IMG/VR virus record: IMGVR_UViG_3300014205_000175
Span: 128,001-192,000 of that record
Reading direction: 5' to 3' (one strand)
Length of the DNA: 64,000 nt
From: a virus
Lineage: Duplodnaviria > Caudoviricetes
The translations under genes were made by a program, and so were the position numbers. The notes beneath the pieces were generated by a model that was not told the origin of the DNA, ran no database searches, and was given only the letters and a program-made list of their open reading frames with translations. Shown here piece after piece: positions 1 to 64,000 of the stretch. The first letter of the stretch is position 1. Each line of letters starts with the position of its first letter.

Positions 1-1
1 C

Positions 2-1294
2 TACTTTTCGGTCAACGATAAACGTTCTCCGTTCCTGGTCGAAGGTGTGAATGCGGTGCTGCCCACCCAAGAACATCTGAAATCGGCTGTAGGTAAAGTG
101 ATCTTCCATCCGCTACGGGAAAACATTACTCGTGGTGAGAGCGAGGTACTGAAGAAGTATCGCAATGCTTTGACGATGCGTCTGAACGTTGTTGGTCACT
201 CGGTAGCACAATACCTGTTGAATCTGGCTTCATCGCCGGATTTGCAGAAACACCTCACGAGCGATCAGATCGATCTCATCACTACGATGGGTGACGTTGA
301 TACTAAGGCGGTCGAGAACTTCAACAAAGTAATGATGCACGCCCTTAAAGAAGACCCACACCGAGCGCTTGTCAGCATGTATTTGCGCGCCGGTGCTACA
401 GTCTTTGGTAAGAAACATGCGCGTGTATGCATCGTGAATTTCCCGATTTATGAAGCACTGGTTAGTGACGAAGAAAAAGTCTTCGGCGTCAAGCTGCGTG
501 TCAAGGATCGCGATATTTTCACGCGTCTGCATAAGTTCATGTTCCCCGGAATCGAACATCAGGATAGTTACAGCTTTGGTTCGAATAGCCGTAACGCACC
601 GTTCATGGAAGCACTGCTTGGTTCGGGAAAACTGATTGCTGCGAGATTGAATGATTTACTGAAAACCTACCGAGATTTTATTGATGACGCTGATGCGCTG
701 GAGCTCAATTGTGACTGGGTAGATGATCTCGATAACCTTGACGAACTGAGTGACGAGATCAAGCGTATTCCGACTCAAGCGGGTAATGAGGGTTCGGTGC
801 GGGTAGAAGAACGTCTCAAGGAGCAGCCTATCGAGCACGTAGTTAAGATTGAGCCCCCGACACCCCAGGTGGCTCAGCCGGCACTACAGCCGCAGGTGAT
901 GTCCCAGCAGCAATGTACGTCGATGCATGTACCGGCAGCACAGCCACCAAGCAGTAGCGGACATTTGACAGTGAAAGAGCTGTTGGCGAAAAATCCTGCT
1001 ACTGCTTACATGCCCAACCCTTTAGCGCGAGCAGCTATGATGCAACAACCGATGTATCAGCAGCAACATCAGCGTGTGCCAGGATGGGCACAAGGAGGAC
1101 AGATGATGCCGCAGCAACCGATGTATCCCCAGCAGCAGCCCATGTACCAGCAGCCCATGTACCAGCAACCGATGTATCCCCAACAGCAGCCCATATATCC
1201 GCAACAGATGCAGCAGCAGCCGATGTATCCGCAACAGATGCAACAACCCATGGTGCCGCAGCAAATGCCTGGTTATCGTCCTCCGTGGCAGTAA
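2..1294 (+). CDS. Probable PicA/Imp1 (phiKZ gp69-like) phage-nucleus import protein; 5'-truncated by the window; Q/P/M/Y-rich C-terminal tail
   Basis: Frame is open from nt 2 (YFSVNDKRSPFLVEGVNAVLPT...). Position two genes upstream of the nvRNAP beta gene, with a small reverse-strand gene between, matches the recalled phiKZ gp69-gp70-gp71 order. Identity rests on synteny only. Confidence 0.55.
   Translation, partial: YFSVNDKRSPFLVEGVNAVLPTQEHLKSAVGKVIFHPLRENITRGESEVLKKYRNALTMRLNVVGHSVAQYLLNLASSPDLQKHLTSDQIDLITTMGDVDTKAVENFNKVMMHALKEDPHRALVSMYLRAGATVFGKKHARVCIVNFPIYEALVSDEEKVFGVKLRVKDRDIFTRLHKFMFPGIEHQDSYSFGSNSRNAPFMEALLGSGKLIAARLNDLLKTYRDFIDDADALELNCDWVDDLDNLDELSDEIKRIPTQAGNEGSVRVEERLKEQPIEHVVKIEPPTPQVAQPALQPQVMSQQQCTSMHVPAAQPPSSSGHLTVKELLAKNPATAYMPNPLARAAMMQQPMYQQQHQRVPGWAQGGQMMPQQPMYPQQQPMYQQPMYQQPMYPQQQPIYPQQMQQQPMYPQQMQQPMVPQQMPGYRPPWQ
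1039..1269 (+). repeat. Coding low-complexity repeat (QQPMY[P/Q])n
   Basis: Repeated cagcarccsatgtay units encode MQQPMYQQ...PQQPMYPQQQPMYQQPMYQQPMYPQQQPIYPQQMQQQPMYPQQMQQPMV. Confidence 0.9.
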
Positions 1295-1308
1295 TAGCCC
1301 GGATGTGA

Positions 1309-1352
1309 GAACAGACCGGCTCCTGATCACGGAGCCGGTCTGTTCATTTTTT
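1309..1352. terminator. Hairpin terminator between convergent genes
   Basis: 15-bp perfect stem gaacagaccggctcc/ggagccggtctgttc, 7-nt loop, followed by a T-tract. Confidence 0.8.
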
Positions 1353-1356
1353 GTTT

Positions 1357-1692
1357 TCAGAAATGTTTTGCTGCACTGTTGTAAAGACTACTTAGCATTT
1401 CGATTTTGCTCAGATCTGGTACCCGAACTTCAGTATCTTCACCCAGATAGTCACCAGCATGTCGATAACCGTTATGCACGAGGATATAGTAATGGTAATG
1501 TTTGGGGATGTTGAGGTGATCGAGTAGTCCGTAGAAATCGCCTTGATACTTGTAGGCGATCGCTGCAGTTACCACTAACACTTTCTCACCAGCTTGATTC
1601 AGATGTGGTTTAAAACTATCGTGCCATACGCGATAATCGGCCGTGTAGAAAGAACCCGCTCCATATTTATCTTCTAAACTGTTGATCTGCAT
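1357..1692 (-). CDS. Conserved phiKZ gp70-like protein (possibly LysM/baseplate-wedge-like)
   Basis: 111-aa ORF with YQGDFYGLL...YYILVHNGY...VRVPD; synteny. Confidence 0.6.
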   Translation of the reverse strand: MQINSLEDKYGAGSFYTADYRVWHDSFKPHLNQAGEKVLVVTAAIAYKYQGDFYGLLDHLNIPKHYHYYILVHNGYRHAGDYLGEDTEVRVPDLSKIEMLSSLYNSAAKHF

Positions 1693-1707
1693 GTCTGATG
1701 TCCTTGT

Positions 1708-1727
1708 AGTTACACATTTAATAAGTG
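1708..1727 (+). promoter_or_regulatory. Putative early (virion RNAP) promoter, divergent copy
   Basis: agttacacatttaataagtg resembles the consensus AGYYACATATWTARTAMWTG; lies upstream of the nvRNAP beta gene. Confidence 0.5.
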
Positions 1728-1764
1728 GTTAGCAAGCCATAACATTTCACAAGGGGTAGCACTA

Positions 1765-2943
1765 ATGACTTATCCAAACGAACTACACTCTGAACTCATG
1801 GGAGTACATGCGCTCAATACCTATGCGCAACACAATTCTTCACCGCGTTCAGTAATGTTCTCGTCACACTTCAGTCAGAAACTCACGATCAAAGGCGGTA
1901 CTGAAAAACGTATTCAAACCGGTGCAGAAGTTGAATTTGCCAAACACACCTATGCCGTACGTATGCCAGTCGATGCCAAGATTATTCAGGTTATCGATTT
2001 GTATCCTACCAATATCGCCGAAGATTCGATTCCTGAAAACCCCGAATCGTATATCGTCTATGAGGATGTGCAAACGCACGAAATCGGTTGTGTAATAGCG
2101 CCTAAGTTTATCTCCCATCATCAGTACTTCGGTTATAAACTCAACCCGGTAAGTAACGCAGTTCCGGGTTCAGTCATCGCCAAAGACACGGTGTTGATGG
2201 ACTCTCCAGCAGTATCGGAGAACGGCGGCTATAAGTATGGCATCGAGCTTAACATGGCGTTGATGACCCAACCGGCAGTCGCTGAAGACGCGATCCTGAT
2301 ATCCGAGGATGTATTAGATCGTTTGTCGTTCAACGTCTATGAACGGCGTACGGTAGAATTCGGTAAGAGCAACTACCCACTGAACCTCTACGGCGACATG
2401 GAGAAATACAAACCCTTCCCTGAAATCGGTGAGTACGTGCGTGATGATGGGGTACTGATGATTCTGCGCGACATGGACACCGATCTGGCACCGGTGGATA
2501 TGAGCGTCTATGACGTCAGAGAGCCTGATTATACTTTCGATAAATCAGTGTATGTCAGAGGTCCGAAAGGCAAAGTGGTATCAATCCGTTCTTACCACAA
2601 CGAGCAACCGACATCTCCTACCCCTACTGGCATGATGGAGTATATGGATAAATACCCGCGAGCAATGCGGCGTTTTTATACACGGGTACTAGAAGTGGAG
2701 AATCGTCTTCGCTACGAGCGTCGCAAAAAGTTCGGTGACGATTATCTGCCGATGAAGCCAGAGTTTCATCAGCTGGTTATTGATGCGATGATGTATCTAG
2801 ACCACAAACCCATTGACAAGAAGGCTCCTCCGCTGACGCTAGAGCATCGTAAAACACCGCTGGACGATTATCGTATCGAGTTCGTTATCGAATACACGAT
2901 CCGTCCGACAGTGGGTTTCAAAATGACAGATATGCATGGTGGT
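1765..2943 (+). CDS. Non-virion RNA polymerase beta subunit (phiKZ gp71-73-like), exon 1
   Basis: RpoB motifs HNSSPRSVMFSSHFSQ, EDAILISE and VGFKMTDMHGG (compare GDKMAGRHGN). Similarity stops at nt 2943. Confidence 0.9.
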
Positions 2944-3351
2944 TTAATTGTAGTTCAGTTGGTGTATTGATTGAACTGCATGGCCTTGCCCGGTAGAGAT
3001 GCCGGAACAAAATCTTCCTTAACTGTCTGGAACACCCTTAAGGCTGCGCCACCACATGCATCCTGAAAAGAGATGTAGACGGTCTGACAACGGCGCGGAT
3101 GACCTGTACGTAGTATGTACAGTGAAAGGGGCAACCAGCAGCCAAGCTCCTACAGCTTAACAGCCATGGAGAAGGTTCAACGACTAACCGCTTACCACGG
3201 TGTAGGGCTCCGAGCGGAGTTCGAAATGGGAAGCACCCGACCGAGTGATGTCGAGGGTGAAGATATAGTCTGCCCCCGTATGAAAGTATGGGCGGGTGTC
3301 TGAGCACACCGGGATGAGACAGTAGTATGAGCGACTCGTCTGGACAATGGG
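2944..3351 (+). mobile_element. Group I self-splicing intron (408 nt, no homing endonuclease ORF)
   Basis: P-like aactgtctggaa (3021-3032), Q ggcaaccagcagccaag (3130-3146), R gttcaacgacta (3175-3186), S aagatatagtc (3260-3270); P7 gacta/tagtc. The 5' exon ends in U and the intron ends in G. Removal restores MHGG|KGVICK in frame. Confidence 0.92.
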
Positions 3352-4311
3352 AAAGGAGTTATTTGCAAGATCGAAAAACCGGAGAATATGCCGGTAGATG
3401 CTGATGGCAATCGTGCCGATATCGTCATGGCACCTGAATCCACAGTAGCACGAATGAACTTAGGTCGCGTCTATGAGATGTATGTCAGTGGGGCGTGTCG
3501 TGATACGGCTAAAACAGTACGTAAAATGCTCGCCGTAGAAGGCACACGTGAAAATCGTGTGCTGCGTTCACTCGAAGCCGTACAGCAACAAGACCCGCAG
3601 CGCATCGAGCAGACCTACAACTATCTGCTCGGCTTTTATCAACTCATTTCGGAGAAACAGCACGCTTTTTATGCCGCACTCGGGTTACCGCAACGGCTAG
3701 AACATTTAGCTAGCGTGGTGGTCGATGGGATCTATATCTACTGTCCGACCGATAACCAGAAGGAAACTCCTGATATCGTCAAGGACTTGGAGAAGGATTA
3801 CCCGCAGATCTACGGTCCGGTCGCTTATGTCGGTAACTCAGGACAACGTGTTACGACTCAGGCCAAAGTTCGCATCGCGCCGTTGTACATGATGTTGCTA
3901 GAGAAAATCGCCGATGACTGGTCGGCTGTATCTTCGGCGCGACTACAGCACTTTGGGGTATTGGCTCCGATGACTAAGTCGGAAAAGTACCTGCGCCCAT
4001 GGCATAACTCTCCGGTACGTAACATCGGTGAGACCGAAGCACGTATCTACTCGGGCTACTGCGGCCGGGAAGCGATCGCTGAGATGATGGATCGTAGCAA
4101 CAATCCTCTCGCTCATAAGCAGATCGTGCGTAACATCTTAGCTGCTGAGAAACCCGGTAACATCGATGAAGTTATCGATCGCAACATCATACCGTTAGGA
4201 GGCTCGAAACCGTTGCAACTCTTTAACCATTTCTCCATCTGCCAAGGCTGGCGTCCGGTCTATACGCCCGAGTCGCAAATCGACAACACTTTACCACCTA
4301 TCGCGCAGTAA
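3352..4311 (+). CDS. Non-virion RNA polymerase beta subunit, exon 2 (spliced product about 712 aa)
   Basis: KGVICKIEKPENMPVDADGNRADIVMAPESTVARMNLGRVYE and YMMLLEK...VRNIGETE match RpoB C-terminal motifs. Confidence 0.9.
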   Translation, partial: KGVICKIEKPENMPVDADGNRADIVMAPESTVARMNLGRVYEMYVSGACRDTAKTVRKMLAVEGTRENRVLRSLEAVQQQDPQRIEQTYNYLLGFYQLISEKQHAFYAALGLPQRLEHLASVVVDGIYIYCPTDNQKETPDIVKDLEKDYPQIYGPVAYVGNSGQRVTTQAKVRIAPLYMMLLEKIADDWSAVSSARLQHFGVLAPMTKSEKYLRPWHNSPVRNIGETEARIYSGYCGREAIAEMMDRSNNPLAHKQIVRNILAAEKPGNIDEVIDRNIIPLGGSKPLQLFNHFSICQGWRPVYTPESQIDNTLPPIAQ

Positions 4312-4324
4312 TCTTACCACACGA

Positions 4325-4351
4325 CCCCTCGCTATAACGGTGAGGGGTTTT
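4325..4351 (+). terminator. Rho-independent terminator
   Basis: cccctcgc...gtgagggg followed by tttt, after the RNAP gene. Confidence 0.65.
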
Positions 4352-4370
4352 ATCGTACAGGAGCGTCAAA

Positions 4371-4730
4371 ATGAAATATCAAGATCACGGTATGGATGAA
4401 AGTGCCCTTCGCTACATCATCAAAGAATATCTTAACCACACCCTCACGATAGATCAGTTGCAAGACCCTAAGATTAAACCGCTGATCGAAGCGTTGCGTG
4501 GATATTTTGCAGATGAGGCTGATTCTTTGGCTATCACCTATATGGCGTCTATCATGAAGATGGCCGACGAGAATATCTCCATGGCGTTTGAAATCGACGA
4601 ACATCTGAAAATCGTATTCGAGGCGATCAAAGATACCGAGTTCGTCAAGGATTTGTTGGCATCAGCGACGGTAGTGCATTGCGAGTATAACCCGCAAACA
4701 GGTGAGACTCGTCCGGTAACTCTTCACTAA
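4371..4730 (+). CDS. Hypothetical protein
   Basis: 119-aa ORF with an AGGAG RBS. Confidence 0.7.
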   Translation: MKYQDHGMDESALRYIIKEYLNHTLTIDQLQDPKIKPLIEALRGYFADEADSLAITYMASIMKMADENISMAFEIDEHLKIVFEAIKDTEFVKDLLASATVVHCEYNPQTGETRPVTLH

Positions 4731-4742
4731 GGAACAAGTAAA

Positions 4743-5096
4743 ATGAAAATTCGCAAACTATCGACTGAAACTCTTAATTTTCTAGACGAAGTTATCGCCG
4801 CTAGTAAAGAACCCAATCTCAGCGAGATCATCGAGAAAGCATATTCGACATATTCTTCACTCATTGACAATGACGGCGATGACAAAGCGATGCAGTCGAT
4901 CTTCAGTGACGTTAAATCGAGCACCGATGGTAGCAGCGTGATGAAAACCGGCTGGCAGCGGATGAACGATATGCTGCAAGGTGGCTTCAGGCGCGGAGAT
5001 TTCGTCATGATCGGCGCACTGCAACACAAGTATAAAACCGATTTGACGTTGTCGCGTGGTGGGATTGTAGAAATACAGCATGAGAAAAGCTCCTAG
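4743..5096 (+). CDS. Short protein carrying a fragment of a phiKZ-type DnaB-like helicase (ends just after the Walker A motif)
   Basis: MKTGWQRMNDMLQGGFRRGDFVMIGALQHKYKT matches the DnaB H1 region; only 117 aa. Confidence 0.7.
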   Translation: MKIRKLSTETLNFLDEVIAASKEPNLSEIIEKAYSTYSSLIDNDGDDKAMQSIFSDVKSSTDGSSVMKTGWQRMNDMLQGGFRRGDFVMIGALQHKYKTDLTLSRGGIVEIQHEKSS

Positions 5097-5331
5097 AAAA
5101 AGAGAGGGTTAGTATTCCGAGAAATACCGGGTTAGTGCAGGCGTTGTAACAGCTAGGGTAGGTAAGAAGAAGATTAACAACCGCAGTACTGCAATTCGGT
5201 TGGCTCGAATGAAGGTCATTAAATCAGGGGAAGCACTGAAAGATCCGTTCTTCATACGCGATGCAGTGGTGACTGGAGTTCTTCGTCTGTCGGTCAAAGA
5301 TGTCCAGCTTCTGATCCAGTCTAACCAGTAA
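5080..5331 (+). pseudogene. Possible basic 83-codon ORF interrupted by an in-frame TAG (5110-5112)
   Basis: ATG 5080 gives MRKAPRKREG*, then 72 further sense codons to TAA 5331, filling an otherwise empty gap. Confidence 0.3.
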
Positions 5332-5419
5332 CTTTCTTCCATTGGTTAGCCAGAGGTGAGGTTCTAGTGCCTTGCCTTTGGCCGATCTTAACACTTAACT
5401 ACCATTAGGATTTACGAGG

Positions 5420-5704
5420 ATGACCACCATCGACAGCAACTCTCTAAAAAAATACCGGAAACTACGGAAAAGAAATCGAGCTCTGATGCCGCCGTATAAG
5501 CTAGCGCAACTCTTTTACGAAATCCGAGAAAAACTCCCCGTGCCTGAAGATCACTCGTTTATGCTGGCAGTAACGCCGTTCAAAAAAAGCGTCCTCTTCA
5601 AGGCTACTTTTTTTAAACCAGAGAACGAAACGCAGGTACTAGCGGACATATCTCCGGATGCACTAGTGTTTTTCCCTGCCGATATATCCCATTTGCTCCA
5701 CTGA
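5420..5704 (+). CDS. Hypothetical protein
   Basis: 94-aa ORF with an AGGA RBS, co-oriented with neighbours. Confidence 0.6.
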   Translation: MTTIDSNSLKKYRKLRKRNRALMPPYKLAQLFYEIREKLPVPEDHSFMLAVTPFKKSVLFKATFFKPENETQVLADISPDALVFFPADISHLLH

Positions 5705-5718
5705 CACAAGGATAAAAA

Positions 5719-7623
5719 ATGAGTATTCTGTGCGATAAAGAGATCATCTCGTTGTGCGAGGGACCGAACCCGATGATCTCCCCGTTCAAATCTCATCAGG
5801 TACGCTACCGGACCTCGAATGATCCGTCGCGTAACCGTGAACGCATCGTCGATGGTGTGACCGTGTGTGATGAGAAGATCGTCTCGTACGGTACGTCTAG
5901 TTTCGGCTACGATGTACGCTGTGGTAACAAGTTCAAGATCTTCACCAACATCAATTCCACCATCGTCGACCCGAAGAATTTCGATGAGAAATCATTCGTC
6001 GAATACGAAGGCGATTGCTGCATCATCCCGCCCAATTCATTCGCTCTGGCTAATACGGTCGAGTATTTTCGCATTCCGCGCGATATCCTGACGATCTGTG
6101 TCGGTAAATCCACGTACGCTAGGTGCTTTACTGGCGATACCAAGGTAGCGCTGGTGGATGGAACCTCGGCTAGTTTCGAGGATTTGGTCGAAAGGGCGAA
6201 AACAGGTGAGCGCTTCTGGGGCTATAGTGTTGACGATGACGCTAACATCGTAGTAGCAGAACTTACCCAGCCTCGTAAGATCGGTCACGAAAGAATCATC
6301 GAAGTAGAACTGGATAATGGTGAAGTTATTAAGTGTACGCCTGATCATAAGTTCATACTTCTCGACGGCAGTTACGTTGAAGCCCAGCATCTTCAGATTA
6401 ACCAAAGCCTGATGCCTCTCTACCGAGTTGAAACACGCGGTTATGAGGCCGTCGTTCAGCCGACTACGTTTAGTTTCATTAGTACCCATCATTTATCAGA
6501 TGCGTGGAACCTTAAAAACAATGTTTATGAGGCAGGTGAAAACGAACACCGGCACCACGCAAATCATAATCGTCGGGATAACCGCCCTACCAACATCGTA
6601 CGAAAAAACGCATCCGAGCATCTTCGAGAGCATAATGCTGAAAGAATGAATGATGCTGATTATAGGAGTAGGCTCAGCGAGCTGCGTAAAGAAGCTTTCC
6701 GAAAACACGACCAAGATCCTAGTTGGCACCAAGGTTTTGTACAAAGATGCAAGGCGGCTGCAGACGCATTTTGGAATTCTGACGAACACTCGGAGACTCG
6801 TCAGAAGGTTTTGTTTGGGCGGAAGAACTATGGCGCCAACATGTCCGCTGAAGAACGCCAAAAGCGGTCCGAAATAATGCGGGTGCTGATGATGGATGTT
6901 GTCAGAAGGAAGGAAAGCGCCGAGAGATTTAATGCACTGTGGGAAGATCCTGAATTCCGTGCAAACAAAGTTAATCAGGCACGTAGTCTGAATCTCCGTA
7001 CCGAAATCACGGAATGTGAGGTAAGGGACGCTCTTGAAAAAGCAGGAACTCTGCGAGGAGCCGCGCGTTTACTGGATTGTGATCGGACGGTGTTCCGTCG
7101 TTTCCGGGATCTTGTCCTGGAGTTCAAAGATAAAATCCAAGCGGCGAGACTTTCAACTGACGACGTTCTGGATGCTCTGAGGAAAACTGGTTCTGTCAGA
7201 AAGGCTGCAAAATATCTTGACATTGGTCGGAGTAAACTTCTGTCATATAAGGAGGCTGTTAGTGCTTATTATGGTAAACCGGTAGCTGAAAATCATAAGG
7301 TGGCAGCGATCCGGGAAGTGTCGGGGACGCATGATGTTTATTGTCTTAGCGTTCCAGAGCACGGGAATTTCGCACTGGAAGCGGGAGTGTTCGTCAAGAA
7401 CTGCGGGATTATCGTAAACGTAACTCCGTTCGAACCCGAGTGGGAAGGTTTCGTGACTCTGGAGTTCTCCAACACCACTCCGCTACCGGCTAAGATCTAC
7501 GCCAACGAAGGCTGTGCGCAGGTATTGTTTTTCCGTGGTGATGTACCGTGCGAAGTCTCGTATCGTGACCGGGCAGGTAAGTACATGAACCAAGTCGCTA
7601 GCCCTGTTATCCCGCGTGTGTGA
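5719..7623 (+). CDS. dcd: dCTP deaminase with intein (mature protein about 208 aa)
   Basis: [29 protein letters not shown]|...|[40 protein letters not shown]. Confidence 0.95.
6124..7401 (+). mobile_element. Intein (426 aa) with HNH endonuclease and HTH-like regions, Ssp GyrB-like
   Basis: Block A CFTGDTKV, block B CTPDHKF, HNH-like [16 protein letters not shown], blocks [25 protein letters not shown], +1 Cys. Confidence 0.93.
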
Positions 7624-7632
7624 ACCTATCGC

Positions 7633-7667
7633 ACTTCAAGCTGCCGCGCAATCGGGCAGCTTGAAGT
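7633..7667. terminator. Hairpin / putative terminator
   Basis: Stem acttcaagctgcc/ggcagcttgaagt after dcd. Confidence 0.6.
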
Positions 7668-7694
7668 AGTTTAAAACCCTGTGAGGTATTAGGT

Positions 7695-8003
7695 GTGAGC
7701 ATTGTTCCCGAAGAAGTAATCGCTCGTATTCGTATGCTACGGCTACAGATGGTGCTACACAGTTATATCTACTACATCCTCGATGACAACCTAATCACCG
7801 ACCATCAATGGCAAAGCCGTGCCGATGAGCTCGCTCAGCTCCAAGCTCAGTATGGCGCAGTGCAGATCGGGGTGTATGATCTGGCGTTTGAAGACTGGGA
7901 TGGTTCGACTGGGTACCATCTACCCAAAGATGACTGGGCATATAGTAAGTCTTTACAGCTACTCAGATGCCGAGATCTGAAATTAGCACAGTCACATATA
8001 TAA
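7695..8003 (+). CDS. Small protein resembling N-terminal domain Ia of NAD-dependent DNA ligase
   Basis: LHSYIYYILDDNLITDHQWQ...ELAQLQ resembles LigA HxxxYYxxDxPxIxDxEYD...EL. Confidence 0.65.
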   Translation: MSIVPEEVIARIRMLRLQMVLHSYIYYILDDNLITDHQWQSRADELAQLQAQYGAVQIGVYDLAFEDWDGSTGYHLPKDDWAYSKSLQLLRCRDLKLAQSHI

Positions 8004-8053
8004 CATATGAAGACCGCCACTATCGGCTAGGTCATTTAAGAGGACTGTCAAAC

Positions 8054-8374
8054 ATGACTGAGCAAGCATGCATGGAATGCCAGGTAAAGCCTGCTACCGA
8101 GAAGATCTACATGGACTCCGATGCTTTCGGTGCTGATTACCTACATGTGTGTGAGGAGTGCAAGAAGATACACTTCTTACTCGTCAAGGAGCCCGAAACA
8201 TTCGACATCGCGACTACCGAGTGCGAGTTCAATGGTAGCCGCGAGTATCTCTGGGATCGCGATAGTAACTATCGGGTGCGGTTGTTCGACCGCACCGCAG
8301 AAGGCATCCAAGATGCTTTGACGCGGTTCAGAGAAGGTATGCAGACTGGGAAGCTATACCGGATGTTTGGATGA
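8054..8374 (+). CDS. Hypothetical Zn-finger protein
   Basis: CMEC...CEEC; start moved to ATG 8054, which follows a GAGGA RBS. Confidence 0.6.
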   Translation: MTEQACMECQVKPATEKIYMDSDAFGADYLHVCEECKKIHFLLVKEPETFDIATTECEFNGSREYLWDRDSNYRVRLFDRTAEGIQDALTRFREGMQTGKLYRMFG

Positions 8375-8435
8375 GCTACGTACCCTGACCTGATGAAGGT
8401 AGGGTACGTATTTTTTTAGCTACAAGGAGTCACTG

Positions 8436-8702
8436 GTGAAGAAAGCCCGTATCAAAGTAGGTGCCAAGATCATGCACGATTTTCAGACCTTCCGCTGGCC
8501 TGAGTGTAAACCGCCGCGCTGTTGTCCTGAAGTCGACCCCGACATGGTGTTCGATGTGCGACAGGTGCAAAACGGTAATCTCCTCTACTGGGAGTGTAGT
8601 GCCGACGGCTACGGCTACCTCAAAAGTCGCGGCGATAACGGCGAATATGGTAATGGCTCTATCGCAGTGCTTTCTGAGTTAGGCATAGAACTAATCGACT
8701 GA
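8436..8702 (+). CDS. Hypothetical protein
   Basis: GTG start with an AAGGAG RBS. Confidence 0.6.
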   Translation: MKKARIKVGAKIMHDFQTFRWPECKPPRCCPEVDPDMVFDVRQVQNGNLLYWECSADGYGYLKSRGDNGEYGNGSIAVLSELGIELID

Positions 8703-8745
8703 AATCTAGTGGAGTAGCATTCCGCTATTTCGTAACGATAAGGCT

Positions 8746-9183
8746 ATGATCATGGACAAAAAAGCTCTGGAGAAAATCGGTGGACGCAAGTTCGCTCTAG
8801 TACTACTGGTGTTTGTACTTAGCACTGCGCTGATCGTACTTACTAAGCTCGACAAAGAAACCTACCTCTCGCTCGTGCAGCTCATCATCCTCGCCTATCC
8901 TGCCGGCAATATCGCGCAACGTTTGCTAGTATCTAAGGACGATGCCGGTGTTTATCTGGAAGACGAGTTGGGGGTAGCGGGTGGACGTAAGTTCGGTTTG
9001 GTAGTGCTGATCTACGTCACGATTGCAGTACTACTGTATTTCAATCTACTCGATCCCGAGATCTACGTGACACTCACCCAATGGCTCGTAGCTACCTATA
9101 TCAGTGGCAACGTAGCGAGTAAGCTTGCCGCTGATGGATTTAACATTAGTATCGGTAGAAGTAAAACCGAAGCACCTGCCTGA
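8746..9183 (+). CDS. Four-TM membrane protein with internal duplication (holin-like?)
   Basis: Two copies of GGRKF-hydrophobic helix-LDxExY-helix-YxxGN(I/V)A. Confidence 0.65.
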   Translation: MIMDKKALEKIGGRKFALVLLVFVLSTALIVLTKLDKETYLSLVQLIILAYPAGNIAQRLLVSKDDAGVYLEDELGVAGGRKFGLVVLIYVTIAVLLYFNLLDPEIYVTLTQWLVATYISGNVASKLAADGFNISIGRSKTEAPA

Positions 9184-9273
9184 TCATACCCTCCCGCTAG
9201 TCCTACCTGTAGTGGGAGGAGGTTTTAACTCATTCTTACCGTACTAGCGTAAAGCATTTTTGGATTTTAGCAT

Positions 9274-9293
9274 AGTTACATATATAGTACATG
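9274..9293 (+). promoter_or_regulatory. Putative early promoter
   Basis: agttacatatatagtacatg; one of five near-identical intergenic copies. Confidence 0.75.
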
Positions 9294-9341
9294 GCATCGT
9301 CACCTGTTGTTTTAACCACCTAGTAACAAGGAGCTTCCATC

Positions 9342-9557
9342 ATGGTCAGTAAGTTTAACGAACCAGAGCGCCGTGTGTACCTGCGTTATCTGCTCAATCG
9401 CCATCGCGACCAAGTCATTGTCACGCTCAAAGACGGTGCTTCAATCAGCGGTCAAGTGCTGATGTTCAGCCAAGGCATTGCCGTGATTAAGAAGTCGAGT
9501 CACGAGCTGGCGCAAGAAGTCGATTTCGACGACATCACCAACATCGAACTGGTTTGA
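9342..9557 (+). CDS. Hfq/Sm-like small protein
   Basis: YLRYLLNRHRDQVIVTLKDGASISGQVLMFSQGIAVIKK...QEVDFDDITNI aligns by eye with Hfq [37 protein letters not shown]...QMVYKHAISTV. Confidence 0.6.
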   Translation: MVSKFNEPERRVYLRYLLNRHRDQVIVTLKDGASISGQVLMFSQGIAVIKKSSHELAQEVDFDDITNIELV

Positions 9558-9580
9558 CCGCTAATTCACTAGGAGATATC

Positions 9581-9757
9581 GTGCAGCTTTTTCAACTGCG
9601 TGGCATTGACAAGAAAACCCATGTGACGCATGACATCTATGTCATCGCTCCCGATCAAGAGAACGCCATTGCGCGAGCGAGTAAATTTGCTACCGAACTC
9701 ATGTACATCGAAGCGCGTAGACTTGACGCGCAGTGGGACCGTTTTCATTGCAACTAA
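9581..9757 (+). CDS. Hypothetical protein
   Basis: GTG 9581 preceded by AGGAG. Confidence 0.55.
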   Translation: MQLFQLRGIDKKTHVTHDIYVIAPDQENAIARASKFATELMYIEARRLDAQWDRFHCN

Positions 9758-9773
9758 TCTGAGGAGTGTTAAA

Positions 9774-10139
9774 ATGTTTAAAGAACACGAATTCAAAACC
9801 CTGTGCGACGAGGCTCTCCAAGGAGCGCGGGCGCTTTTTCAAAAACGCTTCACGGAGAACGTCGGCGAGCTAATTACCAGCCGGCTCAAACAGCTCTTCG
9901 CCAGTAAGCGTGTCCGTAATCAGTTTCCCGAATATTACGGTAAGTGCGATGACTCTGGTTACGTTTACGATGAGATCGACAAGATGGTCACCGACAAAGT
10001 GTTCAGTGAGGACAATCAGGTCAAAATCAACGCCATCATCCAGCGCGAGTGGGATCAAATGCTGGAAAAAGCAACGCTCGAAGCGATGCAACATCATGCC
10101 CGCTCAATAGCTTTTAACCGAGTCAAAGAAACGAAGTAA
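9774..10139 (+). CDS. Hypothetical protein
   Basis: ATG 9774 preceded by GAGGAG. Confidence 0.7.
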   Translation: MFKEHEFKTLCDEALQGARALFQKRFTENVGELITSRLKQLFASKRVRNQFPEYYGKCDDSGYVYDEIDKMVTDKVFSEDNQVKINAIIQREWDQMLEKATLEAMQHHARSIAFNRVKETK

Positions 10140-10156
10140 CCTCAAAGACTGCCACT

Positions 10157-10715
10157 ACCGGTAGTTTTCTAACTCGCCCAAGGAGCTTCCAGCATGAAAC
10201 ACAAGATCCAAGCGCTCTACTCGTATATCTCGAAATTGCCCTCCGACAAAGCACGCGACATCGTACTCGATGAAGTCGAAATCTTGTTCAGCGAGCCTGA
10301 GCGGGACAATACGGACTCTTTCCGAGTTACGGTCTTTAATCGCACGACGAAATCCAAAATCGTGAGTTTTCACATCAACAGCTACGGAGGGGTTTATCAA
10401 AGCGACGACATCGATGTGACGCAGTACATCGAAGGCATGCTCCAGGAGACTGGACTGGCTCATGAATTTCCATGCGCGATCTCGGTCAAAGAGCTTGACC
10501 AGTATCCGGAGAACTGCAACCCTTTTCTTCACGATTTGTTTTCGATGGGGGCGGACATTTCCGGTGGATGGATGGCAATGCATTCCAATCATTTCGGCAA
10601 TGATCTTAATGGTCGGCCACATCCCGAACCGCAAACTATCGTGCTGGTAAACGTGCGCACGGGCCGTAGGTTCGAACTGGATATGACCGAAGCCAACAAA
10701 CCGGTAGTTTTCTAA
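10157..10715 (+). repeat. 16-bp exact direct repeat accggtagttttctaa (10157-10172 and 10700-10715) flanking one gene
   Basis: Two identical copies, each followed shortly by the shared AGGARCTTCC leader. Confidence 0.85.
10194..10715 (+). CDS. Hypothetical protein
   Basis: 173 aa with the conserved leader/RBS. Confidence 0.75.
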   Translation: MKHKIQALYSYISKLPSDKARDIVLDEVEILFSEPERDNTDSFRVTVFNRTTKSKIVSFHINSYGGVYQSDDIDVTQYIEGMLQETGLAHEFPCAISVKELDQYPENCNPFLHDLFSMGADISGGWMAMHSNHFGNDLNGRPHPEPQTIVLVNVRTGRRFELDMTEANKPVVF

Positions 10716-10738
10716 TCCCCTCATAAGGAACTTCCATC

Positions 10739-11257
10739 ATGCGCCAAAAACAACCACAGCACACCGATGATCTGTTCGATGGTCCCATGACGCTGTCTCG
10801 CTTCGAAGACATTTTGTGGGGTCACGAATGGTCCTTCATGGCCGAGAGTTTCCACGAACTCTTCCAGCGCCAGCAACGTGAGCAAGAACTCTTCCGCTTG
10901 GCGCGTCATAACGGCGTTAGTTACATGCGCGCCTATGCGCACGCGCAAGGAGCGACGATCTGTCGCATCAAACAAGAAGCGCAAGATATCAGCCACAAGC
11001 ATCTCAACGAATACTGGTCAAAGCGCCTTCAGACGGCAGAAGACACAGGAGACGCTGAGTTCGATGAGTTCCGGCGCTGGGTACGCAATCACGACTGGTA
11101 CTACGACTACTCAGACGACATCAACGTGTGGCGCTCTGGTCGCCAGCAAGCCGAGAAGATCCAAGCGGCGATCAAAAAGCATGGTGGCAAGTACCAGGAT
11201 TTCTACCGCTACATTTGTCAGCAACGCGAGAAAGTCGCAGCCGGCACACCGCTGTAA
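10739..11257 (+). CDS. Hypothetical protein with H(E/D)W repeat domains, paralog A
   Basis: HEWSFM...TAEDTGDAEFDEFRRWVRNHDWYYDYSDD...HGGKY. Confidence 0.75.
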   Translation: MRQKQPQHTDDLFDGPMTLSRFEDILWGHEWSFMAESFHELFQRQQREQELFRLARHNGVSYMRAYAHAQGATICRIKQEAQDISHKHLNEYWSKRLQTAEDTGDAEFDEFRRWVRNHDWYYDYSDDINVWRSGRQQAEKIQAAIKKHGGKYQDFYRYICQQREKVAAGTPL

Positions 11258-11439
11258 ACATACCCCTAGACCCCTCCGTGCGGAGGGGTTTTTCTTTACC
11301 CAGCGCTTCTCCCCGTCCTTTCCGTAACAGGAGAGGACGGGGATTCTTTTTTTAAAATAAAAACTAACCCACTCATATAACGTGAGGGTAGTCGCTAATT
11401 AAATGTTTTTTATTAACCCTCCGGCCGGGAAATATATCT

Positions 11440-11922
11440 ATGAACAATATCGCTTTCTCTTCTGATCCTCGCGTAGCACTTAAACAATACACTGACGTCA
11501 TGCATCGCCATGAGTGGTCTTTTATGACTACCGAGCCTAATGAAGTAGGTCGTCGTCATACCAAAGAACAAAGCCTACTGCTGGCAGCGCATCGTCACGG
11601 ACCGAAGTTCATGGCGATCTATGTGCGCTGGCAACAGTACGCGATCGGTCAGATCAAGGCTGAAGCCGAACGTCGTGCCCAGCGCGTAGCGACAGTGCAC
11701 TGGGAAGAACAGGTGCGTACCGCTGAAGACACCGGCGACTTGGAGTTCGACGAGTTTCGTAAACTCGTACGCAGTCACAACTGGAGCTACGCGAATTCCG
11801 ACAATCATCAAGAACGAATTCGAGGTAAGAAATCACACACTCTTCTTCAGATGATCATCGCTAAACAAGGAGGCAAATATCTCGACTACTACAACTACAT
11901 CGCTGATCAACACCAATATTAA
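11440..11922 (+). CDS. Hypothetical protein with H(E/N)W repeat domains, paralog B
   Basis: HEWSFM...TAEDTGDLEFDEFRKLVRSHNWSYANSD...QGGKY. Confidence 0.75.
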   Translation: MNNIAFSSDPRVALKQYTDVMHRHEWSFMTTEPNEVGRRHTKEQSLLLAAHRHGPKFMAIYVRWQQYAIGQIKAEAERRAQRVATVHWEEQVRTAEDTGDLEFDEFRKLVRSHNWSYANSDNHQERIRGKKSHTLLQMIIAKQGGKYLDYYNYIADQHQY

Positions 11923-11946
11923 ATATGGTTACCAGAAGGGTTAATC

Positions 11947-12249
11947 ATGCGCTCTCAGAACCGTATTCGTAAACTCATCACTGTGATTGAATGGGTTATG
12001 GAGCGGGTCGATCTAACTCGCTTCAAGCTCAGAATCTATCGCAACGAGTCACACAATACTACCCGTATCGAAGTGTGGAGTCTATCTGAGCGCGCTATTT
12101 ACATGGAGTGGATGGTGGAGTGGTACGGTACATTTGACGAACATATCGAGCTAGACGATCGACTGTGTCGGCCTGAGCTTTTGTTTGACGAGCAAAAAAA
12201 TACAAGCTTGCCTAATAAAATAGCAGAGACATCATTCGACAGAGTGTAA
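11947..12249 (+). CDS. Hypothetical protein
   Basis: 100-aa co-oriented ORF. Confidence 0.6.
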   Translation: MRSQNRIRKLITVIEWVMERVDLTRFKLRIYRNESHNTTRIEVWSLSERAIYMEWMVEWYGTFDEHIELDDRLCRPELLFDEQKNTSLPNKIAETSFDRV

Positions 12250-12352
12250 AACCTCTAAGATGCATAGTAGCGTTCATCTAAGAAACATGCCGATAGTGAG
12301 GGTAGGTTTCCTCTCTTAAGACATGTTTCTTTTTTTCTAAGGAAAAGGACCG

Positions 12353-12748
12353 ATGATACATGTTAGGGCTATGATCCGAGGCATCAATTACAATACCGAG
12401 ATATCAAATCTAATCCATGCCGTCGACGGTAGTGTTAATCAAGAGCTATACTACACTATCACTAAGAGATTTTTTCTCGTGCAGCGTGATGAATATTCGA
12501 GCAGCTCTGATACCATTGTTCCTTTGACTGAAATAGAAGCACACGAGTGGTTGTTTAAACATGCACGATGCAAGCTAGCTGAGCTGCTACGCTCTAGTCG
12601 TGGCACTTCGGGTACTACGATGCGCATGAAAAAAGAATACAAAGACGCGCTGCAACTGATGGCGCTGCTAGAGCAAACCTCAATGAACGCTTTTTGTACA
12701 CGAATATTGAATAAAGCGGCTGAAGAGTTCATTCAAAGCTTAAAATGA
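12353..12748 (+). CDS. Putative DNA-binding protein with a C-terminal ribbon-helix-helix (HicB-C/Arc-like)
   Basis: TTMRMKKEYKDALQLMALLEQTSMNAFCTRIL. Confidence 0.6.
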   Translation: MIHVRAMIRGINYNTEISNLIHAVDGSVNQELYYTITKRFFLVQRDEYSSSSDTIVPLTEIEAHEWLFKHARCKLAELLRSSRGTSGTTMRMKKEYKDALQLMALLEQTSMNAFCTRILNKAAEEFIQSLK

Positions 12749-12832
12749 ATCAGGTGCAGAGAGCTGCGGCTCTCTGCACACTTTTTCTGCTAACGTCCAA
12801 TATAGTGGTCAATACTAACACGGATTAACAAC

Positions 12833-13366
12833 ATGAATACCGAATATGCAACGTATCAAAATGGCCTTAAGTTCCGTCACCGAGTAGAGACTTACGCGAT
12901 GCAAGGTTCGTCCATTTTGGCGATCTCTAAAGGAGCGCGCAGTCTACCTGAGATGCCCGGTGGTGGACTCGATGCAGGTGAGAGCATCGAAGTCGCCGGT
13001 CTCAGAGAGCTGATGGAAGAAGCTGGCTGGGCGGGTACTAATCCACGACAGGTAGAAATGGATGGGTCGTGGGTGTGTGATGTGACCAACGATCTGTGGT
13101 TAGCCGAAGCGGGCTGGTCCCGTGAGGTGCAGTATGCCGTAGCGTGCGAAGTGACTGGTTTCGCACCGACGGCACAGTACGGTTCAGAGAACGACCACCT
13201 TACGTTCACGCTATTGCCGGCGGAAAAAGTATTCGATGAGACGCATGCGTTTTTGTTCCATACCGCTAATACCCCGCGTAAAATCTTGCAAGCACAATTC
13301 CGACTTCGCGTGTTAGAGATTTTGTTTCCGGAGCTGGTACGTCCGCACGTTTTTAAACAATGGTGA
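12833..13366 (+). CDS. NUDIX hydrolase
   Basis: Nudix box PGGGLDAGESIEVAGLRELMEEAG. Confidence 0.9.
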   Translation: MNTEYATYQNGLKFRHRVETYAMQGSSILAISKGARSLPEMPGGGLDAGESIEVAGLRELMEEAGWAGTNPRQVEMDGSWVCDVTNDLWLAEAGWSREVQYAVACEVTGFAPTAQYGSENDHLTFTLLPAEKVFDETHAFLFHTANTPRKILQAQFRLRVLEILFPELVRPHVFKQW

Positions 13367-13379
13367 ATTAAAAAATAAA

Positions 13380-13799
13380 ATGCCTCAAGAAGAAATCATA
13401 AGACCTGAGGGTGGTGAAAGTGATTTTGCCAATGCCGTGACCGGACATATCGTGGCTGGTACTGATGTCATCGCTCGTGGCATGTATCGACAAAAATACT
13501 ACGTCGTCACGCGCGACGGTAAAGTAGTGTTCAAACCGAAGATCGCGACTTATGTTTTCGACATCTATAACCTCCTCATTCCAGCTGAGGTCGTAGAAGT
13601 GTCGGTGTGGAACAAACACCTGCTCGATCGTAAGGGTTCAATCAGACTGAGTGTTAATCACAAACTAAAACTCATTCGTGATTTTACCCTCAGCGCGGCA
13701 GCCGGTAAAATCGATCTGATGGCCGGCACTGAGTTACAGTTAAAAAACATCGCGTTTGCTGCACGTATTTTTTCGTTGGCAGTGTTCTTGCCTGATTGA
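13380..13799 (+). CDS. Hypothetical protein
   Basis: 139-aa co-oriented ORF. Confidence 0.6.
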   Translation: MPQEEIIRPEGGESDFANAVTGHIVAGTDVIARGMYRQKYYVVTRDGKVVFKPKIATYVFDIYNLLIPAEVVEVSVWNKHLLDRKGSIRLSVNHKLKLIRDFTLSAAAGKIDLMAGTELQLKNIAFAARIFSLAVFLPD

Positions 13800-13830
13800 G
13801 TCTTTGCTGCATCATACCTGATACAGCTAT

Positions 13831-13850
13831 AGCTACATATTTAGTACTTG
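13831..13850 (+). promoter_or_regulatory. Putative early promoter upstream of nvRNAP beta'
   Basis: agctacatatttagtacttg. Confidence 0.7.
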
Positions 13851-14028
13851 AGAAGGGTAGCAGTTTTTAGACACGACATCTTCTCCGAGCTCATAGGCTT
13901 GGAGAAGATGTTAAAAATCACGAGAGGAGTGTCATATAGTATATAGCGTGTAATTTTTAGGTTCATGAGTTATCGGATGGCTGTAGGTACGAATCAGCCC
14001 TTTAATACTAACAAAGCAAGGAGATGAA

Positions 14029-16071
14029 ATGCATCTAGCGAGAGATCTATTAAAATATACCACCGAACAACTATGGGCTAATCTAACTCCGGGAAGATGT
14101 CGCGTGACTTTCGACGATGGCGAAATCATCGAGACCAATGATCGGGAGATTTTGTTCTCGTCGTACTGCTGGGAGTTTCATCGCCAGTACCCCGATACCC
14201 CGCTGCTCAAAAAGCATCACTTGCAGGAGGTGTTGCGCGGCAGGTCGTTCAACGATAGCTCTCACTATAAGCTACTGGAGATCATTTACTGGGATGTCGC
14301 AGCTGTCTATCACCTGCATACGCCGGCAGCGCGTGATCACATTACACGGCTGGTCTACCAGATCACAAACACTATCTATAACGATCTCACTCATCGCTTA
14401 GAAGAATACGTGGTGTCGCTGGACATTCTGGACTTTTTGGAGGCAGCCGATAGCCCTAATATTAGTGCGGCCTTGGACGCCATGCAACCCAACCCCAAAT
14501 CGATCGAGCATACTTATGAAGTGATCGGTGAGGAGCTAGGTAAGAGCGCTACGCTGGCACATAACGCACTAGCGCTTTTTACGCGCTCTGGGGTAGTCAA
14601 ACAAAGCCAGGTGTTGCAGTGCATCGGTCCGCGTGGTTATGTCACTGAAGTCGATGGCAGTCACATGGAGGTGCCGATTCTACGTAGCTTCACCAAAGGC
14701 ATGCGTAGTTTATATAACATGGCGTTAGAGTCGCGGGCTGCTAGTAAGAGTCTGTATTTCTCCGAGGCACCGCTACAAGACAGCGAATACTTCTCCCGTA
14801 AACTGCAGCTCATGACGATGGCAGTGGAATATCTCGAACGAGGCCCGATTGCGGCTCCGGGGGAAAACACCATGGGCATCGCACTGGGTAACTGCTGCAG
14901 CACTGATTATCTCGTGTGGCGGGTGCGTGGCGAAGAGCGTGTTAACGATGAAGTCATCTACAAAGGCGATTTGGAGTTTCTCGACGGTAAGTACTACGTT
15001 AACGAGACGACGGGATTGCTGGAACGACTCAACCGGTCGGACTATCATCTCGTAGGTAAAACCATCAAGCTGCGTACGGTGCTAGGATGCAAACACCATG
15101 ACAGTCACGGTGTATGTAGTGTGTGCTTCGGTGGGCTAGGGGATAACATCTCGCCTTATGCCAACTTGGGTCATATTTGTAGCGCGATGATGACGCAGCA
15201 GTCTACTCAGTCAGTGCTCTCGACCAAACACTTAATGACTAGTAGCGTTGTGGAAGCCATTATGCTAACCGATCTGGCACGACGTTTCTTCAAAGTCGGT
15301 AGCAAAGGTGATACCTATCTGCTGCTACCCGAGTGGCGTAATAAGCCTTTCAAACTTATCGTTTCGTCACAAGAGGCTTATGGTCTTACCGACATTGCTC
15401 TAGTCGATAACGTAGTAGACATCAACCCATCGCGTATTTCGGCAGTCGAGATCGTTGAAGTGATGGTGGGTACTGATGAAGCCCACGAGCGCCACCCGAT
15501 CATCGTTTCACATCACAGTCGCAAAGCGGTTTTCACCAGTGAGCTACTCCAGCATTTAAAGACTTATCACTGGCAGACCGATGGCACTGGTAACTTCGTT
15601 ATCGATTTTAGCCACTGGGATTATTCGAAACCTATTCTGCGTTTACCGCAAAAGGAGTATAGCTATGCTAAGCACGCTAGCGAGATCTCGCGTATTGTCG
15701 AGTCTCGAGTCAAAGACATCACGATGCGTAGCAAGCCCGATTCACCCAAAGCCACACTGATGGAGCTCTTCGAGTTGGTGAATTCCAAACTGTCGGTCAA
15801 CATCGCATGTTTGGAAGTGATCATTTACACTGTCATGTGTAAGAACACCACTGACGATAACTACGCGCTGGTGCGTAACGCTGAGAATGCTGGGCTGGGA
15901 GTTATTGATCCTATCATCTCTGGACGGTCGTTGTCAGCAGTCTACGCTTATGAGTCGCAGTACAAAGTCATTCTCGACCCGAAGTCGTTCTTCCCGCAAA
16001 ACCGTAACGACCATCTGCTCGACGTATTTATCGCGCCGGCTGAGGTAGTAGCACACTACAAATCCCGTTAA
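14029..16071 (+). CDS. Non-virion RNA polymerase beta' subunit, C-terminal part (phiKZ gp74-like)
   Basis: QCIGPRG, RSFTKGM, bridge-helix-like SEYFSRKLQ, Zn site CKH...GVCSVCFG, trigger-loop-like TQQSTQSVLSTKH. Confidence 0.88.
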   Translation: MHLARDLLKYTTEQLWANLTPGRCRVTFDDGEIIETNDREILFSSYCWEFHRQYPDTPLLKKHHLQEVLRGRSFNDSSHYKLLEIIYWDVAAVYHLHTPAARDHITRLVYQITNTIYNDLTHRLEEYVVSLDILDFLEAADSPNISAALDAMQPNPKSIEHTYEVIGEELGKSATLAHNALALFTRSGVVKQSQVLQCIGPRGYVTEVDGSHMEVPILRSFTKGMRSLYNMALESRAASKSLYFSEAPLQDSEYFSRKLQLMTMAVEYLERGPIAAPGENTMGIALGNCCSTDYLVWRVRGEERVNDEVIYKGDLEFLDGKYYVNETTGLLERLNRSDYHLVGKTIKLRTVLGCKHHDSHGVCSVCFGGLGDNISPYANLGHICSAMMTQQSTQSVLSTKHLMTSSVVEAIMLTDLARRFFKVGSKGDTYLLLPEWRNKPFKLIVSSQEAYGLTDIALVDNVVDINPSRISAVEIVEVMVGTDEAHERHPIIVSHHSRKAVFTSELLQHLKTYHWQTDGTGNFVIDFSHWDYSKPILRLPQKEYSYAKHASEISRIVESRVKDITMRSKPDSPKATLMELFELVNSKLSVNIACLEVIIYTVMCKNTTDDNYALVRNAENAGLGVIDPIISGRSLSAVYAYESQYKVILDPKSFFPQNRNDHLLDVFIAPAEVVAHYKSR

Positions 16072-16126
16072 CGCATCGAACAGCCGCCGGTATAAGGGCG
16101 GCTGTTTTTCTTTTAGAGGGGGTCTG

Positions 16127-18475
16127 ATGCCGATCCATATCGAAAAATATAGTCACTTCCTAGTCATCAGAAATCCTCCGAACTGGGTCATTCCATACCT
16201 GCACGAGTTTTCTAAGTTGTACACTATGAAGACTTTTGTTAAAACACCAGGAGCTAACACTCTAGCACTACAGCCAGGTAAGGTGTTCGCTTCGCGTTAC
16301 GGCCGAGAGTACAAGCTCCACGCCAACCAGCTCGATCACCTCTTAGCGTTTTTTCGTAAACAAGGGATCGATGGCTCGCATTTTAACGTGACTGCCAATA
16401 CGCCTCCCGAAGGGGTCGATGTCAATATCCCGATTCGCGATGGCTGGGTGTTGAAGGACTACCAAGTCGGAGTGGTCGATTACGTCGCCAGTGATGATGA
16501 CACTGCCACCAAGCTCGTAGCACTGCAAACGGGTAAAGGTAAAATGCAGCCCTTGGATGCTAAGATCAAGATTCCGGGCGGCTGGACGACGATGGGGGAT
16601 GTAAAGGTAGGCGATACAGTCACTGCTAAAGACGGCACGCCTACTCGGGTGATAGGTGTATTCCCTAATGGCGTGCAACCGATCTACCGGGTAACTTTCG
16701 CTGATGGTAGATCTACCGAGTGCGGCGGTGAACATCTATGGCGGGTTTATTACCTCAGCGCTTCACAGCAGTGGGAGTGCCGAGTTGCCGATACACATGA
16801 GGTGACGCGGCTCATCTTAATACCTAATTCACGTGTGTATATTGACCTCATCGATGCCGAGGAAGGTACGGACGCGGATCTTCCGGCAGACCCTTATGTA
16901 AGAGGGGTTACCCTAGGGGAAAACCATGAGGAACCCATACCTGAAATCTACCTAAAGGGATCAAGGTGGCAAAAATTTGCTCTGTTGCAGGGGTTAATGG
17001 ATACGGACGGAGTAGTTCATCGGTCTGATTCGATATCTTACACCACTACTCGTTTAAGGCGTGCTCATGCGGTCGCGGATTTAGTCAGGTCTCTGGGCGG
17101 GTTTGCTGCTGTAGGTATTGGCTCCATTTACCGTTATCGAGACGGTGAGGTTTATTACAAGATAGATATCCGGTACAGAGAACCTAGTGAATTATTTAGG
17201 CTCCCGTGGAAAAAAAGTCAGACTGGTGATTATAACCTCTGCGCTGAGACACTGAAACTTCGCGTAGCTAAGATAGATTACATAGGAGAAAAGGAGGCTC
17301 AATGTATCTCGATCGAACATCCTGAGCATCTGTATGTGACGGACGATTACATCGTTACGCATAATACGTTTTGCTCACTCGCCGCGATCAGTCGTCTGGG
17401 TAAGCGTACTGCGGTAGTGATCCTACCCACCTATATCGAGAAGTGGTGTAGTGACATCAGTAAGATTCTCAACATCGATGCCAAAGACATCATGGTGGTG
17501 CAAGGCTCGTCGCACCTCAAGGGGCTGATCTCGCTGGCTCAAGACGGTGGTTTCTACAGTCCGTTTGTCATCATCTCGTCCCGCACTCTACAGAACTTCA
17601 TCACTGGGTTCGAGTCAGAAGATGGTGAGCAGATCACGGAGGATTACGGTATTCGTCCTGATGAGCTGTGGCCGCTATTGGGTATCGGTACATTATTAAT
17701 CGATGAGACGCACCAGCACATCCATGCGATGTTCAAGATGCTCTTACACAGCCACGTCAAACGTCTCATTGGGCTGACGGCCACGCTGATCTCAGATAAC
17801 TACACCGTGGAGAAGATCCATAAGGTCATGTACCCGGTCGAAACCCGTTACAACAACCTCGAATTCGATCGCTACATCCACGTCTTCGCTATCAGCTACC
17901 CGACTTCTGACATCCGTGCTGCCAAACTGCGTACCAGTGAGTGGGGTTCGAACGTTTATTCGCATAACGCCTACGAACGTTCGATTCTTTCCAAACCTCA
18001 TTTGGCCAGCAACTACCTCAAGATCATCGATTACCTAGTACTCACAGGCTATGTCGAAGAACATATGGCAGGCGACAAGCTTGCGATCTTCGCCTCCAGC
18101 ATCGCGATGTGCGATAAGATCGTAGGCTATCTCAAATACAAATATCCGCAATACGACATCAGGAGGTACTGCGAAGCTGATCCTTACGAGAACGTTATCG
18201 ACGCGGACATCCGTGTCACTACGATCATCTCTAGCGGCACAGCGATCGATATACCCGGCTTACGCACGGTGATTCTTACCAACAGTATCGCTAGCTCGGT
18301 CTCCAACCTACAAGTGTTGGGACGACTGCGTAAGCTACCGGATCGGGAAGTCAAGTTCTACTACTTGTATAACGAACACATCCCTAAACAAGTCGACTAC
18401 CATCGACGCAAGATGGAGCTCATCCGTGACAAATCCGCATCGATCAAAGAGCTGCGTTCTCCGGTGAGTCTGTAA
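16127..18475 (+). CDS. SF2 (UvsW/XPB-like) helicase, phiKZ gp75-like, with intein
   Basis: Q motif LKDYQ, Walker A TGKGK|T split by the intein, DETH, GLTAT, TAIDIPGL, QVLGRLR. Confidence 0.9.
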   Translation: MPIHIEKYSHFLVIRNPPNWVIPYLHEFSKLYTMKTFVKTPGANTLALQPGKVFASRYGREYKLHANQLDHLLAFFRKQGIDGSHFNVTANTPPEGVDVNIPIRDGWVLKDYQVGVVDYVASDDDTATKLVALQTGKGKMQPLDAKIKIPGGWTTMGDVKVGDTVTAKDGTPTRVIGVFPNGVQPIYRVTFADGRSTECGGEHLWRVYYLSASQQWECRVADTHEVTRLILIPNSRVYIDLIDAEEGTDADLPADPYVRGVTLGENHEEPIPEIYLKGSRWQKFALLQGLMDTDGVVHRSDSISYTTTRLRRAHAVADLVRSLGGFAAVGIGSIYRYRDGEVYYKIDIRYREPSELFRLPWKKSQTGDYNLCAETLKLRVAKIDYIGEKEAQCISIEHPEHLYVTDDYIVTHNTFCSLAAISRLGKRTAVVILPTYIEKWCSDISKILNIDAKDIMVVQGSSHLKGLISLAQDGGFYSPFVIISSRTLQNFITGFESEDGEQITEDYGIRPDELWPLLGIGTLLIDETHQHIHAMFKMLLHSHVKRLIGLTATLISDNYTVEKIHKVMYPVETRYNNLEFDRYIHVFAISYPTSDIRAAKLRTSEWGSNVYSHNAYERSILSKPHLASNYLKIIDYLVLTGYVEEHMAGDKLAIFASSIAMCDKIVGYLKYKYPQYDIRRYCEADPYENVIDADIRVTTIISSGTAIDIPGLRTVILTNSIASSVSNLQVLGRLRKLPDREVKFYYLYNEHIPKQVDYHRRKMELIRDKSASIKELRSPVSL
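16544..17365 (+). mobile_element. Class 3 intein (274 aa), Met N-terminus, degenerate LAGLIDADG endonuclease
   Basis: Starts MQPLDAKI (no Cys/Ser). WCT triplet: EHLW (block B), AQCISI (block F), IVTHN (block G); +1 Thr. LLQGLMDTDG is retained but the first LAGLIDADG motif is eroded (PYVRGVTLGEN). Confidence 0.88.
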
Positions 18476-18553
18476 GTAGCATAATATGGACCCACACATC
18501 TCCTCTCCCCCGCTAGCCCGTCAGGACTAGTGAGGGAGAGGAGGTGCATCATA

Positions 18554-18973
18554 TCACTGCCATTTTTTTGGTCCGAAAAGGTTCAGTCCTAGCGCATAGA
18601 GATTCGCCAGCCAACTAGGTGATTCATATTCGTGCATGAGTTGCTTAAATAGCGCGATACTGTTTTCTTTGGTCATGCCTTGGATCTCGTTACGGTACTG
18701 ACACAGCGCGTCGTGTACGAGTGTCGCTTTCATCGTGCTAGGCATGCCTTGAGTGTTGCTCGGACCATCCCAGATACCGAGCCATAGCCCCTTTGGTAGC
18801 ACCTCCCCCATCGGGATGCGGTACGACGGCGTACAGCCATCCCACGCATAGCCTTTGCGAATGAAGATGCGAGCATTCCGAATAATAACCCAATGACTAT
18901 CGAACGTGACGCCTATCAAATACGGCGATGTTAGTTCAAAGTCTTCAGCTAGTTTGTAACGCCATTTCGACAT
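18554..18973 (-). CDS. DUF1353-like protein
   Basis: RKGYAWDGCT...KATLVHDALCQY...LFKQLM. Confidence 0.6.
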   Translation of the reverse strand: MSKWRYKLAEDFELTSPYLIGVTFDSHWVIIRNARIFIRKGYAWDGCTPSYRIPMGEVLPKGLWLGIWDGPSNTQGMPSTMKATLVHDALCQYRNEIQGMTKENSIALFKQLMHEYESPSWLANLYALGLNLFGPKKWQ

Positions 18974-19047
18974 TGTTTCCCCTTGTTTAATAAGACTCCA
19001 CTAGATGAATAGTGGGTAGAGTTTTATCTGGTTTCTGATTTTAACGC

Positions 19048-19067
19048 AGTTACATATATAATACATG
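19048..19067 (+). promoter_or_regulatory. Putative early promoter
   Basis: agttacatatataatacatg. Confidence 0.75.
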
Positions 19068-19130
19068 GATACTAACACTATCGTTGGATCTACGTTAATT
19101 CGGCGTTAACTGGATATGGAGATTTTAATC

Positions 19131-19727
19131 ATGTACTACTGCACTATTGATGACAATGACGTGTTTGTCGAAGTTACCACGCTAGAAATGCAGCTGGCGG
19201 CAATAACCGAGTCCCATCGACAGGAGACTCTGAAAAGGTTGTGTATTACAGGTGGGGCGTTGGTAGTTCACCTGACCGAAGAAGCTCTGCAGCACATCCA
19301 GGTCTCGGGTGTTTTGAATAGTCAGGCACGCGAGCAGTTTACCGAGGTGAAATCGGGTTACTACATCACCCTCATTGAAGACTTCATGATCGGATTGGAG
19401 AAATCGGAAGTCGAGGCTCTTTTTCAACATGAGGTAGGACATCTGAAACACGGTATGCCCGAGACTACTGCTGAAAATACGCAGTGTGGCATTTTGATGT
19501 CGCTCGAAGATGAACTGGCTGCCGATGCTTACGCTGTCCAACAGGTGGGTACTCAAGTAGTGCAGAGCGCACTCATCAAGCTACTGGGTAATCGCTATCG
19601 AGTTGCCGAGCAATATGGTTTCCAGCTACCAGATACGATCGACAATCTCGTGCAGATTGATATGGCAGATCCTTTCATGAAGGTCCGTCTTGAAACCCTG
19701 CAGGCTTTGTCTGCTACAGCTCATTGA
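19131..19727 (+). CDS. Zn metallopeptidase-like protein (M48/gluzincin-like)
   Basis: FQHEVGH...EDELAADAYA; start at 19131 follows GGAG. Confidence 0.75.
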   Translation: MYYCTIDDNDVFVEVTTLEMQLAAITESHRQETLKRLCITGGALVVHLTEEALQHIQVSGVLNSQAREQFTEVKSGYYITLIEDFMIGLEKSEVEALFQHEVGHLKHGMPETTAENTQCGILMSLEDELAADAYAVQQVGTQVVQSALIKLLGNRYRVAEQYGFQLPDTIDNLVQIDMADPFMKVRLETLQALSATAH

Positions 19728-19739
19728 AAAGGAGCAATC

Positions 19740-19976
19740 ATGAGCTATCTGGATCTGTATCTGCTCTCAGGTATTTTCGTCGGCATAGTAGAAGTTTTCA
19801 AACGTCAAGAGATCGCTCAGGAAATCATCGCACGGCGTATCAAGCGCGGCATGGTGTCGCCAGAGAGAAGGCTTGAGCTACTAATCAACACCACTATCAT
19901 CGTCACGGCCATCACCCCGGTGATCAATACCTGGACGATGGCTGCCCGTATCATCCGAATCCTGCACGGGAGATAA
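19740..19976 (+). CDS. Small membrane protein
   Basis: Two hydrophobic segments; AGGAG RBS. Confidence 0.65.
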   Translation: MSYLDLYLLSGIFVGIVEVFKRQEIAQEIIARRIKRGMVSPERRLELLINTTIIVTAITPVINTWTMAARIIRILHGR

Positions 19977-19981
19977 ATCGT

Positions 19982-20053
19982 ATGTTTTCATCCGAACTGC
20001 AAGGCGCTATGTTCGCTTTTGTCGTGTTTCTCGTCTTACAAGCAGCTGCTTAA
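19982..20053 (+). CDS. Putative 23-aa hydrophobic peptide
   Basis: MFSSELQGAMFAFVVFLVLQAAA with a GGAG RBS; fills the gap between genes. Confidence 0.4.
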   Translation: MFSSELQGAMFAFVVFLVLQAAA

Positions 20054-20079
20054 TTCATCCATCACTAGGAGTCTCCGTC

Positions 20080-20874
20080 ATGCACAGCATCAAAGTCACC
20101 AACCGTGAGCAACTCATCGAAATCATTACCAACGCTGCTGTCAATGCCGATCTCAATCATCTCGACGTGAGCGGTATCACTGACATGAGTGGATTATTTT
20201 CATGCGGCAAGTTTACGGGCAACATCAGTGAGTGGATTGTATCTAATGTCACTGACATGAGCCATATGTTTTACAATAGCTCATTTAACGGCGACATCAG
20301 TCGATGGAACACGGCTAGCGTCACAAACATGCACCTGATGTTTGCAGGCAGTCAGTTTAACAGCGACATCTCGGGATGGGATGTATCCAACGTTACCAAC
20401 ATGTCAGGCATGTTTGGCGACAGTCAGTTCAATGAGGACATCTCGCACTGGAATGTCGGTCAAGTTACCGACATGTCAGGCATGTTCTACAAGAGTCAAT
20501 TCGATGGCGATATCTCACATTGGAATACCTCGCACATCACTAACATGCGAGCGATGCTCTCGTATAGTCAGTTCAACGGCGACATTTCACAGTGGGATGT
20601 GAGTCAAGTCACCGACATGTCTAACATGTTTACCCTTAGTCGCTTTAATGGCGACATCTCGAAATGGGATGTTAGCAACGTTACCAATATGACCTGGATG
20701 TTTGCAGGCAGTCAGTTTAACAGCGACATCTCGGGATGGGATGTATCCAATGTTATCGATATGCACGAGATGTTCGCAAGTAGTTCATTTACTGGCGACG
20801 TCAGCGCTTGGAACATCCGTTCCGATGCTGATACTACCGACATGTTTGTTGAGTTCGACATATACGCTGAGTAA
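20080..20874 (+). CDS. DUF285/BspA-like (PARCEL) leucine-rich-repeat protein
   Basis: 24-aa repeats FNGDISxWDVSxVTDMSxMF; N-cap ADLNHLDVS. Confidence 0.9.
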   Translation: MHSIKVTNREQLIEIITNAAVNADLNHLDVSGITDMSGLFSCGKFTGNISEWIVSNVTDMSHMFYNSSFNGDISRWNTASVTNMHLMFAGSQFNSDISGWDVSNVTNMSGMFGDSQFNEDISHWNVGQVTDMSGMFYKSQFDGDISHWNTSHITNMRAMLSYSQFNGDISQWDVSQVTDMSNMFTLSRFNGDISKWDVSNVTNMTWMFAGSQFNSDISGWDVSNVIDMHEMFASSSFTGDVSAWNIRSDADTTDMFVEFDIYAE

Positions 20875-20938
20875 CCATACGCAACCCCCTAGAGCCTATC
20901 GCTCTAGGGATTTTTTACCACTAACAGGAGCCTCCATC

Positions 20939-21343
20939 ATGCAAACCATCAAAGTCACCAGCCGTGAAGAACTCATCAGTATCATTCGTCAAGCGCCATT
21001 GAATGCAGATTTGAACCATCTGGACGTAAGTGCGGTCACGGACATGTCCTGTGTGTTTGCCGGTAGTCGGTTCAATGGAGACATTTCGAAGTGGAATGTA
21101 TCGAACGTCACCGATATGATGGGTATGTTTGCCGACAGTCGGTTTAACGGTGACATCTCTCAATGGGATGTATCCAGCGTCACAGACATGTCGGCAATGT
21201 TCGAATACAGTCCCTTTACTGGTGATATCTCCGCTTGGAACGTCCGTAACGTGACCGACATGGAGGAGATGTTTGCCCATAGCTCTTTTACTGGCGACCT
21301 CAGCAACTGGAGGCCAGATTGTTCCACTAACGACATGTTTTAA
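20939..21343 (+). CDS. DUF285/BspA-like repeat protein, shorter paralog
   Basis: MQTIKVTSREELI...ADLNHLDVS plus repeats; true start at 20939 behind the shared leader. Confidence 0.9.
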   Translation: MQTIKVTSREELISIIRQAPLNADLNHLDVSAVTDMSCVFAGSRFNGDISKWNVSNVTDMMGMFADSRFNGDISQWDVSSVTDMSAMFEYSPFTGDISAWNVRNVTDMEEMFAHSSFTGDLSNWRPDCSTNDMF

Positions 21344-21421
21344 CCCGCACGCTATTCAGTTCACCCGTTTCCCCTATAGTCTAATGCCGTAGGGGTTCTA
21401 TCGACACCAGGAACTTCCATC

Positions 21422-21520
21422 ATGCACACCATCACCACCGCTTACACCCAAGGCAACGGCGTTATCCGCTCGACTGTCGTTATCACTGCGATCGTCGCCT
21501 TGGTTTTGCTGGGTCTTTAA
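21422..21520 (+). CDS. Putative 32-aa membrane peptide
   Basis: MHTITTAYTQGNGVIRSTVVITAIVALVLLGL, preceded by the conserved aggaacttccatc leader. Confidence 0.55.
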   Translation: MHTITTAYTQGNGVIRSTVVITAIVALVLLGL

Positions 21521-21584
21521 TGTGTCGGGGACACTAGCTGTCCCTGTGGTATCAGTAGCGAAAAAAGAAAGGGAGGATATTCCG

Positions 21585-22247
21585 ATGACTAAGTTTAGCA
21601 CGTGTGTTTGGCTCGCATTTATCTGGGGTGCACTACTGGCTCTGAGCTGGAACGATCATGTCGAACACGAACGCGATCAGGACAAAACTTACCAACTCGC
21701 CGAATCTTCTAGCGACACCCGTCCGATCACCTATGTTGAAGAACCGCTGGTGTTTACTAAACCTCAAGCCAGGGTCAAGCCGACAGTGAGCAGGAACACA
21801 GCAGCAAAATCACCCACGCAACATAAACTCGCCCTGGCCATCACTAAGGTCTACAGGGCAGTCGAGTACGAGACGGCACAGCGCATCGTTGAACTCACCC
21901 ACCAGCACGCTAGAAAGCATAATCTTAACCCGATGCTCATGATAGGGCTGATTGCGGCTGAGTCGAGCTTTAATCGTAACGCCGTCTCTCCGGTGGGTGC
22001 AATCGGCTACACGCAAGTGCTACCGAAGTGGCATCAGGAGAAGATCCGTGGGCGCGATCTCAGAGATGTACGCGTGTCTATCGAAGTAGGCGCTCAAGTG
22101 CTGAAAGACTGTTTCGACAGACGCGGGAACACCAAAATGGCGCTGGCATGCTACAACGGCGCTCAGCGCAAGAAGGACATCGAGGAATACTACACGATGG
22201 TCATGGATCGTAAAGATCGTATCACTACAGTGATGCAAAACATCTAA
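21585..22247 (+). CDS. SLT-domain lytic transglycosylase with N-terminal signal/anchor
   Basis: IAAESSFNRNAVSPVGAIGYTQV...ALACYNG; hydrophobic N-terminus; GGAGG RBS. Confidence 0.9.
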   Translation: MTKFSTCVWLAFIWGALLALSWNDHVEHERDQDKTYQLAESSSDTRPITYVEEPLVFTKPQARVKPTVSRNTAAKSPTQHKLALAITKVYRAVEYETAQRIVELTHQHARKHNLNPMLMIGLIAAESSFNRNAVSPVGAIGYTQVLPKWHQEKIRGRDLRDVRVSIEVGAQVLKDCFDRRGNTKMALACYNGAQRKKDIEEYYTMVMDRKDRITTVMQNI

Positions 22248-22259
22248 AAGAGGACCAGC

Positions 22260-23039
22260 ATGCTGAATGCAGAGCACCGAAAAGTATTTGAAGAGATGGT
22301 GACTAAGGCTCATCAACGCATTGAGAAAAATGATCAAGGTAACTACATAGATAAAAATGTTAGAACCTTGTGGCGTGGTTTTAAGATGGGCGTAAAAGCT
22401 AGCGAAACCATTAAATCTCGGTACCGAACAGTATGGGTGGTGGCACGGATACAGGACGATAGGTCCTATAGTTTTAGCCTTAATCCTTACCGACACCTCA
22501 GTGAACTTGAGGCTATGAACGAAGCATCTCGTTTGACTTCAATTCATCAAGCGCGCTTCGCTGTGTTCAGACGCATCCATATCACATCTGCAACACAGCA
22601 GTCCGTTGTCGAATCCGTATCGTCTGCGATGTCGATGGACGATGTATTTCCTGATTATCAGGACGGACATTGTCATGTACTTGCCATCGCACTACACCAA
22701 AGGTATGGTTACGACCTGTACGCCATTGCAGAAGACCGAGAATATCCGGATGGTGCTGCCTTGGGACTCATTCATGCTTACTGTCTTACTGATATGAGTG
22801 ATGCTGTCGATGCCAGTGGTATGATTGACGTAGCAACGATGCATGAAAGATATTTGCCTTTGGGTAATAACCCGATGGTAATGAGACTTACCAGCGAAGA
22901 ATTGTGGTGGTTGGCAGAGGGTGATGTGGCGATCGATCTAAAGGCGATAACGAGAGCGCATCGATATATCGACGAGATGATCGCCACCAGTAACGCATCT
23001 GTCATTTTTAAAAGGAGTAATGCCTATGTGTTCGCCTAA
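22260..23039 (+). CDS. Two-domain protein; C-terminal domain has a candidate Cys-His-Asp (papain/transglutaminase-like) triad
   Basis: YQDGHCHVLAIALH...IHAYC...VDASG. Confidence 0.55.
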   Translation: MLNAEHRKVFEEMVTKAHQRIEKNDQGNYIDKNVRTLWRGFKMGVKASETIKSRYRTVWVVARIQDDRSYSFSLNPYRHLSELEAMNEASRLTSIHQARFAVFRRIHITSATQQSVVESVSSAMSMDDVFPDYQDGHCHVLAIALHQRYGYDLYAIAEDREYPDGAALGLIHAYCLTDMSDAVDASGMIDVATMHERYLPLGNNPMVMRLTSEELWWLAEGDVAIDLKAITRAHRYIDEMIATSNASVIFKRSNAYVFA

Positions 23040-23712
23040 GAAGCCTGTTCCGGTTACCCCCGAAGAACAAGACATCGCTTTGGTGCGTAAAGACCCTCAT
23101 GCACTAAAGCATCTCAGCAGCCAAACTCCTGCTGTGTGTTTGGCTGCAGTGCGTCAGAACGGACTGACTCTCATGTACGTCAAGGAACAAACGCCTGAGA
23201 TCTGCATGGCAGCGATCAAAGAAGAACCAGCAGCGTTGCGTTATGTGCATGAACAAACCCTGGAGCTTTGCCTAGAAGCGGTCGCGACCAATCCTTCGAT
23301 AGTCGTCTATGTGAACAACCCGACCGAAGAGTTCTGGACGAAGGCTCTCAAGCGTGACGGCATGCTGCTGAAATTCGCACCTCTGCAGTTTCATCGACTG
23401 AGTCTGATCGCCGTACAGCAAAACGGCCTGACACTGAAGTTCGTCCGACAGCAAACCCCGGAGATCTGTAAGGCAGCAGTCGAACAAAACTCTTTCGCCC
23501 TGCGATACGTCCGTGACCAAACCTACGAGTTATGCCTCTCGGCTGCGCTCCGTAGTCCGTACGTGTTGGAGATGATAAATGAGGAAGAAATCTATGAGCA
23601 GGTCTGTAAAGCTATCCACGATAACAAAACCACTGCTAACGTACGATCTGTCATCGTTGAGCAACACACACAACTCTACTTAAACCCTAGGAACCATCTA
23701 TGCGAGTGTTGA
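23026..23712 (+). CDS. DUF4116 repeat protein
   Basis: Repeats QTPEIC(L)AAVxQNGxAL(R/K)YV. Confidence 0.85.
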   Translation: MCSPKKPVPVTPEEQDIALVRKDPHALKHLSSQTPAVCLAAVRQNGLTLMYVKEQTPEICMAAIKEEPAALRYVHEQTLELCLEAVATNPSIVVYVNNPTEEFWTKALKRDGMLLKFAPLQFHRLSLIAVQQNGLTLKFVRQQTPEICKAAVEQNSFALRYVRDQTYELCLSAALRSPYVLEMINEEEIYEQVCKAIHDNKTTANVRSVIVEQHTQLYLNPRNHLCEC

Positions 23713-24470
23713 ACAAATACAAGGACGCCAAAAGCTGGACTACGGTCTATATCGGTAGGGGCTCGGTGTTTGGTAACCCTTACGTCATCGGTGAACACGG
23801 CACGCGTGAAGCCGTCATCGCGATGTACGACAAATGGCTGACGAACAAAATCCTTCAGCGTGACGTCATAATGCTGGGTGCTTTGAGGCAACTCACCAAA
23901 GATTCGGACCTGATGTGTTTTTGTAAACCGGTACCGTGTCACGGTGATGTCATCCAACGCATCTGGGAGGAGATCAGTAGTCACGAGACATGGGATGCTG
24001 GCGTGGATGCTTTTATCGCTCGTCACGGTAAAAACTACCTGCCCGTTAACGATGGGGTCGATCACATCAACGTTTATAGCCGCGGCAACACCGAGCTCGG
24101 ACGCTGGTTATCTAACTTTGCCCGCGCACCGTTCATACACCCCCTATACGGGGTTTTCGAGAGCATCGAAGGGTTCTGGTACTGGCTCGGTACTGGTAAG
24201 AGTGTAGAGGCTCTAAGAGGCACTCACGGGCTAGCGGCTAAACGTCTCGGTAAACAATACCTCAAAGTCCCGTGTGACAATTTCGAAGAAGAGATCCGTC
24301 AAGCCATCACCTATAAGCTAGAGCAACATCCGCAATATCTGAAGATGTTGCGCGAGAGCTCGTTGCCACTGGCTCATTACTATTACTACGGTGAGCCTGA
24401 AAACTGCAAGATTATCACTATGCCTCAGTTCGATTGGATCATCGAACACCTAGAACACCAGCGTGTTTAA
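23700..24470 (+). CDS. DUF4326 domain fused to a NADAR-like domain
   Basis: VYIGRGSVFGNPY...DLMCFCKPVPCHGDV (DUF4326); DGVDHINVYSRGNTELGRWLSNF...FESIEGFWYW...KLEQHP (NADAR-like, inferred). Confidence 0.75.
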   Translation: MRVLNKYKDAKSWTTVYIGRGSVFGNPYVIGEHGTREAVIAMYDKWLTNKILQRDVIMLGALRQLTKDSDLMCFCKPVPCHGDVIQRIWEEISSHETWDAGVDAFIARHGKNYLPVNDGVDHINVYSRGNTELGRWLSNFARAPFIHPLYGVFESIEGFWYWLGTGKSVEALRGTHGLAAKRLGKQYLKVPCDNFEEEIRQAITYKLEQHPQYLKMLRESSLPLAHYYYYGEPENCKIITMPQFDWIIEHLEHQRV

Positions 24471-24526
24471 GGCACTTCCCTCTTCTCCCTACCTGGCAGA
24501 TGCCGGTAGGGAGAAGAGAGGGTGCT

Positions 24527-24994
24527 TTATTTTTTGCTATCGGAATGAAACTGCTGCTCCACTGATGCTGCGATGTTGGACTTACGTCGGTTTTCTTCAT
24601 CGGCTGAGCGATTGAGCATATCGACAACATCAACCGGCATCTCCAAGTATTCGGCGATGCTTAGTCCATAGATCTCACGGATGTTTTTGGCGATGTAGAT
24701 ACGCAGTATCGTCTCCATGAGACTGCCATCATTGGGATTTTCAACATCATGAAATGCAACACTCGATAGTGGTTTGGCGATTGCTTGTTTGAAATGGTTG
24801 TGTACACCATACTCGACATCATAAGCACTACCCAACACAATAGCGCTATCGACGGCATTGAGTTTGGGTAGCTTCTTGAACATCTCACCGATAAAGCTGT
24901 ACCAGTCTACATCCAGTCCGAAACCTGGTACAGCGATATGACGTCCACTCAGCGAGTCGCTATTCTCTGAATTCGCTGAGTGATGAGGCCGAAA
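24527..24994 (-). CDS. -1 frame ORF, probably expressed as a frameshift extension of the gp77-like protein (fusion about 651 aa)
   Basis: Frame is open from the slippery site to TAA. The first ATG (24883) is about 37 codons inside and has no properly spaced SD. Confidence 0.7.
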   Translation of the reverse strand, partial: FRPHHSANSENSDSLSGRHIAVPGFGLDVDWYSFIGEMFKKLPKLNAVDSAIVLGSAYDVEYGVHNHFKQAIAKPLSSVAFHDVENPNDGSLMETILRIYIAKNIREIYGLSIAEYLEMPVDVVDMLNRSADEENRRKSNIAASVEQQFHSDSKK

Positions 24995-24997
24995 AAA
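24946..24997 (-). promoter_or_regulatory. -1 programmed ribosomal frameshift signal
   Basis: In-frame heptamer T TTT TTC (24997-24991), 8-nt spacer, perfect 10-bp stem cactcagcga/tcgctgagtg (24982-24946). Confidence 0.75.
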
Positions 24998-26481
24998 AGC
25001 TGGATCACATCCAACGGGATGATGTTAACAAATGCATCATTGATGGTGTTTTCTTTTTGCTCCGTATGACATACCGGGCAGTCGTAAGTAGGAATGCCAA
25101 CTACTGCCAGCGTGCTATCATTGATATACTTGACCACGGCTTCAATGAACTTTTCACGCACCCGATCATCTGCCGACATCACATCCAGCGTCATCTCGAT
25201 GGTTTCGCGATCATCGATGACGTTGCTATCGAGTTCGATCGATTCGATCCAGTGGGCATACTGGCGCATTGAAGTAGCCTGCGCATACCGTTGGATGATG
25301 AGGTTACGTTCTTCATCATTGGCAGTAGTATTGATGCTCGTAGTGATCTTATCAACGATGCCAGAAATCCAACGATGGCCTTCGTTGACATACTGCGTGA
25401 CCGTCGGCGATTTGAGAGTGACATGTAGCTCTGAATCTGTGAACGCATCCGAGAGTGAGACACGACGGTTTTTCAGTCCTAGCATCTCATCCCGGTACTT
25501 CTTCACGCTACTGAGATCACGACCGAACGGTTGACGCAGTGCCATGTGAGATTTCTGCCACTCAGTTAGAGCATTGCTGTTGGTCCACAGTAGTTTACTC
25601 AGATTCAGCCGTTCCTCAACGACGTGGTTGCATTTTTCTGGATTGGTCAGACAGCCACGTTGGTACTGAAAGCCTTTCGGGTACATCGTACAAGCAAAAC
25701 CCCACACCAGTGTGAATAGATCTTGCACTGCGATATGGTCCCGGATATTCGAAATCGGCAGTTCCTCGTTACGTACCGTAGTGGTGTAGATATGCGAAGC
25801 GATGAAATCCATCAGGTAATCGACAGTGTAGCTCGTCGTATTCGAATACACCAGACCGTAGGTGAAACGACCCATGCGGATTTTCTCCGACACCAGTAGT
25901 CGGTTAAGCTCGATGATCTCAGCTTCAGTGGGTGGTTTGAGCGTAACCCAAATACCGCTATGCCATAGCGGCACTTGGAACGTCGTGCCCAACCCCAGCT
26001 GACGAATCACCCTCAGTACCGCTCGCTCGCCTTTGAGGTTCTCGTTTTCCGTCTGTTTGATCTTGGGTGCCTGAGCACTATAACGCTGACCGTTAAAGTC
26101 CACTGATTGTTTGTAAAGAGCGCTGACGTTTTCCATGGTAGGCACGAAAGCCTTGGCAAACGTATTATACTCTAGGCCACCAGCCACTACATCAGCCCAT
26201 TTACGCGAATCGGGATTATCGAGTAGGTTGATATTAGGAGTATCTTCGAGAAGCTGACGAGCTACCGAGTCCAGATTAGACGGCAGAGGTAGCGTGAGAT
26301 CATTGTCATCCCAGTTTGTCGCTGTACTGACAGCTTCCTCTTGCACTGCTTTATGGCGGATCGGTACAGATTTATCTTCTTCGACTGCTATCTCAGGTTC
26401 TACTTGAGGCACCGGGCTCTCATAGACTTCATCGGTTTCAACCGTATTTTCTACTTCGCTAGCACAGCTTTCTTGATTCAT
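24949..26481 (-). CDS. phiKZ gp77-like conserved protein (candidate tail/baseplate assembly chaperone)
   Basis: 510 aa; QVPLWHSGIWVTLKPP, CLTNPEKC, CPVC, ends IIPLDVIQLFF; synteny. Confidence 0.7.
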   Translation of the reverse strand: MNQESCASEVENTVETDEVYESPVPQVEPEIAVEEDKSVPIRHKAVQEEAVSTATNWDDNDLTLPLPSNLDSVARQLLEDTPNINLLDNPDSRKWADVVAGGLEYNTFAKAFVPTMENVSALYKQSVDFNGQRYSAQAPKIKQTENENLKGERAVLRVIRQLGLGTTFQVPLWHSGIWVTLKPPTEAEIIELNRLLVSEKIRMGRFTYGLVYSNTTSYTVDYLMDFIASHIYTTTVRNEELPISNIRDHIAVQDLFTLVWGFACTMYPKGFQYQRGCLTNPEKCNHVVEERLNLSKLLWTNSNALTEWQKSHMALRQPFGRDLSSVKKYRDEMLGLKNRRVSLSDAFTDSELHVTLKSPTVTQYVNEGHRWISGIVDKITTSINTTANDEERNLIIQRYAQATSMRQYAHWIESIELDSNVIDDRETIEMTLDVMSADDRVREKFIEAVVKYINDSTLAVVGIPTYDCPVCHTEQKENTINDAFVNIIPLDVIQLFFGLITQRIQRIATR

Positions 26482-26975
26482 TTGGGTTCTCCGGATTTGG
26501 AACGGTTGATAGCTTCCATCGCCATGTCAGTGATAGACAGCACAGTTTGGAAACTCAGGGATTTGAAGTTATCGAAAAACTCGGTATAAAGACCATAGAT
26601 GCTAAAGGCCGCAGCGAGCTCATCTTCGGTAGTGATATTACCGCTACGTTGGCTATGCATCGCGTGGATGGCGATGAGTTGATTAGTAAAGAGATCAATG
26701 TCACGCTTAAAACCATCGACCGCCACGCGGAACTCGGAGGGGTTAGTTACGTAGTTCATCAGGTTCGGGTAGTTAACGAGTTCGGTGACGGAACTCAGCG
26801 TCTCGTAGATCCCGGTGGCGCATTTCTGATACAGGTCTTCGAGTTCACTCCAGGACTGCGATAGGTCCTGGCGCGGAGCAGTGCCACGGTAGGTATCACT
26901 AATAGCTGCTGCAGTTGTTTTGGCAACAGGGATGACAGCTTTCTTCGCTGCCGGTTTAAGGGTTTTGCTAACCAT
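26478..26975 (-). CDS. Conserved hypothetical protein (gp78-like position)
   Basis: 165 aa, GGAG RBS, overlaps the next gene by 4 nt. Confidence 0.7.
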   Translation of the reverse strand: MVSKTLKPAAKKAVIPVAKTTAAAISDTYRGTAPRQDLSQSWSELEDLYQKCATGIYETLSSVTELVNYPNLMNYVTNPSEFRVAVDGFKRDIDLFTNQLIAIHAMHSQRSGNITTEDELAAAFSIYGLYTEFFDNFKSLSFQTVLSITDMAMEAINRSKSGEPK

Positions 26976-27062
26976 GATTAAAAATCTCCAAAGGTGAAAT
27001 GATGTGGTGCTTCCAGCTAATATGGACTAGCTAATTTTTTTAACTTTAAGTGTGAGGTAGTT

Positions 27063-27923
27063 ATGTTGGACAATGATGTATACGAATTCATTATGAGTCA
27101 TTATCCGCCGGGTCAAGCTGATGAGATGTTAAGAAGTTTTGAACTACTGTTCGCCTATGGTTTGAAATATCCCGATAGCGAATTTGCTGAGTTGGCAGTA
27201 ACCTCGGATAACTATACTCAAGATGCCATCGTAGATCTTTTTAGCTACAAACTACGAACCGCGCTCGATCGACTACTGGAAGAACATGCGTTATATCTGA
27301 AACCTGAAACTAGTCTTGAAACATGTAATGAGATTGTCGCTGGGGTATTTCTACTACAGAACCTAGCCGACTATTCGATGGTAGCTGAGATTCTAGAATC
27401 TTATCTCGATCATGAAGAGCAACTCATTGCTATCCTCGGCTATGTCAGCGCTCTTAACGATATCCAGTTAGCAGATGCATTTTCTAAGACTGACGGGGTA
27501 TTTCTCACAGCACTACGTAACTTCATTACACAACGCTCAGTCACGCCTGCTGTTGAGCATAGCGATGACGAAGGTCCGTTACTAGTGAAGTTAAAACGAT
27601 TTCGTCAATTTATCGACAGTAACAGTGCCCTTGGTATCACGTTACTCGAAGATGGTGTGCCGTGTGCTCTGCCGTTAGAACAATATCTAGGGCATCTACA
27701 GCACCTCGATCAAACTACCCTGGCATTACCGCAGCTGGCTTTGGATATATTGTCAGTGCTATTGCTCTCGCCCGATAGTTATCAGCTACCATTACTTGCC
27801 TATCGCAAACATAGTCACGGGTTTATTACGGATCTGACTACCATCTCCCAGGTGGATGCTATTATCACGCATATCCTCAACGATTTTGAACGCTACCGTC
27901 TGGATGGAGTCTCTCATGAATAA
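27063..27923 (+). CDS. phiKZ gp79-like hypothetical protein
   Basis: 286 aa immediately upstream of vRNAP beta'; synteny. Confidence 0.6.
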   Translation: MLDNDVYEFIMSHYPPGQADEMLRSFELLFAYGLKYPDSEFAELAVTSDNYTQDAIVDLFSYKLRTALDRLLEEHALYLKPETSLETCNEIVAGVFLLQNLADYSMVAEILESYLDHEEQLIAILGYVSALNDIQLADAFSKTDGVFLTALRNFITQRSVTPAVEHSDDEGPLLVKLKRFRQFIDSNSALGITLLEDGVPCALPLEQYLGHLQHLDQTTLALPQLALDILSVLLLSPDSYQLPLLAYRKHSHGFITDLTTISQVDAIITHILNDFERYRLDGVSHE

Positions 27924-29229
27924 GTATGATTATCTATTGCAGGTTTTTCAGCACGGAGCATATAGACATAAGAGTTGGGTAATCGCAGCTACTTCGATCG
28001 TACAAGAGAATCTCACAGACTATCAACGTGATCCTTACCCGTGTCGGCTAGTGCAAACCCCTACGGGTTATAGTTTTGTCGATCCGACTAACCCTGAGCA
28101 ACTCATCCCGATCGAAGATGCTCCTGCTGGCCAACCATTGGTGCAGTTCAAAGAACCACTACAGGTTGATCCACGCTGGGCTGAGAACATCACTACTACC
28201 ATAGATACTACTTTCGGTAATGCTCTAGTCAATTCGATTACGATCGCCGATGTGTTCGGTAAAAAACTACCGTATCTGGAAGGCAAAGTCACGGTCGATA
28301 GAGTCGAAACATTGATTGCATCACGGCTACGTGATACTCCTGTGAGCATCGATAAACGGGAAGATCGATACATCTATGTAGATGAGTATCTACGTTACAT
28401 TGATCGCTTGCAATACCTAGCTTCATTGTCATCGGTATGTGTGTGGTCAGCTACGCGTAAAAATATCGTTGCTCCAGTAGGCATCCAGCAGTATCGCGAT
28501 CAGCTGGTTAAAGAGTACGGCGATCAACTGCGCGATCCCTCCCGTTTAGCAGAGTTCGAGAAAAAACTACGCGATTACGATAGCGAGTATCTCAAAGGTG
28601 ATCCGAGCGATGGTGTGTTTATCACAGGTAAAGTTAAAAACATCGCACGTAAAAAAATGTATCTAAGTATCGGAAACGAGAGTAGCTTTACTCAGACGAC
28701 TACTGCAACACCGATTATTCAGTCTTTGGAAGAAGGCTGGCCAACTGACCCGACAGAATATACTGCATTGATGAACGGTTTGCGATTTGGTTCATTTGCT
28801 CGCGGTGCTGAGACTGTCAACGGCGGAGTGACGGCTAAGTCGCTACTGCGCTCACTCGGTAGTTACACTATTACTATGGATGATTGCGGTTCTAGTTTAG
28901 GACTTACACGTTGCTTTACTGACGACGATTATGAGCTACTCATCGATCGTTACATCTATGAAGCTGGTAAATTAGTTCTAGTAGAGTCAGATTCTATGGC
29001 ACGTGCATATATAGGACGTGACGTAATCATGCGTTCACCACTTTACTGTCAGTCGAAGGCAGAGAGTTTCTGTCGTTACTGCGTTGGAGAAAAGCTGGCT
29101 AGTAACCCTAATGGATTGAGTCTAGCAGTAACTGACGTATCGGCAGTTATTCTCGCTTCGTTCATGAAACTAATGCACGGTACGGTTTTGGCATCAGCAC
29201 ATTTTGATTATGAAGTAGGATTAACCTGA
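27916..29229 (+). CDS. Virion RNA polymerase beta' subunit (phiKZ gp80-like)
   Basis: TTFGNALVN, SLEEGW, RFGSFARGAETVNGG, DDCGS, MRSPLYC...FCRYCVG, FMKLMHG; start at 27916 after GGAG. Confidence 0.85.
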   Translation: MNKYDYLLQVFQHGAYRHKSWVIAATSIVQENLTDYQRDPYPCRLVQTPTGYSFVDPTNPEQLIPIEDAPAGQPLVQFKEPLQVDPRWAENITTTIDTTFGNALVNSITIADVFGKKLPYLEGKVTVDRVETLIASRLRDTPVSIDKREDRYIYVDEYLRYIDRLQYLASLSSVCVWSATRKNIVAPVGIQQYRDQLVKEYGDQLRDPSRLAEFEKKLRDYDSEYLKGDPSDGVFITGKVKNIARKKMYLSIGNESSFTQTTTATPIIQSLEEGWPTDPTEYTALMNGLRFGSFARGAETVNGGVTAKSLLRSLGSYTITMDDCGSSLGLTRCFTDDDYELLIDRYIYEAGKLVLVESDSMARAYIGRDVIMRSPLYCQSKAESFCRYCVGEKLASNPNGLSLAVTDVSAVILASFMKLMHGTVLASAHFDYEVGLT

Positions 29230-29239
29230 GGAGTAAAAA

Positions 29240-29956
29240 ATGACGTGGGAAGAATTCGATGTAGGTACCGATCCTAGCCCACCGAAACCAGCATCGCAGT
29301 CTTATCCGTCTAAAAGTTACGGTGGGCAAGGTGGTGGTCAAGGAAGCTGGAATAGTAACCGTCAAGGTGGCGGTGGTAATAACTGGGGCAATAAATCCAA
29401 GTTCCAAAAACGTCCGCCGCAAGAAGAAGGGCCAGCAGAGCTTTATCTGCCGTACGTCGTAGTTTTCAATCAAGACATGCCTGAGGCAAGTAAGTCGCTA
29501 CTAGAAGGGGTGGTGCGGCGTTTGGATGAAGCTGGCTATACGTTGCGTATGGGTGGCAATACCGGTCCTGAAGAAGATTTTGAAAAACTCTCCAAACGTG
29601 TCGAATTACATCTACCTTGGCGTGGTTTTAATCAAAAAGAGAGCAAATCTACTTTTAATACCAAGAACGCTTTTGAAATCGCTAAAACGTTCTCACCGGT
29701 CTACGATAAGTTTTCTGACCCTATCAAGGCAATGCTCGCACGCAATGTCCGTTTAGTGTTAGGTAAAGAGCTCAAAAGCCCAACCCTACTGCTAGTGACA
29801 TGGAGTGCTGATGGAGCTGAGAGTGCAGCTGAGCGCACCGCTAGAACCGGTAACGTCGGTCATGTCATCGCTATGGCCTCAGCACTACGTGTACCAGTTT
29901 TTAATCTAGCCAAAGCAAATACTCTGGAGCGCATCCAGCAGTATCTTTCCCAATAA
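29240..29956 (+). CDS. SLOG/DprA-like protein with G/N/Q-rich N-terminal tail
   Basis: TLRMGG...FE...LHLPWRGFN...ARNVRLVLG...VTWSADG...IAMA...PVFNL. Confidence 0.75.
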   Translation: MTWEEFDVGTDPSPPKPASQSYPSKSYGGQGGGQGSWNSNRQGGGGNNWGNKSKFQKRPPQEEGPAELYLPYVVVFNQDMPEASKSLLEGVVRRLDEAGYTLRMGGNTGPEEDFEKLSKRVELHLPWRGFNQKESKSTFNTKNAFEIAKTFSPVYDKFSDPIKAMLARNVRLVLGKELKSPTLLLVTWSADGAESAAERTARTGNVGHVIAMASALRVPVFNLAKANTLERIQQYLSQ

Positions 29957-29974
29957 TTCAACAGGAGCTTTAAG

Positions 29975-30649
29975 ATGGCGAAAACCCCCGAAGTCAAAGA
30001 TCAAGGCACCGAGGTTCAAGCAACCGAACCGGTAGCTGCAGTCACAGTAGAAAATACGGCAACCGCTGCATCTCCCGAACCTGTAGCGCCAGTAGTTACA
30101 ACCGCTACTAGCGAAGTCAGCAGCAACGTCACCACCACTGTCGCTCAGGCACCGGTGCAGGTGGCTGGTGTCAAAAAAGCTGGCATGGATTTTGAGCAAC
30201 GTATCGCCGATCTCAAAACCAACGGTACGCCGAACCAGAAAACTGTTATCGCTGAGATCGAAACCTATTTGGATCGCATGCGTCCGGGCCGTCCGCTGAG
30301 CGGAGACGTTGGGGCGAGCTACCAGTTTAGTTTCTGGATGACTCTGTCGAAGATCGTGCACCGTATGCCGCACGATGAATTCAAGAATTTGTGGTCGCTT
30401 GTGCTGTCGTACTTTCATCAGTATCGCGATGGTGCATTCAGTGATCGATACATCTATCGGTTTGCTGAGTTCTGGTCGCAGCCCGAGAAACAACTCAACG
30501 CTTATCAACGGCTAGTCAATCTCATCAAAGTAACCGCAGACCCACTCACGCGTGAGCGCGGTTTACGGCAAGTCAGCATGGAGCGCACGCTCTCTGAAGG
30601 CTTTGACGAAGCAGCACGTCAGCGCATCATTGGTTTTTATCAGCGTTAA
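29975..30649 (+). CDS. Conserved hypothetical protein (gp81-like position)
   Basis: 224 aa; T/A/V-rich N-terminus and helical C-domain. Confidence 0.65.
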   Translation: MAKTPEVKDQGTEVQATEPVAAVTVENTATAASPEPVAPVVTTATSEVSSNVTTTVAQAPVQVAGVKKAGMDFEQRIADLKTNGTPNQKTVIAEIETYLDRMRPGRPLSGDVGASYQFSFWMTLSKIVHRMPHDEFKNLWSLVLSYFHQYRDGAFSDRYIYRFAEFWSQPEKQLNAYQRLVNLIKVTADPLTRERGLRQVSMERTLSEGFDEAARQRIIGFYQR

Positions 30650-30662
30650 TATCACGCACTGA

Positions 30663-30699
30663 ATCATCACCCGGAGCCTAATGAGCTTCGGGTGATGAT
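30663..30699. terminator. Long hairpin with CTAATGA loop
   Basis: atcatcacccggagc ctaatga gcttcgggtgatgat. Confidence 0.65.
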
Positions 30700-30775
30700 C
30701 GTGTTTGTGGGAGATTTTTCTAACGTAGGGATAATCTGATGAAGAATTAAAAAAATAGTAAAGAGGGAGTGTATT

Positions 30776-31609
30776 ATGGCCATAGGGTTAAAGATATATA
30801 AGGTTAACAGTATTCCTACGGTATTGGTTCCGTCGGCGCTGTATTTGGTGCGTGATCCTACTACTTTGAGTCTGAGTGTTTTTGTCAGCGACAACACAGG
30901 CACAACATTGCACGGTATACAAACGGTAGAACTCGAAGGTGAGAGTTTGTTAAGTTTCATCAATAGTCTTAAAGATCAACCCGGTGGTATCGCCGGCATT
31001 GATCAGAATGACATTATGTCTTCAGCCGTACGTCTTAATGGTCAGGATAATCTCATTGTTACTTCTGGTAATGGCAGGGTGTGGTATGATCTGACTTCGA
31101 ACTTCATCGTGCGTAACTTTAATGGAGGAAATAATCCTTCGTTTGGGGTCGTGCAGGGTAATCTGCAAGGGTTGTTATTTAGTGCCACAACAATGAACCA
31201 AGTGTGGTGCGATTATCATATCTCGCACGATATTGCATTAGGAACGAAACTCTACCCGCACGTGCATTGGATGCCTATTACCGATGATGTTGGTGTCGTA
31301 CGATGGGGTATAGAGTATACGGTAGCCAAAGGGCATCAGCAGCAGTCTTTCCATTCGCCGGTGACGGTATATGTGACGCAGCATATTACGACTCCGTCAC
31401 GTTTTTTGCATTGTATTGCAGAAGTCTCGGAGTTAGATGCCGTCCCAGCGATTAATGTTGAACCTGATTCATTTGTTAAAATACGTGTTTTTCGTGATGC
31501 TGTCAATGATAGTTACCCGGCAGCCATACACGCATGGCACTGTGATTTGCATTACCAGATAGAGCGAACAGGTACGATCAACCGCGCTCCTAACTTCTAC
31601 GGTGAATGA
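30776..31609 (+). CDS. Putative fibre/virion-associated protein
   Basis: 277 aa; beta-rich C-domain HISHD...YPHVHW...VRWGIEY; next to a tail-fibre-assembly-like gene. Confidence 0.5.
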   Translation: MAIGLKIYKVNSIPTVLVPSALYLVRDPTTLSLSVFVSDNTGTTLHGIQTVELEGESLLSFINSLKDQPGGIAGIDQNDIMSSAVRLNGQDNLIVTSGNGRVWYDLTSNFIVRNFNGGNNPSFGVVQGNLQGLLFSATTMNQVWCDYHISHDIALGTKLYPHVHWMPITDDVGVVRWGIEYTVAKGHQQQSFHSPVTVYVTQHITTPSRFLHCIAEVSELDAVPAINVEPDSFVKIRVFRDAVNDSYPAAIHAWHCDLHYQIERTGTINRAPNFYGE

Positions 31610-32210
31610 GATGCATGATAACATTTTTGCTCGTATAGATGGCGGTGTGATCGTTCAGTATCCTCTTAATATCGACGACATCAACCAACGTAATATTCCA
31701 ACCGACGTTTATTTACCGTGTTACTTTTCCGAAGACCACGCGTCGATAGCAGCGCGATTAAAACTATCTGAGAAAATTCTTTATTATCCGAAGATTGTAG
31801 GGACTGTCGTATATGTTGATTGCTGCACAGTGAAAAAAACTATCGTCGAGATGTTTGATTATCTGCACCAAGTAGCATTACGTCTAGATGCCGAGAATAA
31901 CCCCTACATTGACCGGATACTAGTGACATCACAGATCTACAGTGCTTTTGAAGAAGTTATCAAAGAGCACGTCAGTGCTGAGTTAAATACCTTTGCACGC
32001 ACACGAGGCTATGATGATCTACGCTCAGTGTGCACGTATTATAACTCTAGTAACCCAACCTATCAAACCGAAGCTACGCGTGCTATCTATCTACGCGATG
32101 AGACATGGTCAACGCTGTATCAGTATTTTCAAGATGTTCAAACCGGAACTGCTGAGATCCCGGTGTATTGGAGTGAGATACAAGTTATGCTGCCACAGCT
32201 CACATGGTAG
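31602..32210 (+). CDS. Tail fibre assembly-like protein
   Basis: C-terminal ARTRGYDDLRSVCTYYNSSNPTYQTEA...RDETW...LPQLTW. Confidence 0.65.
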   Translation: MNEMHDNIFARIDGGVIVQYPLNIDDINQRNIPTDVYLPCYFSEDHASIAARLKLSEKILYYPKIVGTVVYVDCCTVKKTIVEMFDYLHQVALRLDAENNPYIDRILVTSQIYSAFEEVIKEHVSAELNTFARTRGYDDLRSVCTYYNSSNPTYQTEATRAIYLRDETWSTLYQYFQDVQTGTAEIPVYWSEIQVMLPQLTW

Positions 32211-32260
32211 CATTGCCAGCACAATAATAACAAAGTACCTTGGTTAATGGAATTTAACTG

Positions 32261-32280
32261 AGTCACATATATAGTACATG
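32261..32280 (+). promoter_or_regulatory. Putative early promoter
   Basis: agtcacatatatagtacatg. Confidence 0.75.
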
Positions 32281-32301
32281 AATCAAACCTCAGAGGGCAA
32301 A

Positions 32302-32718
32302 ATGATTATATCCGTCGGTAATCCTGGTGTGAAGAACTCGTTTTACGAGGGTGTTTTTAAACATATTCCGCCAGAGATGATTTTTGTCTTTGGTAGTAAT
32401 TTAGCCGGTCGGCATGGTAAGGGGGCAGCCTTAACAGCTAGGCAGCAGTATGGTGCTGAATACGGCGTAGGTATCGGTTTAACTGGGCAGAGCTATGCTA
32501 TCCCTACCAAAGATCATGAAATTCGCCCACTCCCGCTAGCAGTAGTGTCGCATCACATCGCTGAATTTGTCAAGTTTAGTAAGCAGGGTCAGCACAATTT
32601 CTATGTCACTCCGGTAGGCACTGGGTTGGCGGGATTTTCTCACGCGATGATTGCACCGCTCTTTCGTGGTTCGATCAATTGCTGGTTTCCTAGAGAGTGG
32701 GAGAAATACTTAAGATGA
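32302..32718 (+). CDS. A1S_2505-family (macrodomain-like) phage protein
   Basis: IFVFGSNLAGRHGKGAA...GQSYAIPT...FYVTPVGTGLAG. ATG 32278 lies inside the promoter motif, so 32302 is preferred. Confidence 0.8.
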   Translation: MIISVGNPGVKNSFYEGVFKHIPPEMIFVFGSNLAGRHGKGAALTARQQYGAEYGVGIGLTGQSYAIPTKDHEIRPLPLAVVSHHIAEFVKFSKQGQHNFYVTPVGTGLAGFSHAMIAPLFRGSINCWFPREWEKYLR

Positions 32719-32763
32719 CGACATAATATGGAATTTTCCATACTACGTAAAGGGGTACTAGTC

Positions 32764-33378
32764 ATGCGGTTTATTTTGATTGCCTTGATGGTATTTTTAA
32801 CTACGGGATGCGCGACTAGTTATGATAAATATCATCAAGCAGTAGATAAGGCTAATCAACGCGCTGTAGAGATACAAACGGCTAAGTCTCAAGCAGATGC
32901 TGCTAAATATGCCGCTTTGTCGCAGATCGCAGCTACTGGAGACACTACTGCCAGAGTAGCCGTTGCTATGGCTATTGCATTTAGTCAAGCCAACCAGCAA
33001 AGTGTTCAAACCCATGCTCCTGCACGTCCTGAAAATGAAGTCAGGGAATGGGCGAAGATCGTAGTCCCTACCGTGGGTAGTATGGGGTTGGGATATTTTC
33101 AAATGCGTCAAGGCATAGCTGCTAGTGAGGCTCAGCGAGATGTAGCTGTCAGTACCAATGCTGCTTTTCAGGGCATGGGAGAGAGCATCGGTCAAGCTGG
33201 TGTGGCCGGTTATCAATATATCCAATCACCGCAAGCTAACACCACCATCGGCGGTAGTGTAGTAGGTGGTGATCAGGTAGGTGACTATAGCGGCGAGATG
33301 TCTGGCAATAGCGGTGAGTTAGTAACTGGTGGATATACATCTACCATCACTGAAACTGAAGAAGTAGCAGCGGAGTAA
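32764..33378 (+). CDS. Lipoprotein
   Basis: Signal peptide with lipobox MRFILIALMVFLTTG|C. Confidence 0.75.
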   Translation: MRFILIALMVFLTTGCATSYDKYHQAVDKANQRAVEIQTAKSQADAAKYAALSQIAATGDTTARVAVAMAIAFSQANQQSVQTHAPARPENEVREWAKIVVPTVGSMGLGYFQMRQGIAASEAQRDVAVSTNAAFQGMGESIGQAGVAGYQYIQSPQANTTIGGSVVGGDQVGDYSGEMSGNSGELVTGGYTSTITETEEVAAE

Positions 33379-33450
33379 ATAAAAATACCCCTCCTAGCCA
33401 TTAATGAGCTGGGAGGGGTGTAATATCTATTTTTGAAAAAAGGGAGTGTC

Positions 33451-33807
33451 GTGAAAGTTATTTTCGTCTTGTCAAAAGAACAGCTAGTATGTGCCATGGA
33501 GTTAGCTTATACTAATGAAATCAGTTATCAGCCACCGACAGGAGAATGGGTGTGGGCTGGTAATTTAGGAGGATGGTTGCAAGAGGGTTCTCAACCTTTT
33601 ACTAGTGGCTACCTGGCTCTAGAATCAGACAGAATGGTGTATGAGGGTGAAGTCTGTGCACTGACTAAAACCGTGTTAATCGATATCATGGAGGAGATAT
33701 TCGGTTGTTCGGTTACTGAAGCTGGTGAGCCGTTTTATTACGAAGCTGTATCTACGGATGCAAGCTGGTATGAAGATTCGAACCTACGGATGTCAGAGTT
33801 TAACTAG
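33451..33807 (+). CDS. Hypothetical acidic protein
   Basis: GTG start after GGGAG. Confidence 0.5.
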   Translation: MKVIFVLSKEQLVCAMELAYTNEISYQPPTGEWVWAGNLGGWLQEGSQPFTSGYLALESDRMVYEGEVCALTKTVLIDIMEEIFGCSVTEAGEPFYYEAVSTDASWYEDSNLRMSEFN

Positions 33808-33923
33808 CAGGATGCAGTGAACTATGGTTAGATGGGATGGTTTCAGAACGTGTTTAATAAAAAAATACCTAGTTGCATTAGTGAGGGTATTTTTTTTTTA
33901 TGAGTAAAAATCCTAACTCACGC

Positions 33924-33966
33924 CTACTTCCTTCAGCTAGCTTGTGAGGCTAGCTGAAGGAAGTAG
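33924..33966. terminator. 18-bp perfect hairpin between convergent genes
   Basis: ctacttccttcagctagc ttgtgag gctagctgaaggaagtag. Confidence 0.75.
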
Positions 33967-33973
33967 ATAATGT

Positions 33974-35644
33974 TCAGTGTTTATTAGCTAGGTACAGCTC
34001 TAATGCTTCTTGCGGTTTAGGAAGCTTAAACATGGTGATGCCGTATTCTAGTGCGTTGACTGGTCCGGACATGAGGTTAATGTTCTGCATACGAAACACA
34101 TCTTCACTAACTCCTTTGACGTTGATGAGTTCGCGCCGTGTAGTTTCTTTACTAACTGACAACGATGTGATCGCCGTAGGATATGCAGCGACTGCATCCG
34201 AGTCATATACCATACAGCGAATATTGGTGGAAATGTTTTGATTACCGGCAATAACCGGTAGACCGTGCACTTGAAGCTCAGCTGGGAGCGTAACAATCCA
34301 ACCTTTGAGCCCTAGTCCTTCATCTTCCTCCTCATCCTCATCATCGCTGTAACCCACACTACCTAACACGAAACTTCGGTCCATGCAGTAAAAGTGCAGT
34401 GCATCTGCAATGCGTTTAGGCTGTGAGTTGAACTTCTGAAACTCTGTCACGCCGGCGAATTCAGGTACTGTGAATGACAAGTCTTTGGTTTTATCATCGA
34501 GCTCCAACATTGACAAGCAGTCGTAGCGGTTATACACGATGTATTCGACTGGATAGTTCTCCTGCATGAAATCGTGCCAGCGCAGCCCAGAATATTCATC
34601 GGCTTGTTCAAAGGTGAGTTTGCGACTACTGAGTTCTTTATTAAGAATCGCATCGAGTGCATAGCTCGGCTCTTCAGCTTTCGATAACCGTAGCTGTTTA
34701 TACACACACATTGCATCGAGTACGTAAAAGCCTGCTGTCAAAATAAAAGTATGCCATCTGGCAGCTGGGCTGATGGGCGTGACTTTACCACTGGCAGTGA
34801 CTTTCTTTTTTCTGCCTTCTTTGTATTTACAGATCCGTGCTACTTCAGGGACATTGGGATCGCACAATACGTCAGTGGCTTTGACACGGTGGCGTTCTAA
34901 CATCTCTAGTACTTTCGGGATGTCATAGTCCATGTTCCAGATCGCCAATATATCGGGTGACCATTGATGGGCTTTGGCAAAAACGTGACGAATCAGCTCG
35001 ACTTCGCTATCGAACACTTCAACTTCGTCTTCGAGCCGGTCACGGTACTGTGGTAGATAACGATGCATTGCTGCACGCAGTGACATTTTTAGATCTCCGA
35101 TACCCGAGACCAAATCGCGTAGCACCCCAGTATAGACTCGGTTACGAAAAGCGATCGTCGCCATCTTGACGATCGTCACACCGTTGACGAGCTTGGTTTC
35201 AATGTCGAAACTAGCAATGTTGTAAGGGCTGATATGATCGGGGTACTTTTGCATGTAGTTATGCCGGATTAATGACGCGCTACTGATATCGATACCATAG
35301 ACGTACGGCGAAGCGGCGAGTTTTTTCAAGTGATCATTAGTGTACGTGAGCTCTAATGCTTTGGCGACATGATCGCGTAGCTGACTCTCGGTGCACTCGT
35401 ACTCAACTAGATTGTCCAAGTGTTCCCATTCTTTTTTCTGGGTATGGCTACGTTTGGATTTGTTGGTAACCCAGAACTTGCGACGAAAGTCCTTGACCAG
35501 TCGCACGTTTGGCGTGATGCTACCATCTGACCAATGTTGCTGCTCTTTAATCAGATGGAGATCAGGGCGGACATTATATCGTTCCGGAATATGAATGGCA
35601 AATTTGCATTCCCGTGCTACGATAGTCGGTTTCATGTTATTCAT
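33974..35644 (-). CDS. Family B DNA polymerase, exonuclease plus N-terminal palm part (phiKZ gp82-like; split polymerase)
   Basis: ExoI SFDIET, ExoII WNMDYDIP, ExoIII YNRYD, motif A-like DSDAVAAYPT; no motif C. Confidence 0.85.
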   Translation of the reverse strand: MNNMKPTIVARECKFAIHIPERYNVRPDLHLIKEQQHWSDGSITPNVRLVKDFRRKFWVTNKSKRSHTQKKEWEHLDNLVEYECTESQLRDHVAKALELTYTNDHLKKLAASPYVYGIDISSASLIRHNYMQKYPDHISPYNIASFDIETKLVNGVTIVKMATIAFRNRVYTGVLRDLVSGIGDLKMSLRAAMHRYLPQYRDRLEDEVEVFDSEVELIRHVFAKAHQWSPDILAIWNMDYDIPKVLEMLERHRVKATDVLCDPNVPEVARICKYKEGRKKKVTASGKVTPISPAARWHTFILTAGFYVLDAMCVYKQLRLSKAEEPSYALDAILNKELSSRKLTFEQADEYSGLRWHDFMQENYPVEYIVYNRYDCLSMLELDDKTKDLSFTVPEFAGVTEFQKFNSQPKRIADALHFYCMDRSFVLGSVGYSDDEDEEEDEGLGLKGWIVTLPAELQVHGLPVIAGNQNISTNIRCMVYDSDAVAAYPTAITSLSVSKETTRRELINVKGVSEDVFRMQNINLMSGPVNALEYGITMFKLPKPQEALELYLANKH

Positions 35645-35711
35645 GCCTTATGTGAAGTCCTGGTCAGAGGATATTTCTCATCTCTAATTTTTCCCCCCTA
35701 AGGAAATAGCT

Positions 35712-37058
35712 ATGTTCAAAAATCGCCCCGGTTCACGCATCAAAATCGCGCAGGAGTATATCTCCGAACAAAAAGACGGTTTCGGTCGTCAGGTCGAAGT
35801 GGTGTTTGAAGAAATCATCGACTATACTAAGTCGCATCCGAAAGAAAGTGCTCAGCAGATGGTGAAAACTCTGCCGCAGTTTCGCCTGCTGGAAGAGATT
35901 ACGTTCAAGCGTTTTGGGCTGCGCATCTCGATCGTGCATAATGCCTATACGCTGATGGGTGTGTTGCCGATGTTGCTGAACAAATACCATACCTTTCTTA
36001 ACCAAGGATTACATGGTTTCTCCGGCATCGAAGCCCAAGAGACCGTGATGAAAGGTTGGGGTGAGCAAGAAGGTACGATCAATCTCAAGAAAGCCAAAGT
36101 CGGCGGTATGTTCAGCACTTATGTGCATACGTTCTTTATCAACACTGCCGCCCTCATCGGTGAAGTCGATCTGAACGCCAAAGAACTCACTGCAGCATAT
36201 CTACACGAGATCGGTCATCTTTTTAACAACTACGAGTTCTCTAACCGCTTGGAAGCGAGCAACACGCTAATGGCGAACCTCGCGCAAGAGCTCAAGCACC
36301 CGAGCGATGATAAGAAGCTCACTTATCTCTATAAAGAATATCTCGATCTGACTGGCAACAGCGACGATCGTGATCTGCTCACCTCGGGTAAATCGCGCGT
36401 AGTCATCGGTAGCCGTATTTTCAAAGGCTACTTCGGTTACGTTAAATCCCAGTGGCCTAATTCCAAATACATGGAAACCAACTCGGAAGCATCCGCCGAT
36501 CTGTTCGCTGCACGTTTTGGTTACGGTCGTGATCTAGTCATCGGCATGTACAAGATCAATGAGAAGTATAGCTTCGAACATAGCCCGCGGCTACTGAGCT
36601 ACATGTCGTTTATCACCGACGTGATGCTCCTTGGGTTGCCGTTAGTGGCAGCTGGATTTAGCATCGCGGTTGGTGCCATCCCTCTCGGATTAGTGATGTT
36701 GCTGATGCTCGGTATGAACATGTATAATACCGGTAAAGATTTGCATGACATGACGTATGATGATCTTAAAGACCGTTACCTACGCATTCGTCAACAATAC
36801 GTACAGATGTTAAAAGATGGCGATATCGACCGCGCTGCGGCAGAATCGGTGTTGGAGAGCATTTATGCGACGGATCGTATCATTAAATCTACTGGTTCAT
36901 TCAAACCGTTAGTGACGCGTCTGGGTAACATTGTCTTTAGTCGGCATCGTAATGCTGATAATGACATCCAGCTACAACGACTCATCGAAGAGCTCGCGCA
37001 TAATGAGCTTTTCATCAAAGCCACTGAGTTTAATCTTGCTGTAAAAGCTGCCGCCTAA
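35712..37058 (+). CDS. Virion protein with HExxH motif and TM segment (gp84-like)
   Basis: YLHEIGH...EASADLFAARFGYG; hydrophobic stretch; synteny. Confidence 0.7.
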   Translation: MFKNRPGSRIKIAQEYISEQKDGFGRQVEVVFEEIIDYTKSHPKESAQQMVKTLPQFRLLEEITFKRFGLRISIVHNAYTLMGVLPMLLNKYHTFLNQGLHGFSGIEAQETVMKGWGEQEGTINLKKAKVGGMFSTYVHTFFINTAALIGEVDLNAKELTAAYLHEIGHLFNNYEFSNRLEASNTLMANLAQELKHPSDDKKLTYLYKEYLDLTGNSDDRDLLTSGKSRVVIGSRIFKGYFGYVKSQWPNSKYMETNSEASADLFAARFGYGRDLVIGMYKINEKYSFEHSPRLLSYMSFITDVMLLGLPLVAAGFSIAVGAIPLGLVMLLMLGMNMYNTGKDLHDMTYDDLKDRYLRIRQQYVQMLKDGDIDRAAAESVLESIYATDRIIKSTGSFKPLVTRLGNIVFSRHRNADNDIQLQRLIEELAHNELFIKATEFNLAVKAAA

Positions 37059-37077
37059 CCTGACAGGAGTTTTTAAG

Positions 37078-37551
37078 ATGTATCTTTTCGCTAAACTTAA
37101 CAAGGACTCGCAAGAGTTTGTCACGCGTCTGACCAATTCCGGCACCAGCCGCAAAAAGCTTGTGAGCTACTGTATCGGTAAAGCCATCGCGGATGAGCTA
37201 CCGATGTGTGCACAAGCGCAAACCGATATCCGTCAGTTCTTTCGCCTGACGCTGGAGATGAACGTCTCACGTACCCTCTCCGCAATCAATGAGCTCATCG
37301 TTATCGATCCGCTCGTGGTGATCGAATATGTACGTAACATTTATATTTGGCGCTACCGTATCGCGTTTGATCCGCCGATGGCTATGTGTTCTAACAAAGA
37401 CACGGTAACGGCGGATTTTCTGAGTTTCTCGCAGTACGTCGATCGTGATACCATCGCCACGACGGAAGAGGATTTCTTTACTGCGATGCGTGTCTACAAT
37501 AGTGCCCGTAGCCTCTATCGCGATCTACGCAGCACCGAGGTTCCGGCATGA
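37078..37551 (+). CDS. Putative virion protein (gp85-like)
   Basis: 157 aa, AGGAG RBS, synteny. Confidence 0.6.
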   Translation: MYLFAKLNKDSQEFVTRLTNSGTSRKKLVSYCIGKAIADELPMCAQAQTDIRQFFRLTLEMNVSRTLSAINELIVIDPLVVIEYVRNIYIWRYRIAFDPPMAMCSNKDTVTADFLSFSQYVDRDTIATTEEDFFTAMRVYNSARSLYRDLRSTEVPA

Positions 37552-38579
37552 ATCTTTTCAGTGATTTGAAAGCTGATCTGGACCCGGATGTACAACTAGA
37601 GAACCTGCATGTGATTTCACAGGCTATTAGTACCGCTACACCCCCTCTAGATGTCGAAATCCGGCTGTCTGAGCGGTTAACGGCGATCGAAGCTATCTGT
37701 ATTAGGATCGATGATCTGCGCGGCTTGAGCGAGCATCTAGTCAGTCACGGTACGATCTCACAAGAATCGGCACAGCTGATCGAAACTATGCGACCGGGGT
37801 TTTTTCACAGTCGTCGTGTGATCGGGCAATTCACCAAAGAACCTAGCCGGGCATTTTTAGCCGAAGGCACGAGTTACGTAAGTCAACAACTCGCACTTGA
37901 AACTGCAGCACTAAACGCTGCTGAAGCTGAAATGCTCGAAGAGACTGTCGGTGAGCTAAGGATGCTGGCTGATTACTATGAGAAACGCTATAAACCTACC
38001 TTGGAGTTGATGGTACGCGATATCAAAACCACTTACCGTGCTCTACTAGCTGCGTATAGTGACAGTCACGATCTTGTTGTCATGGCTGGTAATAGTTCGA
38101 TGGCACTGCTCGACACACCGCTAGCAGTAATTGCAGCTGCGGATGTGCATTCTGATCGTGCTGCTCATCTCGTGCCAGCCTTTTTAGCGGCTACGAATGC
38201 TGTCTTGGAAGTGCTAAAGTCTTATCAGCTCCAACAGCATTTGCAAGAACTCAGCGGCTGTGAACGAATGGCATTAGAACGCGATGAGCTTACTTACCGA
38301 CTGTTACTAGATATCTATGCTGGTGAGCGCATCACTATGATCCTTGATGAACAGCATCTGCAGCTATGCGATTGTGTTGAACAGTTTATCAAGTTCAAAG
38401 ATCAAGCAGCTGGACATGATATGTCGACTGAAGGTGGAGAGGAGTTCTTACGCCAGAATGTCGCTACCATTCGTAACTTCAATGAGACGGTGCTGTATGT
38501 CAAAGCCACGGTTAGCAATATGACCTTACTAAATGTGGCTATTAAACCGGCCTTGACGTATCTGAATCATCTTCTGTAA
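37548..38579 (+). CDS. Putative head protein (gp86-like)
   Basis: 343 aa; GTISQESA...FTKEPS...ALE candidate processing site. Confidence 0.6.
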   Translation: MNLFSDLKADLDPDVQLENLHVISQAISTATPPLDVEIRLSERLTAIEAICIRIDDLRGLSEHLVSHGTISQESAQLIETMRPGFFHSRRVIGQFTKEPSRAFLAEGTSYVSQQLALETAALNAAEAEMLEETVGELRMLADYYEKRYKPTLELMVRDIKTTYRALLAAYSDSHDLVVMAGNSSMALLDTPLAVIAAADVHSDRAAHLVPAFLAATNAVLEVLKSYQLQQHLQELSGCERMALERDELTYRLLLDIYAGERITMILDEQHLQLCDCVEQFIKFKDQAAGHDMSTEGGEEFLRQNVATIRNFNETVLYVKATVSNMTLLNVAIKPALTYLNHLL

Positions 38580-38632
38580 TAAACCCTCTCCCTCCTGCCC
38601 CCGTTTAGGAAGGCAGGAGGGAGAGGGTAGAA

Positions 38633-41566
38633 TCAGTCTTCTTCTATATCAATAAACTCAATCATCACGTCTTCTTCGACCGTCAGATGACCGTCTTCTT
38701 GCTGCGTGAGCTTTTTCTTTAACGCTAGTGATGTGCCAGCTTCCGTGATAGTGACCATATCTAGATTATGTGCTCCGCCCAGTCCGGTGATCGAGACACT
38801 GCGAATCGAGCGATCGAATTCTTTCTGTAGTTGGATGATCATCTCAGAAATAGTGACAGTGGACGATTCAAGCACCGAGCTGATAATCTCGATCGTCCTG
38901 TATTCAATATTCTGTCGAATGCGAATGTCGTTGTAGGCAGCATTGCCAACATAGTATTTAACATGGAAACTTTGTAGTATGTCAATATAGTCTTCGATGC
39001 CATCTTTGAGTAATACTAACACCCGGCCAATGTTTTTCTTCGGTCGGAAAAATAGTCGCGTTTGTTCTAGTAGCACTTTATCGATATTTTCTAGATCCTG
39101 AGTGATCCATTTGTCCATTGTAGCGATAACATCACGACGATATTCAACATGGTCTTCTCGTGTAGCCAGATAGTGTTTATAATCCATCAATACTAGATCG
39201 AGGTAGTTTACGGTACCGATGCCATTGGTACGTAACGGGTTACCATTTACATCAAGCTTAACATCACCGCTGCGATGCTGATAGACGATCTCACCATCGG
39301 TATTATAGACGATGTCACCTTTACGGTGCAGCAAATGAAAATTGAGACTATTATCAGCATTGACGTGAAACACCGAACCTGTGTAAGGATCTATGTCATA
39401 CACGTCTTCATCGTAGACCATAGGTACGTCTTGCTGATAGGTCTGGTAATCATTACCACTTAGAGAAGAACGATAATGTCGCCACAGATTATCTAACGCC
39501 AGACCAAATGTGATGTCGAGTTCCTCATGGGTTACGACAGCATATCGACCGTCAAGAATAAAGCGCCCCAGGAGTTGATCAGACGCACTTTGACGATACG
39601 CTGATACGAACGAATTGGTGTAATGCAAAATCTGAAAAGTGTACGCTAATGGACTGGGCAGATGTAAAAGTGAATTACTGACTATTTGGAAATTAGTAAA
39701 ATAAAGCCGGTGTTTAGGGTCGATGTCGTACTCGGTATGTAGATCGAATTGAAACACGCGTTCATTGTCGGAGTTCTTACCTAGGTATAGTCCATTTATA
39801 TAGCCGTAATACGACTCACCCGGTGGTTGAAATGCAAGTTGCACTCCTACTTCCTCATCGGCCAGCTTTTTATAGTTATCACCTGACTTGGTTGTGATTG
39901 TCAGTCGGTAACCGAATGATTTTTTCTCGATGCTGTGACTACCAGTATTAACCGCTAGCTGCAGTGTCGGATTTTGGTATAGGAAGCTGATCTTATCGGT
40001 GTTCGGGTAGTCTAGGCTATAGACACGCAGATCGAGCTCATCGCGTGAAAAATCCATTACATAGTGATACGGATTTACCAGCAGCTGTCTAGAGTTGATC
40101 TCTTCGGTCATAGCGAGTTTCGATAGTGCTTCAAGACGCGTTTTTTCGTATTGGTCGAGAATTACTAGCTGACTATTGACGAGCTCCATCAATACTCCGG
40201 ACGGAATCGTAATACGATCTTCCTGAGTGTAGATGCCTTGATGACTGCTGATATTTTCTGCTGTATCTACGAGCTGTGCTACGGTCAGTAGCATCGGTGT
40301 GATCGGGTGCCGGTTACGTGAACGGGGGATATTTTTCGTAGCAATAAAGATGCGGTTGGTGATGACATCGACGTTTTTATAGAGCGTAAAGCCTTTGCGG
40401 TCGACGTAGTATTCGATCTGGGTAGGTGTGATCGGCAGTTGACGGTCTCCGATGCTATTACTGACTACCAGACTACGTAGGTGATCGAACGGTACTGCTG
40501 CAGTACCAGAGACTACGGTTTCACCAGTAAAGCTAAAGAATGTTGTTTGCTGCAGCGCGTTGGTGAATGCATTGGTGTCAGCATTTTCGTCTAAGGCCAA
40601 CAACTGTGTTGTAAAAGCTTTTAGTTCATAGTTAGCAAAGTTGATGTCGACATGTCCACGTGTGCCATAAGTGTCGATACGCACCGTGCCCGTCACTAAG
40701 CCATTCATGATATATACAGGAGGGATGAAAACCCGTACCTGTCCATCGAACACTTGTAATACTGCTGTGGGTGTGTAGGGATCATAGATCTGATCGGTAT
40801 GTGTGGTTTTCATCTCTACCCAACCAGCATTACGGCTGGCACGGTGATAGACACGCGTCACATAGTACTGATCCTGTACGGTAACCTGTTCGATGAAGGG
40901 TCGCGATAGCTGTACTGGAAATTCAGCACTGATGATTTTAAACTGCGATAGCGGTACTTCAAAAGCTAACCAGCGTGTATTGCTCGCATCGGTTTTGATC
41001 TGGTAATCGATAACATTCGTCGAGAGTGTCTGCAACGGGGTCGTCTGAGTCGCATCGTATTTAACCTGTACGATGCCGCTATAATACTTATAAATATCGA
41101 TAGGGTATTGTAGCGAGAACGTGATGCCGTCGACGATGACTTCTGTGTTACGCGGAATAGTTGACTTGCAATACTCTTCGAGCGGCATATCGACCATCTC
41201 GTTAAGCAGACTATTAAGCTCAAAGTAAAACTGGAAGTTCGCTGTAGCCGGGGTAGCGAAGCGATCGAGATAGTCCCAGTTCGACATGTGTAGATAAAGA
41301 TCTTCTTGGTTCTGACTCAGCGCGGGGTACTGACGGCGCGTGAGAATGGTGTTTTCCTGTATTGCTAGTGCGGTATTAACGCTACTGGCTTCGAGCAGAT
41401 AAATAAACGGGTTGGTCGGATCGACGATATCGACTTTGCCTGCAGTGATATCAGATAGATGGTCTAGGATACGGCGCTGGATTAGCGTCGGGTTGTAGCG
41501 ATACTGTTGCAGCTCTCCTAGCAAGTTCTTGATCGACAACGTATTGAACTCAGTAATCTCAGCCAT
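38633..41566 (-). CDS. Large virion structural protein, probable baseplate wedge (gp87-like)
   Basis: 977 aa; DPTNPFIYLLE, YPALSQ...DLYLHMS, TIPRNTEV; synteny. Confidence 0.7.
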   Translation of the reverse strand: MAEITEFNTLSIKNLLGELQQYRYNPTLIQRRILDHLSDITAGKVDIVDPTNPFIYLLEASSVNTALAIQENTILTRRQYPALSQNQEDLYLHMSNWDYLDRFATPATANFQFYFELNSLLNEMVDMPLEEYCKSTIPRNTEVIVDGITFSLQYPIDIYKYYSGIVQVKYDATQTTPLQTLSTNVIDYQIKTDASNTRWLAFEVPLSQFKIISAEFPVQLSRPFIEQVTVQDQYYVTRVYHRASRNAGWVEMKTTHTDQIYDPYTPTAVLQVFDGQVRVFIPPVYIMNGLVTGTVRIDTYGTRGHVDINFANYELKAFTTQLLALDENADTNAFTNALQQTTFFSFTGETVVSGTAAVPFDHLRSLVVSNSIGDRQLPITPTQIEYYVDRKGFTLYKNVDVITNRIFIATKNIPRSRNRHPITPMLLTVAQLVDTAENISSHQGIYTQEDRITIPSGVLMELVNSQLVILDQYEKTRLEALSKLAMTEEINSRQLLVNPYHYVMDFSRDELDLRVYSLDYPNTDKISFLYQNPTLQLAVNTGSHSIEKKSFGYRLTITTKSGDNYKKLADEEVGVQLAFQPPGESYYGYINGLYLGKNSDNERVFQFDLHTEYDIDPKHRLYFTNFQIVSNSLLHLPSPLAYTFQILHYTNSFVSAYRQSASDQLLGRFILDGRYAVVTHEELDITFGLALDNLWRHYRSSLSGNDYQTYQQDVPMVYDEDVYDIDPYTGSVFHVNADNSLNFHLLHRKGDIVYNTDGEIVYQHRSGDVKLDVNGNPLRTNGIGTVNYLDLVLMDYKHYLATREDHVEYRRDVIATMDKWITQDLENIDKVLLEQTRLFFRPKKNIGRVLVLLKDGIEDYIDILQSFHVKYYVGNAAYNDIRIRQNIEYRTIEIISSVLESSTVTISEMIIQLQKEFDRSIRSVSITGLGGAHNLDMVTITEAGTSLALKKKLTQQEDGHLTVEEDVMIEFIDIEED

Positions 41567-41568
41567 CT

Positions 41569-42663
41569 TTAATCTCCGAAGTATTCCTCAATGTCCCGAC
41601 TCGGGGTGCTTAGAACGTTGTTGATCCTAGCGTTATAGATGTTATTAGGAATCCACCATTCTAGCTCGTAATTATTTGGGTTAATCCAAGGATAACCGCG
41701 ATGGTTGAAGTAAGTCAGGAGATCCTGTGGAATTTTAACTACACCGCCGGCTACTGTTACATCTCGCGGCACGCGCACCGCATTCTCCACCGCTGCCATG
41801 TCGGGATTGAAAATCTTCACCGTCGCATTAAACTCCTTGACTAAAATGTCATCGAAGTATTCCGCACCGAGACAGCGAAAGCGAATCGTGATGTCTTTGT
41901 TCTGGTCGTTGTAGGGCTTCTCGCTGCTAAAGTCCATGAAGCTGCCGATCGGTGCCGAGATCGGAAAAGCGACTCCGGTAGCGCCGATTTTACGCACGTA
42001 GGTCTTTGACTCGTCTAGCGTCAAGCGATAGATACGCGTCATGTAATCGATTTCGTTCTCTAGCAGATAATCGATATAGGGCATCAAGGTGCCCTCGTAG
42101 ACGAGCGACGAGTAGTGCGCCCAGATGTAGAACAGATAGACGATCGGGTCCCCGCGTGTGTTGCGAAAGGTCGCATCGATGTCAAATGACTCGAAGTTAC
42201 GCGACACGCCATCGACTTGCGAATACACTTCGTTATACACGCCTTGTTTCGAAGTGTAGGTAGGCACCGTCAGATCGGGCCAGCCAGAAAGAGAAGTGAG
42301 ATTGTTGGTTAGGATCGGAATAAAGGCTTGCGTGGAGTCGATCAGCGGACAGCTTAGTCCCGTGGGATTTTCTGGACTACCTACCATCAATCTGGGATCG
42401 AGCATGCATCGCACGAAACGCTGAATGCTCACCGGGTTCATCGACAGCAACGGGTAAAAATAGCGAATGTTGCGAATGTTGCCTGGCTGTAGGTTAAGCT
42501 GCGGACGGACGAAAAAAGTTAATCCGTACGTGTCTTTGTTGGACGTAACCATGCCAGGAATCTGACGATGATTAAACCCGTAGAGGTTGTTACCGATGGC
42601 TTTATCAACTGACCCGATCGGGGTGTTTTGATAAAAATCATCCATGCTAGCAAAGTTTGACAT
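41569..42663 (-). CDS. Virion structural protein, tube/baseplate-like (gp88-like)
   Basis: 364 aa; GLTFFVRPQLNL, LSGWPD, IDYMTRIYRL; synteny. Confidence 0.7.
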   Translation of the reverse strand: MSNFASMDDFYQNTPIGSVDKAIGNNLYGFNHRQIPGMVTSNKDTYGLTFFVRPQLNLQPGNIRNIRYFYPLLSMNPVSIQRFVRCMLDPRLMVGSPENPTGLSCPLIDSTQAFIPILTNNLTSLSGWPDLTVPTYTSKQGVYNEVYSQVDGVSRNFESFDIDATFRNTRGDPIVYLFYIWAHYSSLVYEGTLMPYIDYLLENEIDYMTRIYRLTLDESKTYVRKIGATGVAFPISAPIGSFMDFSSEKPYNDQNKDITIRFRCLGAEYFDDILVKEFNATVKIFNPDMAAVENAVRVPRDVTVAGGVVKIPQDLLTYFNHRGYPWINPNNYELEWWIPNNIYNARINNVLSTPSRDIEEYFGD

Positions 42664-42712
42664 ATGTAATTCCCGTTTTCTTTTTTCAATCTAGTTCGGA
42701 GATAGTAACACC

Positions 42713-43900
42713 ATGGACCTCAATACCGCCAAAGCCGTAGTCACCACTCCTATTCAAATTATTGGCGAGGTGGTGCATTTTATAAAATCCAACACCGTCG
42801 ATTACTACCGCACGACATCGCTGCCAGAGATTACCAAACTCACACGTGTGGAGCCGATTACTGTCATCTCCCGTGACTGCATGAATCTGGAATATACTGG
42901 CGACATTTTGCAATCAGTTCTTAATATCTTTTCGGGATATTACCTGCAAGCCGTGTCGCTCGGTGCACGCGTCGGTGGGGTGCGAGTGGTGAAAATCCTC
43001 GATCGCCTCAACCCCGATCGCGACAGCTCTGGCTTCTTCTCTAGCCTGGAATCGCACGCGAGCCCGGCCGTGCTGCTGCAGGAGAACTACAAATACCGGC
43101 TGCCGCGTGCTACTGCACGGATTTCGACCGAAGGCAAACTGATGGATGCGATGCTCAATGGCGACAACGCCTATGACGTAGCGCGTAACGGCAACGTAGC
43201 CCCCACACACGGCTCGACCGATTATGAGCGTGATATGCTCGGTAAATCGGTGCTGACCGAACCGGCCAACCTCGCAGTGGGTAAGATGCTGCGCGTGACG
43301 ATCACCGTCGATGAACACACCATGGAAGTGCCGGTCAACGTGCGTCTAGCTCCGGCGGTACTAGCGAACGCGAGTGTCGAACATCTACTGACGCTGAAAA
43401 AAGAAGACAACAGCTTGGTCGAGCGCTATCACTCGTGGCGCGCGGGACGCATCTCGTTCATCCGTGATCTGGTGCTGTGTCAAGACATCATCGATACGCA
43501 CCGTAAAGCACTAATGAATGATGAGAGTGGTACCTACAACGAGATCATTCGGCGTGCTAACAACACGAAGAAGTACGGGCTACTCACGCAAAACCCGTCG
43601 CTGGTGTCGGCTTCTAACATCTTTGTCTTCTCTGAAGAGTCGGCCCGCAACGTCGAGCGTCAGCTCGGTGGCAAACTAAGTAACCCGCGCATTCGGCAAA
43701 AAGCTTTCGAGAACACTTACGCGATGATCCTAGTGGTTATCGATCGTGAATGGGAGCGAGTGAGTATCTACCATCGCGGCATTAGTGCCAGTACCGAAGT
43801 CAACGTTCGTGACATCAAGGCAGCCAATAAGAAAAATGGCGGCATGGATATCGCCGACGTACTCAAGAGCTTCTCCCTCGGTCAGGCGCCGTCGTTCTGA
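42713..43900 (+). CDS. Major head/inner-body protein (gp89-like)
   Basis: TRVEP, GYYLQAV, LDRLNP, SLE/STE candidate cleavage sites, NLAVGK. Confidence 0.75.
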   Translation: MDLNTAKAVVTTPIQIIGEVVHFIKSNTVDYYRTTSLPEITKLTRVEPITVISRDCMNLEYTGDILQSVLNIFSGYYLQAVSLGARVGGVRVVKILDRLNPDRDSSGFFSSLESHASPAVLLQENYKYRLPRATARISTEGKLMDAMLNGDNAYDVARNGNVAPTHGSTDYERDMLGKSVLTEPANLAVGKMLRVTITVDEHTMEVPVNVRLAPAVLANASVEHLLTLKKEDNSLVERYHSWRAGRISFIRDLVLCQDIIDTHRKALMNDESGTYNEIIRRANNTKKYGLLTQNPSLVSASNIFVFSEESARNVERQLGGKLSNPRIRQKAFENTYAMILVVIDREWERVSIYHRGISASTEVNVRDIKAANKKNGGMDIADVLKSFSLGQAPSF

Positions 43901-43937
43901 TTTCGCTCTTCGTTTACCTTTTAACAGGATAGTCAAA

Positions 43938-44834
43938 ATGAAACTGTACCAGTTCATCCGTAGCCTGATGCCACGCATCGAACGCCAGCATCTGCTCGAA
44001 GATATCGAGATTACGAAAAACGAACTCACGACTGGCGTGATCCCGGCGTTCCAATCGGCGCAGCTGTACTTCAAAGCCGGCGGTATCCGTAGCGATGCGG
44101 TCAAAGCGCTAGAGAGCGTTTTCTATCGCAACTACAACGCACGCGGTAGTAAGCGTAAAGAGAACTTTATCGCCGAGATCGCCGAATGTCTGCCGGCGGT
44201 GCGCGAGAACCTCGAATATATCGATAGTCAAATCGAGGAGATCTTTAGCCGTGACATCATCAAAGACGGTTTGAGTATCCGTAAGGCATCCTTGCTACGT
44301 GCAGTCGATCATATCTCGTATATTTCACGCTATGCGATCGATCTGATCAACCTTATCTACGTACATGAAGCCCAGCATCGCAACGTCGACATCACCGAGA
44401 GCTATGGTGGTAACGATAAGATCCGTGAACTCACGCAGAAGAATCTCTTTATATTCGCCAAGATGCTTGTGATCTATGGGCAAAAAGCGAAAGACTTCCA
44501 GGAGCAGTTCTTCAAACTCCCTGAAGCGGTACTAAACGAGCAAACCTTCCAGCAAGTCGCTGCTCTTTACAAAGACAACGGCGACCCGATCCCGCAAGAT
44601 GCAGTAAGTGAGTTTGAAGGTAATCCGATCTATCACATCCGACTCAATATCGCCGAATGGCAGGCGGAACGCTATCGTGGGTTCAAGGATAAGAAGAAGA
44701 TGTTGGAGCTGCGTCTGATGCATTTGAAGATGCTGCAACAAGACAAATCTGATCCGAATCTGGAAAAAGAAATCGAATATATTCAAAATCGTGTCGAAGG
44801 TATCGATTTCAAACTTCGGAAAATGGAAGACTGA
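43938..44834 (+). CDS. Head/inner-body protein (gp90-like)
   Basis: Start MKLYQF; NPIYHIRL...ELRLMHL. Confidence 0.75.
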   Translation: MKLYQFIRSLMPRIERQHLLEDIEITKNELTTGVIPAFQSAQLYFKAGGIRSDAVKALESVFYRNYNARGSKRKENFIAEIAECLPAVRENLEYIDSQIEEIFSRDIIKDGLSIRKASLLRAVDHISYISRYAIDLINLIYVHEAQHRNVDITESYGGNDKIRELTQKNLFIFAKMLVIYGQKAKDFQEQFFKLPEAVLNEQTFQQVAALYKDNGDPIPQDAVSEFEGNPIYHIRLNIAEWQAERYRGFKDKKKMLELRLMHLKMLQQDKSDPNLEKEIEYIQNRVEGIDFKLRKMED

Positions 44835-44900
44835 TAACTCCTGCGTGCCCTCCGGCTATAGCAGTCCGGGGGCACGCATCACCACCTTCACGAGGATGCC

Positions 44901-45566
44901 ATGCTCAAGTGTATGATTTTGCAATCGGGCTTCATTACCCCGGACGTTCCCGGACTGACGTTACCGAAATCCCCCCGTCCGGATATCAGTGACATCATCA
45001 TCAAACCCTTCAAACATCCCAACACGCAGTTCTATTATTCGGTTGATATCACTGAGCTCTACGAGCGCTTCATGTTTGATGCCACAGTGGTGAAAGACTT
45101 TGCCTACCGTGAACAGTTCTTGAAGGCATTCATGAACGTCATCAATGGCGTGTCATTTAAACAATGGGTGTATCTGCAAACCGAAGCCACGACGTTGTCG
45201 CTGAGCGGTATGGAGTTCTTACTCGATACGCTACGCTATATTCGTGACGGTCAGCGCTCGGTTAATATCGGTAACTGGGTCGGGCTGATCGATGCGATCG
45301 GTTCTGGTCGTCCGCGTGCTAATGATATCGAGTTACTCCGGTGCTTTTTCGCTGATCGTGTTGACAGTGAGATCTATAGCAAGGGATGCCTGTCGCCAGA
45401 TCTTACGCGGATTTTAGCTGGCTGGACTGGCCATGCTGACGGCTTTAAAGATCTTATCATCACTGCCGGCATCATTTTTGGCTTACATCCTAAAACCACG
45501 ATTAACAATCAATCGCGCACAACCCCTGAGTTACCGAATAAATCTGAATCACTGCAACTTAGGTGA
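44901..45566 (+). CDS. Virion protein (gp91-like)
   Basis: 221 aa; synteny. Confidence 0.6.
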   Translation: MLKCMILQSGFITPDVPGLTLPKSPRPDISDIIIKPFKHPNTQFYYSVDITELYERFMFDATVVKDFAYREQFLKAFMNVINGVSFKQWVYLQTEATTLSLSGMEFLLDTLRYIRDGQRSVNIGNWVGLIDAIGSGRPRANDIELLRCFFADRVDSEIYSKGCLSPDLTRILAGWTGHADGFKDLIITAGIIFGLHPKTTINNQSRTTPELPNKSESLQLR

Positions 45567-45570
45567 TGTC

Positions 45571-46995
45571 GTGGCGATCAATGTCGGTAAATACTTGGCG
45601 CAGGAGAAACTGCATATTGAGCGGGTAGTAGAGTTGGAGACTGCGCAGCGCGGTGAAGACGACTTCGATCTACTCGCAGATGAATTAGTCAAAAATAAAG
45701 AGCTACAGGAGCGTCAAGAAGAGGCTCCAGATAGCGAAGAAGAGGAAGATATCGACACTGAAGACGCTCCGGATAGCGAAAATGATACCACAGACCCTTC
45801 AGAAGACACTGAGAACGCTTCAGAGGCTTCAGAAGAAGACGTGAGTACCGAACACTATGCTGAACTTCACAAAGGCGCTCAGGCGCATTTGGTAGCGATG
45901 GAAGCACAGTTCCTCTGTGATACGGCTAGCCGGTTAGGGATTGCTCAGGAAGGTGTCGGGAGTTTTATGTACCGCAATCTGGTACGTAAAGACTCTGGTG
46001 AAGATGGATTATTGCTAAAACTCAAAGATCTAGGCATCCATTATAGCAAAGTGGGACTGACGCATTTTGCCAAAGGTATGCTCTATGCGTTAGCCCAAAC
46101 CGCTGCAGCGATCAGCCGCGGTACGCGTCAGCTCATTCGTTACGCGTATCAGCGCTCCAAGTCGTATAGTAAGCTTGCTCTACGTATCGATAAAGCGCGC
46201 GCGATACTCGCGCAACTACCCGAGCAGCAAAACGACGGTGGCGTATTCATTGACGCTGTAACTATCGCTAGTCTTAAAGTCGGTAATAGCGCGGACTTTA
46301 AAAAGCATATTGGGGTATTGTTAGAATTTAATCGAGCCTATCTTCATCAAATGCCAGGATACACCAAGGTTTGCGTAGCTGGAGTTAACAAAACAATCAA
46401 CCATGTCATGTCTGGTAGTGAGACAGTGCCGCTCGTCAGTCATGTTCAGTCACTACCGATTGCAGGATTACATCACGTTAAAACCGAGCATGGCTTGGAT
46501 ACTTACCATTACCCCAAAGTTTTACCGGGTGACATGAACTTCACGGTTCAAACCCCCAGTCGAGAACTGCGAGCTTATGACGACATCAAAACCGCGTACC
46601 GTGCTAGTCAAGCTACAATGGTGTTAAACGACCGTTTGGCTAGTGCTGTGCCAGTTAAGTGCCCTTATTTAACTCCTGATGTTATGAAGGAGTATCTTGA
46701 TATTATGGCTGAGCTGTGCCGTCACGGCATGCAGCTTACAGAGACATTCCGCCAAGTGAGCCGATATCGCAGTCAGCTCAAACCCAGTCTAGAATCATAC
46801 ATTCGTTATCTGGGTATGGAACATGGGCGCTTGACTATACGAGAGTCTTTGGCTGAGTTTGTAGGTCTAAAGACTTCTTATGTAGATAATGTGGTTGTGA
46901 AAGGTGCCATGATTATCCATGATCTAAATTTAACTGTCATCTCCGCTGCGCTTAACTACGTGAAAGCCAGTTTGGAAAATGCCACGCGAAAGTAG
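45571..46995 (+). CDS. Head protein with acidic propeptide (gp92-like)
   Basis: GTG 45571 after AGGTGA; D/E-rich N-region; AME/AQE sites. Confidence 0.65.
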   Translation: MAINVGKYLAQEKLHIERVVELETAQRGEDDFDLLADELVKNKELQERQEEAPDSEEEEDIDTEDAPDSENDTTDPSEDTENASEASEEDVSTEHYAELHKGAQAHLVAMEAQFLCDTASRLGIAQEGVGSFMYRNLVRKDSGEDGLLLKLKDLGIHYSKVGLTHFAKGMLYALAQTAAAISRGTRQLIRYAYQRSKSYSKLALRIDKARAILAQLPEQQNDGGVFIDAVTIASLKVGNSADFKKHIGVLLEFNRAYLHQMPGYTKVCVAGVNKTINHVMSGSETVPLVSHVQSLPIAGLHHVKTEHGLDTYHYPKVLPGDMNFTVQTPSRELRAYDDIKTAYRASQATMVLNDRLASAVPVKCPYLTPDVMKEYLDIMAELCRHGMQLTETFRQVSRYRSQLKPSLESYIRYLGMEHGRLTIRESLAEFVGLKTSYVDNVVVKGAMIIHDLNLTVISAALNYVKASLENATRK

Positions 46996-47072
46996 CACCC
47001 ATAGTGTGGATTATGCCATTAGTCCACAAACGTTTGTAACAACTTTTCTGTTTTACTGAAGGAGTTTTGAAA

Positions 47073-48440
47073 ATGAATCGTTTTGCACGTAAAGGTCTGG
47101 TTGCTGCTATGGAAGACGGCGATCTGGAAGGTCTGGAAGGCGGCGAAATCGCGGGTGCTGACGCTGACGTGGCTGCTGCTGACGCTGTCGGTGAAACTGC
47201 CGAGCAAGAGATCGTCGTCAACGAAGAGACGACCGCTATCGAAGCCCTGTCGTTCGCGATCGAAGAAGCCGTCGAAGACATCGAAACCGTCGAAGAAATC
47301 GCTGACACGGTCGAAGAAGTCTCCGACGCTGGTGGTGAAGGCGGTGAAGGCCTGACCGAAGGCGAAGCTGTGCTGGCTGAAGAAGCGCTGTCGATCGTCT
47401 ATCGTCGCCTCGGCATCCGTGGCGATCGCGTCATGCCCGCTACCGAATCGTTCCGTTCGGCTAACAGCCGCAAGGCCGCTACCCGTATCGGTCTCGAAGG
47501 CATCGGCGAGACGATCAAGTCGGTGTGGGAAAAGATCATCGCCGCGATCCGTTCGATGTGGTCGAAGATCGTTGCTTTCGTCAAGAAACTCACGGACGCC
47601 AACGTCGGTCTGGAAAAGGCTGCCAAGGCACTCAAAGAGAAGCTGAAGAAGTCCAAGGCCAAAGTGCCCGCTTCTGGCGACTCGGAGTTCGATGACGCGG
47701 GTCTGTACGCGCTGTTCCCCACCGGCAAGAAGGTTGATGCCGGTGTTGTGAAGGGCTTCCTGACTGCTCACTCTTCGGTGGCTTCGCAAGCTGGCAAGCT
47801 TGCTCAATCGGTTCATGCTACCCAAGCTATCGTCACGGGTCTTGCCGGTGGTAAGAAGTCGGTTCCCGAATTCGCCAAGATGGCCGAGCAATCGGTTGGG
47901 TTTGCTGCTAGCGCGATGGTTGGCAAGACTGTGTCGATTGACACGTCGCGTGAAGAAGGCGTTGAGGCTACTTCCGATGTCATGCTGGTCGGCGGTAAGG
48001 CTTTCGAAGTGAAGGCTGTCCTTTACACGCCGTCGGGTGACGATGAATCCGATCAATTCTCGCTGACGCATTCGGTCGTTGACCACGACAAGGCTGAAAC
48101 GTCGCCGTCGAAGATCGACATCGGCACCCAGAGTGAACTGGCTGGTGTGTGTGATGCGGTCATCGCCTTCGCCAAAGACAACGGCAAGATGGTGCGTGAG
48201 CTCGAAAAGACCGATAAGGAAGTCAAGAACCTCCTCAAGGAACTCGACAACGTCTTCAAGACCATCGAGAACGATGACGCTGCTGTCAAGGCCAACCGTC
48301 GTCCGTTCATGCTGGCACGTAAAGTGGTCGCCGGTACTGTCAACAAGCTCGGCGCCTTTGGTACGACCTACGCCGGTATGAACGTCAAGTGCGGTCGTGC
48401 TGCACTGCGTTACGTTTCGGCATGTGCTGCGAAATACTGA
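47073..48440 (+). CDS. Abundant internal head protein (phiKZ gp93-97 paralog family)
   Basis: Acidic propeptide, AME/ATE/GLE sites, 'IKSVWEKIIAAIRSMWSKIVAFVKK' helix; strong codon bias. Confidence 0.85.
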   Translation: MNRFARKGLVAAMEDGDLEGLEGGEIAGADADVAAADAVGETAEQEIVVNEETTAIEALSFAIEEAVEDIETVEEIADTVEEVSDAGGEGGEGLTEGEAVLAEEALSIVYRRLGIRGDRVMPATESFRSANSRKAATRIGLEGIGETIKSVWEKIIAAIRSMWSKIVAFVKKLTDANVGLEKAAKALKEKLKKSKAKVPASGDSEFDDAGLYALFPTGKKVDAGVVKGFLTAHSSVASQAGKLAQSVHATQAIVTGLAGGKKSVPEFAKMAEQSVGFAASAMVGKTVSIDTSREEGVEATSDVMLVGGKAFEVKAVLYTPSGDDESDQFSLTHSVVDHDKAETSPSKIDIGTQSELAGVCDAVIAFAKDNGKMVRELEKTDKEVKNLLKELDNVFKTIENDDAAVKANRRPFMLARKVVAGTVNKLGAFGTTYAGMNVKCGRAALRYVSACAAKY

Positions 48441-48544
48441 TCTATCCTGATCTGATATAGCACACTCCCCACCTAGGGCCATAAGCCCTAGGTGGGGAGC
48501 CTTTAACCTGAATCTTATGATTGATAATTATAGAGGATAACGTC

Positions 48545-49861
48545 ATGCGTCGTGTTGACCTGAATTTTAGTAGTCCTGCTGTAGCAGCTGAAACGTTCTC
48601 AGTCGCTACGCACCATGATGTCAGTGGTGAGATGCTTGCTTTGCGCCGACTCGATCAAAAACTCAATCGCGCTATGGAAGATTGGGCACTGGTGAGTGCA
48701 GTGGAAAATATCGCTTTGCCGGATGTTGCAGCGTTGCCGGCATTAGTCATGACGCTAGAGACAGTAGCGCTACGTCTGGGGTTATCACAACCTAGTCTAG
48801 AGAGCCATTACAGCCCCGCTATGGCGCTCGAAGCATCGCTATATAGTATCGGTGAGGCGATGAAGAACGCCTTTAAAAAGATCGTGGAAGTGATTCGTGC
48901 ATTGTGGAAAAAACTCGTCGCGTTTATCAAGCGAGTATTCGATACTAACGCTAGCATGCGTAAAGAAGCCGTGGCACTCAAAGCTAAGCTGAGTAAAGGC
49001 GATTACGTCACTGTGGCTGAAGGTCACGAGAACGACAAATTCGAAAATGCAGCGCTTGCCGAGAAGTTTGTTTCGGACCAGCGCATCGATGCTAATGTAG
49101 TGTTGAAGATGTTCGAGTTGCACGATAAGTTCGCTGAGAAATCCGATCGCCTACCGGCTGCAATAGCTATGACAGCACTGATGCTGAATGTGACTTTGAA
49201 ACTGAATAATCCTGCCAATATCGATCAAGATATCGAGAAAGCTTACCAGCACACTGAAGCTGCGGCTCGTTCGTTATTAGAATTCATGCTGCCTGATAAA
49301 ACCGGTCAGATCGATCTGAAGGCTAATGGGGGACAGGAGAAAGAAACTGAACTCTACTACCCGAGCAAAGATCTGGCGTTATGTGGTGGCAAACAGTTTG
49401 CCTATACCGTACAGGTGCAGACTCCGGTAACCGATAACGCGGATTCAGAGATCGCTTTTAGCATTCAGTTTACGTTACGTAAACATGAGGAAAAAAGTGG
49501 CGACAGTACGGAACTGACAATCCTCACCAAAGACGAGATGATTAAACTTTGCGACGCTATCATCAAGATGACGCAGAGTAACGATGCTCTGTGTCGTGAC
49601 GTTGAAAAAGCCAACAAGGAAGTTGCCTCTCTCGTGAGCGTGATGGAGAGGATGGCCGCTGATGGTTACAAGAACGATCAGTCCAGTGACAAAGAAGACA
49701 CCGCCAAGAAGATTCGTCGCGCCATGCTCTACCAGCGTCGTGTGGTCTCCACGATCGGTGCTAAGACTGGCGCATTTAGCGGTACGGTAACGGGTTTGAA
49801 TGTCAAACTCTGCCAAGCTGCTGCTAAGTATGTCAAAGAGTGTATGGCTCGATACAAATAA
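48545..49861 (+). CDS. Internal head protein paralog
   Basis: SLE/ALE then FKKIVEVIRALWKKLVAFIKRVF; C-terminus resembles the 47073 gene. Confidence 0.85.
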   Translation: MRRVDLNFSSPAVAAETFSVATHHDVSGEMLALRRLDQKLNRAMEDWALVSAVENIALPDVAALPALVMTLETVALRLGLSQPSLESHYSPAMALEASLYSIGEAMKNAFKKIVEVIRALWKKLVAFIKRVFDTNASMRKEAVALKAKLSKGDYVTVAEGHENDKFENAALAEKFVSDQRIDANVVLKMFELHDKFAEKSDRLPAAIAMTALMLNVTLKLNNPANIDQDIEKAYQHTEAAARSLLEFMLPDKTGQIDLKANGGQEKETELYYPSKDLALCGGKQFAYTVQVQTPVTDNADSEIAFSIQFTLRKHEEKSGDSTELTILTKDEMIKLCDAIIKMTQSNDALCRDVEKANKEVASLVSVMERMAADGYKNDQSSDKEDTAKKIRRAMLYQRRVVSTIGAKTGAFSGTVTGLNVKLCQAAAKYVKECMARYK

Positions 49862-49915
49862 CATAAGCTAGCGGTGCCACATCTTGTGCGCGCCAAACAC
49901 AACTGGGAGTTAGTG

Positions 49916-51259
49916 ATGGGTAAATTCTTGAATCTTGCTGTGGAAGCTGAACCGGTCGTAGTCGACCATGACGTTGATCGTGACGGTATCGAACAGTCCG
50001 CTATCGAACTGCATGCCGATGTGTGTGACGTGCATGCCGAGACCGACGACATCATCGAGACTATGCAGTACACAGGTAGTCTTAGTAACATCGCCAACAA
50101 CATGGCACAAGGCCCAGAAACGTTCTCGGTCGAATCGGTGCGCATCACGCACGTCATGGTTGACTCCATCCTCAATCGGCTCGGGATGCGGGATTCACGT
50201 CCCATTCCGGTGATGGAATGCTTCGAGAACCATTTCGAGCGCCGCATGGCTTATCAGATTGCCAGTGAAGGTCTGGTCGAATCGATCGTTTCGATCTGGC
50301 GTGCCATCAAGCGAGCGATCCTGTCAGTGTGGGAGCGTCTCAAGGCGTTTTTCCACCGTATGTTCGATGTTACGCGGAAGCTCGAAAAGTGGAACAACCA
50401 GCTCAAGGACCGTCTCAAAAATCCCGGCGCTTATCCGCTCGAAGATGAGTTCGAACATGAAGAGATCGCACGTGCTTTTGTCATCAATAACCGTGTGCGT
50501 AGCGACAACGTGTTGACTATTCTAAACAGCCACGCCGACATCACTAGCGATATCAAAGTTCTCGCTAACAATCTCGCTACTAGTTCGAGGTTGCTGAACG
50601 CCGTCAAAGACGATTACATCAATAAAATTACTGACCTCAAACTCCTCACTGCTCAAAACGGCGAGATCCCGCCTTCGGAGCATAATCTCGAACAGTTCGA
50701 GCTCGATCTGAACGAGAAGATCAAGATCTTTCGCACCGACATCATCAATGCGCTACATCTGCAACAAAGCGCCGAGGGTAACGAAGGACAGATTGCTGAG
50801 TCTACCACGGTACTTCTTGAAGGCAAAAAGATCTATCTTAACTCGACTAAAATCGGAAATAGTAACTATGAGCTCGATATTACATTTAGCGACCCCGAGT
50901 CGCCTGGTGAAATCAAGCTACGCGTATTGACTACCGAAGAACTACGCCAAGTGACGATTGCATGTGACCGGCTTTTGAAACTACAATCACTGGTTAACGA
51001 TGCCGGCAATGAAGTCAACAAAGCCACTCGTAGCCTAATAAGCATTATCGAGTCGATCGAGCGTACCATTTTCGATCTTAATCGCACCCATAAAGACACC
51101 GCTACTATCTATATGAAATCCTTGGAACCGGTGCGTCAATATGTTAATTCGATGATCGCCGTCATCAATCGTGTCTATAGCACGGTACCGGCACTCAACA
51201 TCAATGCAGTGAGACTCGCTCTGACCTACGCCGATGAGTCACTGACACGTTATCATTAA
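49916..51259 (+). CDS. Internal head protein paralog
   Basis: ASE then IWRAIKRAILSVWERLKAFF; start MGKF after GGAG. Confidence 0.85.
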   Translation: MGKFLNLAVEAEPVVVDHDVDRDGIEQSAIELHADVCDVHAETDDIIETMQYTGSLSNIANNMAQGPETFSVESVRITHVMVDSILNRLGMRDSRPIPVMECFENHFERRMAYQIASEGLVESIVSIWRAIKRAILSVWERLKAFFHRMFDVTRKLEKWNNQLKDRLKNPGAYPLEDEFEHEEIARAFVINNRVRSDNVLTILNSHADITSDIKVLANNLATSSRLLNAVKDDYINKITDLKLLTAQNGEIPPSEHNLEQFELDLNEKIKIFRTDIINALHLQQSAEGNEGQIAESTTVLLEGKKIYLNSTKIGNSNYELDITFSDPESPGEIKLRVLTTEELRQVTIACDRLLKLQSLVNDAGNEVNKATRSLISIIESIERTIFDLNRTHKDTATIYMKSLEPVRQYVNSMIAVINRVYSTVPALNINAVRLALTYADESLTRYH

Positions 51260-51313
51260 CCCCCCGTCAAGAGCCCTGGGGTCATCCCTAGGGCTCTTGA
51301 CAGAATAAATCGT

Positions 51314-51333
51314 AGCTACATATATAGTAAATG
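51314..51333 (+). promoter_or_regulatory. Putative early promoter
   Basis: agctacatatatagtaaatg, directly after a terminator hairpin. Confidence 0.75.
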
Positions 51334-51380
51334 ATCACTGCCTACCCCGGCACGACATTTACTAGAGGAGATACCATCTC

Positions 51381-51974
51381 ATGACCATTCATTTGAACGG
51401 CGATATAGATACTATTTTCACTACATTCCCAGCAGCACCTGTAGCAGTAAAGAAAAACCGCCGTCTTGTCAACGCGGTTCTCGATCATGCCTCATCCAGT
51501 CATCCTCTTGCCGAAGACGAGCCCGAGTTAGTACAATCGGTGCATTCTGGCTGGCTTAATTCTGAGACCATTATTACACCCGTGATCACCGATCTCGAAA
51601 AACCTCTCGACACCCATACCGATGTTCCGAAAGAAACCTATCAGCAACCGGTCGATATGCTCACCCATGCACTCGGTATGTTGCCGAAAAAAGCTCGTCA
51701 GTGCGGTTTTTACAATCACGTTCTCGCTCACATGACTGAGACGTGCCCGATGCAAAGCCTGATCCGTGAGTATTTCGATAGCCATCTGAAAGAGCCGTTG
51801 GCTAAAACCATCGTTGCGGCGAGTAAAACCGGTTACAGTGCTGAGCGCATTCGCATCTGGCTCACCGCGATACGCTTGCAACTCGTGGAGAAGTTCGGCT
51901 TGCTGGAGTGCCTCGAAGACCATTGGTATGGCAGTACTTTTAAAATACTTTACACGAGCGAGCAGTTCTTCTAA
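51381..51974 (+). CDS. Hypothetical protein
   Basis: 197 aa, GAGGAG RBS. Confidence 0.7.
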   Translation: MTIHLNGDIDTIFTTFPAAPVAVKKNRRLVNAVLDHASSSHPLAEDEPELVQSVHSGWLNSETIITPVITDLEKPLDTHTDVPKETYQQPVDMLTHALGMLPKKARQCGFYNHVLAHMTETCPMQSLIREYFDSHLKEPLAKTIVAASKTGYSAERIRIWLTAIRLQLVEKFGLLECLEDHWYGSTFKILYTSEQFF

Positions 51975-52369
51975 TGACACCTTTCGATGAGCGCATGCTC
52001 TCATACGCTTTGGTGAAAGCCTCCCATCATCAATCGGGAGGCCGACACCGGATGTTTGCAGTGGCGGTCAATAAGCGCAAAATCGTCGCCGAGGGTGGCA
52101 ATCAGTATCACCAGACGCACCCATTGCAGGCACACTGGGGTAGACGCGCAGGTGATGCTGATAGCTTAAAAAGAATCTATCTGCATGCGGAGATTAATAT
52201 TCTCGCCCAGCTTTATCGTCTGAGGAAAACTTGTACCGGTTTATATATCGCCGGCATAACCTCAAAGGGTGAAGTGATCCAAGCTACGCCATGTAAAATA
52301 TGTAGTATGGCTTTAAGCGTAGCTGGTATCGAGAATATCTTCGCCACCGATAAATCTTTTTCCTTTTAG
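51974..52369 (+). CDS. Zn-dependent cytidine/dCMP deaminase-fold protein
   Basis: LHAEIN...PCKIC. Confidence 0.8.
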   Translation: MTPFDERMLSYALVKASHHQSGGRHRMFAVAVNKRKIVAEGGNQYHQTHPLQAHWGRRAGDADSLKRIYLHAEINILAQLYRLRKTCTGLYIAGITSKGEVIQATPCKICSMALSVAGIENIFATDKSFSF

Positions 52370-52377
52370 GATTAACG

Positions 52378-52887
52378 ATGCGAACCTATAACGATTGGGT
52401 AGAGACGGTAAAACGCGGCACGTCCTTGCGCTTGGTACCGGCAAGTATGCGTGACGGCAGGCTTTGCAGCATCGCGATCTCAGTCAACGGCTTAAATCTA
52501 CGCGATGTACCGGAGGAACTACGTACTCCTACGCATTGTCTTGATGCAGTGCAACGTTGCGGTATGGCTATTCGGTATGTTCCAACCTCGCTATTAACGG
52601 CTGAACTATGCGCTGCAGCAGTAGCTTCTCACGGACGGGCGATTCGTTACGTACCGGAAGAACTTCTCACTGAAGAGATGTGTTTAGAAGCTGTTTTAGA
52701 TGCTGGGATGGGGCTGCACGATGTGCCGGTACATCAGCGTACTGCTCGGGTGTGTTGGGCTTCGGTGGAGAAATACGGTTGGACGCTAGAGTACGTACCC
52801 AACGCGCTGAAGACCCCTGAGATGTGCGATATCGCCGTACGGCGTTTTAGCTTCGCCATCTCGCATGTTCCCGAAGCTTTTCTTTAA
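52378..52887 (+). CDS. DUF4116 repeat protein
   Basis: GxAIRYVPxxLxTxExCxxAV repeats. Confidence 0.85.
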   Translation: MRTYNDWVETVKRGTSLRLVPASMRDGRLCSIAISVNGLNLRDVPEELRTPTHCLDAVQRCGMAIRYVPTSLLTAELCAAAVASHGRAIRYVPEELLTEEMCLEAVLDAGMGLHDVPVHQRTARVCWASVEKYGWTLEYVPNALKTPEMCDIAVRRFSFAISHVPEAFL

Positions 52888-52996
52888 CAGTTTTTCATGA
52901 CACTCTGCATACTTTGGATGGACAGATCATGACTAAAGTTACTCTTTTCGGAACTCTTAGTTTCCTCCATAATCACAGTAACCCAGAGTAAAAACA

Positions 52997-53557
52997 ATGC
53001 AAAACTTTCGTACGGCGTGTAAGAAAATGTTCGATTCCCAAGATGAACATGGTTCATCAGGCAGCACCTATCGAACGCTCACTGAGGAGCAGTGTTTACA
53101 GATAGTGGAAAAAGATGCTCTTCATCTAGCCCTGATCCCTTTGGAAATGCGTACTGCTGCACTATGTATGGCAGCGGTAAAAAAATCTGGCATAGCTATC
53201 TATTATGTACCCGTGAAGCTGCGAAGTCGTGAACTTTGTTTGGAGGCAGTAAGCCGCAGTGGTCATATTCTCGATCACGTGCCACGTGAGCTACTAACAC
53301 CCGAGATCTGTAAAGCAGCGTTGCAAAACTACGGCTGGAGTCTGCGTTATGTCCCTGAACATGACCGTACGCTAGATCTGTGCCTGATAGCGATTCAAGA
53401 AGACGGCCAGGCACTCAAATATGTGCCGCGGCGACTCATGAGTAACGAGCTCTGCCTGATCGCTATCCGGCAGACTTATCGTGCGCTACAACATATCCCG
53501 AGCGCCATGCGTACTCCTGAAATCATGGCGATCGCTTACTCGAAGGCTAGTGATTAG
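52997..53557 (+). CDS. DUF4116 repeat protein
   Basis: Same repeat pattern. Confidence 0.85.
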   Translation: MQNFRTACKKMFDSQDEHGSSGSTYRTLTEEQCLQIVEKDALHLALIPLEMRTAALCMAAVKKSGIAIYYVPVKLRSRELCLEAVSRSGHILDHVPRELLTPEICKAALQNYGWSLRYVPEHDRTLDLCLIAIQEDGQALKYVPRRLMSNELCLIAIRQTYRALQHIPSAMRTPEIMAIAYSKASD

Positions 53558-53585
53558 TCCCTAAAGCAAAAGGAGCTGTAGGTCC

Positions 53586-54074
53586 ATGAATGCACGTGAA
53601 CGGTGTTTGCAACTAGTAGTAGATGGCGAATTGAGTTTGGCAGATGTTATACCGGAATCTAAAACTCCGGAGATGTGTCTGGCAGCAGTCAAGAAGTTCG
53701 GTCTCAGTCTAGTGTCAGTACCGTTGGACATGCGTACGCCAGAAATATGTCGTGCTGCTGTCTACCAAGATGCATGGGCCTTACAGCATGTGCCTGATTT
53801 TCTACGCAGTGATCAGTTGCATCTCGCAGCGGTGCGAAGAAATGGGCTGGCATTATATCTCATCCCACCACGCCAAAGAACAGCCGAGATTTGCAGAGTC
53901 GCGGTGCATCAAAACGGCTGCGCGTTAAAATTCATCGCACCTAGTTTGCGTACCGATGAGCTTTGCCTAGCGGCCGTACAGCAAAACGTCATGGCTCTAG
54001 AATATTCCCCTAATCGTCAGCACATCCTAGAGCTCTATACCCAACAAAAAATCGGAGTTAAAAATGTTGATTAG
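53586..54074 (+). CDS. DUF4116 repeat protein
   Basis: Same repeat pattern. Confidence 0.85.
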   Translation: MNARERCLQLVVDGELSLADVIPESKTPEMCLAAVKKFGLSLVSVPLDMRTPEICRAAVYQDAWALQHVPDFLRSDQLHLAAVRRNGLALYLIPPRQRTAEICRVAVHQNGCALKFIAPSLRTDELCLAAVQQNVMALEYSPNRQHILELYTQQKIGVKNVD

Positions 54075-54519
54075 TGCATTAACCGGAAAAGCAGTGAAGA
54101 TCAGCTACCCTGGTCTGACTTCGCAGGATGTGGCTGATTTCTGTCGTAACGCCGAAGTGGATTTTCTCGCTCTCGGTACGTTAGGTGCTTGGGATGACGA
54201 GACCATGTTCTACGCAGCTCCGAGTAATCATGAGGGCAGAAACCGCACCTTTGAGTTCGCCGTGGTACTGAAATGGAAACAAGTACGCGACATGATCGCT
54301 GAAGCGCAGCTATCCCCCAATAGCCGCTTTCGTCACTACAAAGGCGGCATCTATACTGTCGTATGTAAGGCGAGCGATGAGCGTACGCAACAGCCAGTGA
54401 TCGTCTATCGCGACGTGCAAGGTAAAACGTGGGTGCGTCCGCAAGAAGATTTTCGCAGTGTTGTTACCGTCGATGGTGAGATGATGCCTCGTTTCACCTA
54501 TATTGGACCAGGCTACTAG
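54064..54519 (+). CDS. DUF1653 domain protein
   Basis: RFRHYKGGIYTV...VIVYR...WVRP..F...PRF. Confidence 0.85.
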   Translation: MLISALTGKAVKISYPGLTSQDVADFCRNAEVDFLALGTLGAWDDETMFYAAPSNHEGRNRTFEFAVVLKWKQVRDMIAEAQLSPNSRFRHYKGGIYTVVCKASDERTQQPVIVYRDVQGKTWVRPQEDFRSVVTVDGEMMPRFTYIGPGY

Positions 54520-54620
54520 TGTGTAGACACCTTCTTGCCAACGCCGGCAAGAAGGTGGTGTTTTTTTTTTTGTCTGGTTAACGTATCAAGTGGTTCCTTA
54601 CATTTTAGAAGGTATGCAAT

Positions 54621-56342
54621 ATGCCTGTTGTCAGCATGACTTTACCCGATGTCGAGCAAGCGGTGGTTAGACCTGCGATCGTCGACATCATTCACCAGAT
54701 CGAGAACATCGTCAAAATCCCAGCTACTACGCGCATCATGTTTCCAGGTGAGATGGGTACCAGCGCGACAAGTAGATCGACAATCGATGAAGAACAAGAC
54801 CGGCGTGCGATCTTCACCAATGATCGTTATCTTTATGTCGAGGTAGAACAGTCGTATAACGAGGACATGATCTCTAGTACGGCAGTACATCAACGTGAAC
54901 ACAATCCTGTTTTTCTCGATCGAGAGATTCGTGTAGCATTATGGCCAGTGTATTTATCGACTAACTACACTATCAATTTTCGCTACTCGACACTAAGTAA
55001 AACCGAGGCAGTGAGATGGCGTGATGATATCTACGCCAAGATCACCCAGATGCGCGATCTGAACCTACATGACATCACTTATCATTATCAGCTACCCAAT
55101 GAACTATGGGAGTTGATACGAGTCATTCACGAGCATAAAAGTCGGTTACAAACCACTCCGGAAACTTTCGAGCACTATGTCAAATCTCATGCTACCGATC
55201 GGCTCATGCTGCTAAGTGACATGACGAATAAGAACTATGCGCTGGCAGTAGCTGAAAAACAGACGCGTATTGTGGGACAATTCGACTTTAGCCCGGTACC
55301 CGAGAAGATCGAACGTGAAGATACTGGTGTGTGGATCTGTAGTTTTGGCTATAAACTCACATTTGAAAAGCCTGCGCTAATAGGCTGTCGATATCCTATT
55401 ACGGTGTATAACCGTATCCTGCCAGCTGAATATGTGACGTTTCTAGCCGACGGGCGAGATGATGAGAACAAACATGATTATAGCCGATCGCTGTCGATGG
55501 AAGCGCTGTCGATGTTTGAAGCCACTCGTCAACTCGAAGCTGCGAATAACATCTATGTGCCATATCGTATCCCAGAATTCGATGAGATCAAAGTGCGTAC
55601 TGGTCCGGCCGGCTACGCTTCAGCTCTGTCAGTGCTGACCGAAGTAGATGAGGATACTCGCCGTGGGTTATTTAACTTACGTGATCTAAGCCCGTATGCG
55701 TTGGACGAAGATCTACTAGATTTCATTGCTACTTCTGAGTACCCGTATATCCATCATGCGTATCATTCGGTACTGTATATTGGCCTATATAAAAATTACG
55801 GCTACGCTTCAGATCGAATGCTGCGTTGTAACCATGATTTAGAACTTACCGCTGCTGTCGATCTTAATCTTACTCAGCCCTATCACGTGATGTTTTCGCT
55901 TCTGGTAGATCTACCGTATCTGAAAGAAGCCGCAGTGGAACGACTTAAAAAACACCCGCGCGCCTTCGTTAAAATAGTGCAGTGTATCAATGAGGCTCTG
56001 CGGAATTTTCCTGAGTTGGAGATATTGGCGAAAAAACCGCGTGTCACCACGACTGATTTTAACCGCTTCTTCCGCCACATCGTCAGCTATAACACCAAAA
56101 CTTTTCCTGGACCCAACAACGTTTACCAGTCTCCTACGACTATGGCTTATCTCAATGAGCTTGATAGTCACGGCAGACCAAAATTTACCCGTGAACAGCG
56201 TCCTACTTATCAAGATTCCCTATACGCTAACGATCCGATCCAGCCCTATCGTGGTGAGATCTGGGAACGCATCCGTGCTGACTCGATCGGTTTTAAGCGT
56301 CAGCAGCTCTCTAGCATTCTTACGATCCACCATCAACGTTAA
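54621..56342 (+). CDS. Virion structural protein (gp98-like, neck/tail-joining candidate)
   Basis: 573 aa; synteny. Confidence 0.65.
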   Translation: MPVVSMTLPDVEQAVVRPAIVDIIHQIENIVKIPATTRIMFPGEMGTSATSRSTIDEEQDRRAIFTNDRYLYVEVEQSYNEDMISSTAVHQREHNPVFLDREIRVALWPVYLSTNYTINFRYSTLSKTEAVRWRDDIYAKITQMRDLNLHDITYHYQLPNELWELIRVIHEHKSRLQTTPETFEHYVKSHATDRLMLLSDMTNKNYALAVAEKQTRIVGQFDFSPVPEKIEREDTGVWICSFGYKLTFEKPALIGCRYPITVYNRILPAEYVTFLADGRDDENKHDYSRSLSMEALSMFEATRQLEAANNIYVPYRIPEFDEIKVRTGPAGYASALSVLTEVDEDTRRGLFNLRDLSPYALDEDLLDFIATSEYPYIHHAYHSVLYIGLYKNYGYASDRMLRCNHDLELTAAVDLNLTQPYHVMFSLLVDLPYLKEAAVERLKKHPRAFVKIVQCINEALRNFPELEILAKKPRVTTTDFNRFFRHIVSYNTKTFPGPNNVYQSPTTMAYLNELDSHGRPKFTREQRPTYQDSLYANDPIQPYRGEIWERIRADSIGFKRQQLSSILTIHHQR

Positions 56343-56344
56343 AA

Positions 56345-56389
56345 GCCGTCATCCAGCAGAGGCCTAATGAGCCTCTGCTGGATGACGGC
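56345..56389. terminator. 19-bp perfect hairpin with CTAATGA loop
   Basis: gccgtcatccagcagaggc ctaatga gcctctgctggatgacggc. Confidence 0.7.
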
Positions 56390-56449
56390 GATAAATAAAG
56401 CGTTGCTACGGATATCCTTTGGCTTAAAATTACCAGGAGATTTTTAATC

Positions 56450-57811
56450 ATGGCTATTGCTCGTCTCAGACCCGATGCGGTTTCACCGGTGGTACCTAAC
56501 CTACCCCGAGCACAACCGGCAGAATTTAAAAGTACTGTGGTAGAAAATATCCTTCAGCCGGTTAAGTCCCTTTTAGCATATGCTGAAGGTGCGCCGTGGA
56601 CGGTTAATTACTATAGCCAGCTCCTCGGTAAAAACAATGATCTTAAAGATTATGACCCAGGTCAGCCAGAGCTCTATCAGCAGTATCTCAAAATCCATCA
56701 CGTAGAACTGCGTGTCACAGCACCTCTGAGTAGTTCATATATCAATGAGACTGGAGTATCACAAGTACAAGGTTCAGCATACCTGCCCTCGTGCATCACT
56801 CCGAACGTCGGTGATGTATTTCTTACCTCGGTTGACAATGGCGACGATGCACTGTTCCGAGTGACCCTAGTAGAGCGTAAATCGCATAATCGCGAATCGC
56901 TCTACTATATCGAATATAGCCTCTATGGGTTGATCCCACAGCACCCTGAGTGGTTAGAACTCATCGAACAAAAAGTCCAGCGCGAGTATTACTTTCATAA
57001 AGATCGTCTCATCGATGGCTTAGATGCGTTGGTTACCCCACATCAACACGAGAGGATCAGTCAGGCTGAACAGCGTCTGCGTGATATTGTTACCTATTAT
57101 TTCAAGACTTTCTTTAATCGTCTCTATTCGACTCTGGTACTGCCGAATCAGTCTACCACATTTTACGATCCGCTGCTAGTCCGGTATCTGTTACGTATGG
57201 TTGATAGTAACACTACTCCTGAGATCATTCATCTCAATAATCTCTCTATCGAAGATGACGCGTATCTCTCGCAACCTACCCTGTGGGATGCGATGCTAGA
57301 GCAGGACTATGGTCAGCTTGAATACATCAACCGTCAGATGGGATTTGTTACTAGCCGAGCATTTTTCCGCATGCCTTCGCTTGCTACGGCTCGATATCAA
57401 CGCATGAACTACATTCTCTATCCGCTTGATGCTGATACGAGTGTGACGCTCGGCATTGACCCATTACCGAAAGAGGCGATTGAAGAGGATCTGGTGGCAG
57501 CCCCGTCGCATCACGGTCTTGCTGACATGCTCTATAACGAGTACATCTACGAGAACACCACGATTCGGCTACTACCGAGTCTGTTCGAAGAGAACTATTA
57601 CGTGTTGTCGCCAGCTTTTTATACTGGTACTGGAACGAAAAGCCTGTTGGAAGTATTGGTGTTACGGTATCTGAAACATGAGGCTCTTGACCTACAGCAG
57701 CTACTTGTGCTCCTGAAGAACTACACCCAATGGAACCGTCTAGAACAGTTCTATTTTCTACCGCTGGTAATCGCCATGCTCAAGACCACTCTTGGTGGGG
57801 TACGGCCATGA
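56450..57811 (+). CDS. Virion structural protein (gp99-like, neck/head-closure candidate)
   Basis: EGAPWTVNYYSQ, TPNVGDVF; synteny. Confidence 0.7.
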   Translation: MAIARLRPDAVSPVVPNLPRAQPAEFKSTVVENILQPVKSLLAYAEGAPWTVNYYSQLLGKNNDLKDYDPGQPELYQQYLKIHHVELRVTAPLSSSYINETGVSQVQGSAYLPSCITPNVGDVFLTSVDNGDDALFRVTLVERKSHNRESLYYIEYSLYGLIPQHPEWLELIEQKVQREYYFHKDRLIDGLDALVTPHQHERISQAEQRLRDIVTYYFKTFFNRLYSTLVLPNQSTTFYDPLLVRYLLRMVDSNTTPEIIHLNNLSIEDDAYLSQPTLWDAMLEQDYGQLEYINRQMGFVTSRAFFRMPSLATARYQRMNYILYPLDADTSVTLGIDPLPKEAIEEDLVAAPSHHGLADMLYNEYIYENTTIRLLPSLFEENYYVLSPAFYTGTGTKSLLEVLVLRYLKHEALDLQQLLVLLKNYTQWNRLEQFYFLPLVIAMLKTTLGGVRP

Positions 57812-58374
57812 GTGGTTATGATACGACCAAAGAGATTTGGGAGAAGCTCTATATGGTACGGCTACCGAGTCTGGATGCTACTTCGATGAGTTTTCTCAAA
57901 CATCATGGCACTTACGTAACCGGCATTAAGGAAATTGATAATGCCAACGTGAATAACTGGATCACGACTTATATCACGATTGACAAAATGGTTGAGTTCT
58001 ATAAGCAGGGTGTTACCGTATCTGTCATTCGACCCTCGGATACACAGCTCATCTATGAAGCGATTGAAAAGCATTTGGTGGGTTGGCGCACGATGCTAGA
58101 AAAAGGCATCAACATCGGTAACGCTCCGATTGAAGATCTAATCGAGATGGATAAATTCGCTAACGCCGTATATGAACATGCTCGCTACCACATCCCTGAA
58201 GAACTCATCGAGTCGCTCTTTAAGCTTAATATCGGTAAACGCATTCGAGCGATCCCTGGTCAGATGTTCCGGCCTGAACCTTCTGTCATAACCGAAGAGG
58301 AGAAACATCCGCAGCAACGCAACTCAATGGCGGAGTTTCTCAAATCGCGTGTGCACGGCATCAAGAGGTTTTAA
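57808..58374 (+). CDS. gp100-like conserved protein
   Basis: Start MSGYD at 57808; APIEDLIEMDKFA. Confidence 0.65.
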   Translation: MSGYDTTKEIWEKLYMVRLPSLDATSMSFLKHHGTYVTGIKEIDNANVNNWITTYITIDKMVEFYKQGVTVSVIRPSDTQLIYEAIEKHLVGWRTMLEKGINIGNAPIEDLIEMDKFANAVYEHARYHIPEELIESLFKLNIGKRIRAIPGQMFRPEPSVITEEEKHPQQRNSMAEFLKSRVHGIKRF

Positions 58375-59769
58375 ATGCAAGCTTACTTACAAGAGTCGCC
58401 ATTATGGGCAGATCTCGAAATTATTTTTAGCCGTGGTGGCGATGTGCCTGCTTTCATGTTCAAGGGCTATCTGCATACAGTAGACCATGACATCGAAGTG
58501 ATGAATATTGCCAGTATCGATTTTGCGCGTGATTACGTTAACAAAATCGGTGATGAGATCGTTATCAAATTTCATATCCCCTTTGGCGATTATATGTTGG
58601 ATGTTTATCCGCATCGTAACAATATGGAATTTACGCTGATTCGCACTACGCTTGTTGGTAATGGTTATCGTACCGATACCACGCAGATGCAACAGATCGA
58701 GCGTTATAAGGCAGTATTCATACCGGATGCCAATAACCACAGCAACTTGAGTTCATTTAACACCATCGATCGCTTCACGCTCAATAATCAAGCCCCGGTG
58801 GAATTATCAATGCAGCTCCTGAACCGTACGCTTGAACCATTGCGTATTAAGACTACACAGGGAGTATTTGGTAACGTGACTCGTGAGGATCTCATCCGCG
58901 GAATACTTGGAGGAGAAACAGCAAAAATATATGTCGATGGTAAACCCGGCATCGATGCATTTAACATCATCTCGCCTGACAATACCGAACATGTCAAGCA
59001 GATCATCTTCCCCAATAACACCCCAGTACTAGCCGTACCGACTTACATGCAAGAACGTCATACGGGTGTTTATACTGCCGGGATCGGTAACTATTTTCAA
59101 ACTTACAATGACAAACGTACATGGTTTGTTTATCCATTATTTGATACTCGGCGTTTTTCTGAACCAGTGCCAAAACTTATTGTCTATGCAGTACCAAGTC
59201 AGCAATATAGCGGTATGGATCGCACCTATCGTGTAAACGATACGACATTACATGTAGTCGGTACTGGCGGGCAAAAGTATCAGGATGACGGCGAAGCTTC
59301 CCAGATGCAGCAAGGCATAGGTTTTCGTCAAGCGAGTGCTGATGCGATGATGGATAAACCCGTCAAGATGACCAAAGAAGGTCCAATCGGCGTGCGTAAT
59401 AAAATCAACACCGAAGTATCGATGAAGTACCGTGATGACAATCTTAACTTTGCTGCCGTGTCATCGCGCGGTATTTCAGCTAACAACTTCGCTGAATATA
59501 GCCAACACCTTATTAACAATGGCGCACGCATTGACATCAGCTGGCATAACTCGGACCCCAGTCTGCTCTATCCTGGCATGCCTTGTAAGTATGTCTATAT
59601 GGATGATAGCGAAATGCAAGAAGTGTGCGGAGTATTGATCGCTAACCATACTTTGATTACTACCGGCAATAAGCAAACCGGTATAAAAATGACAGACACA
59701 AACTATAGTGTGAGCACGATGCTAACCTTATTCGTAGAGAAATTTAACGAGGTAAAAGATGCGGCTTAG
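58375..59769 (+). CDS. Virion structural protein (gp101-like, baseplate-hub candidate)
   Basis: RDYV, GVYTAGIG, WFVYPLF, WHNSDPSLLYPGMP. Confidence 0.7.
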   Translation: MQAYLQESPLWADLEIIFSRGGDVPAFMFKGYLHTVDHDIEVMNIASIDFARDYVNKIGDEIVIKFHIPFGDYMLDVYPHRNNMEFTLIRTTLVGNGYRTDTTQMQQIERYKAVFIPDANNHSNLSSFNTIDRFTLNNQAPVELSMQLLNRTLEPLRIKTTQGVFGNVTREDLIRGILGGETAKIYVDGKPGIDAFNIISPDNTEHVKQIIFPNNTPVLAVPTYMQERHTGVYTAGIGNYFQTYNDKRTWFVYPLFDTRRFSEPVPKLIVYAVPSQQYSGMDRTYRVNDTTLHVVGTGGQKYQDDGEASQMQQGIGFRQASADAMMDKPVKMTKEGPIGVRNKINTEVSMKYRDDNLNFAAVSSRGISANNFAEYSQHLINNGARIDISWHNSDPSLLYPGMPCKYVYMDDSEMQEVCGVLIANHTLITTGNKQTGIKMTDTNYSVSTMLTLFVEKFNEVKDAA

Positions 59770-59770
59770 G

Positions 59771-60154
59771 ATGATTAAGTGGTTTACACGACTACGCGTC
59801 AAGTTTCGTCTTTTATGCCGGGCACTAACGCTAGATGTAGATGAGGTTCTGCAAAAAGCTGAAGTGCCTCAGGTAAAGTATCGTGTTACCACGGATGACT
59901 CAGTATCATGGGAGCAAGATCCGACTGACCCAGATCCGAATGAGCTACGTTTTTATCGGCTCAAAGAGGATCTGGGAGCTTTCGAGATTCAACAGGTGGT
60001 ATATCGACGTGGCACGCAAGAAGCCATGGTCGTTATCCATAACCCTGCTCATGAAGCAACCTTCGCTTTATCCAAAAAGTGGTTCGAATATCTGTTCGAA
60101 CCCATCGTGTTACAACCTATAGTTATTCGTCATCAAGGAGATGCACATGACTAA
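59771..60154 (+). CDS. Hypothetical protein
   Basis: Co-oriented ORF. Confidence 0.55.
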   Translation: MIKWFTRLRVKFRLLCRALTLDVDEVLQKAEVPQVKYRVTTDDSVSWEQDPTDPDPNELRFYRLKEDLGAFEIQQVVYRRGTQEAMVVIHNPAHEATFALSKKWFEYLFEPIVLQPIVIRHQGDAHD

Positions 60155-60860
60155 GCAATGCGTTTATATCCGCCGTGAAGAATTCACCGAGCTGGTGCGT
60201 AAAGACGGCATCGAAAATCCGCACGAGAGTTTCGCCGTGATTCTTGCTGGTGATGCGGCTGCTGCTTTTAATCAACTGCCGATCTATATCGGTAATCCGC
60301 CGGTGCAAGGACAGCATGACCCAGCACTGCTGTGCGTGTTGCCGTTGGTCGTCACGTGCAACAACGATGCCCAAGTGCTCACACATATGCGCCACGTCGT
60401 CGGTGAAGCGGGTGAAGCCGATATCGTCTCGTGCGGCTTCGCTTCGTATCTGGACCAATGCCCGGCTCAAGCAACCGATCTGGTCGATTGCGTTACCGAC
60501 AGTGTTAACGCAGGTGCTCGCGTAGCCCTTGGTGCTGAGCTCAATGAAGAAACCATCGCCGGCATGAAGGCAGTGCGCCATCAGCAAGCCACGCTCGTGT
60601 ATTCTTCCCACTCACAGCTCGACGGTTACGTGGCGCTGGTGTATTTCCTCTGCATGGATGAGAAAGAACTACGGGAGATGCCGGGTACCCTCTCTCAAGG
60701 AGAGTTTCGCTACAATCACGAAGTGCTGGAAGAAACCGAACAAGGTAAGGTGCTGATGGAAGAATGGTCGTACTATGCGTTGAAGATTCTTCAGCAGCTC
60801 AATGAACAGCAAGCAGCGACTCAGCTTGGTGAGGCTACTGAAACGACCGCTACCGCGTGA
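60147..60860 (+). CDS. Hypothetical protein
   Basis: 237 aa, AGGAG RBS. Confidence 0.7.
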   Translation: MTKQCVYIRREEFTELVRKDGIENPHESFAVILAGDAAAAFNQLPIYIGNPPVQGQHDPALLCVLPLVVTCNNDAQVLTHMRHVVGEAGEADIVSCGFASYLDQCPAQATDLVDCVTDSVNAGARVALGAELNEETIAGMKAVRHQQATLVYSSHSQLDGYVALVYFLCMDEKELREMPGTLSQGEFRYNHEVLEETEQGKVLMEEWSYYALKILQQLNEQQAATQLGEATETTATA

Positions 60861-60919
60861 TAGAAGCTATCCCACCACAGTAACGGAGGTGGGATAGTTT
60901 AACAAAAGGGGTAGTTATA

Positions 60920-61117
60920 ATGAGCGAGCCTAAGATCACTCATTTTTGTTTGGGTAACGGGGCATTAAAGTGTGATGGATGCCTGCAGGAGAAAAACTGG
61001 CAGACGCTTAACCAGTTGCCCGAAGCATTACGACTAGCGCTACAGACGCAAGCATTACGTATCGATGATACTGCTTGTATATTGGCAGGGCGGCCTTGGT
61101 ATGTGGCTACACCATGA
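60920..61117 (+). CDS. Small Cys-containing protein
   Basis: HFC...CDGC...C. Confidence 0.55.
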   Translation: MSEPKITHFCLGNGALKCDGCLQEKNWQTLNQLPEALRLALQTQALRIDDTACILAGRPWYVATP

Positions 61118-61326
61118 TGCGCCCTACACCCACCGATGAAGAGCTGCGCGATGTCCGATTGCAGTACGTGAAACAGACAGCATACGATGCTATATGCCCG
61201 TCGATGAGCCGCGCCGAACGCAGGACTGCGAAAGGTCGGATGTTGCTGGCACAAGCAGAAGCTGCAGCACTGCGTGCAGAAGTCGAGTTTTTAAAGCAAG
61301 AACTAAACGATAGGGGTAATGCATGA
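61114..61326 (+). CDS. Hypothetical protein
   Basis: ATGA overlaps with both neighbours. Confidence 0.55.
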   Translation: MMRPTPTDEELRDVRLQYVKQTAYDAICPSMSRAERRTAKGRMLLAQAEAAALRAEVEFLKQELNDRGNA

Positions 61327-61634
61327 CCGATGAAGAAATCGAACAAGAACTGACGGTGAAAGGACTCAATGCACCACGGGTTTCACTAGCTGAGTTCGAA
61401 GCGAATATCGCCCACACGGAAATCGTAAAACACGTTTCGGTTTCCGGTCAAGTGTTACGCTGGGCGGTGCTTACAACTAAAAACGGCTACAGTCTAGCTG
61501 GCAGGCCATCGTGTTCTGCGTCTTCCGATAACGATAACCAAGAACTCGGCGAGTCGATTGCGATCGATAACGCTCGTAACGACCTGTGGCCATTGATGGG
61601 CTATGCGTTGAAAGAGCGAATCGCATTAGGTTAA
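61323..61634 (+). CDS. Phage Gp49/Sf6 gp66 family protein (Acb4-like nucleotide sponge candidate)
   Basis: APRVS...VLTTKNGY...SCSASSDN...GESIAIDNA...LWPLMGYALK. Confidence 0.8.
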   Translation: MTDEEIEQELTVKGLNAPRVSLAEFEANIAHTEIVKHVSVSGQVLRWAVLTTKNGYSLAGRPSCSASSDNDNQELGESIAIDNARNDLWPLMGYALKERIALG

Positions 61635-61743
61635 GATAATCGACCCACTGCACCGAACAACTAGCCCTACACGAGAGGTGGCTTTGTGCCACCTCTCGTA
61701 TCTCACGTAAATCGTCTGGATAGCTACAATAGGGGTAACGATT

Positions 61744-62181
61744 ATGACGTGGGAACAAAACATCGAGACAGTGGTACGGCTAATAGTCGAGGCCTATGTA
61801 CGGCATAGTAACGTGATGCGTTCGCCTAGTGATTATAGCTGGGAGTTAAAACCTCCCGGACTCAGCAGTGATTTCAGTCTTGATCTCAAAGCACGTAATG
61901 TCAATGACCAGCATCGACTACGCGCCTATGTAAAATTAACTCATAGCACCGGCATTAAGCCTTTTCGTCTCTATGAAAAAGCCAACTACGCTCGTGGTCC
62001 GCATGATGAAATCTACGTCACTGCAGTCAATCTCGACCAAGCAGTATTTTTTGACCTAGCTCTTTACATCCGTGGTCAGATTTTCGATACACCAATCACT
62101 GCTAGTCTCGTGAGTGAAGACGGAGTCACGCTGGTGTCAGAACACGGTTATCCGTTAGTAACTGAACTTTCTTTGAACTGA
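61744..62181 (+). CDS. Hypothetical protein
   Basis: 145 aa; C-terminal LVSEDGVTLVSE resembles fibre-attachment motifs. Confidence 0.55.
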   Translation: MTWEQNIETVVRLIVEAYVRHSNVMRSPSDYSWELKPPGLSSDFSLDLKARNVNDQHRLRAYVKLTHSTGIKPFRLYEKANYARGPHDEIYVTAVNLDQAVFFDLALYIRGQIFDTPITASLVSEDGVTLVSEHGYPLVTELSLN

Positions 62182-62191
62182 GGACAACAAC

Positions 62192-63700
62192 ATGAATCAA
62201 CCTATTCTTAAGATCTCGCAGTTTCCACGCATGGATGCCTTATTGGGTGACGAATGGGTCGTCATGATCGCCAATGAAAAAAATAAACTCATGCGAGTAT
62301 CGACCTTTATTAATGCGATTCCAAGTCTAGTTGTCACCGAACACTCACACCCGATCTCTAAGATTAGTGGTCTGACGGCAGCACTAGACAGTAAAGCATT
62401 AGTCGATCACACCCATCAGTTCACAGAAGTAGGTGGTCTAGAAACCATACTAGCAGCACTAGCATTGGCAGACCACACGCATCCTGCCGATGATATCGAA
62501 AATCTTGATCTCTATCTCAGTACTGCTGTAGCCGGTAAAGCCAATACAGCCCATAAGCACGGGGTTACGGATGTAACTAATCTTACCACCATGCTCGATG
62601 GTAAAGCTGATTCTAATCACCAGCATTATACTGGATCGATATTGGGTCTGAGTGAATTATTCGCCAATAAATCAGATGCGACACACACGCATGGTTTGGG
62701 TGATGTCAATGATCTTGATTTAGTACTGGCAGAAAAAGCAGAGGTAGTTCATACTCATACCTTAGCTGATGTTACCGGTGTTACTACCGCCCTAGCCACC
62801 AAAGCTGGGTTGCAGCATACTCACACGCAAAACAGTATCGCTAATCTCACAACCGATCTACAAAACATCAATCAAGCATTAGCTGGCAAGGCTGGTACGG
62901 ATCACACACATGCTTTTGTCGGTACTGTGGACAATATCGCAGGTTTGCCTGAGGCACTTAACAAAAAAGCCGGCGTCACTCACACCCACGCTATCTCACA
63001 AGTAACTGGACTGCAAACCGAGCTAGATACCTTAACTAGACTGTTGGGTGAGACGGCTGATGAAGAACATACGCATACCATTACTCAAGTGGCAGATCTA
63101 CAGCTCAATCTCGATAGCAAAGCCGGCATCGATCATACTCATGAATACTTAGCAACGATTGATAGTGTTGCTGGGCTGCGTGGTGCACTAGACAGTAAGG
63201 CGAGTCAATCCCACGCTCACGAAATCAGCAGTATCAATGGTCTTGGCGGTCAGTTAAATGTGATGTCAACCTCACTTAACAACTTAGGTGTTGCTCTCAC
63301 TAATAAAGCTGAGACAGGACATCAGCATGTTTTCGCCGATCTAGGCAACCCGGAAGCTTTTTTGACCTATATGCAGATCATGCTGCGGCCATTACCAGCA
63401 ATTAGTTCGGTGGCTAATGTCACGAGTACTGAGGCTGAAATTGCCTTTAACATTATCTCATCGGGATATTACTTCCTTACTGGGTTAGTGATCCGACTAG
63501 AATATCGCCGTGCTGGTGAGGAAGAATGGTCCTCAGCTACCGTCATCACTTTTAATGGCGTGACGCTTAGTTTTGGTTATATTTTGACTGGTCTCGCTCC
63601 AGCACAGAACTACGAGCTGCGGGTACGGCTTAACGATCGCTTTAACCCTGATCTTAATGAGTCTTCCAGCATCGTCGCTTTTGTCACTTTAGCTGCATAA
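62192..63700 (+). CDS. Tail/head fibre protein with HxH phage-tail repeats and a C-terminal FN3-like domain
   Basis: Many KAxxxHTHxIxxVxGL repeats; LEYRR...W...LTGLAPAQNYELRVR. Confidence 0.85.
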   Translation: MNQPILKISQFPRMDALLGDEWVVMIANEKNKLMRVSTFINAIPSLVVTEHSHPISKISGLTAALDSKALVDHTHQFTEVGGLETILAALALADHTHPADDIENLDLYLSTAVAGKANTAHKHGVTDVTNLTTMLDGKADSNHQHYTGSILGLSELFANKSDATHTHGLGDVNDLDLVLAEKAEVVHTHTLADVTGVTTALATKAGLQHTHTQNSIANLTTDLQNINQALAGKAGTDHTHAFVGTVDNIAGLPEALNKKAGVTHTHAISQVTGLQTELDTLTRLLGETADEEHTHTITQVADLQLNLDSKAGIDHTHEYLATIDSVAGLRGALDSKASQSHAHEISSINGLGGQLNVMSTSLNNLGVALTNKAETGHQHVFADLGNPEAFLTYMQIMLRPLPAISSVANVTSTEAEIAFNIISSGYYFLTGLVIRLEYRRAGEEEWSSATVITFNGVTLSFGYILTGLAPAQNYELRVRLNDRFNPDLNESSSIVAFVTLAA

Positions 63701-63725
63701 ACCCTACCGCAGAGGTAAGAACGCT

Positions 63726-64000
63726 ATGGCTGCTTATTCCGCCATTAGAAGTTCGATACAATCGGGCGATCTACTCGTCTGGTCACGAACTAAACTCAGA
63801 TCGTTAAACGATCTTAAACTCAAAGCCGTACAAATCATGACGCAATCCAGCTATGATCACGTTGGCATAGCATGGAATATCGGTAATCGCCTGATGGTAG
63901 TGGAAGCCCGTCCGCCAGAGATTCGCATTTACCCCCTCTCGCGCCTGACGCCATTTTACTATGTGCACATGGGTATTAAATGGCAAGATGAATATACCGA
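63726..64000 (+). CDS. YiiX/YebB-like permuted NlpC/P60 hydrolase; 3'-truncated by the window
   Basis: Not in the ORF track. Translates as MAAYSAIRSSIQSGDLLVWS...TQSSYDHVGIAW...VVEA and stays open to the window end. Confidence 0.75.
   Translation, partial: MAAYSAIRSSIQSGDLLVWSRTKLRSLNDLKLKAVQIMTQSSYDHVGIAWNIGNRLMVVEARPPEIRIYPLSRLTPFYYVHMGIKWQDEYT

Follow-up and report, generated by a model that had tools for sequence, protein, structure and literature searches.

Introduction

A conserved -1 frameshift in the tail assembly chaperone genes of phages, of which lambda G/GT is the familiar case, was reportedly described by Xu, Hendrix and Duda in 2004, and the E/E+E' frameshift of phage P2 is said to have been described by Christie et al. 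in 2002. The slippery heptamer is G GGA AAG in lambda and T TTT TTG in P2. In both systems it is found towards the 3' end of a gene for morphogenesis, whose frame 0 stops soon afterwards, and a -1 open reading frame (ORF) of about 150 aa with no start of its own extends a minor product at its C-terminus; the site is conserved despite divergence of the proteins, often without a strong stimulatory structure, and the products appear not to enter the virion. Another bacterial tandem-tRNA slip, in E. coli dnaX, gives the tau and gamma products at a fixed ratio from one gene by a -1 shift at A AAA AAG, with an upstream Shine-Dalgarno (SD) sequence and a downstream hairpin. A different point of comparison is offered by T4 gp26 and gp51, both members of PF12322, which are listed as hub assembly chaperones (PMC3004832).

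The locus described here lies in a 64-kb stretch of viral DNA (the window, whose positions are used throughout) and appears to share with lambda and P2 each of the features just named, its heptamer being nearly identical to that of P2. It is formed by a gp77-like gene on the minus strand (26481..24949) and a short ORF downstream of it. The encoded protein belongs to the phiKZ gp077 family (phrog_4585, E 1e-107), which has matches in 242 phage records; phiKZ gp077, still listed as hypothetical, is one of the core genes (cg18) of nucleus-forming jumbo phages. An earlier note, made from the letters of this DNA, had proposed that the two reading frames are joined by a programmed -1 ribosomal frameshift. 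The conservation and synonymous-site selection reported below back that proposal, and we put the probability that such a frameshift yields 510- and 650-aa products from the gp77-like gene at about 80%. We found no description of a gp77 frameshift in the searchable literature, outside which most subscription journals lie.

Results

Anatomy of the locus

Frame 0 of the gp77-like gene encodes 510 aa and ends ...CAG CTT TTT TTC GGC ... CGC TGA, the TGA being at 24951-24949. Close to this end, and in X XXY YYZ phase with frame 0, lies the candidate shift site T TTT TTC (24997-24991, minus strand), exactly where the earlier note had read it; the codons CTT TTT TTC specify Leu494-Phe495-Phe496. The spacer and stem that the note had described are likewise present: 8 nt (24990-24983) separate the heptamer from a perfect 10-bp stem in which CACTCAGCGA (24982-24973) pairs with TCGCTGAGTG (24955-24946) across a loop of 17 nt. 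The frame-0 stop sits in the 3' arm of this stem-loop (24982-24946, minus strand), which may be a clade-specific stimulator.

The open stretch of the -1 frame runs from 25024, nine codons ahead of the heptamer, to 24527. Beyond the slip site it comprises 154 codons and a stop (24991..24527, minus strand; TAA at 24529-24527) and belongs to the phiKZ gp076.4/201phi2-1 gp135 family (phrog_12109). Its first ATG, GTG or TTG is an ATG at 24883..24881 (minus strand), 36 codons after the slip site, in agreement with the 37 or so start-less codons claimed earlier, and a product started there would have 118 aa and lack a near-invariant Phe-Gly motif. The start-less stretch contains PHHSANSENSDSLSGR. The predicted fusion has 496 + 154 = 650 aa, one residue short of the previous estimate; the predicted tryptic peptide that spans its junction ends in ...IIPLDVIQLFFR, and the frame-0 counterpart in ...IIPLDVIQLFFGLITQR.

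In the proposed mechanism, most ribosomes would read frame 0 through to the TGA at 24951-24949 and release the 510-aa protein. A fraction would slip by -1 with two tRNAs on the TTT TTC of the heptamer, both tRNA-Phe re-pairing on UUU, and would resume at CGG (24991-24989), translating 154 codons to the TAA. Given two such decodings of the gp77-like mRNA, the annotated small downstream gene would be the C-terminal domain of the frameshift product rather than a protein with its own initiation. The heptamer by itself is not rare, the 64-kb window containing 52 copies of TTTTTTY, and the hairpin alone is marginal; the weight of the site comes from its conservation in relatives.

Conservation of the slippery site

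We compared 72 non-identical loci, made up of a first set of 60 and a further 12 from distant clades and close relatives. The set takes in phiKZ, 201phi2-1, PhiPA3, RSL2, Ea35-70, SPN3US-like phages, Vibrio phages and a Bacillus phage, and because its loci are related by descent the counts below are not independent events. Protein identity is 23-45% for most loci, for which reason synonymous sites should be saturated. In all 72 loci, about 150-184 codons can be read in the -1 frame from one shared Phe-Phe position before a stop appears, and the +1 frame at the site is usually short. A canonical T TTT TTN heptamer is found in 57 of the 72, as TTTTTTC (27), TTTTTTT (26), TTTTTTG (3, the exact P2 sequence) or TTTTTTA (1); the remaining 15 have A/G TTT TTY, or T TTT followed by ATC, TCC or ACC. 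The heptamer and the -1 relation, which the earlier note had proposed to check in orthologues, are thus widespread in the family.

The P-site Phe codon is TTT at every locus (72/72), and the codon before it ends in T at 60, its commonest residue accounting for only 35%; the third positions of neighbouring codons reach at most 0.35-0.68. When each gene's own codon usage was used to compute expectations for the first 60 loci, TTT at the site was observed 57 times against 17.3 expected and a T-ending preceding codon 45 times against 14.1, and neither value was reached in any of 200,000 simulations. The synonymous positions of the heptamer are under selection. Since 31 of the 72 loci have TTC in the A site and several canonical heptamers comprise just six T's (ACT TTT TTC), the selected pattern fits X XXY YYZ and not the longest possible T run; the run is 5-8 nt long, mostly 7 or 8, with five T's in PA1C. 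As a control, T4 gp26 has a C-terminal Phe-Phe coded TTC TTT, with no comparable extension.

Past the site, frame 0 is itself conserved as [TI]L.GQ[KR], with a stop 8-17 codons on. This conserved tail implies that both readings are under selection, which excludes sequencing error. A homopolymer error, or a recent frameshift mutation that has split one ordinary gene, would otherwise be a natural suspicion, some sequencing chemistries being error-prone at homopolymers, but the same two-frame layout recurs in 72 independent assemblies and isolates, reference genomes among them, and no single-ORF version was found among the best 120 of 464 relatives or with the extension profile (see below). We give this explanation practically no weight.

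The extension has no conserved start

The extension has neither a conserved start codon nor a conserved SD sequence. In the window, its phrog_12109 match begins 14 aa after the site, ahead of the ATG at 24883. Across 60 loci, the first ATG, GTG or TTG of the -1 frame stands 18-151 codons past the site. In 36 of the 60 it comes after a near-invariant Phe (59/60), and in phiKZ, AgentSmith, Ea35-70 and the loci L011 and L012 it comes after a conserved Tyr (57/60); the start-less stretch covers 151 of 154 codons in L011 and 135 of 154 in L012. Within the Phe-Gly motif, F23 is invariant and G24 is present in 90% or more of the sequences. An SD-like sequence precedes the first -1-frame start at 10% of loci and the gp77-like start at 75%. 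Genome records annotate two separate genes at the locus, the downstream one with a length that varies between records from about 75 to 155 aa; phiKZ gp076.4, for instance, is annotated as 80 aa after a 218-nt 'gap'. Because 15 of the 72 sites are non-canonical and an ATG 18 codons past the site is conserved among the Psa21-like phages, independent initiation may be used, or may have been added, in some lineages.

No in-frame fused homologue was found among the best 120 of 464 relatives, all of which are 355-565 aa long, and a search for longer proteins with the extension profile returned none, which is weak evidence. The 686-aa protein of phiEaH2 was considered as a fusion and rejected, its extra length being N-terminal. 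The missing in-frame fusions are compatible with a conserved, ratio-setting frameshift and are no independent proof of the fusion.

RNA structure around the site

The stem-loop of the window folds at -17.3 kcal/mol (z -1.99), and 10 of 200 shuffles fold as well, so that taken alone it is marginal. About 8 of 14 close relatives retain its arms, every change in this group being a mismatch and none compensatory, and the hairpin is confined to part of the window's own clade, being absent from the others; covariation, which the earlier note had suggested as a check of the stem as a conserved stimulator, thus speaks against that role. No downstream stimulatory structure is conserved family-wide (mean z of downstream folds -0.6), and RNAalifold retained only 4 pairs in the phiKZ group. 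In the Psa21-like clade another hairpin, an extended one, is present, and one of its pairs is compensatory. Upstream of the site in the window, a terminator-like hairpin (25015-24999) abuts the T7 run; even the closest relative does not retain it (mean z -0.19).

Predicted structure of the products

No Pfam family matched the window protein at E up to 0.1, nor did any match the extension; among 42 relatives there were weak, scattered Pfam hits only, with no Phage_TAC and no PF12322. A PDB sequence search gave no match for either part, and a DNA-level search of the phage collection gave none. Profile-profile comparison (hhalign) of the gp77 family with T4 gp26, T4 gp51 and the gp26-family alignment yielded probabilities of 5-18% throughout, with 17.6% over 28 C-terminal columns for T4 gp26 and 5% for the gp26-family alignment.

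The AF2 model of the gp77-like protein has a pLDDT of 83.6, and that of the extension is helical with a pLDDT of 79. Searched with Foldseek against BFVD, the former matched, after its orthologues, more than 15 targets (probability 1.0, E 1e-4 to 1e-2, TM by target about 0.5-0.58) of 220-310 aa that carry the name baseplate hub assembly chaperone, protein or subunit, these targets being predicted models whose PF12322 membership rests on their names only. The earlier note had proposed a fold comparison with tail chaperones; the closest structural relatives bear gp26/gp51-type names. Against the PDB the best Foldseek E value was 1.5, and no solved structure of the PF12322 family was matched there or in the wide VIA search, which stayed at noise level for both the upstream model (up to Z 5.5) and the extension (up to Z 5.5, to MerR-type helices). 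The likeness to gp26/gp51 accordingly concerns predicted structure only and has no Pfam or profile-profile counterpart. A complex prediction of the tail tube protein (L085:1480-2340, minus strand) with the extension gave no support for an interaction.

Regarding the virion, the gp077 homologue of phage Churi was found among the non-virion proteins at 15 min post infection (PMC11849849). In 201phi2-1, the neighbours of gp136 and gp135 are flagged by virion mass spectrometry but these two are not, and the Goslar homologue, gp081, is unmentioned in the text of the preprint on the Goslar virion structure.

Discussion

The proposed ribosomal frameshift and its alternatives

The observations above would also be accommodated by slippage of the phage RNA polymerase, which by adding one U at the T run in some transcripts would give the same fusion. 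A homopolymeric run of 5-8 T is a suitable substrate, an extra U produces exactly the -1 reading, no ribosomal stimulator is conserved, and the window has its terminator-like hairpin (25015-24999) immediately before the T7 run, an arrangement that stimulates slippage in some IS elements. What has been selected is nevertheless X XXY YYZ and not run length (A-site TTC 31/72, P-site TTT 72/72, upstream T 60/72), the upstream hairpin is not retained even in the closest relative, and several canonical sites have six T's and PA1C five. Runs of five or six T's are short for efficient slippage by bacterial RNA polymerase, and phage polymerases may behave otherwise. We regard transcriptional slippage as distinctly improbable, and infer that the slippage is ribosomal and that the frame-0 product is the major form.

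It might also be supposed that nothing is recoded, the T run encoding Phe-Phe and no more, and that the downstream ORF is a separate gene translated from a weak or non-canonical start (ATG 24883, or CTG/ATC) or by termination-reinitiation. Gene callers annotate separate genes everywhere, the Psa21-like phages have their conserved ATG at +18, the TTG of 201phi2-1 overlaps the stop (TTGA), and JN03 has ATG where phiEaH2 has TTG. Against this, no start codon position is conserved, conserved residues lie ahead of the first ATG, GTG or TTG in 36 of 60 loci, L011 and L012 are essentially start-less, and SD-like sequences are nearly absent (10%). The type of stop and its distance vary as well, the window's clade having CTGA and never A/G/TTGA. 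A requirement for Phe-Phe leaves both TTT at 72 of 72 loci and the T-ending preceding codon unexplained, and T4 codes the same pair as TTC TTT. Such a separate gene seems to us very improbable, more so than transcriptional slippage, and the programmed ribosomal frameshift is the reading adopted in what follows.

Relation to assembly chaperones

The earlier note had further suggested that the pair is G/GT-like. The geometry of the locus agrees with this, in that the slip site is near the 3' end, frame 0 stops early and the extension has about 150 aa; membership of the tail-chaperone families is not supported, since Phage_TAC is unmatched and the sole tail-chaperone fold match, YqbN (3klu; Z 5.1, rmsd 3.4, 89 of 119 residues on residues 158-270 of the model), falls in the noise range. 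In contrast to the lambda and P2 systems, the upstream protein has 3-4 times the length (about 500 vs about 140 aa), it matches no tail-chaperone family by sequence, and its gene does not lie between the tube and tape-measure genes. The note had placed the locus away from the tape-measure gene, and indeed it adjoins neither: the tube gene is about 75 kb distant on the record, and the phiKZ genes for the tube (gp30) and gp77 map to 22 kb and 72 kb respectively.

With T4 gp26 and gp51 the gp77-like protein shares a C-terminal CxxC ... Phe-Phe-x-L motif, and, much as they are assembly factors not seen in finished virions (PMC3004832), its Churi homologue is listed among non-virion proteins (PMC11849849). 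It differs from them in being more than twice as long, and the T4 genes have no T run, no frameshift and no extension; T4 gene 26 makes its second product, 26', by internal initiation and is followed by gene 25. In dnaX, whose layout the heptamer, 8-nt spacer and 10-bp hairpin of the window mimic, the shift truncates the product and the stimulators are conserved and required, whereas at the gp77 site it would extend the product and the hairpin is clade-specific. Since the frameshift geometry fits while the G/GT family is unmatched and the nearest folds are of the gp26/gp51 type, the picture of an assembly chaperone that frameshifting supplies in two forms is a reasonable analogy and not a demonstrated identity.

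Tentatively, and at slightly less than even odds, the predicted fold and the virion data point to the gp77-like protein as a non-virion morphogenesis factor with a fold akin to the T4 gp26/gp51 hub assembly chaperones, to which the helical extension might add, in the minor form, a module for interaction or oligomerisation. A bolder proposal, which we think unlikely, is that gp77 and its extension are the G/GT counterpart for giant contractile tails, that gp26/gp51-type chaperones share ancestry with tail chaperones through a YqbN-like core, and that the helical domain brings in subunits of the tube or tape measure with low, fixed stoichiometry. Were it true, T4 gp26 and gp51, long without an explanation, would come under the tail-chaperone paradigm, and the apparent lack of a G/GT pair in phiKZ-like phages would be explained.

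If the frameshift is real, every genome of the gp77 family is mis-annotated at this locus, and one core gene (cg18) has two products in a ratio that is probably essential for tail or baseplate assembly. The gp77 site would then be a clean example of a -1 frameshift that persists across very deep divergence with no conserved RNA stimulator. The proposed recoding can be tested directly in phiKZ, a model phage under intensive study, and the pair may open a way into the gp26/gp51 class of hub assembly chaperones, which is poorly understood.

The transcription unit

The gp77-like gene is flanked by gp78-like, gp79-like and virion RNA polymerase subunit genes and, at its other end, by a DUF4326-type gene. 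The stop of the gp78-like ORF (26478..26975, minus strand, 165 aa) overlaps the gp77-like start as ATGA, for which reason it is probably the first gene of an operon shared with the gp77-like gene; its PHROG matches are all without known function, and a gp78-like neighbour is also found in phiKZ, PhiPA3, 201phi2-1, RSL2 and AgentSmith. A scan of the window gave no terminator-like site from the frame-0 stop (24949) to the extension stop. Directly 3' of the latter, between convergent genes, a strong terminator-like hairpin (24468..24529, strand not given; -41.4 kcal/mol, z -7.97) marks the end of the gp78-gp77-extension transcription unit.

Anatomy and Setting of the Proposed Slip Site

The gp77-like gene (26481..24949, minus strand, 510 aa) ends ...CAG CTT TTT TTC GGC CTC ... 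CGC TGA and, as the earlier note had described, carries the heptamer T TTT TTC at 24997-24991 (-) in the X XXY YYZ phase, with the -1 frame open across it from 25024 to a stop at 24529-24527 (-). The frame's first ATG/GTG/TTG is the ATG at 24883 (-), 36 codons past the heptamer, which bears out the long start-less stretch claimed (about 37 codons), and the 8-nt spacer and perfect 10-bp stem (24982-24973 with 24955-24946, -) are likewise in place, the stem folding at -17.3 kcal/mol (z -1.99). A slip is predicted to yield a fusion of 496+154 = 650 aa, rather than the 651 aa or so first proposed, alongside the 510-aa product. The heptamer alone is common, as TTTTTTY occurs 52 times on the two strands of the window against 18.3 expected from shuffles, an excess that could, for example, stem from T-rich terminators or intergenic regions. 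A single-genome reading of the heptamer therefore has no proof value, and the case for frameshifting is built on comparison.

The upstream protein, identified as phiKZ gp077, belongs to phrog_4585 (E 1e-107), and the extension to phrog_12109, with a profile match that starts 14 residues past the heptamer, well ahead of ATG 24883. Matches to the gp77-like protein (tblastn) were found in 242 phage records, all of jumbo phages, whose hosts include Pseudomonas, Erwinia, Salmonella, Serratia, Klebsiella, Ralstonia, Vibrio and others; the IMG/VR record containing the window has 202,826 bases. Among the core genes of nucleus-forming phages, phiKZ gp077 is cg18 and is entered as hypothetical (PMC10299810 supplement). 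The stop of the upstream gp78-like gene overlaps the gp77-like start as ATGA, and a very strong hairpin (24468-24529, -41.4 kcal/mol, z -7.97) lies just past the extension stop, so that all reading frames from the gp78-like gene to the extension probably form one unit. This hairpin, which sits between the convergent extension ORF and a plus-strand gene (23700-24470), is probably a bidirectional terminator. The plus-strand ORF (256 aa) matches phrog_464, phrog_652 and phrog_11222, and a DUF4326 gene also adjoins the locus in three relatives (L079, L080 and L083).

Conservation of the Site and of the -1 Frame

Loci were gathered from IMG/VR (58), GenBank (17) and contigs of close relatives (6), and removal of identical junctions left 72. 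Across these orthologs the -1 frame stays open for about 150-184 codons beyond one and the same Phe-Phe site, the frame-0 stop falls 8-17 codons past the site in nearly all loci, and the heptamer is a canonical T TTT TTN in 57/72. The site reads ACT TTT TTT in phiKZ and 201phi2-1, GTT TTT TTT in Ea35-70 and RSL2, GTT TTT TTC in SPN3US-like JN03 and phiEaH2, TAT TTT TTC and AGT TTT TTC in Vibrio phages, GGT TTT TTT in FBKp24, and GTT TTT TTA in Bacillus phage AgentSmith. The P-site Phe codon is TTT in all 72 loci; the codon 5' of it ends in T in 60, while the residue encoded there differs between loci (the commonest reaching 35%), and third positions flanking the site are unremarkable. Given each gene's own codon usage, a 60-locus set showed 57 TTT codons at the P site against 17.3 expected and 45 T-ending preceding codons against 14.1. 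The C-terminus of T4 gp26 (T4 115802-116428), ...CPECGK...LKEFFELL, shares with gp77 an alignable CxxC...Phe-Phe ending but codes the Phe-Phe as TTC TTT, which argues that the amino acids alone impose no T run. T4 gene 26 overlaps the start of gene 25 as TAATG and is annotated with a further product, 26', from an internal start. In the gp77-like loci, frame 0 stays conserved beyond the site ([TI]L.GQ[KR]), which excludes sequencing error or gene decay.

The 60 non-identical loci gave a good alignment of the extensions (motifs H-V..P.F-G, Y-E..[FY]-G-I..H and P-L..V), in which the first ATG/GTG/TTG comes between 18 and 151 codons past the site. A near-invariant Phe (59/60) precedes this codon in 36 loci, and a conserved Tyr (57/60) does so in phiKZ, AgentSmith, Ea35-70 and two further loci (L011 and L012), in which the -1 frame has no ATG/GTG/TTG for 151/154 and 135/154 codons, respectively. 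An SD-like sequence stands ahead of the first start in 10% of extensions, against 75% of gp77-like starts. Annotated or gene-called downstream genes range from about 75 to 158 aa across relatives; in phiKZ (NC_004629 71442-73504), the 80-aa PHIKZ076.4 is separated from PHIKZ077 by a 218-nt unannotated gap, throughout which the -1 frame is open and which holds the conserved residues. Judged from these sequences, the downstream extension appears to have no start of its own.

Probable Mechanism of the Likely Recoding

A conserved recoding event at the gp77-like site is very likely (probability about 0.9), and the observation of the earlier note is confirmed. The same fusion protein would arise if RNA polymerase inserted one U at the T run, and in the window a 7-bp stem, GTTGGAT/ATCCAGC (24999-25015, -), resembling an intrinsic terminator within the gene, ends directly at the T7 run. 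However, relatives do not conserve this stem, and even the closest one lacks it; sites that are canonical with just six Ts are common among the 72 loci; and the constraint tracks X XXY YYZ rather than run length, since the 5' side is fixed and the A-site codon is TTC in 31/72. Slippage of the ribosome into the -1 frame is therefore favoured over the polymerase and is the probable mechanism.

The 10-bp hairpin recurs in about 8/14 members of the window's clade and is absent from other clades, the downstream fold averaging z -0.6 family-wide. A check for stem covariation in this clade, a prospect raised by the earlier note, gave no compensatory change: differences within the clade are mismatches throughout. 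Each arm falls where both frames code (frame 0 T-Q-R; the R-stop codons read L-S in the -1 frame). In a Psa21-like clade of six loci (L005, L047, L049, L053, L055 and L063), the site is the non-canonical and weaker A TTT TTT, an ATG is conserved 18 codons further on (MTRLSxDL), and this ATG lies within a different, longer hairpin (-18 to -24 kcal/mol) downstream, which shows one compensatory pair. The weaker site and conserved ATG suggest that independent initiation of the extension may have replaced recoding in this clade or been added to it.

The gp77-like pair follows the same logic as the tail-chaperone frameshift, and its canonical T TTT TTN resembles the T TTT TTG at which phage P2 E/E+E' slips. 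Membership of the tail-chaperone family fails on sequence and gene position; the likeness to G/GT is one of analogy, not of demonstrated identity. No description of a frameshift in the gp77-like gene was found in the searchable literature.

Structure and Possible Function

An AF2 model of the gp77-like protein, built from 42 sequences, was confident (pLDDT 83.6, pTM 0.83) and had no convincing match among solved structures. Against predicted viral structures (BFVD), it matched, beyond orthologues, >15 proteins of 220-310 aa (probability 1.0, E 1e-4 to 1e-2) that carry the names baseplate hub assembly chaperone, baseplate hub assembly protein or baseplate hub assembly subunit. T4 gp26 and gp51, both PF12322 (NCBI family name "gp26 family baseplate hub assembly chaperone"), are counted as hub assembly chaperones by Leiman et al. 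(PMC3004832). Sequence profiles did not confirm a link of the gp77-like protein to gp26/gp51, and it is therefore treated as a structural resemblance between models. A fold match to YqbN, an XkdN-type tail chaperone, is at noise level (Z 5.1) and serves as a lead only. Literature records suggest that the gp77-like protein lies outside the virion. An assembly-chaperone role is plausible, at slightly less than even odds.

The extension is modelled (pLDDT 79) as helices, the C-terminal one long and of very high confidence, and the model had no informative structural match. Small proteins of Tenacibaculum phage pT24 and Leptospira phage LE4 weakly resemble the extension (BFVD probability 0.84 and 0.54, respectively). 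Both phages also supplied gp26-like matches to the gp77-like model, and in LE4 the UniProt accessions of the two parts are consecutive, a hint of gene adjacency; the two-part arrangement may reach beyond chimalliviruses.
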